Shown: positions 1 to 64,000 of the stretch, piece after piece | How positions within the stretch are numbered: the first letter of the stretch is position 1 | How the letters are laid out: the number at the start of each line of letters is the position of its first letter | Source of the DNA: a virus | Taxonomy: Duplodnaviria; Caudoviricetes | Reading direction: 5' to 3' (one strand) | DNA length: 64,000 nucleotides | Virus record (IMG/VR): IMGVR_UViG_3300037424_000723 | Location: 1-64,000 of that record | Notes under the pieces: generated by a model | Database searches by the model: none | What the model saw: the letters and a program-made list of their open reading frames with translations, nothing else | What the model was told of the DNA's origin: nothing | Program-made: the position numbers and the translations under genes

Positions 1-1337
1 TCCTCCCTTAAGTCTGCTTGGCTATCCTTATTGCCATCTAAGGCGCTTTGATAATCAGCAAACGCCTTTTGGGATTCAAGAATAGAGGCGTTAAAAGCGT
101 CTTGCCCTGCTGCCAAGTCAGTTGTCGAGTTAAGCGCCTCTGAGATAGCTACAATGCCGCTAGGTATGTCGCCTGTTGCAAATTCAGCCAATGCTTGAAG
201 TGATTTTAGGTAGGGTCTAATCCCCTCTTGTGCTGCCTTAAATGAGGCATTGGTTAAAGCGATAATTTGAGCCAGTGTTACCAGGGCATCGTCCAAATTA
301 GTCAGCAGGTTGTAAAAGAAGTCGCCCGCGTCATTTGTGCCAGCTACCGTACCGGCCAGCGCCAGGAATTGCCCCCCGGCCAACTGTAGGGCGTTGATAA
401 TGTTGAAAATGTAATCAGCTATATTTTGAAGCGTACCAACATCTAGCCCGCCAAAATCAAGGCCAGAAAACAGATCAATAACATCGGCAATAGCTCGCCC
501 GATAGTGTCAGCGAATACGATTAAATCATCTTGATTTGCCGATAGAAACTCATTTATCTTATTTGCCGCATCTTCCAGTGATTGCAAGATAGGAGTGCCG
601 ACTCTGCCGCCTAATTGCTCACCAGCAATACTGAGCCTAGAAAATGCCGTTTGAGCAGTATCAGCTAAATCCTCAAAACTTCTACCCCCCTTATCCAGTA
701 CCTGTTCAAAAGCACCCAAAAAGCCCTCAATACCTTCTTTATCAAAGGCATCTTTTAGAAGCTTTATATCATCTCTTGGTATCTCAAAGCGCCTATTGAG
801 GCTGGTAAATGTGCCGGATAGCGCTTCTATAAGGGCAATTCTAGCCCCGATAGCGCCCTGCTCCGGGTCACTTCTGGCTAGGGCTGTAGCGATTTTAGCC
901 ACGCGTTCAAATTGGGCTAGGCTCTCGGTTTTGGGAATAAACGCGCCGGCTACTTCTGATAAGTCAAAACCAAGCTCTTTACTCTTATCCTGTATAAAGG
1001 TAAATGCCTCATCTGCTGCCTCTTGTGAGCCATCAAAGATACCGCCTAGCCGGGCCTTAAGTGTATCTACTTCCAGCGCCGTTTGTACGCTCTGCTTACC
1101 AATATCAATTAAGGCAGTAATAGCCTGTTGCCCCAGGTTGATAAAGGCAGTAGTGACAGATGAGACAATGCCGGAGACTACTCCGATCTGTACACCGCTG
1201 GCACTGGCTGATTTACCCACCGCTTGAAAGTCACTTGATGCCTTTTTAGACAGTCCGTTAATACTGGCATCAATCCGCTTTAAGGCAGCTAATATTTGCT
1301 TGTCGTCAAGTTGGGCCGTGTAAATTAAATCAGGCAT
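1..1337 (-). CDS. Tape measure protein, N-terminal part (runs off the window)
   Basis: Hand translation MPDLIYTAQLDDKQILAALKRIDASINGLSKKASSDFQAVGK...; Ala/Gly-rich helical protein downstream of tail tube and chaperones; ATG overlaps the upstream stop. Confidence 0.85.
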   Translation of the reverse strand, partial: MPDLIYTAQLDDKQILAALKRIDASINGLSKKASSDFQAVGKSASASGVQIGVVSGIVSSVTTAFINLGQQAITALIDIGKQSVQTALEVDTLKARLGGIFDGSQEAADEAFTFIQDKSKELGFDLSEVAGAFIPKTESLAQFERVAKIATALARSDPEQGAIGARIALIEALSGTFTSLNRRFEIPRDDIKLLKDAFDKEGIEGFLGAFEQVLDKGGRSFEDLADTAQTAFSRLSIAGEQLGGRVGTPILQSLEDAANKINEFLSANQDDLIVFADTIGRAIADVIDLFSGLDFGGLDVGTLQNIADYIFNIINALQLAGGQFLALAGTVAGTNDAGDFFYNLLTNLDDALVTLAQIIALTNASFKAAQEGIRPYLKSLQALAEFATGDIPSGIVAISEALNSTTDLAAGQDAFNASILESQKAFADYQSALDGNKDSQADLRE

Positions 1338-1632
1338 ATAACTTAGCCAATTCCTCTAACTTCATTGCCTCCGCCAATAGTTCCCGTTTGCGTTCTATTG
1401 GAGCGGTTTTGGCCTCTCTCGTAATGCGCTTAAGTCGGTTGTGAATTTGCAATAGTGAATCCCGTTTTACCTGTGCCGCTATAAATTCACGCCTGATGCT
1501 ATCCTGCAAGGTGTTGTAATACCAGAGCAAGCCGCGTTGTTTGGTGGTAACGTGGTTTAAGCCCAGTGCGCTGTCGCGGCGATGTTGATAAAGGGCGAGT
1601 GAACCGATGAAATTAACGCTGCTTTTTTGCAC
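1330..1632 (-). CDS. Hypothetical tail-region protein (true start may be downstream)
   Basis: ORF coupled to neighbours on both sides; helical C-terminus. Confidence 0.6.
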   Translation of the reverse strand: MQKSSVNFIGSLALYQHRRDSALGLNHVTTKQRGLLWYYNTLQDSIRREFIAAQVKRDSLLQIHNRLKRITREAKTAPIERKRELLAEAMKLEELAKLYA

Positions 1633-2179
1633 CTAACCGCACCCCCCTATCAATCGCCTTAATAAATCTCGGTTGTAATTTCTTGTTTATTACCCGGCTA
1701 AAATAACGAGGCTTAAATCCAGGATGTTTAACCGACTTCCTAACTGTCACTTGCCCACCGCTAACGGAGCCAGGCCCACCGCTTTTACCTATTGGGCGCG
1801 TCTTGGGACTATAGGAGCCGGGCCCACCCCACAAAAAGCGCAATGGTTTAGCGTTAGCCTTTTTTGGTATGTCGTGAGCTACGGTTCCTTTACTATCTAA
1901 AGCTCTCCACAATTCCCCTACTGTCCAGTCGCTATTTTCAAGCTTGGTGTCTGAATTTTCAACCACTACAGATAGTGTTATTTGGGCCTGAGTTGCGCTT
2001 ACCCGATAGCCAAATTCTATGTCGGTCTCAAAGTCGGCAACTACCTTTTTGCGTTCTTCAACGTGCAATCTTCCAACCGCTGCCACTTCACGCTTAATCT
2101 GATCCTGAATAAATTTGAATTGTACCGCCGCCGGGGGAGGCCGTTTAATGATACGGATAGAACCGACATTACTTGCCAC
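1613..2179 (-). CDS. Putative tail-completion/neck protein (HK97 gp10-like)
   Basis: Basic 188 aa protein with TVAHDIP...VKHPGFKPRYF motif in the tail module. Confidence 0.5.
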   Translation of the reverse strand: MASNVGSIRIIKRPPPAAVQFKFIQDQIKREVAAVGRLHVEERKKVVADFETDIEFGYRVSATQAQITLSVVVENSDTKLENSDWTVGELWRALDSKGTVAHDIPKKANAKPLRFLWGGPGSYSPKTRPIGKSGGPGSVSGGQVTVRKSVKHPGFKPRYFSRVINKKLQPRFIKAIDRGVRLGAKKQR

Positions 2180-2424
2180 TTTTAGCCCTCATTTTCCTAA
2201 CTGCCTCCGCTGTCTCCAAGCTTTGCATCCATTCCCCTAGCTTGGAAGCGCATACTTTCCGGTAACGCTCTGCTATTGGCAATTCACACCACGCCGCCTC
2301 TGTCCACCCTAATTTATTGATCGTTTCTGTCTCCCATAACCGGATAGCCCACAATTTGCCGTGCCCGTCGCCTGATGTCATCAGGGCATCAAGTATCTCA
2401 AGTTTGCCGAATGTAGCCCTGAAA
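2169..2424 (-). CDS. Tail assembly chaperone frameshift extension (gpT-like)
   Basis: Open +1 frame overlapping the end of the 160 aa ORF with no evident RBS of its own; WxxLPxxER-type sequence. Confidence 0.65.
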
Positions 2425-2880
2425 GGTAGTGCGGAGACAAGCCGCGACTCCCTCCTCGGTAAGTTGAGGCACAAGCGCCGCCAATTGCACCTTGTCCCAA
2501 TCCTCTACCGCGACAACTCGGTTGGCATCGTCAGGTAATAAGCAGTGAGCTAAAATGTATTGCGCTATGTCGCTGACATACCCTTCATAGCTCTCAATGC
2601 GTAGCTTTTCGTGGGCCAGTGCCGCCGTGTAAGTGTCAAAATCCTGTAATTGATACCACTCAGGTGAGTTGGATTGAATTAGCTCAATAGGCATATCCGG
2701 CTTAGTGGGGGTGTAATCCAGCGCCCGTATGTCATATTCGTCATCAACTATCTGTCCAGTAGCTAGCAGAAGAGAGTACCTATAAATTCCCAAAACTTCA
2801 CGACCAACATTGTCCAACTCAAACAAGCCAAGTCTACGCACTTCGCAAGGTAAATTATCAGATAGGATTACTGTAGGCAT
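2398..2880 (-). CDS. Tail assembly chaperone (gpG-like)
   Basis: Acidic 160 aa ORF between tail tube and tape measure, overlapped by a second-frame ORF. Confidence 0.7.
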   Translation of the reverse strand: MPTVILSDNLPCEVRRLGLFELDNVGREVLGIYRYSLLLATGQIVDDEYDIRALDYTPTKPDMPIELIQSNSPEWYQLQDFDTYTAALAHEKLRIESYEGYVSDIAQYILAHCLLPDDANRVVAVEDWDKVQLAALVPQLTEEGVAACLRTTFQGYIRQT

Positions 2881-2908
2881 TGACTTAAAACCCGAAATAG
2901 CTTATAAT
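2880..2908 (+). promoter_or_regulatory. Sigma70-type promoter of the HNH gene
   Basis: TTGACT-17-TATAAT; the -35 overlaps the start codon of the divergent chaperone gene. Confidence 0.8.
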
Positions 2909-2913
2909 AGGAG

Positions 2914-3022
2914 TGTCACCCAAACTAATAATCACTTATTTTATCCTGCTATCATTTTGATAGATGCCCCGGTATCATTGTTTGGGTGACAACAAACAGT
3001 GAGCGATACCGGGGCATTTTTA
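2914..3022 (+). promoter_or_regulatory. Structured leader/attenuator 1
   Basis: 12-bp IR 2914-2925/2980-2991 interleaved with 13-bp IR 2964-2976/3005-3017, followed by TTTTT. Confidence 0.7.
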
Positions 3023-3035
3023 TTGGAGTAAAACA

Positions 3036-3605
3036 ATGTCTATAAACCTGCCTCGTTGTCTTGATTGTGGAAAAGAACTAAAACATTATAGAAGTAAAAG
3101 ATGTAGATCATGTTCGAGGAAGATACCACTCGATATTAGATTTTGGAGTAAGGTTAATAAAGACGGGCCAATAGTCAGTTATGTTGGTACACCTTGTTGG
3201 ATATGGATAGGCCGATGCCTCAAGGGTAAGCATAAATATGGATACTTTGATCTATGTAAAATAGATAATCGCAACATTCAAATCTATGCCCATAGATTGA
3301 GTTGGGAAATTTCAAATAACCAAACTATTCCTGCGGGCTTATACGTTCTTCATCGTTGTGACAACCCATCTTGCGTTAATCCTAGTCATCTGTTTTTAGG
3401 GACATACAAAGATAACTCGGATGACATGACGCGTAAGGGTAGAGCCGTACATGTACGAGGCGAAAAGCATGGATGTGCAAAACTAACACAAATTCAAGTG
3501 GATGAAATTAGAAGATCATGCGATACTCCAGTACAACTTGCTGAAAAATATGGTGTAATCCCTGATACAATTCATAGAATTATCAAGTATAAGTCTTGGA
3601 AGTAA
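3036..3605 (+). CDS. HNH homing endonuclease (HNH_3 with C-terminal HTH), antisense to the tail operon
   Basis: RFWSKV...CWIW...AHRLSW...VLHRCDNPSCVNPSHLFLGTYKDN...GEKHGCAKLT. Confidence 0.95.
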   Translation: MSINLPRCLDCGKELKHYRSKRCRSCSRKIPLDIRFWSKVNKDGPIVSYVGTPCWIWIGRCLKGKHKYGYFDLCKIDNRNIQIYAHRLSWEISNNQTIPAGLYVLHRCDNPSCVNPSHLFLGTYKDNSDDMTRKGRAVHVRGEKHGCAKLTQIQVDEIRRSCDTPVQLAEKYGVIPDTIHRIIKYKSWK

Positions 3606-3606
3606 A

Positions 3607-5109
3607 TTAAGCTGCCTTACTTTGTAAACGATGAAGCACGCCACCGTCTCCACCAATTATCGCTAGATTTGCGTCTACGGGCGAGAAGTAGCCGAAATTA
3701 TAACCTGAGTTTGTTACCGCTGTAACCTGTAGCCAAGTTATGCCGCCGTCAACACTCTCCCAAACAGCGCCAACTCCCCCGGTTGTGTCATCAACTACCG
3801 CACGTAGTAATTGGCTATCGCCCCCACCGGCCTTAGTGCCACCGGCGCAATTGATAACCACCACACTCTTGTTTGCCCCAAAATCCTTAAGCAAAGTCCA
3901 GCCACCGGCGTTCTGCCCCGCGTTGTCACTCAGGTAGATAGCAGTACCATTCCCGGCATAGATGCGTCCATCGTTACCCACCACCACTGATGTAAACGCC
4001 CCGCCCCCACTTGGCCCAACTTTAACGTCAAATGTGTCACTCTGCCCAAGTTCCTGCAAGATGAGGTTAGAAGCCCCCACTGCCCAAACGCTATCATCAA
4101 CAGGGGAACGGGCAAAGGCGTTGATGGCAACCGAGCCGGTATAGATAGCAGAGCTAAAGCTCTCATTCTGATTTGTGCTTACGTAAATGTCACCATCAAC
4201 CGCGATATAAGCCCGGTTGTAAAAGGCCCAATTATAGGCCGTAACCGCCGCCGCCCCAATCGTAACCGCCGCAGACCAGCTAGAAGTACCCTCTGCGCCC
4301 AGTGTAAAGTCACCATATTTAAGCTGGGCCGTTGCTGCATCGCTGACCACCACTACCCTGAATTGGCTCTCGTTGATAAAGTACATCGCCACAAAGAGAA
4401 TGTCAGCCAATGCCGCAAAGGGATTTGTTGAGGTGATAGCCCAAGCGCCGCCGCCAGTAGTCGTATACCAGACATTAGCAAAATCACCGGGGGAGCCACT
4501 ATTGCTATTTACTGCTAAATAGCCAATCTCGTCAGGCGCATAGCCGGGGAAACAGTCATTACAACCGACTACTAAATCACTCAAAAAGGCAATGCCGTTA
4601 ATGGCCTGATCTTCGGCAATGGTGAGGGCCGATAAAAGGTGTTGATACAAAACCACCGTGTAAGTCCAGCTTACCTCGTAAGTGTCAAACTGGTTTACCC
4701 CGGTTGCCTCTCGACTTGGGCCGGCCCCGTCCGTTTCCTGAGTAATGGTCATCTTGCCATATTGTTTAACCCGTGTCCATGCCGGGCCATCTTTGCGCCC
4801 GCATTTGTACCAACGCTCCTGTAACGGAAAACAGCCCGTCCGGTCAAACATCTTTTTGAGGAAAGTAAATTGCCCTGTATCATCTTCCTCTACGGTTGAC
4901 GTATTCAACCCACCAGGGGGTGATAAAAAGGTGAGCTTGGGTACAAACCGACCAAATTCATCAGTCCCCCAAACCACCTCCCTACCCGCACCCGGCATTG
5001 TTTTACCAGCCATCCCGTTTTTATCAATTGACAACGGTTTAGCCGCCGTGTTAGGGCCATCGGGCTGCGCCCAGAGAATTACTTTATCTTGCGTTACAAA
5101 TTGAACCAT
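3607..5109 (-). CDS. Major tail (tube) protein with C-terminal Asp-box/BNR propeller-like region
   Basis: Position upstream of the chaperones; C-terminal repeats YTTTGGGAW, LSDNAGQNAGGW, ESVDGGITW. Confidence 0.65.
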   Translation of the reverse strand: MVQFVTQDKVILWAQPDGPNTAAKPLSIDKNGMAGKTMPGAGREVVWGTDEFGRFVPKLTFLSPPGGLNTSTVEEDDTGQFTFLKKMFDRTGCFPLQERWYKCGRKDGPAWTRVKQYGKMTITQETDGAGPSREATGVNQFDTYEVSWTYTVVLYQHLLSALTIAEDQAINGIAFLSDLVVGCNDCFPGYAPDEIGYLAVNSNSGSPGDFANVWYTTTGGGAWAITSTNPFAALADILFVAMYFINESQFRVVVVSDAATAQLKYGDFTLGAEGTSSWSAAVTIGAAAVTAYNWAFYNRAYIAVDGDIYVSTNQNESFSSAIYTGSVAINAFARSPVDDSVWAVGASNLILQELGQSDTFDVKVGPSGGGAFTSVVVGNDGRIYAGNGTAIYLSDNAGQNAGGWTLLKDFGANKSVVVINCAGGTKAGGGDSQLLRAVVDDTTGGVGAVWESVDGGITWLQVTAVTNSGYNFGYFSPVDANLAIIGGDGGVLHRLQSKAA

Positions 5110-5384
5110 TATTCAGTCTCCTGTTGATAAAGGGCAAATATCTTTTTGCCCACTTTTGCCAATATAATTTTATTAAAATCAGCTTGCCTGATTTGCACAT
5201 CGGCGATGGTCAGTAACCCTGCTTCGAGTAAAGCATTGTGAATATTTCGAGCTATCTCGTTCCAGTCCAGTTGAGTGAAGTCAGGGGGTGATTGCAACAG
5301 CCCAATAGCCGGGTCGGTATCACCATCCCGTAAAAGGGATTTATGGTTATAGCCATTTCGGTCGGTAAAGGTTACGAGTTTCAT
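5109..5384 (-). CDS. Hypothetical protein
   Basis: Coupled 91 aa ORF in the structural operon. Confidence 0.65.
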   Translation of the reverse strand: MKLVTFTDRNGYNHKSLLRDGDTDPAIGLLQSPPDFTQLDWNEIARNIHNALLEAGLLTIADVQIRQADFNKIILAKVGKKIFALYQQETE

Positions 5385-6661
5385 CTAAGCTCCCTATGGT
5401 TTATGGTTGCTCTGGTTGCCGATGTGCCACCTATTCCGGTAACTAACAGGGTAAGTGTCCCTAAACTACGTACCGCCCCGGCTACATTGAGTGTAATCGG
5501 ATAACGATTATTAAATTCACGGTTGACCGAAACAGATACAACCGCAGTTGCTGCAACATAACCTGCGGCAATGACAATAGCCGGGTTGCCTGAGATTGTG
5601 CCTGCCGTGTTATATTCAAAGGCACTGTAAGTAGTATTGACATCGTTAAATGTTACCGTGCCACTGATGGCCTGCCCTAAACACAACTCCCACAACACCG
5701 GGACGTTGCCGGTTACTAGAATTTCAATGCTCTCAACATCAAACTTTTCGCGGTTGGCAATACTATTAAAGGTAGTTTTGGGCCTGACACTCAGAATATG
5801 AGTTCTGGCCCCACTCCCCGCTGTTACCGTGCCTTCGGATGAAAATGTAAAACCGTTGTTAGTATTACTACCGCCCTCGCTTCTAACTGTTGCACAGATA
5901 AGATACATCGTGGTGCTAACTGTATCCGTGCAAGTCATTCCACAAATGATAGGTAATGAAGCTGTTTGCAGGTAGGGAAAATCTGCTTCATTAGCATGTA
6001 GAAATTCGTGACAATAAATCGTTACCCCGCCTATATTAAAGCCAACTCTGACCCGGCCCGTGTAAAGCGCTTGAAGGTCAATGACCAATATTTGGGTTTT
6101 GGTAATATCAAGAATAATACCACTTAGACCTGCTCCGTTTAGCTTGTCCAAATTCCAATCAACTTGCAAAGCTGTTTCATCACCCTCACTGGTATTACTC
6201 AGGATGCGCCAGGCGAGATTAGTCCCATCGCTGATAAAATGAATCCCGTTATTGCTCAGATCACCATAGCCCGCAAACTTGGTAACATTAGCGGTGTGTT
6301 CAATAAAGTTGGTAGTAATCAGTATTTGCTGACTATTGCCGGGCTGATAGTAAAAATGCTCATATGTTTGCATATACGCCTGGCCCCCCGTCGGCGTATT
6401 GCTAAAGGTCATCAAAGCGGCCCGTTCTACTGAGCTATGGGCAATAGTCGCTCCCGCTTCAGCTGTGATTTGCTGATACAGAAGTGGTTGCAAGTCATAG
6501 GTCAATTGAGCGTCAAAACGTGATTCCGGCTGGCTGACTCGTACTCGACCAAAGGCGTCAATTGAGGGACTATCTATCAAAAACGCCGTGACGGGTAGGG
6601 GATTGCTTTCCTGTATTGCTCTGGCCAGAGCATCAGCAATAACGACTTGGTTTACTGGCAT
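5381..6661 (-). CDS. Beta-rich putative virion protein (DAFGRxRVS family)
   Basis: 426 aa; SIDAFGRVRVSQP motif seen in phage structural hypotheticals. Confidence 0.6.
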   Translation of the reverse strand: MPVNQVVIADALARAIQESNPLPVTAFLIDSPSIDAFGRVRVSQPESRFDAQLTYDLQPLLYQQITAEAGATIAHSSVERAALMTFSNTPTGGQAYMQTYEHFYYQPGNSQQILITTNFIEHTANVTKFAGYGDLSNNGIHFISDGTNLAWRILSNTSEGDETALQVDWNLDKLNGAGLSGIILDITKTQILVIDLQALYTGRVRVGFNIGGVTIYCHEFLHANEADFPYLQTASLPIICGMTCTDTVSTTMYLICATVRSEGGSNTNNGFTFSSEGTVTAGSGARTHILSVRPKTTFNSIANREKFDVESIEILVTGNVPVLWELCLGQAISGTVTFNDVNTTYSAFEYNTAGTISGNPAIVIAAGYVAATAVVSVSVNREFNNRYPITLNVAGAVRSLGTLTLLVTGIGGTSATRATINHRELR

Positions 6662-7974
6662 TAAGCCACCGCCCCCATCATGGTGCTACTTGTCATGCGT
6701 CCGACTTGTTTCCAGGCGCGAATCTCGCCTATCTTTGTGCCAAAAGGATTCTCTAAATCCTGCTGACTAATCGCAAACGTACCTAATTCCCGACTACCCG
6801 TAAATGAGGCATCACGTTGTAAACTGTTTGGGCCGGGAAATGCTAGTGAATTGTTGCAGGCACAAAATGGTCGGTTTACCCGTGCCGTTGCCAACCAAGC
6901 AATAGCCTGAGCTAAGTTCCTGTCTAATGGGTCACAATTGCGCCCTGCCTTGAAGTCCTGAGAGGTGTTCCCGGCATAGTACCAGACCTTAACCATATCA
7001 GGGTCGCGGCAAAGAGATGTATAATCCGCCTGCCATTGGCCCGCGTCACTGTCGTATGTAGCCGGGGTTGGCACTACGAAAGTACCCTCTGCATTTTGAA
7101 CGTGGATACAACCGTCAACCGCGTAAAGCTCACAAGCTATACAACCGCTACCCCCACAACTTGAACAGCACCAGCCGACAGGCACAATGCCCAAATTAAA
7201 AGCGTTGACCCGTTCCCAAAGTAGCTGAGATGAAACCGCTGTAAAGTCGTTGTATTCCCGATATACGTCAACCACGCTTACATAACTAGCATTAGCTTCT
7301 ATGTCTATCGGTTCACTCTGGCCGGTAACGGTAAAGCGCTGTTGTAACTCTGGGTCAATAAGCTGCCAACTCCAAAAGGTAAAAATGACGTTACCACCGG
7401 TCAAGGTGATACTTCTGGGTGTGCGTACTTCCCAATCAGGATTAGCCAATTCACCGGCAAAGTAGCAATGTATCTCACATTTATCGGTTGACGCTGTAGG
7501 GGTTGTAATCGTAGCCGTTTCTTTATAGCCATCGCCGTCTGTATCTGTTCGCACTACTGCGGCATTAGCAGTAATCAGGGTTGTGGCCCGCTGTCCGCCT
7601 TGCAGGAAACCACCACGTGTTAATTGGACGCTCTTATTGGCCCCTCGGTTATCCGACATGCCAAACTCAAAAACATCACGCCGATAGTAACGTGGGTAGT
7701 TGTAAACGTCCTCCCACCACCAGGGGGCAACAGGTAAACCGATTACCTTAGCTATGTCGTTTTCGGCCTCGACAATGGCCTGAGCTATTTCCTCTCTGCT
7801 AACCTGCTGCTCATTCTGCCAGTAGAATTGATAGAAAATATCATCACACTGATTTACGAGGGGAAACACGGTTTGCCCTGCTGCTTGCCAATAAAAAGCG
7901 GGGCTAAAACTCAGGAGAGTACGATAGCGCTCCATACTCAGGGCCGTGCGAGGTAGGCCGGTTACAGCGTCCAT
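6661..7974 (-). CDS. Putative head-tail adaptor protein
   Basis: EAENDIAKVIGLPVAP...AQAIAWLA pattern and position; start taken at ATG 7974. Confidence 0.55.
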   Translation of the reverse strand: MDAVTGLPRTALSMERYRTLLSFSPAFYWQAAGQTVFPLVNQCDDIFYQFYWQNEQQVSREEIAQAIVEAENDIAKVIGLPVAPWWWEDVYNYPRYYRRDVFEFGMSDNRGANKSVQLTRGGFLQGGQRATTLITANAAVVRTDTDGDGYKETATITTPTASTDKCEIHCYFAGELANPDWEVRTPRSITLTGGNVIFTFWSWQLIDPELQQRFTVTGQSEPIDIEANASYVSVVDVYREYNDFTAVSSQLLWERVNAFNLGIVPVGWCCSSCGGSGCIACELYAVDGCIHVQNAEGTFVVPTPATYDSDAGQWQADYTSLCRDPDMVKVWYYAGNTSQDFKAGRNCDPLDRNLAQAIAWLATARVNRPFCACNNSLAFPGPNSLQRDASFTGSRELGTFAISQQDLENPFGTKIGEIRAWKQVGRMTSSTMMGAVA

Positions 7975-8345
7975 TCGGCCTCTATCTTGCAAGTAAATTC
8001 AATAAAAAATGTCGTTATTTCAGCATCAGGATATAATAGCATGGGTTGAGGCATCCATTTTCTATTGGGTTTACAGTCCTTAAATGTGGCAACATGGCTG
8101 GCATCTCGAAGATCATCCAAACGTCCAAAATCTTTATTGTAAAACCCAAGATTAAACACTTCACTTTCAAGGCGTTTGATTAGATTGTTCTGTACTGGTA
8201 AATCAAACTCTAAAATTATCCTGTCTGGATTACCCCAAATAACGCGCCATAATCCAACCTTGCCAATGGGCAATACCTCTCTATCGTTAATCCATAAAAC
8301 AGATTTCATTTTATTAAATACCATCGGCTTAATCATTGTGTCCAT
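7962..8345 (-). CDS. Hypothetical AT-rich inserted gene
   Basis: 127 aa ORF coupled at both ends. Confidence 0.6.
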   Translation of the reverse strand: MDTMIKPMVFNKMKSVLWINDREVLPIGKVGLWRVIWGNPDRIILEFDLPVQNNLIKRLESEVFNLGFYNKDFGRLDDLRDASHVATFKDCKPNRKWMPQPMLLYPDAEITTFFIEFTCKIEAEWTL

Positions 8346-8638
8346 TTATTCACCACGATTGCACCGGCTGACAGGGCAAACGGTAGACAAACCCAGTAGG
8401 TTAAGTTAGGTTGGAAGTAGTAGGCGATTGCCAAGATAGCTCCTATCCACACTGAAAAACAAAAAACGCAACTAAACAAATCCCCAAATACATTAAGGCC
8501 ATAAGGTACATCTCTGTCGTTATAGCGCACTCCTACCCAGTACCGGAAGCGATTAAACCAATCAAATGGCCCATCCTCATTAACCAGTAGTGAGGATATG
8601 CGCCAGGTTGCCAGGGTTAGGATGATTAGATTTTGCAT
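8333..8638 (-). CDS. DUF1360-like membrane protein
   Basis: LATWRISSLLVNEDGPF...FSCVFCFSVW. Confidence 0.8.
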   Translation of the reverse strand: MQNLIILTLATWRISSLLVNEDGPFDWFNRFRYWVGVRYNDRDVPYGLNVFGDLFSCVFCFSVWIGAILAIAYYFQPNLTYWVCLPFALSAGAIVVNKWTQ

Positions 8639-8644
8639 ATAAAT

Positions 8645-8679
8645 AAAAAAAGCGGCTAAGTTTACAAGTCTTAGCCACT
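8645..8679 (-). terminator. Intrinsic terminator after the glycan cluster
   Basis: AGTGGCTAAG/CTTAGCCGCT stem followed by a T-run on the minus strand. Confidence 0.75.
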
Positions 8680-8716
8680 TGGGATAAATGATGTATTAAG
8701 TTATGTTATGTCGTTT

Positions 8717-10702
8717 TTACGCTGGTACTTTAGCCGGTCTACCGCGCCGCTTCTCTGGTACTAACAGCGTTGGTTCACTCAACTCCACTTTAGGCGTATC
8801 AGGGGTTTTAACCTCATTGGGTATCAACCGGAATAAGTCGGGCCGTGCCTGTTGATCGAGCCGATGTACTAAAAACCTGTCACCCTTACGCCGGGAATAC
8901 CCCTTATACTCAAGTACCTTATTGGGATTAGCCGGGTCAGTTTGCCGGGTAGGACTAGATAGCTTTTGCCCGTAATTGTCACGCATAGCGGAGCCGCTAA
9001 AATCAAACTCTATCATTACAAAATCAGCGTCGTTTGAACCGGCTGCCATTTGCCCGGTCACTGTCTGCTGTTGTCGTTTTGCGCCGCAATTACAACCCAC
9101 TGTTTCTAATCCTTCATACTTGAGTTTTATGTATTGTATCATGTCTTTATGTGCTTGTAAAGAGGCTTCATCTGTTACCGCACTTTTCTCTCTACGCTGC
9201 CCTTTGTGATAGGCATACATAATCAAATGTTCCGGCACTCGGTAGAAACAATGCCCAGCGCGGGCCATGCGCCAGAAGTAATCAACATCCTCCCACGTTG
9301 CCATAGTTTCATCAAATCCACCGATAGCATTATGCCAAACTTTGGGGATTAGACAGGATACTAAGCACCAGTGGTAATAAGGCATATTGGGGTTAGAGGG
9401 GTCTAGCTCTGGCTGGCGTTGGGCAAGATTAGGGTCAAAGTCGGCAGATTGGGCCTTGAAAACAGCAGTGCCTTTTTTGTGATTATAGCCAACTAGCTTA
9501 TCTCCAAACTCTTTTTCAGCCGCCTCGTAATCCCATATCGCCTTGCCCAGGTAATCGCTATAAATGATGCCCTCATTAGCGTTCCACGCCTGTATGAATT
9601 TATCCAATGCGTGAGCATCGGCCAAAACGTCATCGGCGTCAAGGAAGAACAGGAGAGGCGCACGGGCCACACTTGCCCCCCAGTTACGGGCAAATCCAGC
9701 GCCCTTACCCCCACCCGTAAAGCAATCCCGTACATAGGGATAGGCTACTTTGAGCCGGTCAATCCAGCCATGAGGATCTGCCTTGTCGAACACATCAGAG
9801 ACTACAATCGCTTCCCATTTGCGGAAGTGCTGCATTTCCAGGCTATCGAGCGCGTTTTGTGCTTCTAGCTCATGGCCCGGTCCAACGGGAATAATCACAC
9901 TGATAGCCGGGTCATCGTATTGAGAAACGGCGTGTGAATATTTTTTGGGGGTTGCCCAAGATGCAAAAGGGTGTTTTCCATCCTTAGCCCAGGGATACAT
10001 ACTGAGCCAATCAATTTCTTGATAATCTGGGTTGCCAGATGCGTTACCTTGCCCCATAGAATAGTTAAATAATGGCTCGGTTGTCACCTGTTTGGCATTA
10101 AAACCAATAGAGCAAATGGCAGACCAAAATGCAGCATCTTCACTACCCGCGCCGTATGGAGCATAACGAGACTTATAGCCCCCTACACGCTGCCAGGCGT
10201 CACGCCGAAATACGCAACAGGTAGGAACTTGGTTCTGCTTGAAGGTGTAGGTTAATTGGGCATCAGGGTTAAACTTATGAGGCCATTCGCTTGGCTGACT
10301 TGTGCCATCAGGGTTATGTGTCATCAAGCCGGTGTAGGCTATACCGAGGCTTCTGTCTTGCTCTAATGCGTTGACACATACCTCTAAAAATGTTGGCTCA
10401 ATAAAGTCATCTCCATCTAATGTACAGACAAAAGGCGCATCGGTTAGAGATATGCCATAATTGCGAGTAGGTGAAACATTTCCAAATTCCACCCGTTCAT
10501 ACCTAAAGCGCTTATCACTAGCTATTTCAGTTAAGATAATTTCACTCGAATTATCAGAACTTGAATCGTCAACAATGATACAAGATAAATTATTTATGGT
10601 TTGAGATTTGACACTATCAATAGCCCGTTTAATGGTACTTGCTTTTTGATGGCAGGGGATGACCACGCAAACCAGTGGAGGAGGTAGACTTAAATCACTC
10701 AT
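8717..10702 (-). CDS. Glycosyltransferase with two GT2 domains
   Basis: VVIPCHQ...IIVDDSSSD...TLDGDD and SVIIPVG...FFLDADD...EDVDYFWR. Confidence 0.92.
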   Translation of the reverse strand: MSDLSLPPPLVCVVIPCHQKASTIKRAIDSVKSQTINNLSCIIVDDSSSDNSSEIILTEIASDKRFRYERVEFGNVSPTRNYGISLTDAPFVCTLDGDDFIEPTFLEVCVNALEQDRSLGIAYTGLMTHNPDGTSQPSEWPHKFNPDAQLTYTFKQNQVPTCCVFRRDAWQRVGGYKSRYAPYGAGSEDAAFWSAICSIGFNAKQVTTEPLFNYSMGQGNASGNPDYQEIDWLSMYPWAKDGKHPFASWATPKKYSHAVSQYDDPAISVIIPVGPGHELEAQNALDSLEMQHFRKWEAIVVSDVFDKADPHGWIDRLKVAYPYVRDCFTGGGKGAGFARNWGASVARAPLLFFLDADDVLADAHALDKFIQAWNANEGIIYSDYLGKAIWDYEAAEKEFGDKLVGYNHKKGTAVFKAQSADFDPNLAQRQPELDPSNPNMPYYHWCLVSCLIPKVWHNAIGGFDETMATWEDVDYFWRMARAGHCFYRVPEHLIMYAYHKGQRREKSAVTDEASLQAHKDMIQYIKLKYEGLETVGCNCGAKRQQQTVTGQMAAGSNDADFVMIEFDFSGSAMRDNYGQKLSSPTRQTDPANPNKVLEYKGYSRRKGDRFLVHRLDQQARPDLFRLIPNEVKTPDTPKVELSEPTLLVPEKRRGRPAKVPA

Positions 10703-10713
10703 TATGGTATAAT
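10685..10713 (+). promoter_or_regulatory. Sigma70-type promoter of the antisense nuclease
   Basis: TAGACT-17-TATAAT; the -35 and spacer lie within the first codons of the divergent GT2 gene. Confidence 0.7.
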
Positions 10714-10718
10714 TATCC

Positions 10719-10828
10719 TTGTCACAAGTTGGTAAATATTGCCGGTATAATCTATACTTAACTTACTAAGCGCTTTGTGCTGCCAACTTGTGACAAATGA
10801 GGCAATCGCACAGGGCGCTTTGTATTTT
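10719..10828 (+). promoter_or_regulatory. Structured leader/attenuator 2
   Basis: 14-bp IR 10719-10732/10783-10796; hairpin 10768-10780/10808-10820 followed by TGTATTTT. Confidence 0.7.
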
Positions 10829-10837
10829 GAGGTAGAA

Positions 10838-11275
10838 ATGAAACGATGTAGTAAGTGCAAAGAACTGAAAAACATAAGTGAATTTGGCAAAAACAAGAGT
10901 GAAAAGGATGGCCTACAGGATGCTTGTAAAAATTGCCGAAAAGCATATTATCAAATACCAAAAATAAAAACAAAGCACAATGAGACATCCAAGAAATATA
11001 AGCAATCTCAATCTGGAAAAATAACGGTTAAAAAATCATCTTCAAAAAGACGTAAGAATAACCCTGCTTGGTACAAAGCTACCAACGCAGTAAATAACGC
11101 CATTAGAGACGGAAAATTACCCAAAATATCCACATTAAAATGTAGCAATTGTCCTAATCAGGCCCATGACTATCATCATTATTTGGGGTATGGCCTTATA
11201 CATTGGCTTGATGTAATTCCTGTATGCCGGAAATGTCACGTTGATATAACTCTACGGGAATCTTCATCGGCCTAA
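10838..11275 (+). CDS. Zn-ribbon plus HNH-like endonuclease, antisense to the operon
   Basis: KRCSKCKELK...DGLQDACKNC N-terminus; CSNC...HH..GY...LDVIPVCRKCH; RBS GAGGT before ATG 10838. Confidence 0.8.
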   Translation: MKRCSKCKELKNISEFGKNKSEKDGLQDACKNCRKAYYQIPKIKTKHNETSKKYKQSQSGKITVKKSSSKRRKNNPAWYKATNAVNNAIRDGKLPKISTLKCSNCPNQAHDYHHYLGYGLIHWLDVIPVCRKCHVDITLRESSSA

Positions 11276-12203
11276 CGTCCTCTGCCATTGTCAGCCGGTA
11301 AACCCCTGCCACTAACTCACAAGCCCTTTGCCAAGTCCATTGCTTGGCTAATTCCCGGCCGTTTGAACCCAGTACCTTGCGATGCTTTATGCAGTAATTT
11401 AGCCCCTCACACAGATCATCTACATCCCCCGGTTTAGCTAGATAACCGTTGACACCGTGCTGTACCAGTTGCGAGTTGCCGCCCCAGTCCCAACCGAGTA
11501 CAGGGACGCCAGAGGCAAGGGATTCCAAAACGGAAATTCCAAAAGTTTCCTTGCTTGTGGACAGGTAAACGCCCGCGCCTTGAGTATAAAGCTTCATTTG
11601 CTCATAAGGTGTTTTACCGCCTGTCTCAATAATCTTGAAGTTATTGGGCCACATATTATGAGGAAGTTTGCTTAAGTTAGGCGTGGTAAAAGTAGATACA
11701 AAGGTGACATCTCTAAAGCGCGGTATGAGTATGTCAAGAATAGAGTTTGAAACTACATCACTGTTGTTGCGGTTTTTATTCCAGAGCACATAACCCTGAT
11801 TGGGTTCTTTGTGCTGCCATTCATCCCAATCAACGCCATGCGGTATGACATGGGCAGGTTTACGCAAATCCCTTTTGAATGTCTCGTTGACCCACACGCT
11901 GGGTACAGTTATCTCTTTAGCGTTGCGAATTGCCTCGATAACCCGACTATTAACGTGCCATTCCCATTCATCACAGGGAACATCCCCACACCAGTACAAG
12001 CCATGACAATGACAAATTTCCGCTTCACCACCCGTTATACCTGCATGTGCTGCCCTTAAATCAAAGGTTATGGCATCAGGGTCAACTAGCTCTATTCCAA
12101 ATTGGGGCAAATGTTGGAAGTATTTTCTAATGACCGTATGAATACCTGAAACGGCGCTGCCTATGTCGTTTAAGTGTGGCGTCATAAGAACTTTGATTGT
12201 CAT
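11196..12203 (-). CDS. GT4-family glycosyltransferase
   Basis: ETFGISVLESLASGVPVLGWDWGG...VQHGVNGYL. Confidence 0.92.
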   Translation of the reverse strand: MTIKVLMTPHLNDIGSAVSGIHTVIRKYFQHLPQFGIELVDPDAITFDLRAAHAGITGGEAEICHCHGLYWCGDVPCDEWEWHVNSRVIEAIRNAKEITVPSVWVNETFKRDLRKPAHVIPHGVDWDEWQHKEPNQGYVLWNKNRNNSDVVSNSILDILIPRFRDVTFVSTFTTPNLSKLPHNMWPNNFKIIETGGKTPYEQMKLYTQGAGVYLSTSKETFGISVLESLASGVPVLGWDWGGNSQLVQHGVNGYLAKPGDVDDLCEGLNYCIKHRKVLGSNGRELAKQWTWQRACELVAGVYRLTMAEDVRPMKIPVELYQRDISGIQELHQANV

Positions 12204-12394
12204 TTTTGTTCTACCAATATTAATTTAACGTATGGTAATTCTTCCTTATCAAATACCCATACTCGATTAAGTGCAACATATTTTTTCCAATTATCATATC
12301 GTTCTAAGTGAACAATATCTGAGTTCTGAGGTAAAACATCTAGCTCAGTTTCGCCCAAATCCTCACCATTGCACTCAAAAATCACTTTAATCAT
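12200..12394 (-). CDS. Hypothetical protein
   Basis: Coupled small ORF. Confidence 0.6.
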   Translation of the reverse strand: MIKVIFECNGEDLGETELDVLPQNSDIVHLERYDNWKKYVALNRVWVFDKEELPYVKLILVEQK

Positions 12395-12713
12395 TATCGC
12401 CCTTAAAGAACTTCATCAGCCTGTCAGGTTCACTTGCTGCAAAATCTTTTTGAACAGGTTGCTCCATTGTATCCTTTAATCTATCCAGGTAACTTTGCAT
12501 CGCATTGATATTAAATAATCCTTCAATGTATACCCTTACAGCTAAAAACAAAGGCGACAAGTCGTTATTATTTCTCAACTCAGGATACATTTTGAACATA
12601 TCAACCTGCGATTCACCCTCAATAGCCCTTTGAAGTTCATAGATTGTATTATACTCCGGCGGACTTAGCTCCACGATATAGTTACCATCTGTTGATCGTC
12701 CAATGTCTTTCAT
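12387..12713 (-). CDS. Hypothetical protein
   Basis: Coupled ORF with RBS. Confidence 0.6.
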   Translation of the reverse strand: MKDIGRSTDGNYIVELSPPEYNTIYELQRAIEGESQVDMFKMYPELRNNNDLSPLFLAVRVYIEGLFNINAMQSYLDRLKDTMEQPVQKDFAASEPDRLMKFFKGDND

Positions 12714-12930
12714 AACTCTACCCCTACCTGTTTACTCTCTGATTTTATAGGTTCAAAGTTTCCGCATTGCCCATTATGCCGAATGAATATAGATTTTAGA
12801 CTACAAAATGCTGACTTGTCACTATAGTCATTACTGTTGAGCATATTGAATCTAAACCTACATTGGCGCAAGTTACCTTGACAATTTGATCGAAGTCCAA
12901 GAGTATTCTTATGTCATTTAGTGCTGCCAT
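12710..12930 (-). pseudogene. Frameshifted small Cys-containing gene (DUF1540-like)
   Basis: MAALND...VTCANVG in one frame continues as RFNML...FCSLKSIFIRHNGQCGNFEP in the -1 frame; span of 221 nt fills the gap exactly. Confidence 0.45.
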
Positions 12931-13654
12931 CTACCCCCACCTGATAAAACGCATTTTCTTGATACGGATGCGCGTAAAATAGCCAATCAATCCCCACCGT
13001 TGCCCCGGCAAACTGTTGGAACCACGTCGCATTGTCTACCCCCTCGTATTCATAACTAGAGGCGAATAGATACTCTTTTGCTGCCACTTGTGACAATAAT
13101 CTTTCTCGCTCTGGTATTGGCATCTCGCTTAGAGAATGTGAAGCGATAAGCAAATCACAGGATTGAGGCAATGAATCCCATTGTATGATACCCTGTCCTT
13201 TTACGTCTTTGGTTGTTTCAGTTAAATAATAACGCTGGATTGTCTCAAGTTCCGGCAAGTCAACGATATGATACAATCCCCTAAACCCTAGCCGGTAAAT
13301 TATCAAGGCCATTGCCCCGTAACCCGCGCCTATCTCGACAATCGTATGTATCTGGGTTATATCCTGCTTAGTCCGGTCTAGCCATTGTTTAAGATGATAA
13401 GCTTGATGGATTAAATTAGTACAGCTTGCATATCCATTCCCGGAATGAAGTGTATCACGACTAAATCCATCCCACCTAACTGGCATCATCCACTTATTCC
13501 AGTCTGTAGCCAATTCGTTATACTCAGGTGTGACATGTGGCGCATTGCCGACAAACATAGTCGCCTGGATCGTTGACCACTGTAGGAAGTTATCTAGGCT
13601 TTCATTAGCGAGATGCGCTCTGAGTGATTGCCGGTAATTATCCCAATTTGTCAT
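12914..13654 (-). CDS. Putative sugar O-methyltransferase
   Basis: TNLIHQAYHL...IVEIGAGYGAMA...IVDLPE...ASHSLSEMP. Confidence 0.75.
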   Translation of the reverse strand: MTNWDNYRQSLRAHLANESLDNFLQWSTIQATMFVGNAPHVTPEYNELATDWNKWMMPVRWDGFSRDTLHSGNGYASCTNLIHQAYHLKQWLDRTKQDITQIHTIVEIGAGYGAMALIIYRLGFRGLYHIVDLPELETIQRYYLTETTKDVKGQGIIQWDSLPQSCDLLIASHSLSEMPIPERERLLSQVAAKEYLFASSYEYEGVDNATWFQQFAGATVGIDWLFYAHPYQENAFYQVGVDGSTK

Positions 13655-14354
13655 TATATCCTAATTTCTCCATCATCCATCCAAATTCATTCCAAATTTG
13701 CTCATTCATTGCAGGCGTAAAATAATTGCGCCAGTTACCGACAATGCCAGTATGTATATTTTGCCGGCGTAGTTCGGCTTCATTGTCACCTATTTCAGCC
13801 TTACGAGTAGCAAAGGATTGACGTTTGATCGCCTGAATAAGCCTGTTATCTTCATACTGTACATCAATTCGTCTCAAGGCGCGTTGGATCCAAAATTGAG
13901 GGTAATCTAATAATCGCTCATAGGTCATTATGGTCATTCTACGATTGCCCAGATAATACCACTTCTCGCAATATTCATCCCACCGACCACAGCCGGCCAC
14001 GTCACCCCGTATCATTCGCTCTAAAAACACCTCATTGCTTACCTGCCAATGATACGCCCCGCTTACGCAGATAGCACGCGGGTCACGCACCAAAAAGATT
14101 ATTTTTTCATCGGTTAATTGTTTCCAGGCTAATTGATGCGCTTGCGGCACAAGCGCCCCCGCATCATCGTCTATTAAAGTGAAATGCCCGCGCCGAATAA
14201 GGTAAGGCCCAGGGCGCTTCCTGGTTACAATCCCAATCTCTGCCGGGGTAGATTCAATTGTAGATGAATTGAGCGCGTCACCCAATAGATTAGTAAGCCA
14301 AGTTGAGCCACTTTTGGGATAGGCGCTTATTATGATCTCAGGTTTTGGCTTAAT
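13638..14354 (-). CDS. PAPS-dependent sulfotransferase with non-canonical start (ATT candidate)
   Basis: In-frame IIISAYPKSGSTWL (5'-PSB) lies upstream of the ORF-track start; RDPRAICVS (3'-PB); GIVGNWRNYFT. Confidence 0.85.
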   Translation of the reverse strand: MKPKPEIIISAYPKSGSTWLTNLLGDALNSSTIESTPAEIGIVTRKRPGPYLIRRGHFTLIDDDAGALVPQAHQLAWKQLTDEKIIFLVRDPRAICVSGAYHWQVSNEVFLERMIRGDVAGCGRWDEYCEKWYYLGNRRMTIMTYERLLDYPQFWIQRALRRIDVQYEDNRLIQAIKRQSFATRKAEIGDNEAELRRQNIHTGIVGNWRNYFTPAMNEQIWNEFGWMMEKLGYNDKLG

Positions 14355-14365
14355 TGTTCACAACC

Positions 14366-14668
14366 TTATATTTTATCGTCAACATATATATTAGCCTCAT
14401 CTTTATGCACCCATTGATAACCCGCAAATGTAGCCCACTCTAATTGCATCCTAATTTCTAATGGCGTATCGGGATTTGTCATCAACTCAAATACTTCTCT
14501 GGATGCGATATGAGTACGCCTATATTCCCAATCGGGACTTTTCATCTTTTCTTCTTCATCTTTGGCATGTTTTATCATCTGCTCTTGTATACGCCGAAAT
14601 GTATCAATAAGACTAGGCGGTTCTTTATTTGAATCATAATCAAAGTTCACAAGAGTAGTGTCATCCAT
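14366..14668 (-). CDS. Hypothetical protein
   Basis: Coupled 100 aa ORF. Confidence 0.6.
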   Translation of the reverse strand: MDDTTLVNFDYDSNKEPPSLIDTFRRIQEQMIKHAKDEEEKMKSPDWEYRRTHIASREVFELMTNPDTPLEIRMQLEWATFAGYQWVHKDEANIYVDDKI

Positions 14669-15365
14669 TGGAATAATCCTCTTTTAATCGCCTCAATCCA
14701 TCCTCAGTAATCACAAAGCTGATTAAGGTATCAACGTGCAAAGCTACCTCGAAATAAGGGCACAGGAATTTACGCACCGCCCTATCTACACCCGGCCAGG
14801 GTAACGGGTGCATAACCTTACCAGTTAGTTGACCACTGGCATACACCCGCTTCTTATCAAAGTCGTGTACTGCCATAATGCCACCGGGTTTAATGTTGGG
14901 CAACCAGGCCAGTATGTCACCTTTTGCGCCTCGGTAGGAATGTGAGCCATCTATGAATACCATATCCACTAAATGTTTGTTTTGACCCCAAAGTCTAACC
15001 TCAAAATCAAACAATGGGGGTTTTTGCCACATCAAACCAATAGCTTTGCTATCACCCTGCATTTGAAAAAAACGATTATTACTGTATAGCCTTGTTTCTG
15101 GAAATGCCTTGTTGATTATTCTTTGTTCGGCTACTAAACAGCCAAATGGGCTATCATCTCTTTGTATATCAATAGTCCATAGTTTCAAATCCGGTCTACT
15201 CTCCATAAATGCCAGTCCGCTAGTGCCCGCGCCCGCGCCTAAATTTATAACCGTAGGATTATCAGGGAGTAACTTTGCTAGTTCCTTCAATGATCTTAAT
15301 TCATTTTCTGTTAAGTACCCAAAAGCTTGCTGTAAAGTGTCTGATGAATGTATCATTTGTGCCAT
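14661..15365 (-). CDS. Class I SAM methyltransferase (Methyltransf_24-like)
   Basis: INLGAGAGTS...VDMVFIDGSHSY...IKPGGIMAVHD. Confidence 0.88.
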   Translation of the reverse strand: MAQMIHSSDTLQQAFGYLTENELRSLKELAKLLPDNPTVINLGAGAGTSGLAFMESRPDLKLWTIDIQRDDSPFGCLVAEQRIINKAFPETRLYSNNRFFQMQGDSKAIGLMWQKPPLFDFEVRLWGQNKHLVDMVFIDGSHSYRGAKGDILAWLPNIKPGGIMAVHDFDKKRVYASGQLTGKVMHPLPWPGVDRAVRKFLCPYFEVALHVDTLISFVITEDGLRRLKEDYSNG

Positions 15366-15385
15366 CGGTTCATTTGTGATATACT
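15357..15385 (+). promoter_or_regulatory. Promoter of the NUMOD4-HNH gene
   Basis: TTGTGC-17-TATACT with extended TG; overlaps the start codon of the divergent methyltransferase. Confidence 0.65.
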
Positions 15386-15407
15386 ATAAAAAGGAGATAA
15401 AGTAAAT

Positions 15408-15953
15408 ATGGAAGAAATTTGGAGAGATATTATTGAATATGAAGGACTATACCAAGTATCGAATCTAGGCAATGTAAAAAGTATTGTTGGCATTAGAATA
15501 GATAGTAGAAGTAGAATATACAAGTTACCTCTAAAGGTACTTAAATCACAGTACGATAGATATGGTTATCTTCATGTTAGTTTATATAGACAGAAAAAGG
15601 TTAAGCATAAATTGATACATCGTTTGGTACTTGAGGCATTTATTGGTAATTGTCCTAAAGGAAACTATGCTAATCACAAAGACGGCAATCGAGCGAATAA
15701 TAAATTAAATAACCTTGAATGGTGTACTCCAAGTGAAAACAACTTACATGCCTTTAGAGTATTAAATAGAAAACCAGTTTATGTATGTGGTATAAAAAAC
15801 GCCAATGCCAAATTAACTGATGATAAAATACGATATGCAAAAGAACTAAGACAAAAAGGATTTACCTTCCAGAAAATAGCAGATGAACTAGGCATTGCAA
15901 AGTCACACGCTAAACGAATAATTGATGGTAAGTCTTGGGGGCATATTTTATAA
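15408..15953 (+). CDS. NUMOD4-HNH homing endonuclease, antisense to the operon
   Basis: EIWRDIIEYEGLYQVSNLG...IHRLVLEAFIG...NHKDGNRANNKLNNLEWCTPSEN. Confidence 0.96.
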   Translation: MEEIWRDIIEYEGLYQVSNLGNVKSIVGIRIDSRSRIYKLPLKVLKSQYDRYGYLHVSLYRQKKVKHKLIHRLVLEAFIGNCPKGNYANHKDGNRANNKLNNLEWCTPSENNLHAFRVLNRKPVYVCGIKNANAKLTDDKIRYAKELRQKGFTFQKIADELGIAKSHAKRIIDGKSWGHIL

Positions 15954-16048
15954 TCTGGCAACATCTGAACAAGCTGTTTTAACGTTGCTAATTCAGCCTC
16001 GGTAAGATAGCCAAAAGCGGCTTGTAAATCAGCACTAGTTTGAGGCAT
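15954..16048 (-). pseudogene. Orphaned original 5' end of the methyltransferase gene
   Basis: MPQTSADLQAAFGYLTEAELATLKQLVQMLPD aligns with HSSDTLQQAFGYLTENELRSLKELAKLLPD; homology ends at the HNH stop codon. Confidence 0.85.
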
Positions 16049-17159
16049 AAAACTCCCTCACCTTATCGCAAATAAAACTGACATTATCATCTGTCAACCC
16101 ACAGTGAAGCGGTAGCAATAGCGTCTCGCGCGCCGCCCGTTCTGCATTGGGTAAGCTATCGGGTAGATTGTAGGCCCAATGTAGGGGGTAATAGCGGAAG
16201 GTGCAATAAATCGAGTTGGCCTTGAGATAAGCGGCTAATTCATCACGCTTGGGGGTTTGTATCCAGTAGAAGTAAAGCGATGTTCTTTTATTTGTTCCCC
16301 AAAGCCATATGTCCGGTTGCTTTATCTGGTTCATATTCTCAAATTGATTACGATAATGAGCGCAAATATCACGCCGTCTTTCGATAAATTGGGGCAACTT
16401 CTTCAACTGTTCTAACCCCATTGCCGCTGCTATGTCATTCATCACTGACCGTCTAGCCCCGGCAATGTCTACCCCAAATTCCCACCACCTATCCTTGTTG
16501 CTATTTAGCCCGCTTGCTTCACTTGTGCCTAGATAAATCTGCTTTCTAGCTCTAGTGGCTAACTCAGTATCCTTAAGCCACAGCATGCCACCGTCGCCAG
16601 TGCTGATGATCTTCATCGCATCAAATGACCATACGCCAATGTCACCAAACGTGCCAACCGCTTGACCGTTGAAAGTCGAGGCCGGCGCATTGGCCGCATC
16701 CTCTATTAAGCGTATGCCGGGATGATAGCTCAGCAGGCTAGTTATCTCTGCCATACCACAAGGTACACCGCCATAATGATTGAGGATAAGCGCCTTAGTT
16801 TTGTTGGTTATCTTTGCCTGAATATGATCTGCCGTTACGTTTAACGTCCTGCTATTCACGTCGCAAAATACCGGAGTAGCCCCGGCTGCTATCACCGCTT
16901 GAGCTGCCCCCACAAAATGAATAGTCGGGATAATCACCTCATCACCCGGCCCAATGCCTAATAATGCTACCGCTTGAAATAGCGCCTCAGTACAAGAGTT
17001 GATTGAGACAACATTAGCCGGGTTAGAGCCGATATGCGAGGCCCATGCCGCTTCAAATTCGTCAACCTTTGGGCCTTTGCCAATCCAGCCAGATTGAAAG
17101 CTATCGGCAATAGCCAGGAGTTCATCTTGTCCAGGCGAAGGAGAGAAAACAGGTATCAT
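16035..17159 (-). CDS. DegT/DnrJ/EryC1/StrS sugar aminotransferase
   Basis: NSCTEAL...GDEVI...IEDAANA...SFDAMKIISTGDGG. Confidence 0.95.
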   Translation of the reverse strand: MIPVFSPSPGQDELLAIADSFQSGWIGKGPKVDEFEAAWASHIGSNPANVVSINSCTEALFQAVALLGIGPGDEVIIPTIHFVGAAQAVIAAGATPVFCDVNSRTLNVTADHIQAKITNKTKALILNHYGGVPCGMAEITSLLSYHPGIRLIEDAANAPASTFNGQAVGTFGDIGVWSFDAMKIISTGDGGMLWLKDTELATRARKQIYLGTSEASGLNSNKDRWWEFGVDIAGARRSVMNDIAAAMGLEQLKKLPQFIERRRDICAHYRNQFENMNQIKQPDIWLWGTNKRTSLYFYWIQTPKRDELAAYLKANSIYCTFRYYPLHWAYNLPDSLPNAERAARETLLLPLHCGLTDDNVSFICDKVREFYASN

Positions 17160-17512
17160 CTCACTTGGTCTCTAATTTCTATTGGCACATCTAATAACCA
17201 ATTGAGTAAATCAATCAACTCTGCCATATGAGTTACCTTTTTCTCATAGATTGATAATTGCTCAGGTTTTAGATTGTCAAAATCAAATTTACCACCCAAT
17301 TCATCACTTATCTTTTCATTCATAACCTCTGCTATCCAAGAGGGGCGTAAGCAATAAAGTATATCTATGTCTGTTAAGTTTTGGTCATCAATAACGATAT
17401 GAGCAAACGAATATCCAGTAGTCCAATCCCATTTAGTTATTTCATCTATTGCCTTTGTAACATCTTCAACCGTAGCCAATTCTGGCTTGGAACGTTGAAA
17501 AAGGTTGCTCAT
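17156..17512 (-). CDS. Hypothetical protein
   Basis: Coupled 118 aa ORF. Confidence 0.6.
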   Translation of the reverse strand: MSNLFQRSKPELATVEDVTKAIDEITKWDWTTGYSFAHIVIDDQNLTDIDILYCLRPSWIAEVMNEKISDELGGKFDFDNLKPEQLSIYEKKVTHMAELIDLLNWLLDVPIEIRDQVR

Positions 17513-18354
17513 TCAAACTCCCTCAACACATTCAAGTATAGCCAATCCTCAGTAATGGCATAATCCTTTACGGTTAGTAGGTTCATGTAAATAGCCGGTA
17601 ATTGTTTAACCCATTGTCCCGCCGATAACCCACCGAGTATCTTTTGTAACCTATCTACCGTATCAAATTGCAAGATACCTGCTGGCTCAAAGAACCTATG
17701 GATATTAGGCGCTCCCCAGAATATGGGTATTGTGCCAAGCGCAAAGCAGTCGAGTAACCATTCGGTAAACAGGTTATCTTCTCTACACGTTTCAATTGCT
17801 AGGCTAAAGCAGTAATCGCCCAGGAGTAGCTTTTTAACGTCCTGCCCATAACCTACCTTTTGCCCGCCTATACCATAAATATCAACATTGTAACCCTGTT
17901 CTTTAATCATCTCGGCTATTTCGTGGCGTATCCTGTGGCCTTCGGTAGTCATCTTGTTACCGATGAGCATAGAGCAGAGTTTGGTTTTGGGTTTGATACC
18001 CCAGTCGGATTTATCAATCCAAGTACCACCGTAGGGGCAAAACTTAAACTTACTATCAAATTCCCACAAATCAGTAATAGTCTTATAAGTTAAAATCAAA
18101 TCAAATTTATCTCTATTGAATAACACATTGTGATATGTCTCAGGGTGCAAACAATAAGGCTCATGTAACCACCCGATTTTATACCGACTTTGCACCCTAT
18201 CCACTATAGGGTTGTTGATCCATTCATCAGTGAAGATTGTCACGCCATCAAATGCGGATAAATCTCTAACCCATTGGATATATTGCGAGGTTTGATATGC
18301 TGTTGAAAAGCTATCGTGCCGGAAATTATCGTCAAACAAGTTACACAGCATCAT
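17509..18354 (-). CDS. GT10 (fucosyltransferase)-like glycosyltransferase
   Basis: DYCFSLAIET...FTEWLLDCFALGTIPIFWGAPNI. Confidence 0.8.
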   Translation of the reverse strand: MMLCNLFDDNFRHDSFSTAYQTSQYIQWVRDLSAFDGVTIFTDEWINNPIVDRVQSRYKIGWLHEPYCLHPETYHNVLFNRDKFDLILTYKTITDLWEFDSKFKFCPYGGTWIDKSDWGIKPKTKLCSMLIGNKMTTEGHRIRHEIAEMIKEQGYNVDIYGIGGQKVGYGQDVKKLLLGDYCFSLAIETCREDNLFTEWLLDCFALGTIPIFWGAPNIHRFFEPAGILQFDTVDRLQKILGGLSAGQWVKQLPAIYMNLLTVKDYAITEDWLYLNVLREFE

Positions 18355-18637
18355 TAACCCTATTCAAGGTCAATCCATTAAATGTTAAGCTATCCATGCC
18401 GTTTGGATCATCCAAAACCACAAACGATGCCCCATTACGATAAGTATTATTGGCTGGTAGTCTTAAAATCAATCCAATCCTACCGCTAGGGAGAAATATT
18501 GTACCAATACTAAGCTCAATAAAATTATTTGAATTGACAATAGCATTAAATCCATCTGGATTAAACTTTATAATTAAAGTTTCTTCGGGCTGTACCTCTA
18601 TGGATACAATTTTGTTATCTGTTATAATTTTAGACAT
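18341..18637 (-). CDS. Hypothetical protein
   Basis: Coupled AT-rich ORF. Confidence 0.55.
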   Translation of the reverse strand: MSKIITDNKIVSIEVQPEETLIIKFNPDGFNAIVNSNNFIELSIGTIFLPSGRIGLILRLPANNTYRNGASFVVLDDPNGMDSLTFNGLTLNRVNDAV

Positions 18638-18884
18638 TATGCCTCAACCTCTTTTTACTCCGCTTACCCTTTTCAATTTGCCTGTCCAATGAGTGATACA
18701 TAGCCACCAAAAGCCCTAGCATCATTGTTTTAGTGGTACTCTCCTGCTGGTGCATTTCGTAGACAAAGCGGTATAGCTCTGGGTTAGCTGCTGCCATTTG
18801 CATGAACAGTTTGTCACTACCCTGCATGGCATCTTCACCTACCTCGCGGATTGTTTCAATCGTTACAACGGGCAAGTTAGTCAT
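18630..18884 (-). CDS. Hypothetical protein
   Basis: RBS GGAG before ATG 18884. Confidence 0.55.
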   Translation of the reverse strand: MTNLPVVTIETIREVGEDAMQGSDKLFMQMAAANPELYRFVYEMHQQESTTKTMMLGLLVAMYHSLDRQIEKGKRSKKRLRHNV

Positions 18885-19752
18885 TCCGCGTCTCCTGTAT
18901 TTTTCTAAAACTAGCACGGCTGTACAAAATAACCGGGTCAGTCCACAAATTGCTAATCCCCGGGAACCCCAATAATTGACGCTGGCTGAACCAAAGCTCT
19001 ACCGTGATTGTGTTATTTGGCCGGGGTACATTCCCCGCCGCTATCACATCACAACTATGCTTTTGTTGCAGCCGGCCCAGTTCGGCACCCATCAGTGCAT
19101 AATTCAACTGGGTTTGGACCGCTGCCGTGGCCGGGAAAGTCCATGTAAAAGTGGGTACTTCCAGGGGAGTCGTGATCGTAAAGGGCAAAGTGCAGGCCGA
19201 TTCAGCTTCGATATAGCTGATTATCATGGCCCCGGTTGCCTCGTTGTAATCTATCTGACTTGATATGCTTTCAAGGGTATGCGTCCAGACGCTTTGATAA
19301 TTGGGGTTAGATGAGCGAAAGTCCAAGTAATTCTGCCTAACTGCAAAACGAGCCGCTTCTCTACTGGCATTGGTGAGGATTAGGTAAGCGCGTAAAACCC
19401 AACCTAGCTCTAAAACCCCAATAAGCAGGAATACGATAATTGAGAATATTAGAGCGCTTTCGACAAGTGCTTGGCCACTCGGTTGAAATGGGGGAGGCTT
19501 GGGACGTGGGTTTTTTGCCTCATATTGCGTATCGTATTCAGCTTCAAACTTTTCAAGCGCAATGGCATAATCATCACTTGACTTTTGTTCCCATTTCCTA
19601 TTGGCCTTATCAAATGCCGCCCATTCTTCCATGTGTACCGGACAAGCCCAAAGCATAAAGCCAAATCCTACCCGATAACCTTCATTAGCAATTCTTATAT
19701 TGTTACATCCTAAAGTACAGCAGCGTCGTTTCACAACTTTATCCTGTCGCAC
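18877..19752 (-). CDS. TadE-like pseudopilin with ~90 aa N-terminal extension
   Basis: SGQALVESALIFSIIVFLLIGVLELG...LTNASREAARFA. Confidence 0.8.
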   Translation of the reverse strand: MRQDKVVKRRCCTLGCNNIRIANEGYRVGFGFMLWACPVHMEEWAAFDKANRKWEQKSSDDYAIALEKFEAEYDTQYEAKNPRPKPPPFQPSGQALVESALIFSIIVFLLIGVLELGWVLRAYLILTNASREAARFAVRQNYLDFRSSNPNYQSVWTHTLESISSQIDYNEATGAMIISYIEAESACTLPFTITTPLEVPTFTWTFPATAAVQTQLNYALMGAELGRLQQKHSCDVIAAGNVPRPNNTITVELWFSQRQLLGFPGISNLWTDPVILYSRASFRKIQETRND

Positions 19753-20081
19753 AAATCCAGCCTTAGTATGATTAGTTTGGGCTTAGGCGTACTGGCAGTA
19801 AATTCTACTGCCTCCTTTACTTTTCTTGTTTCTATAGAGTATTCACCAATAATTACAGTGATATTATAAATTGGCTTGTTTTCATCTGGATTACCATTTT
19901 CATCTAATTCGTATCTCAAAACAGGGTTAGCCAAGATATATGCTGTACCTTCATATTCAAATACTTTTATATCTTGTTCAGTAAAGGTAACAAGGGTCTT
20001 ACACATCCGATTTTTAATTCGTTCGATAGAAGTTCGTATCTCGGAGGTATAATTCTCAGGCTCAATCAATCGCTCTGTCAC
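19731..20081 (-). CDS. Hypothetical protein
   Basis: Likely GTG start at 20081. Confidence 0.55.
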   Translation of the reverse strand: MTERLIEPENYTSEIRTSIERIKNRMCKTLVTFTEQDIKVFEYEGTAYILANPVLRYELDENGNPDENKPIYNITVIIGEYSIETRKVKEAVEFTASTPKPKLIILRLDLCDRIKL

Positions 20082-20314
20082 AATAACCCCACCAAATGAA
20101 GATGCCAGAATAGCCACCAAATAACCGGAGTACCCAAAAGCGCAATGACAACACCATACCAGCCGCGCCGGTCAGCCTCGTTTAATTCAGCTTCTTTATA
20201 TTTGTAATGGTCTGCAACGGATTCAGTTATGATGTGCTGTGGCATTTTGCTTAGCCTTCATTTTACCCTTACGCCATCCCATATAAAACGCATCGAGAAT
20301 TAGTCTGAGTAGTT

Positions 20315-21109
20315 TTACCATCCGATTGAGTACCAATTCTGCAAATCGGGAAGATGGCCTAACTCGATATGTTGCCAATTAAAGTCTTTTGCCATAGATG
20401 TTGCCATAGCAAACTGCTTAAACCATTCGACATTATTCCACTGTTCCCATTGCCCACTATAAAGAAAAAGATAGCTATTAGCCCGTACTATCAAAGCATC
20501 TCGCTTACTTGGCTCAACTTCACTCAAGCTATACAGCGCCATGAGCAAGTCAACGTCTTTCGGCTTGCGCTTGGGATTCCAACTCACCTTATCAAGCAAT
20601 CCAAACTGTGATAAGTAATACTCTTGCAACAGGCTAAATTCCGGCAAGTCGTAAATGATATACTTGCCACCAAAACCTAGCCGGTGACACAACAAGGCCA
20701 TTGCCCCGTAGCCACCGCCAAACTCAACAATGGTATCAAGTTGGTTAATGCGCTTGCCGCTTGCCTGTTCCCATTGTTGAATGTGATAAGCCTGGTGGAT
20801 AAGGTTCATTGAAAACTGAGTGCTAAAATTAGACGTTGAGAAATAATCATCTGGGCCAAAATGTGGCACCAAAACAGGGTTGTGATACCCCTCGGTTAGT
20901 TGGCTAAATTCGTATTGTATCGCTTGTGTCCAGTGATTAACTAGCATCGTATGGTACACGCAGGACCATTCCCAAAACCGCTTAGGGTTATCGCCGTTTG
21001 TAACATGCTGCCATAGGTTAAGTCGCCAGGCGTCCCAAAACGGGGGCTTAAGTGTTGTCTCTGGTTTAGGCAGTTGCGACATACGATAGGCGAATTGGTT
21101 AGCGTCCAT
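20315..21109 (-). CDS. Putative sugar O-methyltransferase, paralog of 12914-13654
   Basis: MNLIHQAYHI...IVEFGGGYGAMA...YDLPE...ALYSLSEV. Confidence 0.75.
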   Translation of the reverse strand: MDANQFAYRMSQLPKPETTLKPPFWDAWRLNLWQHVTNGDNPKRFWEWSCVYHTMLVNHWTQAIQYEFSQLTEGYHNPVLVPHFGPDDYFSTSNFSTQFSMNLIHQAYHIQQWEQASGKRINQLDTIVEFGGGYGAMALLCHRLGFGGKYIIYDLPEFSLLQEYYLSQFGLLDKVSWNPKRKPKDVDLLMALYSLSEVEPSKRDALIVRANSYLFLYSGQWEQWNNVEWFKQFAMATSMAKDFNWQHIELGHLPDLQNWYSIGW

Positions 21110-22247
21110 TATAATACTCTCTAACCGACTGAATAACATAATCTAAATCATCTTGGGTTAAGTCCTGATGCAAGCCCCAATATACCCCGTGATTATTCAT
21201 AGACTTAGCTCTGGGATAATCAGCCTCGTTAAATAATCCTTTATAAACCGGCTGATTAGTTAATGGTACTGTGTCTCTAACCCCTATGCCTTTTTGGGTT
21301 AGATAGTCCATTAACCCTTGCTTAGGTTCTGTCATGGTGGCAATGGGAAACATCATGGGCGTAAATGATACATTAGGCCGAACTTGAGGCAATCTAATTT
21401 TATCTAGTCCTGATAGCTTATCTATAAAATATTGATGATTAAATTGGCGCTTGGTTTTAATGTCTTGCCAGTTATCTAATTGAGCCAACCCCAAAGCGGA
21501 TTCAAGTTCTGTTATTCTCAGGCTATGGCCGATTGAATCAAAGACAAAATACCTCGATAGCATCATTGGGTCAAACTCATCGCTTGCAGACAAGTGCTTA
21601 TAGGACAGGCCGTGATTTGAGAGACTTCTAAGCATAATGGCATAATCACGGTTGTTAGTAAGCGATATACCTCCCACGCCAGTTGTGATGATATGGGCCA
21701 TATAAAACGAATGACAACCTATGCCATCCCAAGAGCTAATAGACTTGTTCTCCTGAGTAGCAAAAGCCGCTTCGCAACTATCCTCTATGATTTTTAGATT
21801 GTACTTGTCTGCTATCGCCTTAATAGTTGTCATATCGCACGGTTGCCCGAATAAATGAACCGGCATAATAGCTCTGGTTTTAGGGGTTATGGCCCGTTCT
21901 ATTAAATCGGGGTCAATACAATAGGTACCATCTATATCCACCAAAACAGGTTTAAGGCGATTTTGAATAATGGTATTTACGCTGGCTACAAAGGTTAAAG
22001 CAGGACACAATACCTCATCTCCCTTTTGCCAGCCGTGTACCTTTTTAAGCGTTTGCAGGGCAACGAGTAATGAGCTAGTGCCACTGTTTGACAGCACTCC
22101 ATACTCACAGCCATGCATGGCGGCAAAGCGCTTCTCAAACTCCTGAGAAAGAGGCCCATAAGAAATTCTGCCTGAGCGTAGCACCTGATTTACCAGGTTA
22201 AACATTTCGGGGGTTGCGTTGAATGTGCCAAGCGTGACTTGTCTCAT
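21099..22247 (-). CDS. Second DegT/DnrJ/EryC1/StrS aminotransferase
   Basis: NSGTSSL...GDEVLCP...IIEDSCEA...SFYMAHIITTGVGG; the usual PLP-binding Lys position reads AHI. Confidence 0.92.
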   Translation of the reverse strand: MRQVTLGTFNATPEMFNLVNQVLRSGRISYGPLSQEFEKRFAAMHGCEYGVLSNSGTSSLLVALQTLKKVHGWQKGDEVLCPALTFVASVNTIIQNRLKPVLVDIDGTYCIDPDLIERAITPKTRAIMPVHLFGQPCDMTTIKAIADKYNLKIIEDSCEAAFATQENKSISSWDGIGCHSFYMAHIITTGVGGISLTNNRDYAIMLRSLSNHGLSYKHLSASDEFDPMMLSRYFVFDSIGHSLRITELESALGLAQLDNWQDIKTKRQFNHQYFIDKLSGLDKIRLPQVRPNVSFTPMMFPIATMTEPKQGLMDYLTQKGIGVRDTVPLTNQPVYKGLFNEADYPRAKSMNNHGVYWGLHQDLTQDDLDYVIQSVREYYNGR

Positions 22248-22969
22248 CGTAGATACCCCAACTCTTTCAACTCCGCTAAATCACCAGGGGCAAGCGATGG
22301 CAGGCCGGTCATCACATCCTGATTCCAATCACCCCTTTGAATGACGTTTGCGTGTTTAAGTGGCGCTTGACGTGTGCCCAGCACAAGCAATTCATCACCA
22401 TACTGACTTAACCGGCTTGTACCATTTAGCTCTATTTGCTGTGCTGTCTCTCCGAATACCAATACCTTTTTGAGTAAATCACGCCGCCACAATCCACTCC
22501 ATAAGCTCATATGATAAGGTGAGCCGTGATCGGATTTAATCAAATCAAGATAGCCCAGTGTATCATAGGTGTGATAGCCGAATAAATACTTGCCCCCGCC
22601 ATCGGCAAAGAGACGGTCAGTTGTTACGTCAAACTTAACCACGTAACGGAATTGGCCCATATAATCATAACACATCTTGATAGCATTGGTATCAACTTGC
22701 CGGGTAAGCAGGTAGTCATCTAACAGCAGTAAGAATACCTCATCGGCTACATTGTTGAGTACCTTGATGAGCGCATCACTCCAGCGTTGGGCCGGGTAAT
22801 CATCCTGATTGCCAATGGAGTAAAAGTTGAAATAGGGGAGTTTAGGGTCAGTATAGCCGCAGACTAAAACAGGAGCATCATAAGCCGGTTGAAAATACTT
22901 GTGCCATTGGTGAGCAAAGGCCGGCAAGCAATGACTGCCCTTATCGGAGGTTATGACTATGGTTTGCAT
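22244..22969 (-). CDS. Putative GT-A fold glycosyltransferase
   Basis: DEVFLLLLDDYLL DxD-like motif...SLWSGLWRRDLL. Confidence 0.6.
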   Translation of the reverse strand: MQTIVITSDKGSHCLPAFAHQWHKYFQPAYDAPVLVCGYTDPKLPYFNFYSIGNQDDYPAQRWSDALIKVLNNVADEVFLLLLDDYLLTRQVDTNAIKMCYDYMGQFRYVVKFDVTTDRLFADGGGKYLFGYHTYDTLGYLDLIKSDHGSPYHMSLWSGLWRRDLLKKVLVFGETAQQIELNGTSRLSQYGDELLVLGTRQAPLKHANVIQRGDWNQDVMTGLPSLAPGDLAELKELGYLR

Positions 22970-23544
22970 ACCACCTCGCCAAAAACAAAAGCCCCGCAGT
23001 TACAAGGTTCACTCGTTGCGGGGTTAGGGTTATTCCAATGATGTCGGTTATTACAAAGTTGAGTTGAATCAGTTCTGTAAAAGAGTTGATGTGTAGTACG
23101 GATTTGATCTAGTATTTTAATGATATAACTATTCGTAGAGATATTGTTGCCTTTTGCTTCTCTCTCAAGCCAAAACATTAAATTATCTGGAAGACGTATT
23201 GACATAGCCCTATAGGTTACAGCTCTTTTACGTTGCCCAGTATTTCCACCCTGGCCGCCATCAGTAAAGTTAGTTAAATTGTGGCTATTCTCTCTGTAAA
23301 AAGCAATCCATTTCTTTTCGGCTTCTACCCAATTATCAGAATTAACTTCTTCTAAGATTTCTAATCTTGGACATTTCCCTTGTCTGATTAATGATTGCAC
23401 CCATCGGCTTTTGTGGCTTTGTTTATTATGATACCCGCAAATATGGCTCTTGTATCGCATGTGGGGATTGTCGGATTTACCAACGTATCTAACTTCGTTG
23501 GTATCTGGACATATTAAAGCATAGATAAATGTTCTTTCACTCAA
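22957..23544 (-). CDS. GIY-YIG endonuclease with C-terminal Arc/RHH-like domain
   Basis: FIYALICPDTNEVRYVGKS...R...H; AEKKWIAFY; NLTNFTDGG; MSIRLPDNL. Confidence 0.9.
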   Translation of the reverse strand: MSERTFIYALICPDTNEVRYVGKSDNPHMRYKSHICGYHNKQSHKSRWVQSLIRQGKCPRLEILEEVNSDNWVEAEKKWIAFYRENSHNLTNFTDGGQGGNTGQRKRAVTYRAMSIRLPDNLMFWLEREAKGNNISTNSYIIKILDQIRTTHQLFYRTDSTQLCNNRHHWNNPNPATSEPCNCGAFVFGEVVCKP

Positions 23545-23689
23545 TGGTTATTCCCTGCTTTTCTATTTCTTGCAAAACGAGGCGATGTAACAAGTCTACT
23601 AAGGGCATATCACAGTGAGCCGCAAGTATCTTCGCTAATCGCCTCGTTACCTTCCATATTTTTATAGTAGTGAGTGAACCTTTATCCAT
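23537..23689 (-). CDS. Small ribbon-helix-helix-like protein (50 aa, below the track cutoff)
   Basis: MDKGSLTTIKIWKVTRRLAKILAAHCDMPLVDLLHRLVLQEIEKQG; leaderless start. Confidence 0.7.
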   Translation of the reverse strand: MDKGSLTTIKIWKVTRRLAKILAAHCDMPLVDLLHRLVLQEIEKQGITIE

Positions 23690-23696
23690 TGTTGTA

Positions 23697-23725
23697 ATTA
23701 TACATCTTTTTACTTTTCACGTCAA
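23697..23725 (-). promoter_or_regulatory. Promoter downstream of the capsid terminator
   Basis: TTGACG-17-TATAAT, 7 nt before the ATG. Confidence 0.85.
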
Positions 23726-23731
23726 CCCAAC

Positions 23732-23762
23732 AAAAAAGAGGCTGATAATCTCAGCCTCTTTT
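23732..23762. terminator. Bidirectional terminator after the capsid gene
   Basis: GAGGCTGA/TCAGCCTC stem with A- and T-runs. Confidence 0.85.
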
Positions 23763-23780
23763 GAGCTAAATTGATAAAGG

Positions 23781-25268
23781 TTACGATTCCCAAACCGCCT
23801 GTAAGTTCTGAGCGGGCCGGGTTGAAACCCCTCCATTTACGAGGTACGGAGACGATGCCGTTGACCCTCGCAGGTGTTGCAGCGGGCTGTACAGAATGTT
23901 GTCAATTCGTCCTGCTAATGCCGGAGTACGCAGTACAATGCGCCGCTCTGTTTTAGCACTCAACTTGGTACACCATTTGATAATCGGGTCAAGCGCCCAG
24001 CTAAATGAGCCGCCGTCAGTCCACCACGTTTGATGGCCCATTAGCGCCTGAATCTGTTGCATCCCGATGCGATAATCCTTGTACTCAAGATAAGTGACCG
24101 GGAAACCGCCGTTGATTGTCAGCGGAACCATATAGATACTACCCGCATAACTGCCTGCCGGGATGTTAGCATTATCACCGTTGACTTGCTCGTTGACGCC
24201 ATCGTCAACGATAACCGGGTAAATGCGTCCATTGATGGCAACCGTCATTTGCTGGCGCATCGCATCCATATCCTCGCGCATGGAGCGCCCGTCAAGATTG
24301 AGCCGGGTATTACCAACGGTCAGCAGTTCAGCGCCTCTATTGGTATTGTAGGCAATGGGCCAGGCCGCCGTAAATTCTGCCCACAAGTTGGGATTCATTA
24401 CCACTACCCATTCAACCGGGTCAAGGCCCATTCGAGTAGCATTAAAACGCAGGTAGTATTCCAACATTGACAGATACCAGACGATATTGGGGGTATTGTT
24501 GGCATTATTGCTAAACAGCGATTGGTAGTTATAGTTTTTTACATCACTATCAGCTGCTGGGCAGGCTGTACCTGATTGGGCGTCAATAATGCCGGTGGTG
24601 ATCTGGCTATCAAGGCCGGGGTACTCTTTGTAACCGCCGCCCGCCGTATTGTTAGCAGGGGAACCTTGCCAGTTTTGCTCAGTCAAGCCCATCTGATTAG
24701 TTGAGCCACGTGCCATTAACATACCGACTTTGACCATCTCGGAGTAGTAGACAATCCATTCCATTTGTTGCGCCGATAAGTCACGGGGGTAGTCAGCTTC
24801 ACTCAAGCCGAGTAAGCGCCCGCGCAGGCGTAGATCGGTATTGACGCCAGCGTTAAGTGTAGTAAAGATTTGGTCAAATTCAATCGTGGCTGTATCGAAC
24901 TGTAACCGGCCCAGTTGGAAGAACAGGTTACACGCCTTGAGATAGCCGGTGGGGGCATCGCTACAGGGATTAGCAACCGCCGCCGCCCCGTCATCCTGAA
25001 TACCAGTGATTAAACCGAGTACAGGCTGTTCAATGATCGTCGGGAACATATGCCCACGTCGGGCTAATTCACCTGAGATGCCATCGGGCCGGACATAGGT
25101 GCTGATGATATTGGCATCAAGGCCGAATACGGCGAATAGGCCAGTATCACCAAACAGGAGTTGAGCCGTGTTGGTAGTGGCGGCTGTTTTTTCGTGAGTA
25201 CCTTTAACCTGAGTGAACGCCTGGTACATTGCCAGGAACTCTTGAAACTCTTTCGTATTCATGTCCAT
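23781..25268 (-). CDS. Major capsid protein
   Basis: 495 aa directly after the protease/scaffold and followed by a terminator; EFAGLD-like KEYPGLDSQI segment. Confidence 0.8.
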   Translation of the reverse strand: MDMNTKEFQEFLAMYQAFTQVKGTHEKTAATTNTAQLLFGDTGLFAVFGLDANIISTYVRPDGISGELARRGHMFPTIIEQPVLGLITGIQDDGAAAVANPCSDAPTGYLKACNLFFQLGRLQFDTATIEFDQIFTTLNAGVNTDLRLRGRLLGLSEADYPRDLSAQQMEWIVYYSEMVKVGMLMARGSTNQMGLTEQNWQGSPANNTAGGGYKEYPGLDSQITTGIIDAQSGTACPAADSDVKNYNYQSLFSNNANNTPNIVWYLSMLEYYLRFNATRMGLDPVEWVVVMNPNLWAEFTAAWPIAYNTNRGAELLTVGNTRLNLDGRSMREDMDAMRQQMTVAINGRIYPVIVDDGVNEQVNGDNANIPAGSYAGSIYMVPLTINGGFPVTYLEYKDYRIGMQQIQALMGHQTWWTDGGSFSWALDPIIKWCTKLSAKTERRIVLRTPALAGRIDNILYSPLQHLRGSTASSPYLVNGGVSTRPAQNLQAVWES

Positions 25269-26752
25269 TATCGCACCACCCCGCGCTGGTCATACCACGC
25301 TTGATTGACGTTGACAAACTGCTCAGCAAACCCAGCGCCAAGTTGAGGCTCAGGCTTAGTTTCCTTTGGCCCGTCCTTTGCCTCTGCCGTGCGCCCGTCT
25401 ACCTTTGCTTCTGGTTTGCCAACTACTGACATTGATTTGAGAAGGGCCACAAGGTCATAGCTCTCTTCTTCCTTTTCCTCGACTACCGGCTTTGTTTCCA
25501 GCGCCTTAAGGCGAGTGTCAACCGCTACAAACATTTCCTTGATGGCATCGGTGAAACTTGCCAGGTCTTTGACCGTCAACGCCTGGGTTGCTTCCTTCTT
25601 TTCAATGCCGGCTTCATCGGCCTCTTTAGCCTTATCAGCCAAAGTTGCCTCAATCTGTTGGACTTTATCCTCTCCAAATGCTTTGACAAATTCATCACGT
25701 TTGTGAGCAGGTAAGCCCTTTTCTACTTCGCTCATACTGGACTCCTTGTGAATAATGCTAAATGCTAATTTATTGGCCGCTGCCCACAAAGGCAGAAACG
25801 TTATTTCTTTGGTTCTGTGACGAATGATAATTGTCGGGTCGGCCTCATCCCGCTTAATCCATTCGTTTGGCATACCGTGCGAATTTTTATCCCACCCGGC
25901 TTTGACAATGCCCTCTGCTGCCCACTCCATACCAGGGTAGAAATGCCCAGCCGCCACAGGGAAGCCGGTGCTTTCATCAAAAGCGTGATAATCGGTAATA
26001 CCCACTGCGTAAGGCACGTGCCACAGCCACGCTTCCGGCATGTCCCACTCGCCTTTGTGCAAAGCTTCATCAAACTCTTTGTGGGATTCCGTGCTGATAA
26101 TTTCAGGGGGGTTGTCACTGTCACGCCGGTTATTGGAGTATGCCGCAAGCCATCTATAGATATCGCCCTCTTTCCAGATATACAGCGATTGCGTATCAGG
26201 TTGATTGCCACTATCCCCGCCGGGGTTGTCCTGCTGTTTAACGGGTTGATTGTCGCCTGCTATCTGTTTAATAAGCGTTGCCGCTTTATCCTCGGTCATT
26301 TCCTCTTGAATACGAGTGCCAACTAAGGCCGCGTATTCATTAGCCAGGGCCACCAAAGCGCCGGCCTTGTCATCAGTATCGCTGTTCATAATGTTGCGTG
26401 ACAAGCGCCCAAATTGATCGGTAAGCTCATACATCTCGTATTGCGCTTCGCGGGCTGCCTGTTCTGCCGCCAAGTCAGCAAAGGAGAGAGGGCCATGATC
26501 CATACCGTCAACCATTACAACGGGAACAGGATCGCCATAGTAGTCTTTGGTGGTTTCCTCCGTTACCGCCTCGTCCTCGATTAAGTCCAGTTCCTTTTTG
26601 GGCTTATTTTCATTAGCCATTAAAGCAGCAATTTGCCTTTGAGCCGCTTTATCATCAGGGTGTAATCCCAATCGCTTGCCTACTTTCTTTTTATCAGGGC
26701 CAACTTTATAGACAGCAACCTTACCATCTTCAGGGAATTTACCGTATGGCAT
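25268..26752 (-). CDS. Prohead protease/scaffold protein
   Basis: AYSNNRRD...EIIS...LWHVP...SHGMP...EITFLP core with acidic coiled-coil C-terminus. Confidence 0.7.
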   Translation of the reverse strand: MPYGKFPEDGKVAVYKVGPDKKKVGKRLGLHPDDKAAQRQIAALMANENKPKKELDLIEDEAVTEETTKDYYGDPVPVVMVDGMDHGPLSFADLAAEQAAREAQYEMYELTDQFGRLSRNIMNSDTDDKAGALVALANEYAALVGTRIQEEMTEDKAATLIKQIAGDNQPVKQQDNPGGDSGNQPDTQSLYIWKEGDIYRWLAAYSNNRRDSDNPPEIISTESHKEFDEALHKGEWDMPEAWLWHVPYAVGITDYHAFDESTGFPVAAGHFYPGMEWAAEGIVKAGWDKNSHGMPNEWIKRDEADPTIIIRHRTKEITFLPLWAAANKLAFSIIHKESSMSEVEKGLPAHKRDEFVKAFGEDKVQQIEATLADKAKEADEAGIEKKEATQALTVKDLASFTDAIKEMFVAVDTRLKALETKPVVEEKEEESYDLVALLKSMSVVGKPEAKVDGRTAEAKDGPKETKPEPQLGAGFAEQFVNVNQAWYDQRGVVR

Positions 26753-26775
26753 CGTTTTAATCCTTTGCCGGGAAA

Positions 26776-26960
26776 CAAAAAACCAATTATGAAAAACCCA
26801 TAATTGGTTTGAATAAATAAGTTATTTAATTGTGAGTGGCCTTGACCCCAACTAACCTGACCAGGGGGTGCTACGAAATGTCAGGCTTGCCCCGGCTACC
26901 ACACCACTCTTGGCCGGCCTAGAATGATTATGATAGATTTGACTCTATCGTAATCTATTG
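26776..26960 (-). ncRNA. Candidate ~185-nt structured short transcript or leader
   Basis: Bounded by a consensus promoter and a terminator; several stems (GATTAcGATAG/CTATCaTAATC, CCTGAC/GTCAGG, GAGTGG/CCACTC); no ORF. Confidence 0.6.
26777..26808 (-). terminator. Strong terminator just upstream of the protease/capsid genes
   Basis: ACCAATTATG/CATAATTGGT 10-bp stem followed by TTTTT. Confidence 0.85.
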
Positions 26961-26966
26961 CTAATG

Positions 26967-26995
26967 ATTATATGCGAAGTTGTACACTATGTCAA
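26967..26995 (-). promoter_or_regulatory. Consensus sigma70 promoter
   Basis: TTGACA-17-TATAAT. Confidence 0.9.
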
Positions 26996-27004
26996 TAGAG
27001 TGTA

Positions 27005-27229
27005 CTAAAGTGACGAATATAACTCCAATAACGTCTTAGCCCTTGCGCCTGGCTCGACATTGCTACTCTCTACAATCCACGTTAAGGGGTTGCCCTCACA
27101 ATCTACCAATAGTGAGACGCTAATGGCTACTACCGCTTGCGCCTGTGTCCCATTCAGGTGTTGATTTTTCAACCGTTGCCCTGTTTCAAGTCGTATGCGG
27201 TTTACCAGTTTATCCCACTCGGTTATCAC
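27005..27229 (-). CDS. Hypothetical protein
   Basis: Coupled 74 aa ORF. Confidence 0.6.
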   Translation of the reverse strand: MITEWDKLVNRIRLETGQRLKNQHLNGTQAQAVVAISVSLLVDCEGNPLTWIVESSNVEPGARAKTLLELYSSL

Positions 27230-27843
27230 TTTTTCTTTTTACCCTTACCACAGCCACCCGGCCCACGTAAGGCCGGAGGTCTACCCTTTGTTATTGGCAA
27301 ATCGGTTGGCTTGCGTTGACACTTGCAATGACCACCGAAGCACGCTAATTTTGGAGATTGGGTCTCGATGCCATACTTAGCCCATATCGAATTTCGATAT
27401 ACCCGCCCATTCATACGAAGGCAGTCACAGCAGTGCTCACCCCCGTCAATTATCCACAATTCCTTGAGGTCTTTACAGGCCATCTCACGTGCTATCGTTT
27501 CAATGTAAGTATAGCGGGCAATCCACTCTTGCGCCCTTGCTTTAATCATCTCGAATGGTGCGCCGGATGCCTTATTATGGGCTACAATCCATTCAATATA
27601 CCGCCCGACATACTGATAGTTGTCACCAATGAGCCGGGTAAGTTCGGCGCTCTCTTCCTCGGTGCGCTCATCTGCCTTGATTCCACAAGCCTTTTGACCC
27701 TCAGTAAAAGCCTGTTCGTATCCCCGGCCTACTGCGCTGAATAGGGCATCAGCACCCTCGAATGAGGTTAGAGTGCCGGTATACACGCCCCGGCTTAGAG
27801 CCATAACTGAGGCTCGAAAGGTAGAGAGCGATTTATCTAACAA
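27226..27843 (-). CDS. Head morphogenesis protein (Mu gpF/SPP1 gp7-like)
   Basis: W...EHCCDCLRMNGRVY...CFGGHCKC; follows the portal. Confidence 0.7.
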   Translation of the reverse strand: MLDKSLSTFRASVMALSRGVYTGTLTSFEGADALFSAVGRGYEQAFTEGQKACGIKADERTEEESAELTRLIGDNYQYVGRYIEWIVAHNKASGAPFEMIKARAQEWIARYTYIETIAREMACKDLKELWIIDGGEHCCDCLRMNGRVYRNSIWAKYGIETQSPKLACFGGHCKCQRKPTDLPITKGRPPALRGPGGCGKGKKKK

Positions 27844-28037
27844 TGCCCACCTTGCGTATCAATCCAGTATAAGGTGTAAGGGTCAAACCACCACCGAATC
27901 CAGTAAGCTTCATAGCCAAAAATAACCCCCCAATAACTGACAATTGGGTTAAATGGTAACTTCCATCTAGTCCAGTGATGATCGGTATAACCAAAGTTTG
28001 GGTAAGGATGCTCCTTATCCTGCTTAAGTTTATCCAC
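27837..28037 (-). CDS. Hypothetical Trp-rich protein
   Basis: Coupled ORF. Confidence 0.5.
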   Translation of the reverse strand: MDKLKQDKEHPYPNFGYTDHHWTRWKLPFNPIVSYWGVIFGYEAYWIRWWFDPYTLYWIDTQGGHC

Positions 28038-28252
28038 TAGCGATTAAGAAACGTGATAACTTGCTCTGCCCCAGCGAGTAGAAAAGCCAACATACCAGCA
28101 AAGAACATTAACCGGCCTACCTCTGCCCACATTGCACCACGTGGACTTGGGGTATTGATAATGTATAGTATCAATCCACCAACCAATACGAGTACGGGTA
28201 ATAAAACTACCATTGCAAAATCCTCCTTATGATAACTCTGATAACGCTTCAA
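28037..28252 (-). CDS. Small two-TM membrane protein
   Basis: Two hydrophobic stretches; EVGRLMFFAG. Confidence 0.6.
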   Translation of the reverse strand: MKRYQSYHKEDFAMVVLLPVLVLVGGLILYIINTPSPRGAMWAEVGRLMFFAGMLAFLLAGAEQVITFLNR

Positions 28253-28302
28253 TCATAGCTCTACGGGCTAGGTTTACACCATGCCAATACTTTTAATAGG
28301 CG

Positions 28303-30027
28303 TCACATCACCTCTAATTCCTCTTGCTTAGGCGCTGGTTTATCCGGCTTCGCTTCATCAGTTTCAACATCTGCCCCTAGCACATCCTCACTCGCCATAT
28401 CCTGCTCAACTTGCTCTGCTATCTTCGCCCCCTCGTAAAGCGCCTTGAGTGCGATAAGTGCCGCAAACGCCTGTTTAGCAAGATCAAACTCTTTTGGCCG
28501 TTCTGGACTGGCAAGCGTAGCCCGTAACTCAATCTCTTTGTCGGCTATCATCTCCAAAACGAAGTCTTTATCATTCGCCGCCGGATTGAGTATGTCGCCT
28601 ACTGAGATAGCTAACATCTCTTGCATCATTGGGTCAGTTGAGTAAAACAGGTTAAGCACATCCTGCCCATCTGGTAAACGACCATCGGCTAATTCCATAT
28701 CATCGAACTGCTGTTCGGTTATGTCGCCCACATCAAGCGCCTGTAATCGGGTAGTGCGAATATCGGTTATGCCGCTGCCCAGGTTAGCCGTGTAAACCTC
28801 TGAGCGTAATTTTCTAATCTCAGCCTGGCTCCTGTCCTGCTCATCATCCTGATAATCGAATATCACCTCGCAATAGGGTGGTACTGGCTTGCCTAAAACA
28901 TCGGCTAACTTGTCACCCCCTAATAGCGATTTAAGTATCATTATGAGATGGCCTACACCCCCACCCATGCCAGCTACGTGCTGGAACATGGCATCGGCCT
29001 TAGTTGCGCCGGTTGACGTTGCGGGCCATAACCAGCGTGGGGGGATGTTGAGCGCCAGGGCAATGAGGAACATACCCAGAGTGATTGAGCGCTCCTTATC
29101 TTCGCCCATTAGAGCCGCGTGTAAGTCCTGCACATCTATTTCAATAGCGTTAGCCGGGGATGGCTTAACGTCCTTAGAGCCGATAATCACATTCTTGGAA
29201 TAGCGCCTTAATCCCTGATTATCCATAACCAAATCGGCCTGACTAAAAGCGCTGGCTATCTCACTAGCCGTTATGCCGGATTTACCGATAATAATACGAC
29301 GTTTGGGCCGGCTGCCTAATTCCTCTTGTTCTGCTATGGCTATATCCCAGAGGTGTTGAGCCGTGTGTATCATCCGGCTTAAAGCACAAAATCCAACCCC
29401 TCGTAAGTCGGCTATCCAGCTAGGCAGTGAACTGGTCATCATTACCCGTGTATGATGGAAGCGGTAACGCTCACCTGATATATCGGTGTAGATTAGGGGG
29501 TATTCGGGGTTTGACGTGCGCTGGCATCTGAGGCTGTCGAGTATTGCCAAACCGTAAAAGTTCACGCGGGGTTTGCTAAAGTCCTTGCGAGAGCGCCGGG
29601 TTATCGGGTCGAAAACTTTGGGCGCATCTCCTATTTGTTCAATGAATACACCGTTGTCTTGAGTGGTATAAGCCATTACAAAGCGTATTGCCAGCGATGG
29701 AGTCCAGCCTGCGCCATAATCTGAGATTGAGTTGATATTACTTGTCAAGTCACCAGCAACCTTAACGTGACTTTTGATGCTTGGGTCTCTAGCGATAACC
29801 TTAACCGGAATTGAGGCAAACTTAGAGGCAAGCATACTAAGGGCACTTGAGACGTGATCTTCTTTCATCCAGAAACGCGATAGCTCATAATCCCGTGCCT
29901 TTGACCAGTAGGGGGGGATTAACTCACCGGCCCGTAGGAATAGGGGGATAATGTCAAGGCCGGAGGGGTAGTCAAGATGTACCTGAGATTGGGCCGTGTT
30001 TTGTAGGACGCCGTTTAAGTCTGCCAT
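28303..30027 (-). CDS. Portal protein
   Basis: 574 aa immediately after TerL; acidic tail; assigned mainly by synteny. Confidence 0.8.
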   Translation of the reverse strand: MADLNGVLQNTAQSQVHLDYPSGLDIIPLFLRAGELIPPYWSKARDYELSRFWMKEDHVSSALSMLASKFASIPVKVIARDPSIKSHVKVAGDLTSNINSISDYGAGWTPSLAIRFVMAYTTQDNGVFIEQIGDAPKVFDPITRRSRKDFSKPRVNFYGLAILDSLRCQRTSNPEYPLIYTDISGERYRFHHTRVMMTSSLPSWIADLRGVGFCALSRMIHTAQHLWDIAIAEQEELGSRPKRRIIIGKSGITASEIASAFSQADLVMDNQGLRRYSKNVIIGSKDVKPSPANAIEIDVQDLHAALMGEDKERSITLGMFLIALALNIPPRWLWPATSTGATKADAMFQHVAGMGGGVGHLIMILKSLLGGDKLADVLGKPVPPYCEVIFDYQDDEQDRSQAEIRKLRSEVYTANLGSGITDIRTTRLQALDVGDITEQQFDDMELADGRLPDGQDVLNLFYSTDPMMQEMLAISVGDILNPAANDKDFVLEMIADKEIELRATLASPERPKEFDLAKQAFAALIALKALYEGAKIAEQVEQDMASEDVLGADVETDEAKPDKPAPKQEELEVM

Positions 30028-30030
30028 TGT

Positions 30031-31269
30031 TTACCAACTATCTACGGTTAGAATTTCGATGCCCACACTGTTTGTAACCGCCCGCCAGGAAAGCGCCCGG
30101 CCTATAACCGTATCGTCATTCATGCCGCTTGGCGCTGAGTAGGTAGGCCGGTTTGTGTTGGGTGACATCTTGAGTTCATATGATTCAAGCTCACCTGTAC
30201 AAACGGGATTATCTAGCCACTGACATTCTGCCCGTTCAAAGCAGAGAGCCAAACTTTCAATAAGCGGGGGTTTACTTACGGCAGTAGTTTGAAAGCCAAC
30301 TACGGGAAAGCCAGAGCGTTGCAATTCTTCTATGTTTGGCTCTCCAATGCTGTTTGCCTCAGCTTCTATGTGTACCACATTCCAACTATTCCATAAAGCG
30401 CCTAGCCGGTCACGTTGGAAATGATAGTCAATCTGATTAAATCTGTCCTGGGCTACTTCCTGCTTACAGTCAGCACAAACGAGTGAAGTAAAAGTAAAGT
30501 CGTTTTGTTTGGCCCAATCCAGGCCAGCTACTATTCTATGGCCCTCATGTTGAGCCGGGGTTGTTTGAGGTGCGCTCATGCAGGCGGCTAAATTCCTGAA
30601 TACCTGCCCTTCACTTTCAAGAAATTCAGCTAGTATCTCTTGCCGGTATGCCGCATCTGTCATGTCCTGAGTTATCTCAGCCAGGGCATCTTTGCTTAAG
30701 TAGGGGTTGTCATGCGAGGTAAAGTGCCAGGCTTGCCAACGGCCCGACGTGTCACTAATAGCCCGCTGGTAAAGTTTATAGGCGTGATTTTTGCGCTTGG
30801 GGGTAAAAATAAAAGTAGCATTGCCGTTGTTATCCAATAACATTGGCGCAGCTACTTCTTCCCAGGCGTTGGGATTCATCAGGCTATATTCTTCCATAAA
30901 TAAATCATCGGCATAATCACCCCGTAAGCTATCGGCGTCCCAGGCAGTTTTGGCCCTGATACGTCCGCCATCTCTAATTTCCAAAACTCTATCGGTCTCA
31001 TTTTTGTGGATAATACCGGCAGCTATCGGTTCACGTAAAAACCGCTTTACTCTGGCCCAAAAGGTACTCGTTTGATCTGCGGTAGGAGCAGCATATAAAA
31101 CACGTCTACCGGCTAACAATGATTCAGATGCCTTACCGGATACCCCCATTGTTTTACCAGAGCGACGGCCAGCGACAATCACTTTACGCTTGGCCTTACT
31201 GCGGGTAAAGTCAATTTGCTTGGCGTGATATTTAGGTAGATGCGCTTGGAGTTCCATCGCCCGTATCAT
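30031..31269 (-). CDS. terL: Terminase large subunit
   Basis: AGRRSGKT Walker A; LRGDYADDLFMEEY; YRQEILAEF; GLDWAKQNDFT; NDDTVIG. Confidence 0.96.
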   Translation of the reverse strand: MIRAMELQAHLPKYHAKQIDFTRSKAKRKVIVAGRRSGKTMGVSGKASESLLAGRRVLYAAPTADQTSTFWARVKRFLREPIAAGIIHKNETDRVLEIRDGGRIRAKTAWDADSLRGDYADDLFMEEYSLMNPNAWEEVAAPMLLDNNGNATFIFTPKRKNHAYKLYQRAISDTSGRWQAWHFTSHDNPYLSKDALAEITQDMTDAAYRQEILAEFLESEGQVFRNLAACMSAPQTTPAQHEGHRIVAGLDWAKQNDFTFTSLVCADCKQEVAQDRFNQIDYHFQRDRLGALWNSWNVVHIEAEANSIGEPNIEELQRSGFPVVGFQTTAVSKPPLIESLALCFERAECQWLDNPVCTGELESYELKMSPNTNRPTYSAPSGMNDDTVIGRALSWRAVTNSVGIEILTVDSW

Positions 31270-31732
31270 CGTGAATAATCTTAATTATAAAGGGGCTGTC
31301 AGATGTACCAGTTTCAGTACCTAGCAACTTGTGATGTTTGGCTAACCGTTCAAGGTTGACATCTGCCGGGTAAAGTTCGAGTTCTATTTCCTCATACCGG
31401 TTTTCGTTTTTGTCGTAAGTAACTTTGCGCTTGAACTTTTTGATTACTTGGGCTTTATCACCCAATTCAGCTAAATCGGAATCTGATTGAATATGAGCAA
31501 AGTCAGCAATGTTAGACCGGGCCATATTAGCCAAGCGTAAAATAGTCTCATCGGCTGACATTTTTAGCGAGGCTATTCTATTAGCTATATAAACACTGAT
31601 ACTAGGATTTACAAGGTTTTTAGGCCCTTCAACATTAGGATAGGCGTACCCGGCCCGCCTTGCTGCCTCTGTTGCGTTCCAGCAAGTTAAATAGTTTTCA
31701 ATAAATACCTGCTGCTTGTTACTTAATGCCAT
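31232..31732 (-). CDS. terS: Terminase small subunit
   Basis: LSNKQQVFIENYLTCWNATEAARRAGY. Confidence 0.93.
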   Translation of the reverse strand: MALSNKQQVFIENYLTCWNATEAARRAGYAYPNVEGPKNLVNPSISVYIANRIASLKMSADETILRLANMARSNIADFAHIQSDSDLAELGDKAQVIKKFKRKVTYDKNENRYEEIELELYPADVNLERLAKHHKLLGTETGTSDSPFIIKIIHDDTGDGTPSAST

Positions 31733-31754
31733 ACTCTACTCACAAAACGGGTAA

Positions 31755-32003
31755 TCAAATCTGACTACCCGTAAACTCAATCGTTTTTAGTATTTTGTCG
31801 GCCTGTTCCCTGTCGCCCTCTTTTTCATTCTCCGGTAACGCAGCGTAAGGCGTATTCATTTGGCGCTGCCATCGCTCGACTTTATCAGCCGGCATTGTCC
31901 AGGTGCCATCGGCGTTAAATGTGCCGACGCTAAACATCCATTTCATCCAATGCGACCAAATTGAATGGCTAATATCTGACAACTCTTCTCTTAATGCACT
32001 CAC
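31755..32003 (-). CDS. RyR-domain-like small protein
   Basis: HSIW...PYAALPENEKEGDREQA. Confidence 0.6.
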   Translation of the reverse strand: MSALREELSDISHSIWSHWMKWMFSVGTFNADGTWTMPADKVERWQRQMNTPYAALPENEKEGDREQADKILKTIEFTGSQI

Positions 32004-32185
32004 TTTACCCTCACCTCTAACCGCTTCTTATCCCCACTCACCGTAAACCGCCCATCGGTTAAATCCAGCGTCTTGCCACTTGGGACGGTTACAATCTTGC
32101 TCAGGCCATCGGGGGTTAGTTCGATACCCCAATCGAATATGCTGAGCTTGTCAGTTATAAGCGGCTTAGTGGTTTTATCACTCAT
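32000..32185 (-). CDS. Hypothetical protein
   Basis: Coupled ORF. Confidence 0.55.
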   Translation of the reverse strand: MSDKTTKPLITDKLSIFDWGIELTPDGLSKIVTVPSGKTLDLTDGRFTVSGDKKRLEVRVK

Positions 32186-32426
32186 AATTCCGACTTCCTC
32201 AAATCCATCCCGGTCAACCTGTCAACGCGCTGTCTAAGTGGCATATCATCTAGCCGTAGACTGTTGAGCCAGGCCGACATATCGCACTCGTAACGTTGCC
32301 TGTAAATCGGAAACGAGCGCTTGTTGCCATAGCACCAGTAGCAAGTACCGCCATTACGTTTCAGGCTCTTTTGGTCGGCCTTTGTAGTGGCTCATTACAC
32401 CCTGGGCAGCGCGGGTTATCACTCAT
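32182..32426 (-). pseudogene. Frameshifted CxxC-CxxC gene, first gene of the late operon
   Basis: MSDNPRCPGCNEPLQRP continues in the -1 frame as QKSLKRNGGTCYWCYGNKR...; 245 nt span. Confidence 0.5.
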
Positions 32427-32432
32427 ACCGTT

Positions 32433-32461
32433 ATTGTAAATCATAATGGATAAAAAATCAA
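32433..32461 (-). promoter_or_regulatory. Late-operon promoter (leaderless start)
   Basis: TTGATT-17-TACAAT, 6 nt before ATG 32426. Confidence 0.6.
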
Positions 32462-32505
32462 TAGCGGGTTATAGGTAACAAGTTTTGGTATTATGTCAGA
32501 TAGAC

Positions 32506-32533
32506 TTGACATCTATCAAAACTGTGTTATAAT
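32506..32533 (+). promoter_or_regulatory. Early promoter
   Basis: TTGACA-16-TATAAT with extended TG. Confidence 0.85.
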
Positions 32534-32575
32534 TAGATTTATAACTGATTATTAAATAGATAGGAGATTAAATTT

Positions 32576-32857
32576 ATGGGAAAACGAGGGCCGCGCCCTA
32601 CTGGTAAAAAGTCATACGTCGGCTTATTTGCTTTTGATTATCCATCTGCGGTTGAAGCTCAGGCTATACAGGAGTTGGTATTTGCAACCCCGGCCAAACG
32701 TACATTGTTATCAGGGGAATGGTTTAGAGCTTGGGCCAGAGAAAAGGGGTTTGTACATTGCCCTAACTGCCTTATGTACTTCTCTCCCTTACAGGATAAT
32801 TGTTTAAGCTGTGGTCAGATTTTGCAAGCAAAGGAGCAAACCGATGAGAAAATGTAA
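32576..32857 (+). CDS. Hypothetical Zn-ribbon protein
   Basis: RBS AGGAG; CPNC...CLSC. Confidence 0.7.
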   Translation: MGKRGPRPTGKKSYVGLFAFDYPSAVEAQAIQELVFATPAKRTLLSGEWFRAWAREKGFVHCPNCLMYFSPLQDNCLSCGQILQAKEQTDEKM

Positions 32858-33047
32858 ATGCGGAAATGAGGCAAAATGGCTAAAGTTAAATCGGCGCTGG
32901 CTGTGTGACGCCTGCGCCAAAGAGCAGGGTTTTTTAGTGCCTTGTCACGGAGAAGCCCACTCAAACCCATTTATTGATAATTGCGGCGTGTGTATGCCGC
33001 GTTGGGGATTGGTGGAAGTTAAAAAGGAGCAACCGAGCAATGAGTAA
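32844..33047 (+). CDS. Hypothetical Cys-rich protein
   Basis: RBS AAGGAG; CKC...CDAC...CGVC. Confidence 0.65.
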   Translation: MRKCKCGNEAKWLKLNRRWLCDACAKEQGFLVPCHGEAHSNPFIDNCGVCMPRWGLVEVKKEQPSNE

Positions 33048-33432
33048 CTTAGACAACGTTAAGGAAGGTGACACTGTAGCCCTTCAAACCGGCTGGCATA
33101 GCACCGGCTTTCATTCTGGCATTGCCATCTATGAAAAGGCCGTAGTTAAAAAGGTGACGGTCAAAGAAGTAACCGTCAACGGTAAACGTTTCTTGAAGCG
33201 CAATGGTTTTTTGTTTGGCGCTGGCAACTATCCCGGCCCCAGAGAATTAAGAATCCACGCACTCACCCCTGATATGGAAAAGATCATTAACATCAATATC
33301 CTGCTGGTGGCAGAGGACAAAAAGCGCCAGAGCTATCTAAGAATTATTGAAAACGCCAAGTTCAAGGATTTAGATACCAGCAAGCTGGCTAAATTAGCGG
33401 CTATTCTACAGGAGAAAACCGGCAATGAGTAA
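33040..33432 (+). CDS. Hypothetical protein (SH3-like beta N-terminus)
   Basis: RBS AAGGAG. Confidence 0.7.
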   Translation: MSNLDNVKEGDTVALQTGWHSTGFHSGIAIYEKAVVKKVTVKEVTVNGKRFLKRNGFLFGAGNYPGPRELRIHALTPDMEKIININILLVAEDKKRQSYLRIIENAKFKDLDTSKLAKLAAILQEKTGNE

Positions 33433-33676
33433 CCCCCTTAGCTTTATAAAGATACCCGCAAACGGGCTGAAATCTTACTGCAAGCCACAAAGGAGTAAAC
33501 CAATGAGTAACAAATACTTTTATAAAAATATTGAAGGTTCTTACTCAATTCGTCGCCGTGAACCTTCGCACCCTAACGGCTATGTGCATATCTGTTGGGA
33601 GTATAGCCTAACAGACGCAAAGGAACATGTCAAATTACTAAACAAAGCTAATCAGGAGCAAAAATCTAATGAATAA
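33425..33676 (+). CDS. Hypothetical protein (alternative start 33503)
   Basis: Two in-frame RBS-ATGAGTAAC starts. Confidence 0.6.
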   Translation: MSNPLSFIKIPANGLKSYCKPQRSKPMSNKYFYKNIEGSYSIRRREPSHPNGYVHICWEYSLTDAKEHVKLLNKANQEQKSNE

Positions 33677-33902
33677 CTACGCCCTCCACATCGCTGGCGA
33701 CACTGCCATTTATCCATACTATTTTCTTGAGATCGCTATCCATATTGGGATAGCACACAACGTCCACTTTACCGTTGAAATGGTATCACCTGAGATGATA
33801 GTATGCTTCTGGCAGCCAGGTATGTCGGAAGTGGCGTACAATGAGACTTATAAGCGCCATATGGAAGATCAGCAGAGAGCGTTGCAACGGGTGAGGGGAT
33901 GA
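33669..33902 (+). CDS. Hypothetical protein
   Basis: RBS CAGGAG. Confidence 0.6.
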   Translation: MNNYALHIAGDTAIYPYYFLEIAIHIGIAHNVHFTVEMVSPEMIVCFWQPGMSEVAYNETYKRHMEDQQRALQRVRG

Positions 33903-34085
33903 AATACACCACTTCGATAACACTTCACAAGTTTCAAAATCACTGCCAGATTTATCGGTGTAAACGTAATAAGTTTTATGATGGCTTTTCTCAAGCATCA
34001 CGCTTACGTCTGATAAGAGTCACAAACCATTTATCATATCATATTAACCGAGTTGATAGTGATTATATTTTTTGGAGCGATTAAA

Positions 34086-34412
34086 ATGACCACAATCACA
34101 ACCGCCCGACAAATCTTCTACAACTATCTCAAACTACCCGTTGACGCGCCCATGCCGGAGTATGTTAGTTTGGGGGATTATGAGGCGCTTAGAACTGCTG
34201 CAAAAGAAATGAAAAACGAAGCACAAAATGTTCTAAACGAAAATGAGATGCTATTGACACTACTCAGGCAATGGGCAGAGATTGGATCATTCCTTCAAAC
34301 GCGTACATCTATGGCCCATGCCGACAAATTAGATCAACTTAGAATTGACACTAAAGCGGCATTGGATGTCCAACCGGGCAACAATCCCGGTACTTTAGAC
34401 CGCGCCGATTAG
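34086..34412 (+). CDS. Hypothetical protein
   Basis: RBS GGAG before ATG 34086. Confidence 0.65.
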   Translation: MTTITTARQIFYNYLKLPVDAPMPEYVSLGDYEALRTAAKEMKNEAQNVLNENEMLLTLLRQWAEIGSFLQTRTSMAHADKLDQLRIDTKAALDVQPGNNPGTLDRAD

Positions 34413-34491
34413 TGCCATTTGACCCTTATAACTCCTGAGCATATCGGCTATACTAGTCTCATAAGTAAATTCACTCAGGAGCAAGTTCAAA

Positions 34492-34668
34492 ATGATTGAT
34501 ACCATAATGCACTACATTTACGATAGCTTACTTGACGATTGGAACCTCCCTCATTGGGACAAGCAGACGGCGACAGAACTTGGTTTTACCCTGGCCTTCA
34601 TAACCCGAATGGCCCATACCGAGGATGAAGTAACACTGGCAAGTCGTAACTTGAAGTGGAGCTTTTAA
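34492..34668 (+). CDS. Small hypothetical protein (58 aa)
   Basis: RBS AGGAG; ATG-to-TAA distance is 177 nt. Confidence 0.45.
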   Translation: MIDTIMHYIYDSLLDDWNLPHWDKQTATELGFTLAFITRMAHTEDEVTLASRNLKWSF

Positions 34669-34670
34669 CA

Positions 34671-34901
34671 ATGACCACCCAACAGCAACGCGAAAATGCT
34701 CAACAAATCCGCATGGCCCTACTTGCTGCAATGCAAGATGTTGGCAATCCCGATGACGTTATCGAAGTGGATTACCTAAGCGCAGATGATAATATGCCAG
34801 CTACGGGTAAGATCAATTTAGCCGATGTGTGCGGGGGTGTTAAGCGGGTTGACCCCTACTTGAAAATAAGGATGGCCCCCAATGACTGCTTTTACCGATA
34901 A
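34671..34901 (+). CDS. Hypothetical protein
   Basis: RBS GGAG. Confidence 0.6.
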   Translation: MTTQQQRENAQQIRMALLAAMQDVGNPDDVIEVDYLSADDNMPATGKINLADVCGGVKRVDPYLKIRMAPNDCFYR

Positions 34902-35172
34902 TGGTTTGATTGCGACTAATGGCAAATGGATTAACTGCGCCCAAACTCAACATATGAATACCAGAATCGCCAACACAGGGCTAGGGCCATTTGTCGAATG
35001 TAGAACGGGCGACACCGCTGAATTTGAAGCGTTCTACACTGTTGACCACACACTACCCACTCAGGCTCAATTTGAAACTTTGGTGGATTGGTGTACTGCA
35101 ATGGGAGAACGATTTGAGGATGTTACCGATTGTTGGCGTAAACCCTGGCAAAAGTGGCGGGGTGATGACTAA
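34882..35172 (+). CDS. Hypothetical protein
   Basis: Overlapping coupled ORF. Confidence 0.6.
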   Translation: MTAFTDNGLIATNGKWINCAQTQHMNTRIANTGLGPFVECRTGDTAEFEAFYTVDHTLPTQAQFETLVDWCTAMGERFEDVTDCWRKPWQKWRGDD

Positions 35173-35277
35173 TGCGCCTCACGCTGTACCGACTACTTAC
35201 CCGGCTTATCATGTGGCTAGACGGCCCAGAGCCAGGACAGGTGAACTATCAAAATAAGAAATGGAGAGGATGACAAA

Positions 35278-35484
35278 ATGCAATGTGAAGGATGGCGACG
35301 AACTGGCGGAGCATTTACGTTTGGGCCGGTTAAGTGGGAGCAATGCACGAATGATGCCATTGTAACCCTAGAAGTAACACAAGATGGCAAAACAGAGAAA
35401 ATGCTTGCCTGCCTGAAATGCTGGAATGAAGCAATTGGGGCTGGTATTAAAATATCAGAGGCATTGCCAGTAGAATTAAAATAG
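35278..35484 (+). CDS. Hypothetical Cys-containing protein
   Basis: RBS GGAGAGG; CEG...C...CLKC. Confidence 0.65.
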   Translation: MQCEGWRRTGGAFTFGPVKWEQCTNDAIVTLEVTQDGKTEKMLACLKCWNEAIGAGIKISEALPVELK

Positions 35485-35611
35485 GGCTAGTCCCGCCACC
35501 AGACTAGCTCTGAAAGGAGGGGAACGCCCAGCAAACCGGGATACGAGAAGCACAAACTAAATCATACAACTGAATACCAATTAAAACAAATCACAAAAAG
35601 GATACTTCAAA

Positions 35612-35707
35612 ATGTTACGCAAAATCAAACTCGCACTTCACAAAGCGTTCTGTATTAACTGTCAATTTGGAAATCACTGCGGTCGCTGTACCTGCTGTAA
35701 AGGGTAA
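35612..35707 (+). CDS. 31-aa Cys-rich peptide
   Basis: MLRKIKLALHKAFCINCQFGNHCGRCTCCKG; RBS AAGGA. Confidence 0.55.
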   Translation: MLRKIKLALHKAFCINCQFGNHCGRCTCCKG

Positions 35708-35711
35708 TCAA

Positions 35712-35867
35712 ATGTCAACTGCAATCTCAAAAGAGGATTTAGAAGCATTGGCAAAAGCCTTGAAAGAGGCCAAACCAGAAATCAAAAGTGAAGATACATT
35801 CAGGGACGCCTGCAAGGGTATAATGAGTCGGCAAGCTACAAAGAAGGAACCTCAAGATGTTACGTAG
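35712..35867 (+). CDS. Hypothetical peptide
   Basis: RBS AAGGG. Confidence 0.5.
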   Translation: MSTAISKEDLEALAKALKEAKPEIKSEDTFRDACKGIMSRQATKKEPQDVT

Positions 35868-36003
35868 ATTATTGGACATCATTTGGGGAACAATCTACTG
35901 TATGGATTGTAGTAACCCCATAGGGAGTTGTGACGGCGAGGACAGTAGCGGGTTATGCTCAGGATGCGCCAGCAAGCGAGATGCAAACGGCGGCAATAGT
36001 TAA
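35857..36003 (+). CDS. 48-aa Cys-rich peptide
   Basis: MLRRLLDIIWGTIYCMDCSNPIGSCDGEDSSGLCSGC; RBS AAGGA. Confidence 0.55.
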   Translation: MLRRLLDIIWGTIYCMDCSNPIGSCDGEDSSGLCSGCASKRDANGGNS

Positions 36004-36035
36004 TAACAGCGGCTTAACGCGGAGAGGATTAAGTA

Positions 36036-36254
36036 ATGACTAAACAAGAACATTTAGACTGGTGCAAAGGGAGAGCTTTGGAATATGTCAAAGATAATGA
36101 CTTGAGAAATGCCTGGACTTTAATGGCATCAGACTTAAGTAAACATCCCGAAACTGAAAATCACCCGGGTATTCAACTCGGTATGATGCTACTGATGGCA
36201 AACCAACTAAACACCCCGGCCGAAATGGAAAAGTTCATTAACGGGTTTAACTAA
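36036..36254 (+). CDS. Conserved-looking phage hypothetical protein
   Basis: EHLDWCKGRALEY...SDLSKHPET; RBS GAGGA. Confidence 0.75.
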   Translation: MTKQEHLDWCKGRALEYVKDNDLRNAWTLMASDLSKHPETENHPGIQLGMMLLMANQLNTPAEMEKFINGFN

Positions 36255-36268
36255 AACAACCGAATAAC

Positions 36269-36298
36269 AAAAGACCCTCGTTAATTGAGGGTCTTTTT
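36269..36298. terminator. Bidirectional terminator between converging operons
   Basis: AAAAGACCCTC/GAGGGTCTTTT. Confidence 0.9.
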
Positions 36299-36387
36299 AT
36301 TTCCCCTTATCCATGTCATCCAGGATTGTCACCAGTAGATAAATGCACACTATCAGGACGACAACTATAAAAACGATACCCGGCATA

Positions 36388-36714
36388 TCACCTCACTATC
36401 AGCCAACCGTTAGCCCCCACCAAGTCATCCCTATTCGTATCCACTAATAATCCCCGTGCTTCCATTTGCCCTTTATGCTCATCGGCCTGACAGTCAACAA
36501 TCACGGTAGAAAACACACCCTTGCTAGTAATGAGCCAACCTTGACGGGCCATAAGATTGCAATTCGACGGCGCTGATAACACGTCAAAATCCCGTGTGCC
36601 TTCCCAACCTTTTCGGGCGACAACCGCATCTAAATCGGCGTAGCTCATCGCACCGGGTCCGTAAATCTGCTCAATTGGCAACAGGAGTAGCAACCCGATT
36701 AAGAGGCTAATCAT
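36388..36714 (-). CDS. Secreted/lipoprotein-like protein, possibly double-psi beta-barrel
   Basis: Hydrophobic N-terminus; C...G...VIVDC. Confidence 0.45.
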   Translation of the reverse strand: MISLLIGLLLLLPIEQIYGPGAMSYADLDAVVARKGWEGTRDFDVLSAPSNCNLMARQGWLITSKGVFSTVIVDCQADEHKGQMEARGLLVDTNRDDLVGANGWLIVR

Positions 36715-36979
36715 TCCCGGATAGCGCCATTCTAACCCGCTCTAATTTGTCCATTAAAACCTTGACAGATGACTCATTTGCAAATTCAAAACGCAAAAAA
36801 CATCCAAGTTCATCGGTGGATTTGCCCACAGAAGATGGATTTTCCTCACCTATCTCGCCCGGCTCTTTTTGCCTAAATGCAATGCCATAATCCAGGCACC
36901 CGTTTTCGGGTCTAATTGTGCCTATCTCAATATCACCGCTCCCAAATTTTACTACCAATTCACCTAAAATAACCGACAT
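36707..36979 (-). CDS. Hypothetical protein
   Basis: RBS GGAGG. Confidence 0.65.
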   Translation of the reverse strand: MSVILGELVVKFGSGDIEIGTIRPENGCLDYGIAFRQKEPGEIGEENPSSVGKSTDELGCFLRFEFANESSVKVLMDKLERVRMALSGND

Positions 36980-37034
36980 AACACAAAACCTCCATTATTT
37001 AATATGCCTAACAATAGGCAGATAAGCGCGGCTA

Positions 37035-37403
37035 TCATTCCTCCCCCAATAACTTTTCTACCAACTGTATCATGTACATCGCTGAATAGGGCTTTTTTAT
37101 GAATGTAGTAGCACAAGCCCGCAGTACATCGCTGATGGCCTGACTATCGGCTACACCAGATAAAACGATAATCGGTAAGGTTGGGTTACTTTGTCGCAAA
37201 ACAACACAAACTTCCTCTCCCGTTATCTCACTCTTACCCAGATCATAATCCAGGATTACCAGCGCCGGCGGAGTTGTCATAGCTGCCTCAATAGCCACCT
37301 CGCCAGTATGGGCCAGGACAATGTTATGATTGAGTTGCCCCAAAGTGGCCTTTAGAACCTCTGCCACTTGCACCATGTCATCAACGATTAAAATAGTATT
37401 CAT
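37035..37403 (-). CDS. Stand-alone response regulator receiver domain
   Basis: ILIVDD...LVILDYDL...IIVLSG...FIKKPY. Confidence 0.92.
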   Translation of the reverse strand: MNTILIVDDMVQVAEVLKATLGQLNHNIVLAHTGEVAIEAAMTTPPALVILDYDLGKSEITGEEVCVVLRQSNPTLPIIVLSGVADSQAISDVLRACATTFIKKPYSAMYMIQLVEKLLGEE

Positions 37404-37818
37404 CTACCCCCCCGTAGGCTAATTCATCAACCTCTAATGCTTCAAATTGTCGAGCCATTCTTTCAATAACTGGCACAATTTCAGTGTCGCCCATCTCATT
37501 AGCCCGGCTGATACAAATGCTCTCCGCTGTACTGATTTGCATAAAGCGGGTTTCACAATCATCGGACTTCCATTCATCCCGACGCTTACGGGTGGTATTC
37601 GTGGCGTCAAGTATGACAGTAGTGTGACCGGCCAAAAATAGCGCCCGTACCATTGTCTTGGCTACGGCCCAAACAAAAGGCTCCGCTACCGAAACAAACC
37701 GCTGGCCGTGAATAGCAAGACGAATCGAGTCCGGATTGACGATTGGAAACCCCTGCTCTTTAGCCCAGGTGGTTTTGCCCGAACGTGGTAAACCAACTAA
37801 TAGAATTAAAGTGTTCAT
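37381..37818 (-). CDS. AAA_33/polynucleotide kinase-like P-loop protein
   Basis: LVGLPRSGKTTW...NPDSIR...VILDATN...R. Confidence 0.88.
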   Translation of the reverse strand: MNTLILLVGLPRSGKTTWAKEQGFPIVNPDSIRLAIHGQRFVSVAEPFVWAVAKTMVRALFLAGHTTVILDATNTTRKRRDEWKSDDCETRFMQISTAESICISRANEMGDTEIVPVIERMARQFEALEVDELAYGGVDEYYFNR

Positions 37819-38291
37819 TATTCTCCCTTAACAATCCTGTCTATCGCTTTATCCAATGCCTCAATTTGTCGCCAGCCACGCGGCCGGCGAGCAACCTCTA
37901 TCAATACCTTGTCAAACAGATACGGGTGTAAGTCGGCTATCTGCTGCGCCAATAGCAGGTAATCCAGCCGTTTGTCATCGTAGACCATTGAGGTATCTGC
38001 TGCAAGTTCCGCCGAATCCTGGGCGCTCTCACTGGCCGCGTCCGATTGCCTGGCAAGTAGGTCGAATAGCTTGGTTAGCACTGATAGCTTGTAATTTTGT
38101 AACGTAAGCGCCTGCGAACAGGTAAGCACTATCTCGCTAAACTTGGAATGATAGGGAATGTAATCGGAGGCTTGCAGGCGGGCTATGGCATCAGCTAGGG
38201 CGGTTATCTGTTGCGCGCTGCGCTGGGCCGACCGGGCGACGCGTTGGGCATTGGTGAGGATTCTCTCGACTCTAACAGGTTTGATGCTCAC
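37818..38291 (-). CDS. Hypothetical helical protein
   Basis: Coupled ORF. Confidence 0.6.
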   Translation of the reverse strand: MSIKPVRVERILTNAQRVARSAQRSAQQITALADAIARLQASDYIPYHSKFSEIVLTCSQALTLQNYKLSVLTKLFDLLARQSDAASESAQDSAELAADTSMVYDDKRLDYLLLAQQIADLHPYLFDKVLIEVARRPRGWRQIEALDKAIDRIVKGE

Positions 38292-38872
38292 TGCTCTAAT
38301 TCCCTAATCTTTTCCTCTAACCCAGCTATCTCTATTTCTTCTTTTTCAATCGCCCGAATCACATTTACAGGCACGTCAAGGCCATAACCAGCAGCCCTCA
38401 ATTTGAAGTTGTGGAGCGTATTATTGTGTTCAAGTAGTAGCTCTTGAGCTTGCAACACTTTTAGCCGTTTGGGATGGCCTAACCGCGCATCCCGAATATC
38501 TACGCTGTTTTGGCTCAACAGAGCGTATTGTGCCTTTTCGCTATCTATCTGGGCAGCGGTTAGACGCCTAACCGAATCGTTAAGCCTTTGGACGGTCTCG
38601 CCAAAGCTATCATCAATGGTAACAAGTTTGGCCGTAGTCTCTGCCTGTTGCGTCATAAATAGCTGAATACGCGATTCGGACCGATTAAGGCGCTCGCGTT
38701 CAAGCGCAATCGTTTGGGCCTGTAAATCAAGCTCACGCGCCCGATTGTCAACCTCTCTGCGCTGAATTGTTAATTCATCATCCTTAAGCCGGTTAGCCTC
38801 TGCCGTTACTTTGGCGAGTTCGGCAACCTGACTTAATATGTTTGCCGCGTCCTGCTGCGTTCTGTCATCCAA
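38288..38872 (-). CDS. Coiled-coil protein with C-terminal AAxYGLDVP...IE domain
   Basis: Heptad repeats; LHNFKLRAAGYGLDVPVNVIRAIEKEEIEIAGLEEKIREL. Confidence 0.65.
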   Translation of the reverse strand: MDDRTQQDAANILSQVAELAKVTAEANRLKDDELTIQRREVDNRARELDLQAQTIALERERLNRSESRIQLFMTQQAETTAKLVTIDDSFGETVQRLNDSVRRLTAAQIDSEKAQYALLSQNSVDIRDARLGHPKRLKVLQAQELLLEHNNTLHNFKLRAAGYGLDVPVNVIRAIEKEEIEIAGLEEKIRELEQ

Positions 38873-38888
38873 GATACCAGCCCCAAAT

Positions 38889-38935
38889 AAAAAGCCCGTT
38901 TAGGGTAGTATATCACCAAACGGGCTATGTGTCTA
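38889..38935 (-). promoter_or_regulatory. Terminator overlapped by a promoter
   Basis: Stem AGCCCGTTT/AAACGGGCT with T-run; TAGACA-17-TATACT with the -10 in the loop. Confidence 0.6.
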
Positions 38936-38973
38936 TGGACTTATGGCAAGATTAAGACTTCTAACTTTTTGAG

Positions 38974-39216
38974 CTATTCATAAAGCACTGTTACAATCTC
39001 GTTATGTCGTTTGCTGTAGACCACTATCATAACCTTACCTTGATACGTCACCCGATGTAATGATCTGTCCAATGAAGTACGCCGAATAAACTCGGATTTG
39101 CCATCCTTGATAAGCTGCCGGATTAGGCGTGTATCTTGGCTAGTTAGATTAAGTCCGAAGCGTTCATTGGCCCGGCGCTTGGTATGATTGCGGAATTGTC
39201 TATCGCGATGTGACAC
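38974..39216 (-). CDS. Small basic protein (HAxxRxxER motif, RelE/DUF4258-like)
   Basis: HTKRRANERFG...VVYSK...IVTVL. Confidence 0.55.
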   Translation of the reverse strand: MSHRDRQFRNHTKRRANERFGLNLTSQDTRLIRQLIKDGKSEFIRRTSLDRSLHRVTYQGKVMIVVYSKRHNEIVTVLYE

Positions 39217-39360
39217 TTTTATTTACTCGCCTCAACTCACTCTGTAGCTTCTTAATCTCACACATCAACTTGGCATTTAACTCAACTTGTGCATTTAGGC
39301 GTAGTAAGGCATCGTGATATTTTTGGGCCATTGTGTCAAGTTCTTCTACTTCATCGGTGG

Positions 39361-39690
39361 TCATTCTTCCCTTAACCTTCGCTCCGCTTCATTGTTTAGT
39401 CTATTTGCTTCACATTCCAACTCAAACATATCAAAACCAGCCGCTTCGCAAACTATCCACAATTTAGCCAACAGAGTACGAGCATCGTCTTTGCCCATCA
39501 TCACGTATAGGAAAGATTCATTAAAAAACGGCGCACCGTCACTTTGTTTGGCAAAGTCCTCTGGTAGTCCAGTTACGCATATAAAGTCAGACGGTTTTGT
39601 TAATTCAGGAATCCATCTAAGCAAATGAATTAAAGCATCTTTAAGTGTCATAATTCCCCCTTTCGCCATAAATAATAGTGATGTTGACAA
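39361..39690 (-). CDS. Hypothetical protein
   Basis: Internal RBS GGGGG before MTLKDAL suggests a later start. Confidence 0.55.
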   Translation of the reverse strand: MSTSLLFMAKGGIMTLKDALIHLLRWIPELTKPSDFICVTGLPEDFAKQSDGAPFFNESFLYVMMGKDDARTLLAKLWIVCEAAGFDMFELECEANRLNNEAERRLREE

Positions 39691-39724
39691 TGTACTATCA
39701 GCGCCAGCGGTGGATAAATCGTTT

Positions 39725-40429
39725 TCATTTTGGATAAGGCAACACGGGCCATTTTAGCGCCTTACGCAGTTCTTTGCGTTGACGCTTGTTACCGAGAAAA
39801 TAGACGTAACGATGCTTAATAGTCCTTTTCTCTTTTGTAACATCTAATCCCAGGCTAACCAATTGCTCTATACTTTGTGTTCCATAAATATTAAAAACAC
39901 CCTTACCGCTTATCCTGTTCCCATTTACCGTCATTTCGCTAGATGTGCCACCAGGAGAACTAAGGCCCGTATAAATCCAATTAGTAGCCTGATAAATATA
40001 TCCAGTGTGGTTTTGTCCTTTATCGGCGTAGCTAACAAATGCTAAATAGTTAGATGGCATCACCTTAAACGATTGTCCAATTAGCCAGCTTTCTCCGTTT
40101 CTGCCAACCCAATCAGAAATATAAAGTCGGTTTAGTTCAAGTGTATTTTGGCGATATTTTTCACCGCATACCCCTTGAACCTCTGGGGCTGGCGGTATAC
40201 CGTAAGTACAAACCCCTGCTAGTATCCCATCAACGAACATACCAACGGCCACAACAATAGATGGCACTCTATGAGCATAATGGTAGGTCTCTACCATCCT
40301 AGCCGCTGTCTCGTGATTTATCAACCGTGCCTCACATCGAGTAACATCCAAAACCGGCATAACGGGATGATCTAAGTCGAATAGGTTAAGCTGTGCCTCT
40401 GCTACTTTATATGATTTACGTTTGCTCAT
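39725..40429 (-). CDS. Mom-like DNA-modifying acetyltransferase
   Basis: HYAHR...GVCTYGIP...LELNRL...ESWLIG...SYADKGQNHTGYIYQATNWIYTG. Confidence 0.85.
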   Translation of the reverse strand: MSKRKSYKVAEAQLNLFDLDHPVMPVLDVTRCEARLINHETAARMVETYHYAHRVPSIVVAVGMFVDGILAGVCTYGIPPAPEVQGVCGEKYRQNTLELNRLYISDWVGRNGESWLIGQSFKVMPSNYLAFVSYADKGQNHTGYIYQATNWIYTGLSSPGGTSSEMTVNGNRISGKGVFNIYGTQSIEQLVSLGLDVTKEKRTIKHRYVYFLGNKRQRKELRKALKWPVLPYPK

Positions 40430-40640
40430 AGCTCACCTTATCGTTCTCATCCCAACCCTTCATAGTCAGCCATACCGCCGCCTTACCCTTATTGACCAGG
40501 CCGGCACGTTGCATCCGGCACAAGTGGGTATTGATTGTGTTATGGTTTTGGCCCGTAAGCGCAACGATTTGCGCCTCGGTTGACTTACCACCATTCAGGG
40601 CGATTAAGTGAATGATGCGGAGTTGCGTTGGTGTTGACAT
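40416..40640 (-). CDS. Winged-helix DNA-binding protein
   Basis: QIVALTGQNHNTINTHLCRMQRAGLV. Confidence 0.7.
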   Translation of the reverse strand: MSTPTQLRIIHLIALNGGKSTEAQIVALTGQNHNTINTHLCRMQRAGLVNKGKAAVWLTMKGWDENDKVSYEQT

Positions 40641-40873
40641 TAGTCACTTTCCACCAGTTTAACAAGGTCAACATTAGGATTATCCGACCGTCGCCAGGCT
40701 ATTTTCATAGCATCATTTGCACCAAGTACGATGTCAAGGATGTTGAGCCACTTTTCACGGTCATCTTGATTTTCCAATGTGATAATTATATCAACACGTC
40801 TATCGGGCATTTTGACTACTTCAGCCCTAAATTGCTCAATTTGTCTTTGTTCATTGGGAGTTAAAAGTCGCAT
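40640..40873 (-). CDS. Hypothetical protein
   Basis: RBS AAGGAGG. Confidence 0.65.
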   Translation of the reverse strand: MRLLTPNEQRQIEQFRAEVVKMPDRRVDIIITLENQDDREKWLNILDIVLGANDAMKIAWRRSDNPNVDLVKLVESD

Positions 40874-40911
40874 CAGATTAAACCTCCTTTATATAATTCA
40901 TATCCAATAAC

Positions 40912-40939
40912 TTGCATGTCTGACATATCATGCTATAAT
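40912..40939 (+). promoter_or_regulatory. Promoter of the antisense HNH (leaderless)
   Basis: TTGCAT-16-TATAAT with extended TG, 6 nt before ATG 40946. Confidence 0.7.
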
Positions 40940-40945
40940 ACTCTT

Positions 40946-41671
40946 ATGTCAAATCAAAAAATACGTGATTATCATAATAATCGAAGACGACTTATAAAGT
41001 TGGGACAATGGATACCAAGTAGACCAGCAGGAAGGCTTGGAAAAAACATTGTTTGCGATAACTGTAAAAAAGAGTTTTATCGAAGTCCAGCAAATAGAGG
41101 GCCAGGTAATCAATATTGCTCTGAAAAATGCATGTCTGAGGCATTCATAGGTAAGCGTCTCGGAAAAGACCACCCCAGATGGAAGGGAGTAGAAATTAGA
41201 CCATGTGGAGGATGTGGAAAAGAAGTATCTAGGCCACCGTGGAGAGCAAAAGGCCGAACAAATTTCTTTTGTGACCAAAAGTGTTTCGCTATATGGAAAG
41301 CGGAAAATTACACAGGGAAAGATAACCCATGCTGGCGCGGTGGTCATCCTCCCTATTATGGCCCAAACTGGCAACGGCAATCTAGGGAAGCTAGAAAAAG
41401 GGACAATCATCAATGCCAAAGTTGTAATATTCACGAGGATAATCTTAGACGTGCTTTGGATGTACATCATATTCTACCAATAAGATATTTTGAGGAAGAA
41501 AATTACAAAGAAGCAAATAAACTTAGTAATTTAATATCCCTGTGTGAGGTATGCCATACTACAGCAGAGCATATATGTAAATATGGTACTATCTCAACAT
41601 GGAGTGAACTTAAACCACTTCTTTTATCTCGTATTGACCCGACGCAATCTCGCAATCTAAAAGGTTCTTAA
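40946..41671 (+). CDS. HNH endonuclease with Zn-finger repeats, antisense to the operon
   Basis: CDNCKKEF..., YCSEKC, FCDQKC; RKRDNHQCQSC...DVHHILP...NLISLCEVCH. Confidence 0.93.
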   Translation: MSNQKIRDYHNNRRRLIKLGQWIPSRPAGRLGKNIVCDNCKKEFYRSPANRGPGNQYCSEKCMSEAFIGKRLGKDHPRWKGVEIRPCGGCGKEVSRPPWRAKGRTNFFCDQKCFAIWKAENYTGKDNPCWRGGHPPYYGPNWQRQSREARKRDNHQCQSCNIHEDNLRRALDVHHILPIRYFEEENYKEANKLSNLISLCEVCHTTAEHICKYGTISTWSELKPLLLSRIDPTQSRNLKGS

Positions 41672-43088
41672 TACCAGTATACCAATACTCTGGCTTTAGT
41701 TCTGCTAAGATTGCTTTTCTATTTAGCTTGATTGCACTTACCCCCTCCGAAGCAATTCCCCCATAGGGAGACATAACCACTTCACCCGATTTAGTATACT
41801 CTAAAATCAAACGCTCAATTAAGTCCAGTTGCAAGGGGCAAATATGCTTCTCTGAGGCATCATCCTTAACCCCCTTAGAATTTAGCACATTAGTTTGAAC
41901 AATATCCATCCAACAATTCGGATGCGATTCCGGCAAGCCTTCCAAGTCAAACCAAACAGGCGAAGCGTAACGTTGCCAGGTTAGAATCGAGTAATAACCC
42001 TGATCTCTCCAACCTGTCGGCGGTAGTGTGCCAACATAATCAGGATGAAACTCATTACCTCTGATAATCGGTTCTCTCCACGTTTCCCGATGCTCTTCTA
42101 TAAATTCAACCTCACCGTCAACCTGTTTGGAGAATCGCTCGACTATCTCGAACTTTTGGTAATCTACGTCAGGCGGTTGCAGGTGATGCTGGACGGCGCC
42201 CGATTCAAATTCGCCGGCCCAATTGCGAAAAGTGACTAGAAATGAGCCATCGGTTAAAGAGGTGCGAGAGTGAAACTTCCAACCATCAACCGCTTCAAAT
42301 CTCTGGACAATATCAGTCATCATTTGCGCTGTACAATGGATAGTTACCAAACGGCCGGGAGTAGTCACGTTTAGGAGCTGACTGATAAACGGATAGTCAT
42401 ACTCCTTACCTGTCCAGAATGAATACTGAATCGGTTGACTTAAGAACGGGGTATCAACTCGCCCTCTAATATCCTGACAAAGCGGAGTTGATATTAAATC
42501 GCCCTCGTTTGTCCACTGATGAACGCAACGCTCAATTGTACCAGCATTAGCAGGGGGTAACTCATCTTCTACCTGCTTACCACCCTTTTGGAAGATTAGG
42601 ACATAATCAGCGCACCCTTGCCGGGTAACTTCTCCCCGTTCCCTAAACGACTTGTGAAGCAGGCCATAGGTTTTAGTCCGTTGCATCTCAATTACCGGGT
42701 CTTTCCAGATGGTTATCCAACGGGCAAAAGTAAACCCAACCGATTGAGCCAAGCGGATGATATGGCCGGGGAAGTCATATAGACCAGCGTAACCATGAGA
42801 GGACATATAGCGCATGGTATCCTTGCAGTGGATAGCAATATACCGACCATCTTTTAATATACGGAATTTCTCTTGCAGAGCAAAGCGATAACCCTCATAA
42901 AATTCAGCCTCAGAGCCGGTGTTGCCGAGGTCAGCAATGGAGTCCGAATAAATATACAGCGACAAAAACGGTAAACTTTCACATTGAAAGTCAATGCAAT
43001 TATCGGGTAGGTTTTGCATAACGAATACACAGTCACCATTATAGCTTACCCAGTTCTTTCCAAATTTTTGGTTAATTATTGTACTCAA
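41610..43088 (-). CDS. N6/N4 DNA methyltransferase, two-domain
   Basis: YNGDC...SLPFLSLYIYSD...KHICPLQLDLIER...VMSPYGGIASEG; TTG start at 43088 inferred. Confidence 0.88.
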   Translation of the reverse strand: MSTIINQKFGKNWVSYNGDCVFVMQNLPDNCIDFQCESLPFLSLYIYSDSIADLGNTGSEAEFYEGYRFALQEKFRILKDGRYIAIHCKDTMRYMSSHGYAGLYDFPGHIIRLAQSVGFTFARWITIWKDPVIEMQRTKTYGLLHKSFRERGEVTRQGCADYVLIFQKGGKQVEDELPPANAGTIERCVHQWTNEGDLISTPLCQDIRGRVDTPFLSQPIQYSFWTGKEYDYPFISQLLNVTTPGRLVTIHCTAQMMTDIVQRFEAVDGWKFHSRTSLTDGSFLVTFRNWAGEFESGAVQHHLQPPDVDYQKFEIVERFSKQVDGEVEFIEEHRETWREPIIRGNEFHPDYVGTLPPTGWRDQGYYSILTWQRYASPVWFDLEGLPESHPNCWMDIVQTNVLNSKGVKDDASEKHICPLQLDLIERLILEYTKSGEVVMSPYGGIASEGVSAIKLNRKAILAELKPEYWYTGIKNLLDCEIASGQYEIKEVV

Positions 43089-43788
43089 TGATAAACTCCT
43101 TTTGTGTGTTTTCTCGACTATGTACCCAGTAATGACAAGGTTCACAAAGTAAAACTAAATTACAAAGTTGTCCTCTGGCTTCCCTGCAAGCAAAGCTGAT
43201 TATATGATGAATATCAAGCGGGGTTTTATTTTCATTGTATTTGACTAATCCACACTTGCGACATTTACCATAATCTCTACGCCAAACGAGATTAGCGGTT
43301 TGTTTCCATTCAGGAGTACCATAGAACGCTTGACGTTCTGGAGTTATACCACCCCTCCAAACGGGACTAATTGCTCCTGTCTTACCCTTGAGCCAATGGA
43401 CACCATCTTTGTTTAGATAAGGTACTCGACCATCTTTTAATGCGGCTTGCCTAATTTTTTCTTTTGTCTCAAGTGTTGACTTTCTACCTTTAGGATTAAA
43501 AGCTTCGGGGTTGTTTTTTCTAGCCTTAACTATATTTTGCCCACGCGGTCTAGTTGGTATACCCGCCGCTTTAAGCATGCGCCAAACACTTTTAGGTGCT
43601 CTGTTTATCAACCTGCCAATATCATAAATGCCTAACCCCTCATCTATATACTTTTGCTTTAACCATTCATCGGTAACAAGAGTATATTTTCGAGTACCCT
43701 CCGCAACACAACCTACTGAGCAATATTTTCTAGGGACATGCGCTTCAATATCGTTACCACAATTCAGGCAAATAGAATGAATACTCAT
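43072..43788 (-). CDS. HNH endonuclease
   Basis: YCSVGC; WRGG; RRDYGKCRKC...DIHHII...NLVLLCEPCH. Confidence 0.93.
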   Translation of the reverse strand: MSIHSICLNCGNDIEAHVPRKYCSVGCVAEGTRKYTLVTDEWLKQKYIDEGLGIYDIGRLINRAPKSVWRMLKAAGIPTRPRGQNIVKARKNNPEAFNPKGRKSTLETKEKIRQAALKDGRVPYLNKDGVHWLKGKTGAISPVWRGGITPERQAFYGTPEWKQTANLVWRRDYGKCRKCGLVKYNENKTPLDIHHIISFACREARGQLCNLVLLCEPCHYWVHSRENTQKEFIIEYNN

Positions 43789-44390
43789 TTTAACTCCATC
43801 ATAACCTGAATTGAATTTAATCGTTCTGCTGCCTGTCCCCCTGTTGCCACGTCAATTTCGTATCCGATACACTCGCGGTCTAATTGCTCACAAACATAGG
43901 GAACAGTACCAGAGCCACAAAAAGGGTCAAAGATTAAGTCGCCCTTGTGAGTAAAGTCTAAAATCCAGCGCCGGTATGCTTCAGTGTTTTTATTCCACTT
44001 GTGCTTGCCCTGCGCTGCGCCTTTGGCTATTATGGTATCAAGAGTACGGGTATGAGGCTTGTGCTTACCCTTTGTAAACCAGAGGGCCGGAGTTGTCCAA
44101 GTCATGATATTGTAACCACGTAACGCAGCGAATTGTTTAGCCTGGACAACGTAGTAAAGCGGTTTAACAAAAGTGAGATGACGCATCATAACAAGGTGAC
44201 AAGCAAACATCTTAATATCACTACAAAAGGCAATAACTGAGGAATCGGGCTTAAGCACCCGTAAAGCGGTTTTTGCTAACCATTCATAATCCTCTATGTT
44301 TTCATACACCGGATCAGTAATAATAAAATCAACCGACTCATCCGGTATTTGTTTGGCTAACTCAATAGCATTACCTACCGTTATAGCCAT
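43785..44390 (-). CDS. N6/N4 DNA methyltransferase
   Basis: VDFIITDPVY...DLIFDPFCGSGT. Confidence 0.92.
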   Translation of the reverse strand: MAITVGNAIELAKQIPDESVDFIITDPVYENIEDYEWLAKTALRVLKPDSSVIAFCSDIKMFACHLVMMRHLTFVKPLYYVVQAKQFAALRGYNIMTWTTPALWFTKGKHKPHTRTLDTIIAKGAAQGKHKWNKNTEAYRRWILDFTHKGDLIFDPFCGSGTVPYVCEQLDRECIGYEIDVATGGQAAERLNSIQVMMELK

Positions 44391-45841
44391 GTCGGTAACT
44401 CCATTTTCATAGTACCAGTGTCAGTTGTCAACAGTTTGCGGTCAGTACGCCACAACCCGAATTTGTCATAGATGCGCTTAATCCAGATGTGCATGTGTTT
44501 ATCTTGATGCTCTTTACGCTTGATAGAGTTGATAATCCCCTGCTCAGTTTCAGTGGCTATCATATTGACGGTGGTTTGCCGCTTATTACCATAACGATTA
44601 GTACGGGCTATCATCTGAGCAAATTTCTCCCAAGAGTAATTGATACTAACCATCGTTTGCACATTGCAGTGTTGCCAATTTAGGCCGAGGCCCGCTATCT
44701 TTGACTTGGTGACAATTCGCCGCGCATCGCCCCGACTAAAAGCGTCAAGCTTCGCTTCTTTGTTTTCAAGCGAGTCATCGCCCTTAACCTCTACGCCCCA
44801 ATCTTTACCGTATTTATCCTGTAGCTGTTTGGCAAGTAGCTCGGATTCAACGTTGAGATCACACCAGAGAATATGATAATCGTTGACCTGCTCATCTAAT
44901 TCAATAGCCTTACAAACCCGGTCAGAGTAGGTAACTTGTTTTTCTCGCCACATATTAGTAGAGGAAGGGTTATCGGGCAAAAAAAGAAGGTGTTGACCGC
45001 GCTTATCAGTCATCTCCCATGCTCGTTTATGGTCAACATCAAGGGTATAAAAGCACATATCAAGTGGGGGTAAGGTGTAGCCCTCATCACTGCCACCGAT
45101 AACTGAGGGAGTATCAACTACGAGCGCCCAGGTTGTAACCCAGCGCCAGAAGTCCTCTTCTCCCAATGGCTTGATCTTATACTTACCGGCTACAATCTCA
45201 CCCGTTTTAACTTTGCCCATTGTCATAAACCAATTAGCAAGCATCTGGTTTGATGGCATAACTCCCAACGCCTCGCCCTGATTGCCAATTTCCATATAAT
45301 CATTACGGGTAAATGTACCAGAGGCACATAGTCCGTAGCGTACTTGGTTCATAAAAGGAATAACAAACTTTTTAGTCTCACCCTGATAACTGGCAAGGAT
45401 ACTAGATTCGTCAATTATCAAACCACCCTTTTTCCACATATCAGGAGTAAACTTGCGCCGGAACATATCAAAGTTGACAATGGTTATAGGGGAGTCGGCT
45501 AGTCGAGCGTCATCCATAGAACGGATTAGCTCAATATCTACGCCGATCTTTTGGCCCTCGCGGATTGTTTGACGGGCGACGGCAAGGGGAGTTACAATTA
45601 AAACCCTTTCCCCTTTCGTGTACTTATTAACCAATCTAGCAAACTCGACTTGGGCTATTGTTTTCCCAAGTCCCATTTTCCAACCCATCAATGCTTTACC
45701 GAGCTTCAATGACCACTGCACCCCTAATGCTTGCCAGTCAAATAGCATCGGGTGAATTTCCGATAGATCAATATCAAAACCTTGCGGGGTAGCTGATATT
45801 TGTTTATAGAGTAGATAATCTTCATAAGTGGCAAAGCTCAT
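44381..45841 (-). CDS. SNF2-like superfamily 2 helicase
   Basis: MGLGKT; LIIDESS; ASGT; KIAGLGLNWQ; QMIARTNRYG. Confidence 0.9.
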   Translation of the reverse strand: MSFATYEDYLLYKQISATPQGFDIDLSEIHPMLFDWQALGVQWSLKLGKALMGWKMGLGKTIAQVEFARLVNKYTKGERVLIVTPLAVARQTIREGQKIGVDIELIRSMDDARLADSPITIVNFDMFRRKFTPDMWKKGGLIIDESSILASYQGETKKFVIPFMNQVRYGLCASGTFTRNDYMEIGNQGEALGVMPSNQMLANWFMTMGKVKTGEIVAGKYKIKPLGEEDFWRWVTTWALVVDTPSVIGGSDEGYTLPPLDMCFYTLDVDHKRAWEMTDKRGQHLLFLPDNPSSTNMWREKQVTYSDRVCKAIELDEQVNDYHILWCDLNVESELLAKQLQDKYGKDWGVEVKGDDSLENKEAKLDAFSRGDARRIVTKSKIAGLGLNWQHCNVQTMVSINYSWEKFAQMIARTNRYGNKRQTTVNMIATETEQGIINSIKRKEHQDKHMHIWIKRIYDKFGLWRTDRKLLTTDTGTMKMELPTWL

Positions 45842-46020
45842 AAATCCCCCAAAACATTCATAACGAATGATACTAAATCATCAGTAGTCCATTCGTCAAT
45901 TTTCACTTCTGGATTTTCAGCCAGCGACTTGATAATATCGTCAATATCTTCTACGTTGACGAATGGATATTTGATGCTCACAAGCCAGTGTACTTTTTTG
46001 AGTTTGAGTTGGTTTTTCAT
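45838..46020 (-). CDS. Hypothetical protein
   Basis: Coupled ORF. Confidence 0.55.
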   Translation of the reverse strand: MKNQLKLKKVHWLVSIKYPFVNVEDIDDIIKSLAENPEVKIDEWTTDDLVSFVMNVLGDL

Positions 46021-46229
46021 TAGTCCTCCAATTCATAACGCACTCGCACCCGTCGCCTGAAATAGGCAGCGAATTGGGTACGGGCATACTTGCTCACCCG
46101 TTCAGGATTGGTGAGCAACCGCTGAACAGTGTTGCGACCGAGGCTGGTCAAGTGGGGCAATTCAGCCCGACTTAAACCGGCCTCGTGTACCAGTTGCAAA
46201 AAGGGGTTAGCCGTTGGTTTGTGGCGCAT
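46020..46229 (-). CDS. XRE-like HTH protein
   Basis: AGLSRAELPHLTSLGRNTVQRLL. Confidence 0.6.
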   Translation of the reverse strand: MRHKPTANPFLQLVHEAGLSRAELPHLTSLGRNTVQRLLTNPERVSKYARTQFAAYFRRRVRVRYELED

Positions 46230-47043
46230 TGGACTTCTCAGCTATCCTTAATTCGGCGTGGGCAATAGCAGCAGCCAGATAATCAGCCCAGCCGCTTAAA
46301 TCCTTAGCTTCAGGAAAAACCACCCCTACCGCATTGTGTAAGCGACTGGCATTACCCTGGTAATAATCAACCCCCAGCGCCTTATCTACAGCCATCATAA
46401 CCAACTTGGGGCTATTTGGTATATCGGTAGGGGTTGCGCTGTGAGCCTGTTGAGGCGTAGCCTTTGCCTCACTCGGTTGACTAGCGGGTTGGGCCGGGCG
46501 GGGTTGCTCAATAGTTGCGGGGGCTTTTGTGGCCTGCTGTTTGGCCTGCTGAATTTCTCGCTGGACTTGCTGTGGATTGGCGGTATTTACCTCAGAATCG
46601 GAGTCGTATAAGTCCAGAGCGATACCCAGTAACGAGGCGCACTTTTTAAGCGCATCTGTGGCCGCGCCCTTATAGGCATCACCCAGGCTAACCGGGGCGC
46701 TGCCATCCTTTAACATCTCAATAGGCTGTGAGCCAAATTGCATCTTGGTGACTTCAACCTCACCAATGCGTACCGTTAGCTTGCCCCGGCAACGAGCCTC
46801 AAACGGACGTTCACCTATCCATAAGATTTCTTCGTGATCGGCCTCAAAACTCCAATTCCAGCTAAACGCCTCGTTAAGTGTGCGGATGACATAAGCGCCA
46901 TCGGTATATAAAAGGTTTTTACCACCGCGCCCAGACCGGACTCTAATTTCCTGCTTGGGGGTTTGCTGGGTAAACATCTGCCTCAAAGCTTCTGAGGCCA
47001 TAATACTATTATTACCAGTTGTCGTTAATTCGTTGCTCATCAT
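46207..47043 (-). CDS. sak: Rad52/Rad22-like (Sak) single-strand annealing protein
   Basis: LLYTDGAYVIRTLNEAF...WSFE...KGAATDALKKCASLLGIALDLY. Confidence 0.9.
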   Translation of the reverse strand: MMSNELTTTGNNSIMASEALRQMFTQQTPKQEIRVRSGRGGKNLLYTDGAYVIRTLNEAFSWNWSFEADHEEILWIGERPFEARCRGKLTVRIGEVEVTKMQFGSQPIEMLKDGSAPVSLGDAYKGAATDALKKCASLLGIALDLYDSDSEVNTANPQQVQREIQQAKQQATKAPATIEQPRPAQPASQPSEAKATPQQAHSATPTDIPNSPKLVMMAVDKALGVDYYQGNASRLHNAVGVVFPEAKDLSGWADYLAAAIAHAELRIAEKSNAPQTNG

Positions 47044-47315
47044 TCCTCACTTTTTCGCAGTTCAAATAAAATATTGATTAAGTCAATCAAAAATTCTCCG
47101 CTATCTCCATCGCCCCCAAAGTCAAGGCCCAACGAGTCGCTGTATAGTAACCAATCCAAAGCAGCTATTTCGCGGGCCATATTTTCGGCCTCTGTGGAAC
47201 GTTCCTGCCCGCGTTCCCATCTGGCACTGAGGTCGTAATCAATACCAGACTTTTGCAGGCGGGCCGCCATTTGATGATGACTGTCTATGACGGGCTGATT
47301 TACAAATGCCATCAT
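47040..47315 (-). CDS. Hypothetical protein
   Basis: RBS GAGGA. Confidence 0.65.
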   Translation of the reverse strand: MMAFVNQPVIDSHHQMAARLQKSGIDYDLSARWERGQERSTEAENMAREIAALDWLLYSDSLGLDFGGDGDSGEFLIDLINILFELRKSEE

Positions 47316-47325
47316 TCCTCACTTT

Positions 47326-47568
47326 CTATCTATCACCATAATTAGACGGATGGCCCGGATGCCAACTCATATCATCTTCGTCATCGGCATAGGATTCATA
47401 ATCATCTTCCTCTGGCGTGCCATCGGGTAATATGTTTCTTGTCCCTTTACACTCAGGATAAGTAGAGCAACCCCAAAACTTCTTGTCATCAGACCGGCGA
47501 GTCCTGAGTACCATATCTTCATAACACTCTGGACACTTAGGAACGGGGATTGTGCGAATATTCATCAT
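47326..47568 (-). CDS. Topoisomerase-type C4 zinc-ribbon protein with acidic tail
   Basis: CPECYEDMVLR...FWGCSTYPECKGT. Confidence 0.88.
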   Translation of the reverse strand: MMNIRTIPVPKCPECYEDMVLRTRRSDDKKFWGCSTYPECKGTRNILPDGTPEEDDYESYADDEDDMSWHPGHPSNYGDR

Positions 47569-48122
47569 TCCTCACTTAGTAAACGAATCCAAGTTTCAGC
47601 CCTTGTGATTCTACCAATAGTTGACATGGTTATACCAAACTTCATTGATAACTCCTTGTGGGTAGTGTTGCCTTTTCTGTATTCATTATAAACATCAAGA
47701 ACAATATCACTCGTTAATTTCGTGGCGGGGTTTTTCTCGCCAAACAACCTTAATTCAGGATGCTTACGAAAACCACTTCTATCACCTGTTGCGTGATTCC
47801 CTCTTCCCCTGATCTCCCTATCTCTGGCATTTTCCTTTTCTGTTCCAAGATATAAATGTTCTGGATTAACGCAATTTCTAACATCGCACATATGAAGCAC
47901 ATGTAATCCGTTAACTATTGGGCCGTTGTGGATAAGCCAAGAAAACCTATGAACTATCAATGTTTTCTTCTTTGAGCTTATATGTCCGTATCCTTTACGT
48001 ATTTTTCTTCCTGTCCATACCCAACATGGTGTACCAACGTAGGGAACTATTGGCCCATATTTATTAACATTAGACCAAAATTTGGCAAGAACCACTTCAT
48101 CATAATATGGATTATAGATCAT
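47565..48122 (-). CDS. HNH homing endonuclease (HNH_3)
   Basis: KFWSNV...CWVWTG...VHRFSW...VLHMCDVRNCVNPEHLYLGT. Confidence 0.95.
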   Translation of the reverse strand: MIYNPYYDEVVLAKFWSNVNKYGPIVPYVGTPCWVWTGRKIRKGYGHISSKKKTLIVHRFSWLIHNGPIVNGLHVLHMCDVRNCVNPEHLYLGTEKENARDREIRGRGNHATGDRSGFRKHPELRLFGEKNPATKLTSDIVLDVYNEYRKGNTTHKELSMKFGITMSTIGRITRAETWIRLLSEE

Positions 48123-48129
48123 AATTATC

Positions 48130-48501
48130 CTAAAACGGGATTGAATCCAGAGCCGCCGCGCTCAACTCTGCAAACCGTTGATAGGCAGGGCCAGCGGGTA
48201 AGTCACGCGATTCGAGCTTGCCATCCCATACGACGCAAAAGGCCACATCAGGGCCGTACATGTATACATCGTTTGGCAGCAGGCTAACGTCGGTTTGCTC
48301 AGTTACCGGAGCTTGCCAGGCTTCGATAGCGGTAAGGTCTGTTACATCAAAAAGATTGGGGATAGTGGCTACGTCATTGGCATCATAGGGCAACCGAGCG
48401 TTATCATACCACGCCTCATTGTCACCCTGCTGGGGATCGTAGCCAACTTTATCAGCGAAAATATCATTGTCATTGTATTGAGTGGTCATCATTCCCCCCA
48501 C
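48130..48501 (-). CDS. Hypothetical acidic protein
   Basis: Coupled ORF. Confidence 0.6.
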   Translation of the reverse strand: MGGMMTTQYNDNDIFADKVGYDPQQGDNEAWYDNARLPYDANDVATIPNLFDVTDLTAIEAWQAPVTEQTDVSLLPNDVYMYGPDVAFCVVWDGKLESRDLPAGPAYQRFAELSAAALDSIPF

Positions 48502-48728
48502 GAATTAAATGGCATCGTTCGCATTGCGGAACGATTCTCATCTAATGTACTGATGGTAGACGCAAACAACACATTCAACTCTGCCAACTGTTGAGCGATA
48601 ACAATCATCGCTTGTGCTTGGGCGATAGCTGCACAAATCGCGGCTGCGTTAGGCTTTTCTACCTCTCCCGATAGAGACAATGCCGACTCTGTAAGGCCAA
48701 TTGCTTGATTTAATAATTCTGTGGTCAT
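48489..48728 (-). CDS. Hypothetical protein, first gene of the leftward operon
   Basis: RBS AGGAG. Confidence 0.7.
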   Translation of the reverse strand: MTTELLNQAIGLTESALSLSGEVEKPNAAAICAAIAQAQAMIVIAQQLAELNVLFASTISTLDENRSAMRTMPFNSWGE

Positions 48729-48767
48729 TGGTTAAGCTCCTGTTGCTAGTGGATTTGAATATACCTT

Positions 48768-48796
48768 ATAGTATCATACTTTTGTTTATTTGTCAA
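48768..48796 (-). promoter_or_regulatory. Leftward promoter
   Basis: TTGACA-17-TACTAT. Confidence 0.8.
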
Positions 48797-48823
48797 GCGT
48801 TAAATTATCAAAATTGTAACCAC

Positions 48824-48852
48824 TTGACAGATAAATATTATAGTGGTAAAAT
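48824..48852 (+). promoter_or_regulatory. Rightward promoter
   Basis: TTGACA-17-TAAAAT. Confidence 0.85.
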
Positions 48853-48874
48853 AATTGCGGAGGTAATATATTTT

Positions 48875-49099
48875 ATGAGCAAAAATCCATTAAAGGAATT
48901 GATTGACAGCCATTTAGGGTTAGCGCCCTACCGGGTAGCAGATGAGGCTGGTTTGACGCGGGGGGCCGTGTATCGTCTTTACCGGGCCGATGATTTACCC
49001 AACGCCGAAACCGATACACTAAAGGCTATAGCCTGGGTTTTAGGGCATCGGCTGGTTATTAGCTTTGAACCCGTCGAGAGCGATGACAATGGCAAGTGA
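48875..49099 (+). CDS. Cro/C1-type HTH regulator
   Basis: YRVADEAGLTRGAVYRL...TLKAIAWVLG; RBS GGAGG. Confidence 0.85.
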   Translation: MSKNPLKELIDSHLGLAPYRVADEAGLTRGAVYRLYRADDLPNAETDTLKAIAWVLGHRLVISFEPVESDDNGK

Positions 49100-49463
49100 T
49101 CTGACCGAAGTCCAAAAGGAATTAAAGCGGCAACAACGTCAAGCCCTGGTCAATCTGTTTGACACCCAATGGCGACGGCTAGGCGGCAAACCGCTAACGG
49201 CTGAATGGAAATTCCACCCTACCCGCAATTGGCGATTTGATAGGGCTAATATCCATCTAAAGATAGCAGTCGAGGTAGATGGGGGAACCTGGATTCAAGG
49301 GCGTCATACTTCTGGGGTTGGCTTTGCCAACGATTGCGAGAAGTTAAACAATGCCGCCCTGCTTGGTTGGCGCGTGTTTAGGTTTACCAGTGATATGCTG
49401 ACAAACGATCCGGCCAAACATTTGACGCCGGTTATCAGGCTTATACAGGAGCAAAGCAAATGA
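49089..49463 (+). CDS. PD-(D/E)XK (DUF559/Vsr-like) endonuclease
   Basis: EWKFHPTRNWRFD...IAVEVDGG...GRH...DCEKLN. Confidence 0.88.
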   Translation: MASDLTEVQKELKRQQRQALVNLFDTQWRRLGGKPLTAEWKFHPTRNWRFDRANIHLKIAVEVDGGTWIQGRHTSGVGFANDCEKLNNAALLGWRVFRFTSDMLTNDPAKHLTPVIRLIQEQSK

Positions 49464-49765
49464 CAACTCACTGGCAGGATGACCCGTATGAAGATAACTT
49501 TGATGACTATGACGAATGGGAGGATGAGGACGAAGATGAGGACATTTGGCCGCACGATTATGAGGATTACCCACCCGACTATGACGGATTTGAATATGAC
49601 GACGACCCCGTACCTCTAACTCTACTTGAGCGATTGCAAAACAAAATAGGCTGGATCTGCTGGCGTCTTGAGCATTGGTGGGATTATGGCCTGAATATGC
49701 GCCGATGCGGTGACTGTGGCAAACGTTATCGCTTTGGTAATCACGATCAATGTATACCGTTTTAA
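49460..49765 (+). CDS. Very acidic protein with C-terminal Zn ribbon
   Basis: D/E-rich N-terminus; CGDC...H..C. Confidence 0.65.
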   Translation: MTTHWQDDPYEDNFDDYDEWEDEDEDEDIWPHDYEDYPPDYDGFEYDDDPVPLTLLERLQNKIGWICWRLEHWWDYGLNMRRCGDCGKRYRFGNHDQCIPF

Positions 49766-49777
49766 GGAGTTGAATAA

Positions 49778-50491
49778 ATGACAACCCACTTCCAATACAC
49801 CACACGCGGCCTGATCGTAACCGGCAATCCAACTATAGAGGACTGGTTAGCTGAGTTTGGCGCACTTAAAACTAATGCCAAAGGGATGTATAGAAAAATA
49901 GGGGATATGCTAACCTGGGGTGAGTTAACCTATGGAGATTTGAGTCATCAGGTAAATGACAGTGATGATTGCGATGATCCTATTTTTAATCCTGGTACTC
50001 TCTACAATGCCAAGTGGGTATCTAGTAGATGGTGGCCGGTTGACCGGCGTATCTATGATTTACCCTGGTCATATTACCAAGAGACATCGGCCCTCAAGCC
50101 AGAACAGCAAGATTTAGTTATGGCAATGGCTGAGGCTAAAAAGTGGAATCGTGACCAGATACGGCTTGAGGTAGCTAAATATCAGCAGTTTAACGGCAAA
50201 AGGGATTACAAACCCCTGCGACCTGATGACATCATTTTTGACCAGCAGCAGAGATTACAAGCGTTACAAGAACAGATTGACCAGAAATCTCACGCGGCGT
50301 TAGATTCACAATCCCCCGCCGAATCCCCCATAACCTACGGCGGTACACTCCCCGATGGCAGCACCTTAACCGAATGGGAGCAAGATCAAATTAGGGCTAT
50401 TGGCGACGTGGCGAAAAATAACGGCTGGCTATCGGTAACGGTTTTTGAGGATGGCCGGTTTATGGTAGAACCTAAAAAGGACGGTGACTGA
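49778..50491 (+). CDS. LmbU-like DNA-binding phage protein
   Basis: IGDMLTWGE..YG...TLYNAKWVS...RR...LPWSYYQE. Confidence 0.55.
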   Translation: MTTHFQYTTRGLIVTGNPTIEDWLAEFGALKTNAKGMYRKIGDMLTWGELTYGDLSHQVNDSDDCDDPIFNPGTLYNAKWVSSRWWPVDRRIYDLPWSYYQETSALKPEQQDLVMAMAEAKKWNRDQIRLEVAKYQQFNGKRDYKPLRPDDIIFDQQQRLQALQEQIDQKSHAALDSQSPAESPITYGGTLPDGSTLTEWEQDQIRAIGDVAKNNGWLSVTVFEDGRFMVEPKKDGD

Positions 50492-50700
50492 TGGCACAAG
50501 TAAAACACGAGGTTACTTTTGATGGCATCCTATTTGATAGCGAGGCTGATTTAATAAACTTTCTCAAACATTCGTATTTTGCCAATAAATCCAGCGAAAA
50601 GACATTACGGGCTGATTTAGACAAATTATCTAAGAAAGTAAAAAGGTTATCGTTTGCAATAACAACGGGTGCATATAATCCTAAAAAGGACGGTGAGTGA
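50491..50700 (+). CDS. Hypothetical protein
   Basis: Coupled ORF. Confidence 0.6.
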   Translation: MAQVKHEVTFDGILFDSEADLINFLKHSYFANKSSEKTLRADLDKLSKKVKRLSFAITTGAYNPKKDGE

Positions 50701-50891
50701 TGGATGAAAAAATAGTAGTATTTATCGTAAATGATGAGCAATTTGGCCAGATTATCGCCCCGACCGTTGAGGGGGTGCTGGCCTATCTCAAAAGCTATCT
50801 GGCCGAATTGCCGGATGGATGTGAGATTGTTTTCGAGATAAAACGTCGGGATATGACGCTGGACGAAATAGATAAAGCGGCGGTAGTGTGA
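50697..50891 (+). CDS. Hypothetical protein
   Basis: Coupled ORF. Confidence 0.6.
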   Translation: MMDEKIVVFIVNDEQFGQIIAPTVEGVLAYLKSYLAELPDGCEIVFEIKRRDMTLDEIDKAAVV

Positions 50892-50892
50892 C

Positions 50893-51108
50893 ATGGCACA
50901 AGAAACTAAATGGTGTATAGCTAGTTGTAAAAAGAACGAAATAGCCCTGGCCCTAATTATTGATGGCATCCCGCAAGATTTATTGTGGTTGGCCGTACAA
51001 GAGGATGCTCAGGAATGGTTTGATAAATACTGGCAATGGCAAACTACACGGTGCCCGTTTTTGCCAAAGGAGATACAATGCCACCCTGTAACCGTGCCTA
51101 CTTCCTGA
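50893..51108 (+). CDS. Hypothetical protein
   Basis: Adjacent ORF. Confidence 0.55.
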   Translation: MAQETKWCIASCKKNEIALALIIDGIPQDLLWLAVQEDAQEWFDKYWQWQTTRCPFLPKEIQCHPVTVPTS

Positions 51109-51220
51109 CACCCTCAGCCGCCTATCGTTGCCTTGAAATCCTGGACGCGCTGGGTTGGCTATCGGGTGAATGGAGACCGGTCAAGTGCGAGTGTGGGAAG
51201 TGGCATTGTGAGTGTGTAAG

Positions 51221-51475
51221 ATGACCGAACTAACCCCCGCCAAAATCCATAGTCAACTCGCCTGGTTATCCCGTTACCGACGCGGCTTGTGTCGTGATTA
51301 TACCGCTGCCCACCTTGCCAGCGACGAAACCGAGATGCACAGCATCAGGGCCGAGTATCGGTTGATCGGTAACTTGATGGCTAAGTTGCGAGGCGAGTTG
51401 AGGGAATTTGAGGCATTGCAGAGTGAGCAGGTGGCGGCAGTTGTGTTTGTAGAGGAGTTACTAAATTTAAGTTGA
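51221..51475 (+). CDS. Hypothetical coiled-coil protein
   Basis: ATG at 51221. Confidence 0.55.
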   Translation: MTELTPAKIHSQLAWLSRYRRGLCRDYTAAHLASDETEMHSIRAEYRLIGNLMAKLRGELREFEALQSEQVAAVVFVEELLNLS

Positions 51476-51543
51476 CAACGCCTCAGTTATCGGTTATAGT
51501 TGATAGATTGAGGATTGACAAAATTTAAGAAGTAGAGTATCAT
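51472..51543 (+). promoter_or_regulatory. Tandem promoters
   Basis: TTGACA-17-TATAGT and TTGACA-17-TATCAT. Confidence 0.85.
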
Positions 51544-51549
51544 TATGAT

Positions 51550-51722
51550 TAACAACCGCGTGGGGGTGACGCCCCACCTTAAGCGGAAAAGAATAAGTGG
51601 TAGAGATAAAAAGAAAACCCTTGAGTTTTTTGTCAAGGCTATTAAGTAGGACACCGGGCCGTCAACCCGGTCTCTACCCAAAAGCCGAAAGATAGCCTTG
51701 ACAAAGGATTTGAGGGTTTTTT
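51550..51722 (+). promoter_or_regulatory. Structured leader/attenuator 3
   Basis: 14-bp TTTGTCAAGGCTAT/ATAGCCTTGACAAA stem extended by AAAACCCT/AGGGTTTT with T-run; inner ACCGGG/CCCGGT stem. Confidence 0.7.
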
Positions 51723-51728
51723 AATTCT

Positions 51729-52469
51729 ATGTCAACTTCAAAGCTACAAAAACAGGTAAAGCAGCAATTGTTTAATTATTTTTACCATTACCACATTGAA
51801 GAAAATTACCGTCCCGATTGGCTTATGTATCAAAACGGCAACAACCTAGAGATTGATTTTTACATAGAAAGATTAAGCGTAGCAATTGAAGTGCAAGGTG
51901 AGCAACACTTTATTTACAGTCCGTTTTTTCATAATAGCTATGATGATTTTATAGCCCAGACGAATCGGGATAAATTCAAGAAAAATATCTGCCAAGAAAA
52001 GGGTATAGTTTTTATAGAAATATCATCCCCAAGTCAGATAGATAGATGTCTTGAAAAACTACTATTGATTGAAAATAACCCAAAGGAACTAAGTCACGCA
52101 TTGTTTGATAAAAAACTAAAATCAATGGTAAATGCCTTATCAAAAAGTGAACAATGCTATTTTAATTTCAATGGGATATGCAAGACGTATGAAGAAATAA
52201 AGCCCTTACTTAAAGACTACAAAAGCATGCATGGAGACACACCTGAAAGAAGAGAACTAAGAATCCTTATCGGGCGCAAATTATCCAAAATAAACTCAAA
52301 ACTAATTCATCTTAAAAAATCTAAAAACGATAACGAGGTATCCGGTCTAGCTAAAGAATTATGGGACAAATTAAACAGTACCGGAATGTTTTTTGTATTC
52401 AAAAAATTCAAACCAAAACGCCCCGACAAATCTGAGAGTAACTTTTTCTCTCAGTTGATTTACAAGTAA
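51729..52469 (+). CDS. Vsr/PD-(D/E)XK-like free-standing endonuclease
   Basis: LEIDFYIERLSVAIEVQGEQH...RDKFKKNICQEKGI. Confidence 0.85.
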   Translation: MSTSKLQKQVKQQLFNYFYHYHIEENYRPDWLMYQNGNNLEIDFYIERLSVAIEVQGEQHFIYSPFFHNSYDDFIAQTNRDKFKKNICQEKGIVFIEISSPSQIDRCLEKLLLIENNPKELSHALFDKKLKSMVNALSKSEQCYFNFNGICKTYEEIKPLLKDYKSMHGDTPERRELRILIGRKLSKINSKLIHLKKSKNDNEVSGLAKELWDKLNSTGMFFVFKKFKPKRPDKSESNFFSQLIYK

Positions 52470-52480
52470 GGGCGTTTTTT
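52416..52480 (+). terminator. Long terminator hairpin overlapping the nuclease 3' end
   Basis: AAACGCCC/GGGCGTTT, AAATC/GATTT and TGAGAG/CTCTCA stems followed by a T-run. Confidence 0.7.
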
Positions 52481-52502
52481 ATTTCCTGCAAAGGGTAGAT
52501 AA

Positions 52503-52739
52503 ATGACAAAAAGCATCTGGCTCGAAAATGGTATTCATATGGATTTATCGGATGATGCCACCGCTGAAGATGTAGCCACTATCAAGGCATATGCCGATAA
52601 ATTGATAGTAGAGACACGCAAGCGCAAAGCGGCATTTAATCACGCCTGGGAAGCTGCACAGGCAACGGGTGACAAAGAAGCGGCCTGGAAGTGGTTCGAT
52701 ACCGGCTGTGATTGGATAAGCCAGAGGCAGGCACAATGA
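52503..52739 (+). CDS. Hypothetical protein
   Basis: RBS AAGGG. Confidence 0.65.
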   Translation: MTKSIWLENGIHMDLSDDATAEDVATIKAYADKLIVETRKRKAAFNHAWEAAQATGDKEAAWKWFDTGCDWISQRQAQ

Positions 52740-52882
52740 GCCTCATTAAAAAGCTATTCCGCACTCCCGCCCCTAAGCCCCGCCGCACTTGCAGCCCATT
52801 CGCCGGTATGTCAACGGGTGCGAGGTTGGATGCCTGCCTGCTGCTGGGTTGGTATGATCCGCGAATATTCGAGGGATGGTGA

Positions 52883-53080
52883 GTGATGACACTTAACGAA
52901 AAGATCAAATCCATTATGGATGATGTTGAAAAAATCAAGGGCGCTGAGTTTTGTGTACCTGATAACAATTGTGGCGTGTTCGTTTTGCCGAATGGGGAAC
53001 ACATAGAAATATGTGGCGGCGATTTACTGATTGCCCTGTGCCAACTTTTGGGCATCAAAATAGAATGGGATTTGGGGTGA
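52883..53080 (+). CDS. Hypothetical protein
   Basis: RBS GGTGAG. Confidence 0.55.
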   Translation: MMTLNEKIKSIMDDVEKIKGAEFCVPDNNCGVFVLPNGEHIEICGGDLLIALCQLLGIKIEWDLG

Positions 53081-53138
53081 TGGGCATCTGGCAACTCAAA
53101 GTTGAGGATTGACTATGGCAACGAAAGGATAACCAACA

Positions 53139-53342
53139 ATGAACCAACCGCAATACCCACCAATCAACCTATCCTCTGAGCTTACCCAAGCTCTGGCAAT
53201 GGAGGAATACCACCGAGATCAACTCATCTGGTGGAAGTCACGCCGGGAATTTTTAGAAACACAACTACCCATCAATAACCCCTTTTACGACTTTATACAG
53301 GAGATTCCCGACAATGACAACACAGAGACTATCAAGGGCTGA
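53139..53342 (+). CDS. Hypothetical protein
   Basis: RBS AAGGA. Confidence 0.6.
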   Translation: MNQPQYPPINLSSELTQALAMEEYHRDQLIWWKSRREFLETQLPINNPFYDFIQEIPDNDNTETIKG

Positions 53343-54237
53343 TATTGCATCTCTACCGAATTACAAATCCAAAGGCAAAACGGAGAAAGAGTTTAGCTCT
53401 GCCTGCCCTCAATGCGGTGGGGTTGACCGTTTTTTGTACTGGCCGGATAAAGGTAATTTTTATTGTCGGCGCTGTGAGTTGTCAGGATTCGTTTTAGAGA
53501 CTGACCAACGCTTAATAACTGATGAGCAACGTGAAGCCTGGAAAAGAGCTAACAACGAGCGCAGACTAAAGGATATAGAGGCGCGGTTATCGGCCATAGA
53601 ACGGTTGCAAAAGCAGGTTGACCGCGTTCATTGGTATCATAGCCAGGTAAGTCAGGCCCTTGACTACTGGTATTCACAGGGGTTACAGGACAGCACAATT
53701 GAGGCGTTTTGTCTGGGATATTGTCCAGCCTGCCCTATTGAGCCAGAATCGCCCTCGTATGTCATCCCCTATTTTCAGTCCAAGCAGTTAATCAATTTGC
53801 GCCACAGATTGCAATTCCCGAATGGGCACGGCAAGTATCGCCCTGAGTTTGCCGGCCTGGGTAATCAGATTTTTAACCTTGATACGCTCAGTATTGATTT
53901 CGACTTTGGACTACTTGATGAAAATGAAGTGGTGATCGTGGAGGGTGAAGTCAAAACAATGGTACTCGAACAGGCCGGATTTAAGACCGTTGGCATACCT
54001 GGGGCGAATAGTTGGCAGGAAGATTGGGGCAAGGCCCTAAAGGGCATTAGTCGGGCTTATGTCTGCCTTGACCCTGGTACCAATGGGCAAGCCGATAAAA
54101 TAGCAATGTCACTCAAGGGATACAACATAGAAGGGTTAGTATGTCGAGTGCCCGTTAAGCCGGATGACATGCTCACACTCTACGGTGGTAGTCCAATGGA
54201 CTTATTAGGATTCATTAAACAGGGACGGCGGGTTTGA
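53314..54237 (+). CDS. DNA primase (Zn ribbon plus TOPRIM)
   Basis: ACPQCGGVDRF...FYCRRC; VIVEGEVKT...GIPGA...CLDP. Confidence 0.92.
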   Translation: MTTQRLSRADIASLPNYKSKGKTEKEFSSACPQCGGVDRFLYWPDKGNFYCRRCELSGFVLETDQRLITDEQREAWKRANNERRLKDIEARLSAIERLQKQVDRVHWYHSQVSQALDYWYSQGLQDSTIEAFCLGYCPACPIEPESPSYVIPYFQSKQLINLRHRLQFPNGHGKYRPEFAGLGNQIFNLDTLSIDFDFGLLDENEVVIVEGEVKTMVLEQAGFKTVGIPGANSWQEDWGKALKGISRAYVCLDPGTNGQADKIAMSLKGYNIEGLVCRVPVKPDDMLTLYGGSPMDLLGFIKQGRRV

Positions 54238-54240
54238 GGG

Positions 54241-54269
54241 TTGCAATTTTAGGGGATAGGTGATATAAT
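54241..54269 (+). promoter_or_regulatory. Promoter
   Basis: TTGCAA-17-TATAAT with extended TG. Confidence 0.85.
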
Positions 54270-54342
54270 GGATTTAATTAAATCGTATCCAATTGAGATA
54301 CAAAACCAATGCCATTTAACCCTTTGGCCGGGGTTGGCTAGG

Positions 54343-54461
54343 TAACGATAGCGCAAACAGCACTCCTGTTTTTATATGGGTGTTGGATTTGTAAGCAGTT
54401 TTTGCGCTATCGTTATGCTTACAAGGCCAGCCAACATCCGTATAAGAATGGGAGTTTTTTT
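54343..54461 (+). promoter_or_regulatory. Structured leader/attenuator 4
   Basis: 15-bp IR 54343-54357/54401-54415, with the second half inside the loop of hairpin 54362-54397/54416-54455, followed by T7. Confidence 0.75.
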
Positions 54462-54464
54462 ATT

Positions 54465-55178
54465 GTGATAACCGACCTGCAAGAAATCAAGAACTTTGAT
54501 AGTGATTTAGTAAAACTGAATACGGGCATTGATGAGCAAAAAATTATTATCAATGACGCAAAGGAAAGAGTTGCAAATCTAAAAAAAGAAATTCAGACTA
54601 CGGCCTTTACCGCTATGCTTGAAGCAATGAAAAAGCACCCTGACAAGATACTGGCAATTACCTGGCATTTTTACTGGTGTGCCTCAGAGATAACCACCAC
54701 TACTATATACAATGCTTTAAGTATGGTTTTATCTCAAGACAAAGCCAAGCAGTCAATGGCTATGGCTAAAGACCTGGCTAGTATGGATATACGTTGCTCA
54801 GAATGTAGCAAGGTATGGACTGTAAAAGTAACCAGTCGAAATGATTATCAAACCAAACTCAATTCACAGCGATATATAACATGTGATGAGTGTAAAGAGA
54901 AACAACATAAAGCCTATGAGATTCAACGGGCTACTATTCAAAACCGACTATATCAACTCAAGACAATGCCATATCAAGAGTATCTACAAACCGATGAATG
55001 GAAAGAAACCAGACTAAAGGCACTGAAGCGAGCCGACTTCAAGTGTCAGGTATGCAATAGACCCGATAAATTAAATGTTCACCACAGAACCTATGAAAAC
55101 CGAGGCAATGAACAAAACAGAGACTTAACCGTACTGTGTGAAGATTGCCATAAACTTTATCACTTTGGAAAGGATTAG
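54465..55178 (+). CDS. HNH endonuclease with helical/Zn N-terminal domain
   Basis: YLQTDEWKETR...CQVC...LNVHHRTY...LTVLCEDCH; GTG start after the leader inferred. Confidence 0.88.
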   Translation: MITDLQEIKNFDSDLVKLNTGIDEQKIIINDAKERVANLKKEIQTTAFTAMLEAMKKHPDKILAITWHFYWCASEITTTTIYNALSMVLSQDKAKQSMAMAKDLASMDIRCSECSKVWTVKVTSRNDYQTKLNSQRYITCDECKEKQHKAYEIQRATIQNRLYQLKTMPYQEYLQTDEWKETRLKALKRADFKCQVCNRPDKLNVHHRTYENRGNEQNRDLTVLCEDCHKLYHFGKD

Positions 55179-55180
55179 TC

Positions 55181-56005
55181 ATGAGCGGCATAATCAGAAT
55201 CGAAAAGAACAAGAATTACTCAGTAGTCAGCAATGTACCAGCAAACGATGACAAACTATCTTGGGAGGCGCGGGGCATCCTTTACTACTTGCTAACTAAA
55301 CCCGATGGGTGGGAATGTCGCAATCAGGACTTAATCAACAAAGGGCCGGCAGGGGGTGACAAGATTGAACGCATTATAGATGAGCTACAGGAACATGGTT
55401 ATATCACCCGTCAACGATACCAGAAAGAAGATGGCACATTTGATTGGGTGACTACTATCCACGAAATGCCAGTTGAACCAGAGGAAACGGTTAAAGAGCG
55501 AATAGCCAAAAAGCGAGCTACCTCTCTTGAGAAAAACCGTAGACGGGCAGCCCGTCGTAAGGGTTTAACCATAGGGGTGTTACCCACTGATGGTTCACCC
55601 ACTAATGGAGAACACCCCCATATAGTAATTACTAAATCAGTAATTAATAAAAAGAAGATTACGATTAAAAATCAAAAGGTTGAATTAGGGCCAATCGCCA
55701 AGAAACTGCTGTCTATCTGTTGTCTCAATGAGGACAGACTAACTAAGAGGCAGGGGGAATACCTAAAAGAAGCGCTTGAAATATTGATACATAAGATAAA
55801 TGTAACTGAGGCCCAACTCGCCCAATTTGACCTATTTTGGAGGCAATCCTGGCGCAAGGGCAGCCCGCCGACATTACTCCAAGTGCCTGAGCTATGGGGT
55901 GAGTTTGAACAGTGGCAAGTCAACCCCCTCCCCCCACCCAATGGCAAGCAAACCGGGCCCAACATCCAAACCATTAACGGAAGGAATACATTGGTAATAA
56001 ACTGA
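55181..56005 (+). CDS. Replication initiator (HTH)
   Basis: IIRIEKNKNYSVVSN...LSWEARGILYYLLTKPDGW...ELQEHGYI. Confidence 0.88.
   Translation: MSGIIRIEKNKNYSVVSNVPANDDKLSWEARGILYYLLTKPDGWECRNQDLINKGPAGGDKIERIIDELQEHGYITRQRYQKEDGTFDWVTTIHEMPVEPEETVKERIAKKRATSLEKNRRRAARRKGLTIGVLPTDGSPTNGEHPHIVITKSVINKKKITIKNQKVELGPIAKKLLSICCLNEDRLTKRQGEYLKEALEILIHKINVTEAQLAQFDLFWRQSWRKGSPPTLLQVPELWGEFEQWQVNPLPPPNGKQTGPNIQTINGRNTLVIN
55582..55625 (+). repeat. Iteron-like direct repeats inside the initiator gene
   Basis: ACCCACTGATGG, ACCCACTAATGG, ACCCCCATATAG followed by an AT-rich tract. Confidence 0.55.
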
Positions 56006-57000
56006 TGCTACAAATAGACCACAAAAAGCTAAACCAGATAACCAAAAATGGATCGTTATTTTTATTCTCACCCGCAGAGGCAGCTACCTACTATGTGCAG
56101 GATGTAGAGGAATTATTAGCCGCCCCGGTGATAGATTGGGGAGCCAGGTCACTAGATTCCAATATCACCCCAATGCGACCCGGTGAGCAGCCTACCTACG
56201 TGATAGCCCGGCCCGGTAACGGCAAAACGTCTTGGATGATTTACATGGCCCGTCGCCATGCTATGCGGATCACAGAACCTAAAAAATGTGTCATCTATGT
56301 CACCTGGGAAGAAACGGTAGAATCAATAGAGATGAGCATACAGGCCGGCGTAGACTATACCTCTGAGCAAGTGGCATGGGGAACGGTAGATATTGAGGCC
56401 GTGAAGCGCAATGCGGTTAAACGCGCCAACCTGCCTATATTTATCATCGGCCAGTCGGCGGTTAAAGACAGAGACAAACGCAAACCCCCGATGACCTTAG
56501 AGCGCGTCTATGATACCATCCTGGCCTTATACTATGAGTTTGGAATTGAGCCGGTATTGATCTGCTTTGACTACCTGCAAAAGATACCCATTGAGCGTGC
56601 CAAAACCAGAATTGATGAAGTAACCGAGGCTGTATTCAAAACATCAGAATTAACCAAGATTATCAGAAGTCCGATATTGGTAGGCGCACAGGCCACCCGT
56701 GATGTAGATGACCAGGGCTTACCCATTCCAACTCTGGCCGGCGCACAGTGGACAAGCTCAATTGAGCAAGAGGCTTTTAGGATGATCGGTCTACTCAGGC
56801 CGATAACCGTAGCCCCCAAGAATGGCGTACCTTTGCAAACCATCACGGTAGACAACCGAGAATATACGGTAGACAAAAACCTAATGCTTTTGAGACTACT
56901 TAAGCAGAGAAAATACTTCCCCGCTAAATCAATCTATCCTGTACACTTTAAGCCTGATTTATTTGAGTTGTCAGATTATCAGATAATGGGATTGGATTAA
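56005..57000 (+). CDS. dnaB: DnaB-like replicative helicase (C-terminal ATPase only)
   Basis: VIARPGNGKT; ICFDYLQKI; GAQATR; SIEQEA. Confidence 0.88.
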   Translation: MLQIDHKKLNQITKNGSLFLFSPAEAATYYVQDVEELLAAPVIDWGARSLDSNITPMRPGEQPTYVIARPGNGKTSWMIYMARRHAMRITEPKKCVIYVTWEETVESIEMSIQAGVDYTSEQVAWGTVDIEAVKRNAVKRANLPIFIIGQSAVKDRDKRKPPMTLERVYDTILALYYEFGIEPVLICFDYLQKIPIERAKTRIDEVTEAVFKTSELTKIIRSPILVGAQATRDVDDQGLPIPTLAGAQWTSSIEQEAFRMIGLLRPITVAPKNGVPLQTITVDNREYTVDKNLMLLRLLKQRKYFPAKSIYPVHFKPDLFELSDYQIMGLD

Positions 57001-57344
57001 TGAATCACGCCCCCGCTTATCACCGTTACCTCTACACCTGGCAATGGCGTTTCCGGCGCCGGCTGCGGCTGCTATGGGCCGGCCACAAGTGCGAGAATTG
57101 CGGCAGTCGCAAGGGCTTACAGGCGCATCACCTAACATATGAGCGCCTTTATCATGAGCGCATATCCGATTTACAAATATTGTGCGAGGTATGTCACCCG
57201 CTAGCAGATGCCCAGCGCAGGTATGACAAAGCACTTCAAACCTATTGCGTCAAGCGATGGGGGCCGATGTGGGTACAAGTTGTTAGGCCAGATGAGGCTA
57301 AGGCGGAATTTGATAAGTGGTTGACAACAAAACAGGAGCAATAG
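57000..57344 (+). CDS. HNH endonuclease
   Basis: CENCGSRKGLQAHHLTY...LQILCEVCH. Confidence 0.92.
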   Translation: MNHAPAYHRYLYTWQWRFRRRLRLLWAGHKCENCGSRKGLQAHHLTYERLYHERISDLQILCEVCHPLADAQRRYDKALQTYCVKRWGPMWVQVVRPDEAKAEFDKWLTTKQEQ

Positions 57345-57346
57345 AA

Positions 57347-57925
57347 ATGAAAACCATCCTCTCTCTTTTTGATTATTCCGGCAATTGGTCTAAGCCATAC
57401 CGGGAGGCTGGTTACAATGTCATTCAGGTAGACATCAAACTTGGTATTGATATTCTCACCTTTGATTATCAGGCCATCCCGGAAATTTACGGAATCCTGT
57501 GCGCTGTGCCTTGCACTGATTTTGCTGTAAGCGGAGCGCGTTGGTTTGCTGAAAAGGATAAGGATGGCAGAACTGAATTGAGCATTAGCCTAGTTAAAAA
57601 GTCTCTTGAGATTATCAATTACTTTAATCCGGTATTTTGGGCATTGGAAAATCCAGTAGGTAGGATAGCCAGATTAGTACCGGAGTTGGGTAAGACGAGT
57701 CTGATTTTTCAGCCATGTGATTATGGCGATGCCTATCGCAAGCGCACATGCTTATGGGGTAAATTTAATCATCCCATCAAAAACCCAGTTGAGCCATTGG
57801 GTATTCGTAAGGGTCAACCCGATGAATGGTACTCTAAAATGGGCGGCAAAAGTGAAAAGACAAAAGCTTATCGCAGTCAAACCCCGTTAAAGTTTGCACA
57901 AGCCTTTTATGAGGCAAATCAATAA
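57347..57925 (+). CDS. Dcm-like C5 cytosine methyltransferase (short phage type)
   Basis: ILSLFDYSG; VPCTDFAVSG; ALENPVG; KRTCLWG; RSQTP. Confidence 0.85.
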   Translation: MKTILSLFDYSGNWSKPYREAGYNVIQVDIKLGIDILTFDYQAIPEIYGILCAVPCTDFAVSGARWFAEKDKDGRTELSISLVKKSLEIINYFNPVFWALENPVGRIARLVPELGKTSLIFQPCDYGDAYRKRTCLWGKFNHPIKNPVEPLGIRKGQPDEWYSKMGGKSEKTKAYRSQTPLKFAQAFYEANQ

Positions 57926-57937
57926 TTCCCCCATAAC

Positions 57938-57971
57938 AAAAATAGAGCCTACTCGTTATTGAGTAGGCTCT
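57938..57971 (-). terminator. Terminator closing the antisense unit
   Basis: 11-bp AGAGCCTACTC/GAGTAGGCTCT stem with a minus-strand T-run. Confidence 0.85.
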
Positions 57972-57989
57972 CCCCAAGAAACCTAAAAC

Positions 57990-58230
57990 CTAGTGATAAA
58001 AAATTACCCCCGGTCAAGCGGGCCGGTACGCTTTTGTCACCTATAGTGGGCTAGGCTACATTAGACAATAACACGCACGTATAAAGAAATCCTCATTCTT
58101 CAACTTAAGTTTTGCCACAGTTTATTAGCCTGTCACCTCGCTTTCTTAGTTTCAAAGGTGAGCGCTTATTACTTCTGACTGTCGCCTGTTTGGGCCGTTG
58201 GTAAGTACGCTCGGTGATACGCACCTATTG
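57990..58230 (-). ncRNA. Candidate structured ncRNA (3' block)
   Basis: ORF-free; stems TCACC/GGTGA, ACAGT/ACTGT, TTGTC/GACAA, GTGCG/CGTAC. Confidence 0.45.
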
Positions 58231-58232
58231 AT

Positions 58233-58359
58233 AAACAGCGGGCCGGATTCGATTCCGGCTTGATCCTTTCACGCGATTCAGGGTTTACGTGTTCCCTCGC
58301 GTCCGTTCAGGTAGCACACGTTCCGATACCTACGATTCCTAACATCGCTGCCGCTGCTT
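58233..58359 (-). ncRNA. tRNA-like RNA (acceptor stem plus T-arm), not a canonical tRNA
   Basis: AGCAGCGG...GCCGG-AATCGAAT-CCGGC-CCGCTGTT; no D-arm, anticodon arm or CCA. Confidence 0.55.
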
Positions 58360-58363
58360 ATTC

Positions 58364-58867
58364 CTAAATATGAGACCAGGTTCTTTTACTTATTACATAG
58401 CATATAGTAACCTGGGTTACATTAAAGATAACCGATAATTCTTTTGATGTATATTTTTTATCCTGATAGAACTTTCTAATTTGCAAGACCTGCTCTGGGT
58501 TTAATTTTGCGGTAGGAGTTTTGTTTCTATTTATAAATTCTGGTATTCTTCTACCTTTTTTGATGGCATCTTGATTATTATCTTTATGAGTACCCAAGAA
58601 TAAATGAGACGGATTGATACATTTGCGATTATCACAGGTATGACAAACTAATATATCAATCGGTAAATCAATATCATTGGCTAAACTATATGCTACCCTT
58701 GAGGCAGTAATAAGATTACCGTCTACCCAAAATCTACCGTATCCTGAATTACCTACTTTTCCTTGCCATTCCCAACATTCATCAGGATTACCAATTTTTA
58801 CTTTAGACCAAAATCTATTTATTTGGTCTTTACTTAATTTAGGTATATTTCTAATTTTTAATTTCAT
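58364..58867 (-). CDS. HNH homing endonuclease (HNH_3)
   Basis: RFWSKVK...CWEWQG...ASRVAY...VCHTCDNRKCINPSHLFLGTHKDN. Confidence 0.96.
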   Translation of the reverse strand: MKLKIRNIPKLSKDQINRFWSKVKIGNPDECWEWQGKVGNSGYGRFWVDGNLITASRVAYSLANDIDLPIDILVCHTCDNRKCINPSHLFLGTHKDNNQDAIKKGRRIPEFINRNKTPTAKLNPEQVLQIRKFYQDKKYTSKELSVIFNVTQVTICYVISKRTWSHI

Positions 58868-58871
58868 TATT

Positions 58872-58975
58872 CACTTTTTAATGGGCCGGTAAATCCAATG
58901 TTTCTAGCCGACGGTTCTCTGGCGCTTTTGCGCCCTTGACATTCTGGCATAGTCGCCAGGGGATTTACCAGCCCA
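58872..58975 (-). promoter_or_regulatory. Branched hairpin immediately upstream of the HNH
   Basis: TGGGCTGGTAAATCC/GGATTTACCGGCCCA outer stem with inner CTGGCG/CGCCAG. Confidence 0.6.
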
Positions 58976-59043
58976 GTCAGCCCTTGCGGGTTGTGACCTT
59001 ATTCATAATCGTTTCAATCCACGCCCCCCGTGTGGGTTGTGAC
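58976..59043 (-). CRISPR. Solitary type I-C-like repeat, 13-nt pseudo-spacer and partial repeat (not an array)
   Basis: GTCACAACCCACACGGGGGGCGTGGATTGAAAC-GATTATGAATAAG-GTCACAACCCGCAAGGGCTGAC. Confidence 0.7.
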
Positions 59044-59241
59044 CGGACTCCAATATGAACGATGTTTTGCCGATTGCCGCCATTCAACACGAGGGCCAAA
59101 ACAATTAAAGCAGATGAATAAAAAACCCCTACTTTCACCCATGTGGCCGTAGGTTTTAATCTGTCTGCCTTCGTTGTTTTGCCCACAATTCCGGCAAACA
59201 TTTATTTGGGTTTTTTCTCGCTCATCAGTTATGACGATCAT
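59014..59241 (-). CDS. Possible 75-aa CxxC-CxxC protein whose stop codon lies inside the repeat
   Basis: AGGG RBS; CRNC...CFNC. Confidence 0.45.
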   Translation of the reverse strand: MIVITDEREKTQINVCRNCGQNNEGRQIKTYGHMGESRGFLFICFNCFGPRVEWRQSAKHRSYWSPVTTHTGGVD

Positions 59242-59329
59242 AATAACCCTGTTGTTAAACTTTGCCAGCGCATGCCGCTTAAGCGTACACTTACCCCTCA
59301 CTGGCTTGTAACCGTTTTTTAGCACTAGG

Positions 59330-59746
59330 CTGGGTACAGTACGGTCAAACCCGCCGTTATTGGTCAGTCCGGTTTATCTGATCTTATCGGAGATAACGGC
59401 CCATTGGCCCTTTCTTCACTTCCCGTTTTTCCTAATATTGCAAGGCGGCCCAGGTACGGGATAAGCGACCTGTATTTTGCCCTAACTCGGCAATACTTCC
59501 CACTTCATATCCGATGAGTTTGTGTGACACTAGGGCCATAATCATTGCGCCGATTACCCCCGGCGTTGGGGTTTGCCTCACTAAACCGTTTAGCCCATAT
59601 AGAGCCTTGCGTCTACCCGTGCGTGATTAGCACGTAGCAAGTTATCACGGTTTATGAAGCTGTTAAGTTGGCTCAATTATTGCCTGTTCTTTTCGGGCGG
59701 TCTATCAATGATGCCATTTCCCTAAAGCGGTCTAATGATTAAGCCT
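59330..59746 (-). ncRNA. Candidate ~400-nt structured ncRNA or leader
   Basis: Follows a promoter; no ORF of 60 aa or more; many hairpins. Confidence 0.5.
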
Positions 59747-59752
59747 GAAAAC

Positions 59753-59781
59753 AGTATAACCGATAATGGATTGAATTGCAA
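59753..59781 (-). promoter_or_regulatory. Promoter of the antisense unit
   Basis: TTGCAA-17-TATACT. Confidence 0.8.
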
Positions 59782-59832
59782 TACTTTTTTGATTAAGAAA
59801 ACTTAAAATTAAGCAAACTCATAAAAATATGC

Positions 59833-59861
59833 TTGCATTTTTAATTCAGGTATGTTAATAT
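59833..59861 (+). promoter_or_regulatory. Divergent rightward promoter
   Basis: TTGCAT-17-TAATAT with extended TG. Confidence 0.6.
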
Positions 59862-59894
59862 TAGGTATCTTAATTTTCGAGGTATCAATGACAT

Positions 59895-59934
59895 CCTCCC
59901 CTGACAAGATGTCAGGGGTTTCCGACAGCCGGAA
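59895..59934 (+). repeat. Two-hairpin motif, copy 1
   Basis: CCTCCCCTGACAAGATGTCAGGGGTTTCCGACAGCCGGAA. Confidence 0.75.
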
Positions 59935-59963
59935 CTTATTTACAAAACGAGGCATAGCGTAGC

Positions 59964-60200
59964 GTGAGCGCAAAATCTTATCCTTATAGTTTGAGCAATA
60001 TTCCCGGCAGTTGGAAGTACTTGCAAACGGCCGAGGAACCAAAGGCCAGTTTCGTTTGTCCAGATTGTGAAGAACGCAAATATCTACTAGATCATAGTGT
60101 CAATAGTGATGGAGCAGTATCCCCTAGCGTAATTTGTGATTGCGATTTTCACGAATGGATTGTCTTGGAAGGATGGAACCCTGATGGCAACGCATTGTGA
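59964..60200 (+). CDS. DUF6527-like Zn-binding protein
   Basis: FVCPDC...DGAVSPSVICDCDFHEWI. Confidence 0.7.
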   Translation: MSAKSYPYSLSNIPGSWKYLQTAEEPKASFVCPDCEERKYLLDHSVNSDGAVSPSVICDCDFHEWIVLEGWNPDGNAL

Positions 60201-60465
60201 TATAGGAATATCTCCAAAGGTGGCCTCAGTCCTGGCTATAAAACCAACGATAGATTATTTGTGTAATGACTACTCAGATGGCGGTAGTAGCATCAGACAA
60301 TCAGATGTTGATTTCGATTGGACATTGCCCGCCGCCGTTGATTGTCCGAAATGTATTAGGGTACGTGATTTGTGGCGAGGTGGGAAAACACTGAAGCAGG
60401 CTCGTAAAATTGTAAAATCATCCCCCGCCCAGCTAGAAGCCGGGATGGGAGCGACCAAACTTTAG
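60184..60465 (+). CDS. Hypothetical protein
   Basis: ATG at 60184; HC...C...CPKC. Confidence 0.55.
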   Translation: MATHCDIGISPKVASVLAIKPTIDYLCNDYSDGGSSIRQSDVDFDWTLPAAVDCPKCIRVRDLWRGGKTLKQARKIVKSSPAQLEAGMGATKL

Positions 60466-60487
60466 AGAGGAGTAGGTAAGCCTTGCT

Positions 60488-60528
60488 CCTCCCCTGAGAA
60501 TATCTCAGGGGTTTCCGCAAGGCTGGAA
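60488..60528 (+). repeat. Two-hairpin motif, copy 2
   Basis: CCTCCCCTGAGAATATCTCAGGGGTTTCCGCAAGGCTGGAA. Confidence 0.75.
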
Positions 60529-60532
60529 ATCT

Positions 60533-60820
60533 ATGAGCAAACGAATTAACGCAGTAGTAACAGATGCTAAGTTTGATTTTATCGAAAGTGTCTCAAAAGG
60601 TAATCGCTCATTTGTTATCAACGAGGCACTGCGGGCGTTATTTGAAATGCAGCGTCTTTTTGGGATAACGACTTGGGGCGACAAATGCTTGATTGCTTAC
60701 GAGATTATGTTGCTCTTTTCCGGCTCTCTCGCCGAGGCACAAGAGGCGCGGCAGGCGCTGGCAAGGCTACAGCAGTTATACCCGAAGAAGTGGCAGGAAT
60801 TGATAAAGGATGGTAAATGA
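60533..60820 (+). CDS. Ribbon-helix-helix DNA-binding protein
   Basis: KRINAVVTDAKFDFIE...NRSFVINEAL. Confidence 0.75.
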   Translation: MSKRINAVVTDAKFDFIESVSKGNRSFVINEALRALFEMQRLFGITTWGDKCLIAYEIMLLFSGSLAEAQEARQALARLQQLYPKKWQELIKDGK

Positions 60821-61053
60821 TGACTAAAACCCCCTACACTAAGCGCACGTTGCCAGATACCCCCATAAAAAAGGGGCAATGCTGGTACTCTAACAGTGAC
60901 AACCGACGTATATTGCTCATTGAGCGTGTTGATATTGGCACGTTCAAAGCCTACGGAATCAACACAAAAACACTTCGCCCATTTGCCATTTCTATCCTGC
61001 GATTTGGCAGCGGTCGAGCAAGCGGGTTTAGCTTGCTAACGAGAGGTGAATGA
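60817..61053 (+). CDS. Hypothetical protein
   Basis: Coupled ORF. Confidence 0.65.
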   Translation: MMTKTPYTKRTLPDTPIKKGQCWYSNSDNRRILLIERVDIGTFKAYGINTKTLRPFAISILRFGSGRASGFSLLTRGE

Positions 61054-61325
61054 TGGCGATTGAGCTTAAATTAAACAGTGGCAAAATGAGAACAAGGGCC
61101 CGGGGGGAAGATTGGGAATGGTATACAGCTACTGTCAATTTACTGGTGGTAATCCACGCCCACAACCGAACTGATACCGGACGCTGGGCATACGTTATCG
61201 GTTCATTGGCTGAATTGAAAAGCAAAAATACCTATGTTGATAAAAATGAGGCGTATAAGGTAGTCATACAACGCCTCAAAATATTAGTGGAAGATTTATT
61301 AGCCGAGGTGAATGATGCACAATAA
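61050..61325 (+). CDS. Hypothetical protein
   Basis: RBS GAGGTG. Confidence 0.65.
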   Translation: MMAIELKLNSGKMRTRARGEDWEWYTATVNLLVVIHAHNRTDTGRWAYVIGSLAELKSKNTYVDKNEAYKVVIQRLKILVEDLLAEVNDAQ

Positions 61326-61686
61326 GCTACCCACCCTGCTCGCTGAATTAAGCGAGCGAGCACCGGATGTGTGTAAATCGCTGGCCGGCTGTTATGAGAT
61401 CGGTGTATACCGTTTTTGGATAGGTGGCTATGATGAGCTATACGCCGTTGTTTTTGATGATAATTCCTATGCTGTAGGCCAACCCGCCCTAGACTGGTTG
61501 CAGGGCGCCCTGCAACGTGCGATTGAGGCGCGGGGGTGGTACTTTCTCATAGAGCGATGGCCCGACGAGGCGAGAGTAAAATTGGTACTGTTGCCATCTG
61601 GACAGCAACGGCATGCTGATGCCCCCCATACAACAGTGGCACTACTAGCCGCCCTGGTGGCGGCGTTAAAGAGCGAGGTAAAATGA
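61312..61686 (+). CDS. Hypothetical protein
   Basis: RBS GAGGTG. Confidence 0.65.
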   Translation: MMHNKLPTLLAELSERAPDVCKSLAGCYEIGVYRFWIGGYDELYAVVFDDNSYAVGQPALDWLQGALQRAIEARGWYFLIERWPDEARVKLVLLPSGQQRHADAPHTTVALLAALVAALKSEVK

Positions 61687-61988
61687 CGTTGTTCAAAATA
61701 GGTGAACCGGTAACGTGGACTTCAACTGCGTCCGGGGTTGACAAGACAAAGCGGGGCGAGGTTTTGGTGATTATACCTGCCTTTACTCGCCCTTACAAGG
61801 TTATGTATAGATTTAGTCCCCAATGGCAGACAAAGTACCACAATATCAGTGTGCCAGGCTATGGTATTTTACCCCGTAATCATGAGAGCTATGTAATCGC
61901 AGTACCGGCCAAAACCAGCAAGGGCAAAACTAAACTGTATTGGCCGGTTGTGAGTTTGTTGGAAGAGGTGAATGATGCCTTACGATAG
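61683..61988 (+). CDS. Phage hypothetical protein
   Basis: VTWTSTASG..K.GEV...RNHESYVI...LYWP. Confidence 0.7.
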   Translation: MTLFKIGEPVTWTSTASGVDKTKRGEVLVIIPAFTRPYKVMYRFSPQWQTKYHNISVPGYGILPRNHESYVIAVPAKTSKGKTKLYWPVVSLLEEVNDALR

Positions 61989-62199
61989 CGAAGTGAGCCG
62001 CTTACAAGGTGAGATAACCCAGCTTGAAAAAGAGATAGAGGCAATCCAAAATGCTATCGAGTATGTAAAATCTTACAGCGTAAAGCCTACTACATATTTA
62101 TATAGCACTATCAACCGTTTAAAAGACAACTTGGAGCATAAACAAATGAAGCTGTCAACACATCGGCAGCACACAAAGGAAAGTGGGGTAAAGTATTAA
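61972..62199 (+). CDS. Coiled-coil hypothetical protein
   Basis: RBS GAGGTG. Confidence 0.6.
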   Translation: MMPYDSEVSRLQGEITQLEKEIEAIQNAIEYVKSYSVKPTTYLYSTINRLKDNLEHKQMKLSTHRQHTKESGVKY

Positions 62200-62495
62200 T
62201 GCCCAGCGTCATATCACTACAGGCTAGAATCTTACGGGTAAATCACATTTACTTATCTCATTACGTGTCTGGTTTTGATGACAATTTTGATATTCGGTTA
62301 AGTCAAAAACTAGCTGAGTTTGATTACCTGGATTTGTCTACCATTAAAAAGGTAGTCAAAAATATTAAGACAAACTTCTTTAGAGTCCATAAAGTAAATC
62401 GGGAACAATACGCACAACGATTATTTGATGACTTAAGAGCTTGCGAGTTGCCAGGTGAGCAACCCAAAAAAGAGAAGGGTAAAGTAAAAAGATGA
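62199..62495 (+). CDS. Hypothetical protein
   Basis: Coupled ORF. Confidence 0.55.
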   Translation: MPSVISLQARILRVNHIYLSHYVSGFDDNFDIRLSQKLAEFDYLDLSTIKKVVKNIKTNFFRVHKVNREQYAQRLFDDLRACELPGEQPKKEKGKVKR

Positions 62496-62728
62496 CTAAA
62501 AAAGAAATTCAGCAACTAATGGCAATTGTTAGGCCGGCAATTATCGCGGTACATGGCCGTCAACCATTGACCTTAATCGGCTATGAGATTGGCTTGATTT
62601 ATCAAAATACTACCAAGTGTTACCAATTAGCAGTAGATGGCAAAGATGGCAATAAGTTCTTTGTCGAGTTGGTAAACGACAAAAACAAAGTACCGCAGGT
62701 AACGCGGTTAGGGAAGGTGGGAGAATGA
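62492..62728 (+). CDS. Hypothetical protein
   Basis: Coupled ORF. Confidence 0.55.
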   Translation: MTKKEIQQLMAIVRPAIIAVHGRQPLTLIGYEIGLIYQNTTKCYQLAVDGKDGNKFFVELVNDKNKVPQVTRLGKVGE

Positions 62729-63570
62729 GCAATATTCAACTCGAAAAACAGTATCCATTTTCTAGGCCTGGTTTAACTCTGCAAATTTTCATACTTGGTC
62801 TAATCGTTGTCAGCGGCTTAATCGCTCTGTTCTTTGCCGCTTTCCACGCCTTTAGATTGGTTGCGGAACCCACTCAGGCTTTTTTCGCCGCGCTGGTAAT
62901 CGAAGCCGGCCTGATTGCCGAATGTCTGGCTATCATCAATAAGCCCCGCTCGGTTGCGCCCTGGTTGGGTTTGGTCATTAGCTACGTGGTATCAGGCACT
63001 TACAACTATACTCAGGCAGCAAAAGCTGGAGAAGGGTTGGGCGGTTGGGAGTTGGGCGCGTTGGCCTTTGGCCCGCTATCTGCGCTGGCTGTTGTCTCGC
63101 TTGCTTTTGGTAATGAGTTAAGAAGCTACCAGGAGCGGGTGGAAGATTGGAGCAAGACGCGGGCCGGTTGGGTGGAAGGTGAGTGGAGAAGATTAGAGAC
63201 TTTGGCAACCGAAAGGGAACAAAAGCGGCTAGAAGTTGAAGCGCAACAGAAGCAAGCTCAACTCGAATTACAGGCAAAACAAAAACAAGCCCAGCTCGAA
63301 GCGGAGCAAAAACACGCCGAAAAAATGGCGAGAATTGAAGCGAAAAAAGATAAAAAAGTAACGCGAAATAAACCAACTAAAAAGCGAATCTCAAAGATAG
63401 AGAAGCGTGAAATATCAATCAGTATAATCCGCGAAAATCCGTTAATTTCGGGTGCTGAATTAGGACGGCAATTAGGTTCAAGCGAACGCACTGGACAAAC
63501 AATTTTGAATGAACTTACCGAGGCCGGCGCAATCCATCGCAATGGATCGGGCTGGCAGGTGCTGCGATGA
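62725..63570 (+). CDS. Four-TM, coiled-coil and HTH protein (DUF2637/SpdA-like architecture)
   Basis: Four hydrophobic helices, Q/E/K coiled coil, C-terminal ISGAELGRQLGSSERTGQ. Confidence 0.75.
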   Translation: MSNIQLEKQYPFSRPGLTLQIFILGLIVVSGLIALFFAAFHAFRLVAEPTQAFFAALVIEAGLIAECLAIINKPRSVAPWLGLVISYVVSGTYNYTQAAKAGEGLGGWELGALAFGPLSALAVVSLAFGNELRSYQERVEDWSKTRAGWVEGEWRRLETLATEREQKRLEVEAQQKQAQLELQAKQKQAQLEAEQKHAEKMARIEAKKDKKVTRNKPTKKRISKIEKREISISIIRENPLISGAELGRQLGSSERTGQTILNELTEAGAIHRNGSGWQVLR

Positions 63571-63863
63571 GCAACATCTATGACGAATTATCCAAAGGTG
63601 AGGTATTCGGCTTCATTGACCCCCTCATAGCTGAAATTCAGCACTACATCAAAGGTCCCTCAACCGTGTTGAGCGTACCGGCCAGCGTGTGGAGCCGGGG
63701 CGATGTCCGCAAGTTCCTAAAGTCCAAAGGGTTAGACGCGTGGGGATTCGTGCTTATCGGGGATGACATCACATTCAGCGTTAAAAAGCAACAGGCTAAG
63801 TTGATCGAGATGTTGCTCAAAGATAATCAGCCGCCAGTTAAAAAGGGCTGGTGGGCATGGTGA
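63567..63863 (+). CDS. Hypothetical protein
   Basis: Coupled ORF. Confidence 0.6.
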   Translation: MSNIYDELSKGEVFGFIDPLIAEIQHYIKGPSTVLSVPASVWSRGDVRKFLKSKGLDAWGFVLIGDDITFSVKKQQAKLIEMLLKDNQPPVKKGWWAW

Positions 63864-64000
63864 CAATGCAAAATACAACTAACTGGCAATTTAGCGATAT
63901 GCCAACCGCACAAATTATCTATATCCGCCTTGATGCCATTAACGAGGTAACTGAGGCGATTATATTGATGTTAGGCGCAACTATCCGATTATTTGATAGC

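Follow-up and report, generated by a model that had tools for sequence, protein, structure and literature searches.

A phage record from sediment carries a genuine, damaged derivative of a host type I-C CRISPR repeat, as comparison with the sequences of native arrays confirmed. This unit, R1, forms the last codons of a conserved zinc-ribbon gene and has lost the hairpin of the repeat, and a second, partial copy, R2, follows after 13 nt. In our judgement, the chances are about even that R1 is a recombination relic of a host type I-C array, which would be neutral or at most a weak, incidental decoy. The window, i.e., the whole stretch of DNA that was analysed, is the first 64 kb of this 77,330-base (77-kb) IMG/VR phage record, in which direct terminal repeats are present. 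The unit consists of the following features.

59043..59011, minus strand: R1, a 33-nt type I-C repeat-derived unit, GTCACAACCCACACGGGGGGCGTGGATTGAAAC, recognised by comparison with native repeats
59021..59011, minus strand: the 11-nt Cas5c handle of R1, TGGATTGAAAC, intact as judged from its identity to native repeats
59010..58998, minus strand: the 13 nt between R1 and R2, GATTATGAATAAG
58997..58976, minus strand: R2, the second partial copy, GTCACAACCCGCAAGGGCTGAC, which folds into a GCAA-loop hairpin

Identity of R1 and its solitary state

To describe the native repeat, we used the arrays in loci L105-L109 and 65 metagenome loci. The repeat of these arrays is GTCGCTCCCCACACGGGGGGCGTGGATTGAAAC, which measures 33 nt and recurs about every 67 nt, the spacers in between being 33-36 nt long. 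R1 is equally long and agrees with this repeat at 30 of 33 positions, i.e., 90.9% along its whole length. The 3' end is identical (26/26), and the mismatches, found at positions 4, 6 and 7 only, all lie within the 5' arm GTCACAACCC, which did not occur among the repeat variants of 70 array loci (about 1,600 copies). The 26 nt of the 3' end occur exactly in CRISPR arrays of Brevefilum, Ardenticatenaceae and Acidobacteriaceae genome bins and in 65 metagenome contigs. Further, the array of the Brevefilum contig (L107) follows cas3-cas5c-cas8c-cas7c-cas4-cas1c-cas2, a complete type I-C operon, in the same orientation, which settles the subtype and the strand of the repeat. R1 has the form of a type I-C repeat, a unit of 32-33 nt with the ending ...G/TGGATTGAAAC, and lies within the identity range used by SRUFinder (at least 90% identity over at least 90% of a known repeat). 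Thus, the type I-C repeat consensus that an earlier note had recognised from the letters of the window was borne out by arrays beside a type I-C cas operon, and the comparison with repeats of candidate hosts that it had recommended led to array repeats of Chloroflexota and Acidobacteriota.

R1 lies inside an open reading frame, which could be taken to favour a chance likeness arising from coding sequence alone. The probability of this reading is negligible and we rejected it: when the native 33-mer was searched at up to three mismatches, R1 was the one site in the window, compared with 0 matches in 100 shuffles, and an exact identity of 26 nt with real arrays is impossible from nine variable tail codons.

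R1 is not part of a regularly spaced array; there is one copy in the 77-kb record, and the 14-mer GCGTGGATTGAAAC has one occurrence in the entire 77,330 bases. The 5' arm GTCACAACCC recurs at 58997..58988, where it closes the hairpin of R2, whose predicted fold is ((((...(((....))).)))). R1 and R2 share an exact direct repeat of 11 nt, GGTCACAACCC, at a spacing of 46 nt; when extended, the two copies match at 16 of 18 positions, and identity falls steeply past the 11-mer. The repeat, the 13-nt gap and the recurrence of the first 10 nt in a GCAA-loop hairpin had all been described in the earlier note, and each was found on the minus strand. The solitary state in a phage without cas genes was confirmed as well: searches of the 77,330-base record detected one unit and neither cas7c nor cas1, nor cas5c, for which the same search also gave no signal in control genomes. 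Rfam gave no family match on the whole window at gathering scores or on 57900-59850 at E up to 10. The R1-R2 region was identical in contigs of two sediment DNA runs (possibly the source of the record itself); these two were the sequencing runs that contained the R1 region, and no RNA run was among them.

Compared with Chloroflexota arrays (Brevefilum sp. CAZCBW010000041; Ardenticatenaceae JACKBS010000010), R1 shares the length of 33 nt, the ACAC loop, the 3' arm and the handle, and R2 resembles a degenerate terminal repeat that retains the 5' half only. Unlike the repeats of these arrays, R1 stands alone inside a phage gene and carries three changes at paired positions of its 5' arm, and the phage spacer measures 13 nt instead of the native 33-36 nt. 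Either the 13 nt began a host spacer that arrived together with the repeat, or they are a pseudo-spacer, and a very short one. When 1,551 spacers from 70 arrays (1,000 unique; 52 in a first set) were compared with the whole phage, chance matches were obtained, the best of 16 nt, and the junction of the repeat with the 13 nt had 0 matches in metagenome contigs. By its sequence, the repeat is of a type that indicates Chloroflexota or Acidobacteriota; the phage itself is from sediment. R1 is an indirect host clue for a 77-kb sediment phage that could not be placed otherwise: an array with this repeat, known to date from Chloroflexota and Acidobacteriota, must have been encountered by the phage or by a donor element with which it recombined.

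The zinc-ribbon gene and its transcription unit

The genes and signals around R1 are as follows.

59753..59781, minus strand: the best promoter-like site by consensus (TTGCAA, 17 nt, TATACT), upstream
59268..59240, minus strand: a weaker promoter-like site by consensus, which overlaps the start of the zinc-ribbon gene
59241 (ATG)..59014 (TGA), minus strand: the zinc-ribbon gene, 75 aa with two CxxC pairs, identified by homologues and a profile
59091..59081, minus strand: the CGTGTTGAATG motif, 37 nt upstream of R1, in the PRVEW / GPRIxW block of the zinc-ribbon protein
59044..59091, minus strand: CGTGTTGAATG with the 37-nt segment, codons P50 to P66 of the zinc-ribbon protein
58882..58975, minus strand: the leader of the HNH gene, with a 15-bp stem (58975..58961 with 58896..58882) that encloses two small hairpins
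58364..58867, minus strand: a free-standing HNH homing endonuclease gene, identified by homology, the next gene on the strand
57944..57971, minus strand: a terminator-like hairpin, which would end the antisense unit

R1 corresponds to codons 67-75 (VTTHTGGVD) and the stop codon of the zinc-ribbon gene, the TGA of which lies within GGATTGAAAC. Thus, R1 is not intergenic but coincides with the end of a conserved gene, over its last nine codons and stop. When 1.8 billion representative proteins were searched in full with HMMER, 60 homologues emerged (best E = 1.2e-15), mostly 69-90 aa long. They form an uncharacterised family of about 70 aa with the consensus ...DER...CxNCG...GR...ESRG..FICFxCFGPRIxW...YxSP, in which C16, C19, R26, R38, C44, C47 and W54 are invariant and conservation extends to Y-x-S-P (residues 63-66), directly before R1. 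The AlphaFold model has a pLDDT of 89.9, with values below 50 for residues 72-75, which are encoded by R1 and modelled as disordered. A search of PHROGs gave one weak family without assigned function, and nothing informative was obtained from Pfam, PADLOC, PDB sequences, Foldseek against the PDB or the ESM Atlas. There was no link of the protein to known Acr or defence families and no PDB match for its model, and a word-based protein search gave no match.

It had been suggested in the earlier note that a degenerate CGTGTTGAATG lies 37 nt upstream of the repeat and that the 37 nt in between could be a normal-length guide. The letters and the position of CGTGTTGAATG were as described; however, the motif consists of conserved zinc-ribbon codons. 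The segment 59080..59044 in turn provides the codons for residues 55-66, in the family motif GPRIxW ... Y-x-S-P. Because both encode conserved residues of the zinc-ribbon protein, as seen in the 60 homologues, the motif is not a repeat and the segment is not a spacer or a guide. A 74-aa open reading frame at 58977-59201 was rejected as a gene; it had no family match, and nearly all of it overlaps the conserved zinc-ribbon frame.

R1 would be transcribed in the crRNA sense together with the zinc-ribbon gene, as suggested by the HNH leader, the HNH gene and the terminator-like hairpin downstream and the promoter-like sites upstream. The sites at 59268..59240 and 59781..59753 resemble promoters at consensus level only and are no commoner than in shuffles. 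A co-transcript in this sense would carry the intact Cas5c handle. We considered TGGGCTGGTAAAT as a degenerate handle of R2 and rejected it, as these bases belong to the 15-bp stem in the HNH leader, of which they are the 5' arm. This stem sits directly before the HNH start codon.

Some observations concern the neighbourhood. Between the best promoter-like site and the zinc-ribbon gene lie about 430 nt (59325-59750, minus strand) without a convincing open reading frame and without an Rfam match. Further, a cytosine-methylase-like gene at 57317-57925 (plus strand) has many close homologues in contigs (up to 83% identity). In three contigs fetched for such homologues (75-80% identical), the neighbouring genes were unrelated and not syntenic; the gene looks like a freely exchanged module.

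Loss of the stem and absence from relatives

The native repeat folds into an 8-bp hairpin of -15.9 kcal/mol (z -3.1). In R1, the fold has -8.6 kcal/mol (z -0.5), and an alternative pairing pulls in the start of the handle. The hairpin is lost because all three differences fall in the 5' arm of the stem; they are uncompensated, and one mismatch adjoins the stem base. Thus, the stem that had been thought to be merely weakened is abolished, and R1 does not form a stable hairpin of 7-8 bp with the Cas5c cut site at its 3' base. Cas5c recognises mostly the cut site and the handle; mutations of the stem base blocked processing by BhaCas5c, whereas loop and 5' overhang could be altered without this effect (PMC8524198). 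Since Cas5c reads mainly cut site and handle, the broken stem would reduce the odds that R1 is recognised without excluding recognition.

The same 19-nt 3' half is carried by 16 other IMG/VR contigs, in nearly all of them as a single copy. Among the distinct phage-borne solitary type I-C units with this 3' half, 11 of 13 have a stem of 7-8 bp at the cut site. R1 is an outlier among phage-borne solitary type I-C repeats in having lost the stem. The 3' half common to the 13 distinct units (L002-L017, IMG/VR) is GGGGGGCGTGGATTGAAAC. In L003, L007 and L014, the solitary repeat lies just 5' of a ribosome-binding site and start codon, and L015 carries an array of at least six repeats within a viral contig.

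The type I-C handle was absent near seven other loci of the zinc-ribbon family (L110, L112, L113, L114, L188, L190 and L191). A sibling phage contig of 1,992 nt from one sediment run joins 59262 directly to 58998 and 58976 to 58891. It lacks the following block.

58999..59261, minus strand: a 263-nt block of ribosome-binding region, zinc-ribbon gene, R1 and 12 of the 13 nt (G58998 lies outside), absent from the sibling

The sibling contig is thus without the zinc-ribbon gene and R1, yet R2 is kept, and its length leaves no room for a diverged zinc-ribbon gene together with an HNH gene. It also lacks 84 nt of the HNH leader. In run X2, the read depth was 112 for the block-carrying phage and 7 for the sibling without the block. 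The other sediment run contains a third arrangement adjoining 59262. The site around 59262 is an indel hot spot, and the 263-nt block is dispensable. The antisense unit is a patchwork of indel blocks that vary between sibling phages found together, because minor contigs differ next to 59262; in both sediment runs, such contigs skip 59307-59540 (234 nt) and have a different sequence beside 59262.

Further relatives were sought in several ways. A search of phage collections gave distant matches for the HNH and helicase genes only, and scans of viral contigs with single proteins, the methylase and the zinc-ribbon protein, gave no close relatives. The junction of the sibling had 0 matches in viral contigs. 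When the sibling was sought by homologues of HNH and methylase, the best HNH match was 47% identical and the sibling contig was not found. Judging from the available sequences, the R1 repeat is not conserved among relatives.

Origin and possible functions of R1

Solitary repeat units (SRUs) in viruses were first listed by Faure et al. 2019 (as cited in PMC10651486); 2,103 occur in viral sequences, and some are proven RNA anti-CRISPRs (PMC10651486). R1 is a further member of this documented class in phages, and the decoy trick is already known. RacrIC1, of type I-C, lies 11 nt behind acrIC5 on the same transcript (Camara-Wilpert et al. 2023, PMC10651486). Like RacrIC1 and other SRUs, R1 is a single type I-C repeat in a phage without cas genes, in sense orientation behind a small gene and with an intact handle. 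In contrast to RacrIC1, which is intergenic and has kept its secondary structure, R1 is the 3' end of the gene itself and its stem is lost. Further, unlike RacrIC1 and SRUs, it has a partial copy 13 nt away and conservation was not seen in relatives. SRUFinder accepts intergenic repeats without a partial repeat within 100 bp, whereas R1 lies in a gene and has a 16/18 partial copy 13 nt downstream; a promoter within about 250 bp upstream and expression are further criteria (PMC10651486).

Viral crRNA-like RNAs with shortened pseudo-spacers, including type I-C, have been described in a preprint, which defines a Cracr by a match of at least nine PAM-proximal positions with the promoter of cas or creT (Liu et al., bioRxiv 10.1101/2024.10.29.618823). 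The phage unit resembles Cracrs and the host CreA/CreR mini-arrays in that a short pseudo-spacer lies between two degenerate repeats, the first of which retains only its handle and the second only its hairpin half. In contrast to Cracrs, a promoter target for the 13 nt of the phage was absent from three candidate genomes and from 228 kb of CRISPR loci, and the spacer of 13 nt is below the reported medians (19 nt for viral type I-F). Thus, R1-R2 has the repeat identity of an SRU, is neither intergenic nor solitary nor structured as one, and shows the layout of a Cracr without a target found.

For the origin as a relic, we propose that a short piece of a type I-C array may have entered the phage in an array-bearing cell, by illegitimate, microhomology-guided recombination or template switching. 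What was captured would have run from the loop of one repeat through its 3' stem arm and handle and on into the first 13 nt of the spacer next to it. Its insertion site would have been the variable tail of the conserved zinc-ribbon gene, where the phage sequence resembled the 5' half of the repeat (12 of 17 positions match; about 15 such sites are estimated per 77-kb genome). In this templated insertion, 35-36 nt would have been copied from the host array and 10-11 nt duplicated at the junction. The first ten bases of R1 would be the gene's own codons V-T-T, duplicated at the junction, and GGTCACAACCC 46 nt downstream would be the old gene end, reading VTTRKG-stop. If these ten bases are the phage's own, the restriction of the differences to the 5' arm, the lost hairpin and the recurrence of GGTCACAACCC would be explained; that all three changes fall within the first 7 of 33 positions has a p of about 0.006 by our calculation. 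When joined in frame to codon 66, R2 reads VTTRKG-stop, i.e., the zinc-ribbon gene minus 46 nt ends SPVTTRKG-stop, and the homologue P0004 ends SPVTTGT-stop, with the DNA GTCACGACC at the same position. The uninterrupted ancestral gene end would be ...AGTCCGGTCACAACCCGCAAGGGCTGA in the 46-nt insertion model; it had to be deduced, because no close relative carrying an uninterrupted end was found. The relic would be tolerated in the disordered tail of the protein, and we saw no sign of selection maintaining R1.

In a variant of this origin, the trailing end of an array, i.e., the last repeat with the degenerate terminal repeat, may have been captured. Natural arrays with this repeat end in a terminal repeat that retains only about the first 14 nt, as does R2, and the five matches in the seven positions right after the 11-mer exceed expectation (p about 0.01), which argues against a plain duplication. 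Capture of an array end needs, however, a spacer cut to 13 nt and the same three changes in both copies, and we favour templated insertion as somewhat the more probable of the two. Off-target integration by Cas1-Cas2 was considered for the insert of 35-36 nt, which has the length of a spacer, and was rejected. Cas1-Cas2 integration duplicates a sequence of repeat length, and the duplication here would be 10-11 nt. As a relic, R1 is an example of how such a unit originates, from a fragment of a host array and phage coding sequence joined at a short similarity, with the junction still readable. It also cautions that a repeat carried by a phage need not be a decoy: R1 lacks the hairpin that most of the others have kept.

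Several features weigh against a relic. A working Racr would show an intact handle and 3' arm in sense orientation behind a small gene, and R2 keeps the 5' half and loses the 3' half, as do terminal repeats and crRNA-like regulatory RNAs. As for the candidate RNA anti-CRISPR of the earlier note, we regard a working inhibitor of the Racr type or the crRNA-like Cracr type as possible, though less likely. In such an inhibitor, the 3' end of the zinc-ribbon mRNA would offer the UGGAUUGAAAC handle to host Cas5c, and the 13 nt and the GCAA hairpin of R2 would replace the spacer and the 3' hairpin, giving a stunted complex with about two Cas7. Either Cas proteins would be sequestered or, if the 13 nt match a TTC-flanked promoter, cas or toxin genes would be repressed; a Cracr-type target would be TTC followed by GATTATGAA in the promoter of a cas or toxin gene. 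Perhaps the zinc-ribbon protein is an Acr encoded alongside; RacrIC1 is located behind a small acr gene (PMC10651486). What stood of the earlier proposal is the type I-C repeat, identical to native repeats at 30 of 33 positions with the handle and the cut-site side unchanged, and it gains from the probable sense orientation within a transcription unit, from the order of handle, short spacer and hairpin known from viral crlRNAs, type I-C included (10.1101/2024.10.29.618823), and from the reliance of Cas5c mostly on handle and cut site (PMC8524198). The excess of the block variant in run X2 (112 compared with 7) is only suggestive. However, several points weigh against an inhibitor: the stem is lost, with a mismatch beside its base, where mutations blocked BhaCas5c (PMC8524198); R1 is atypical among phage-borne solitary type I-C repeats and conserved in no relative; and the coding overlap or the partial copy within 100 nt would each exclude it under the SRUFinder rules as we interpret them. 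Further, the zinc-ribbon protein has no link to Acr or defence families, and neither the three candidate genomes nor the 228 kb of CRISPR loci contained a target of TTC and seed above chance. TTC with all 13 nt had no site in the 228 kb, and TTC with 10 nt had one site across the three genomes (about 0.4 expected by chance), not near cas genes. This site, in the Ardenticatenaceae genome, precedes an unannotated 405-aa gene and was rejected as a target at chance level. A more specific form, in which a stem-less type I-C inhibitor captures Cas5c via the handle alone and the zinc-ribbon protein is a new Acr, seems improbable to us; here, the 13 nt and the hairpin would cap a complex of about two Cas7 or guide a complex to a host promoter. 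If true, it would be the first Racr/Cracr pair for Chloroflexota-type systems, with the shortest known pseudo-spacer, and if R1 inhibits type I-C, the handle alone would suffice for mimicry.

Two further readings have a low probability. The R1-R2 unit lies exactly between the zinc-ribbon and HNH genes, just before the structured HNH leader, and might be a processing signal at which Cas5c or local structure cuts the antisense transcript between both genes, which would couple expression of the endonuclease to the presence of type I-C Cas proteins. We consider this very unlikely: the signal is not conserved, the stem required for cleavage is broken, and the sibling contig appears to retain an HNH-sized region without R1. 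Virus-borne mini-arrays exist, and R1 could be a one-guide mini-array against competing phages, or the old gene end could serve as a guide against insert-free siblings, in which case TTC followed by GATTATGAATAAGGTCAC would be required in a sibling phage. This is more doubtful still. A mini-array would have a full-length spacer that matches a competing virus, whereas the spacer here has 13 nt and those of native arrays have 33-36 nt. Downstream of the handle, agreement with the insert-free allele is confined to the PAM-distal part, and the guide against siblings fails because the 13-nt seed matches at 5 of 13 positions and the triplet before the target would be CCG, not TTC.
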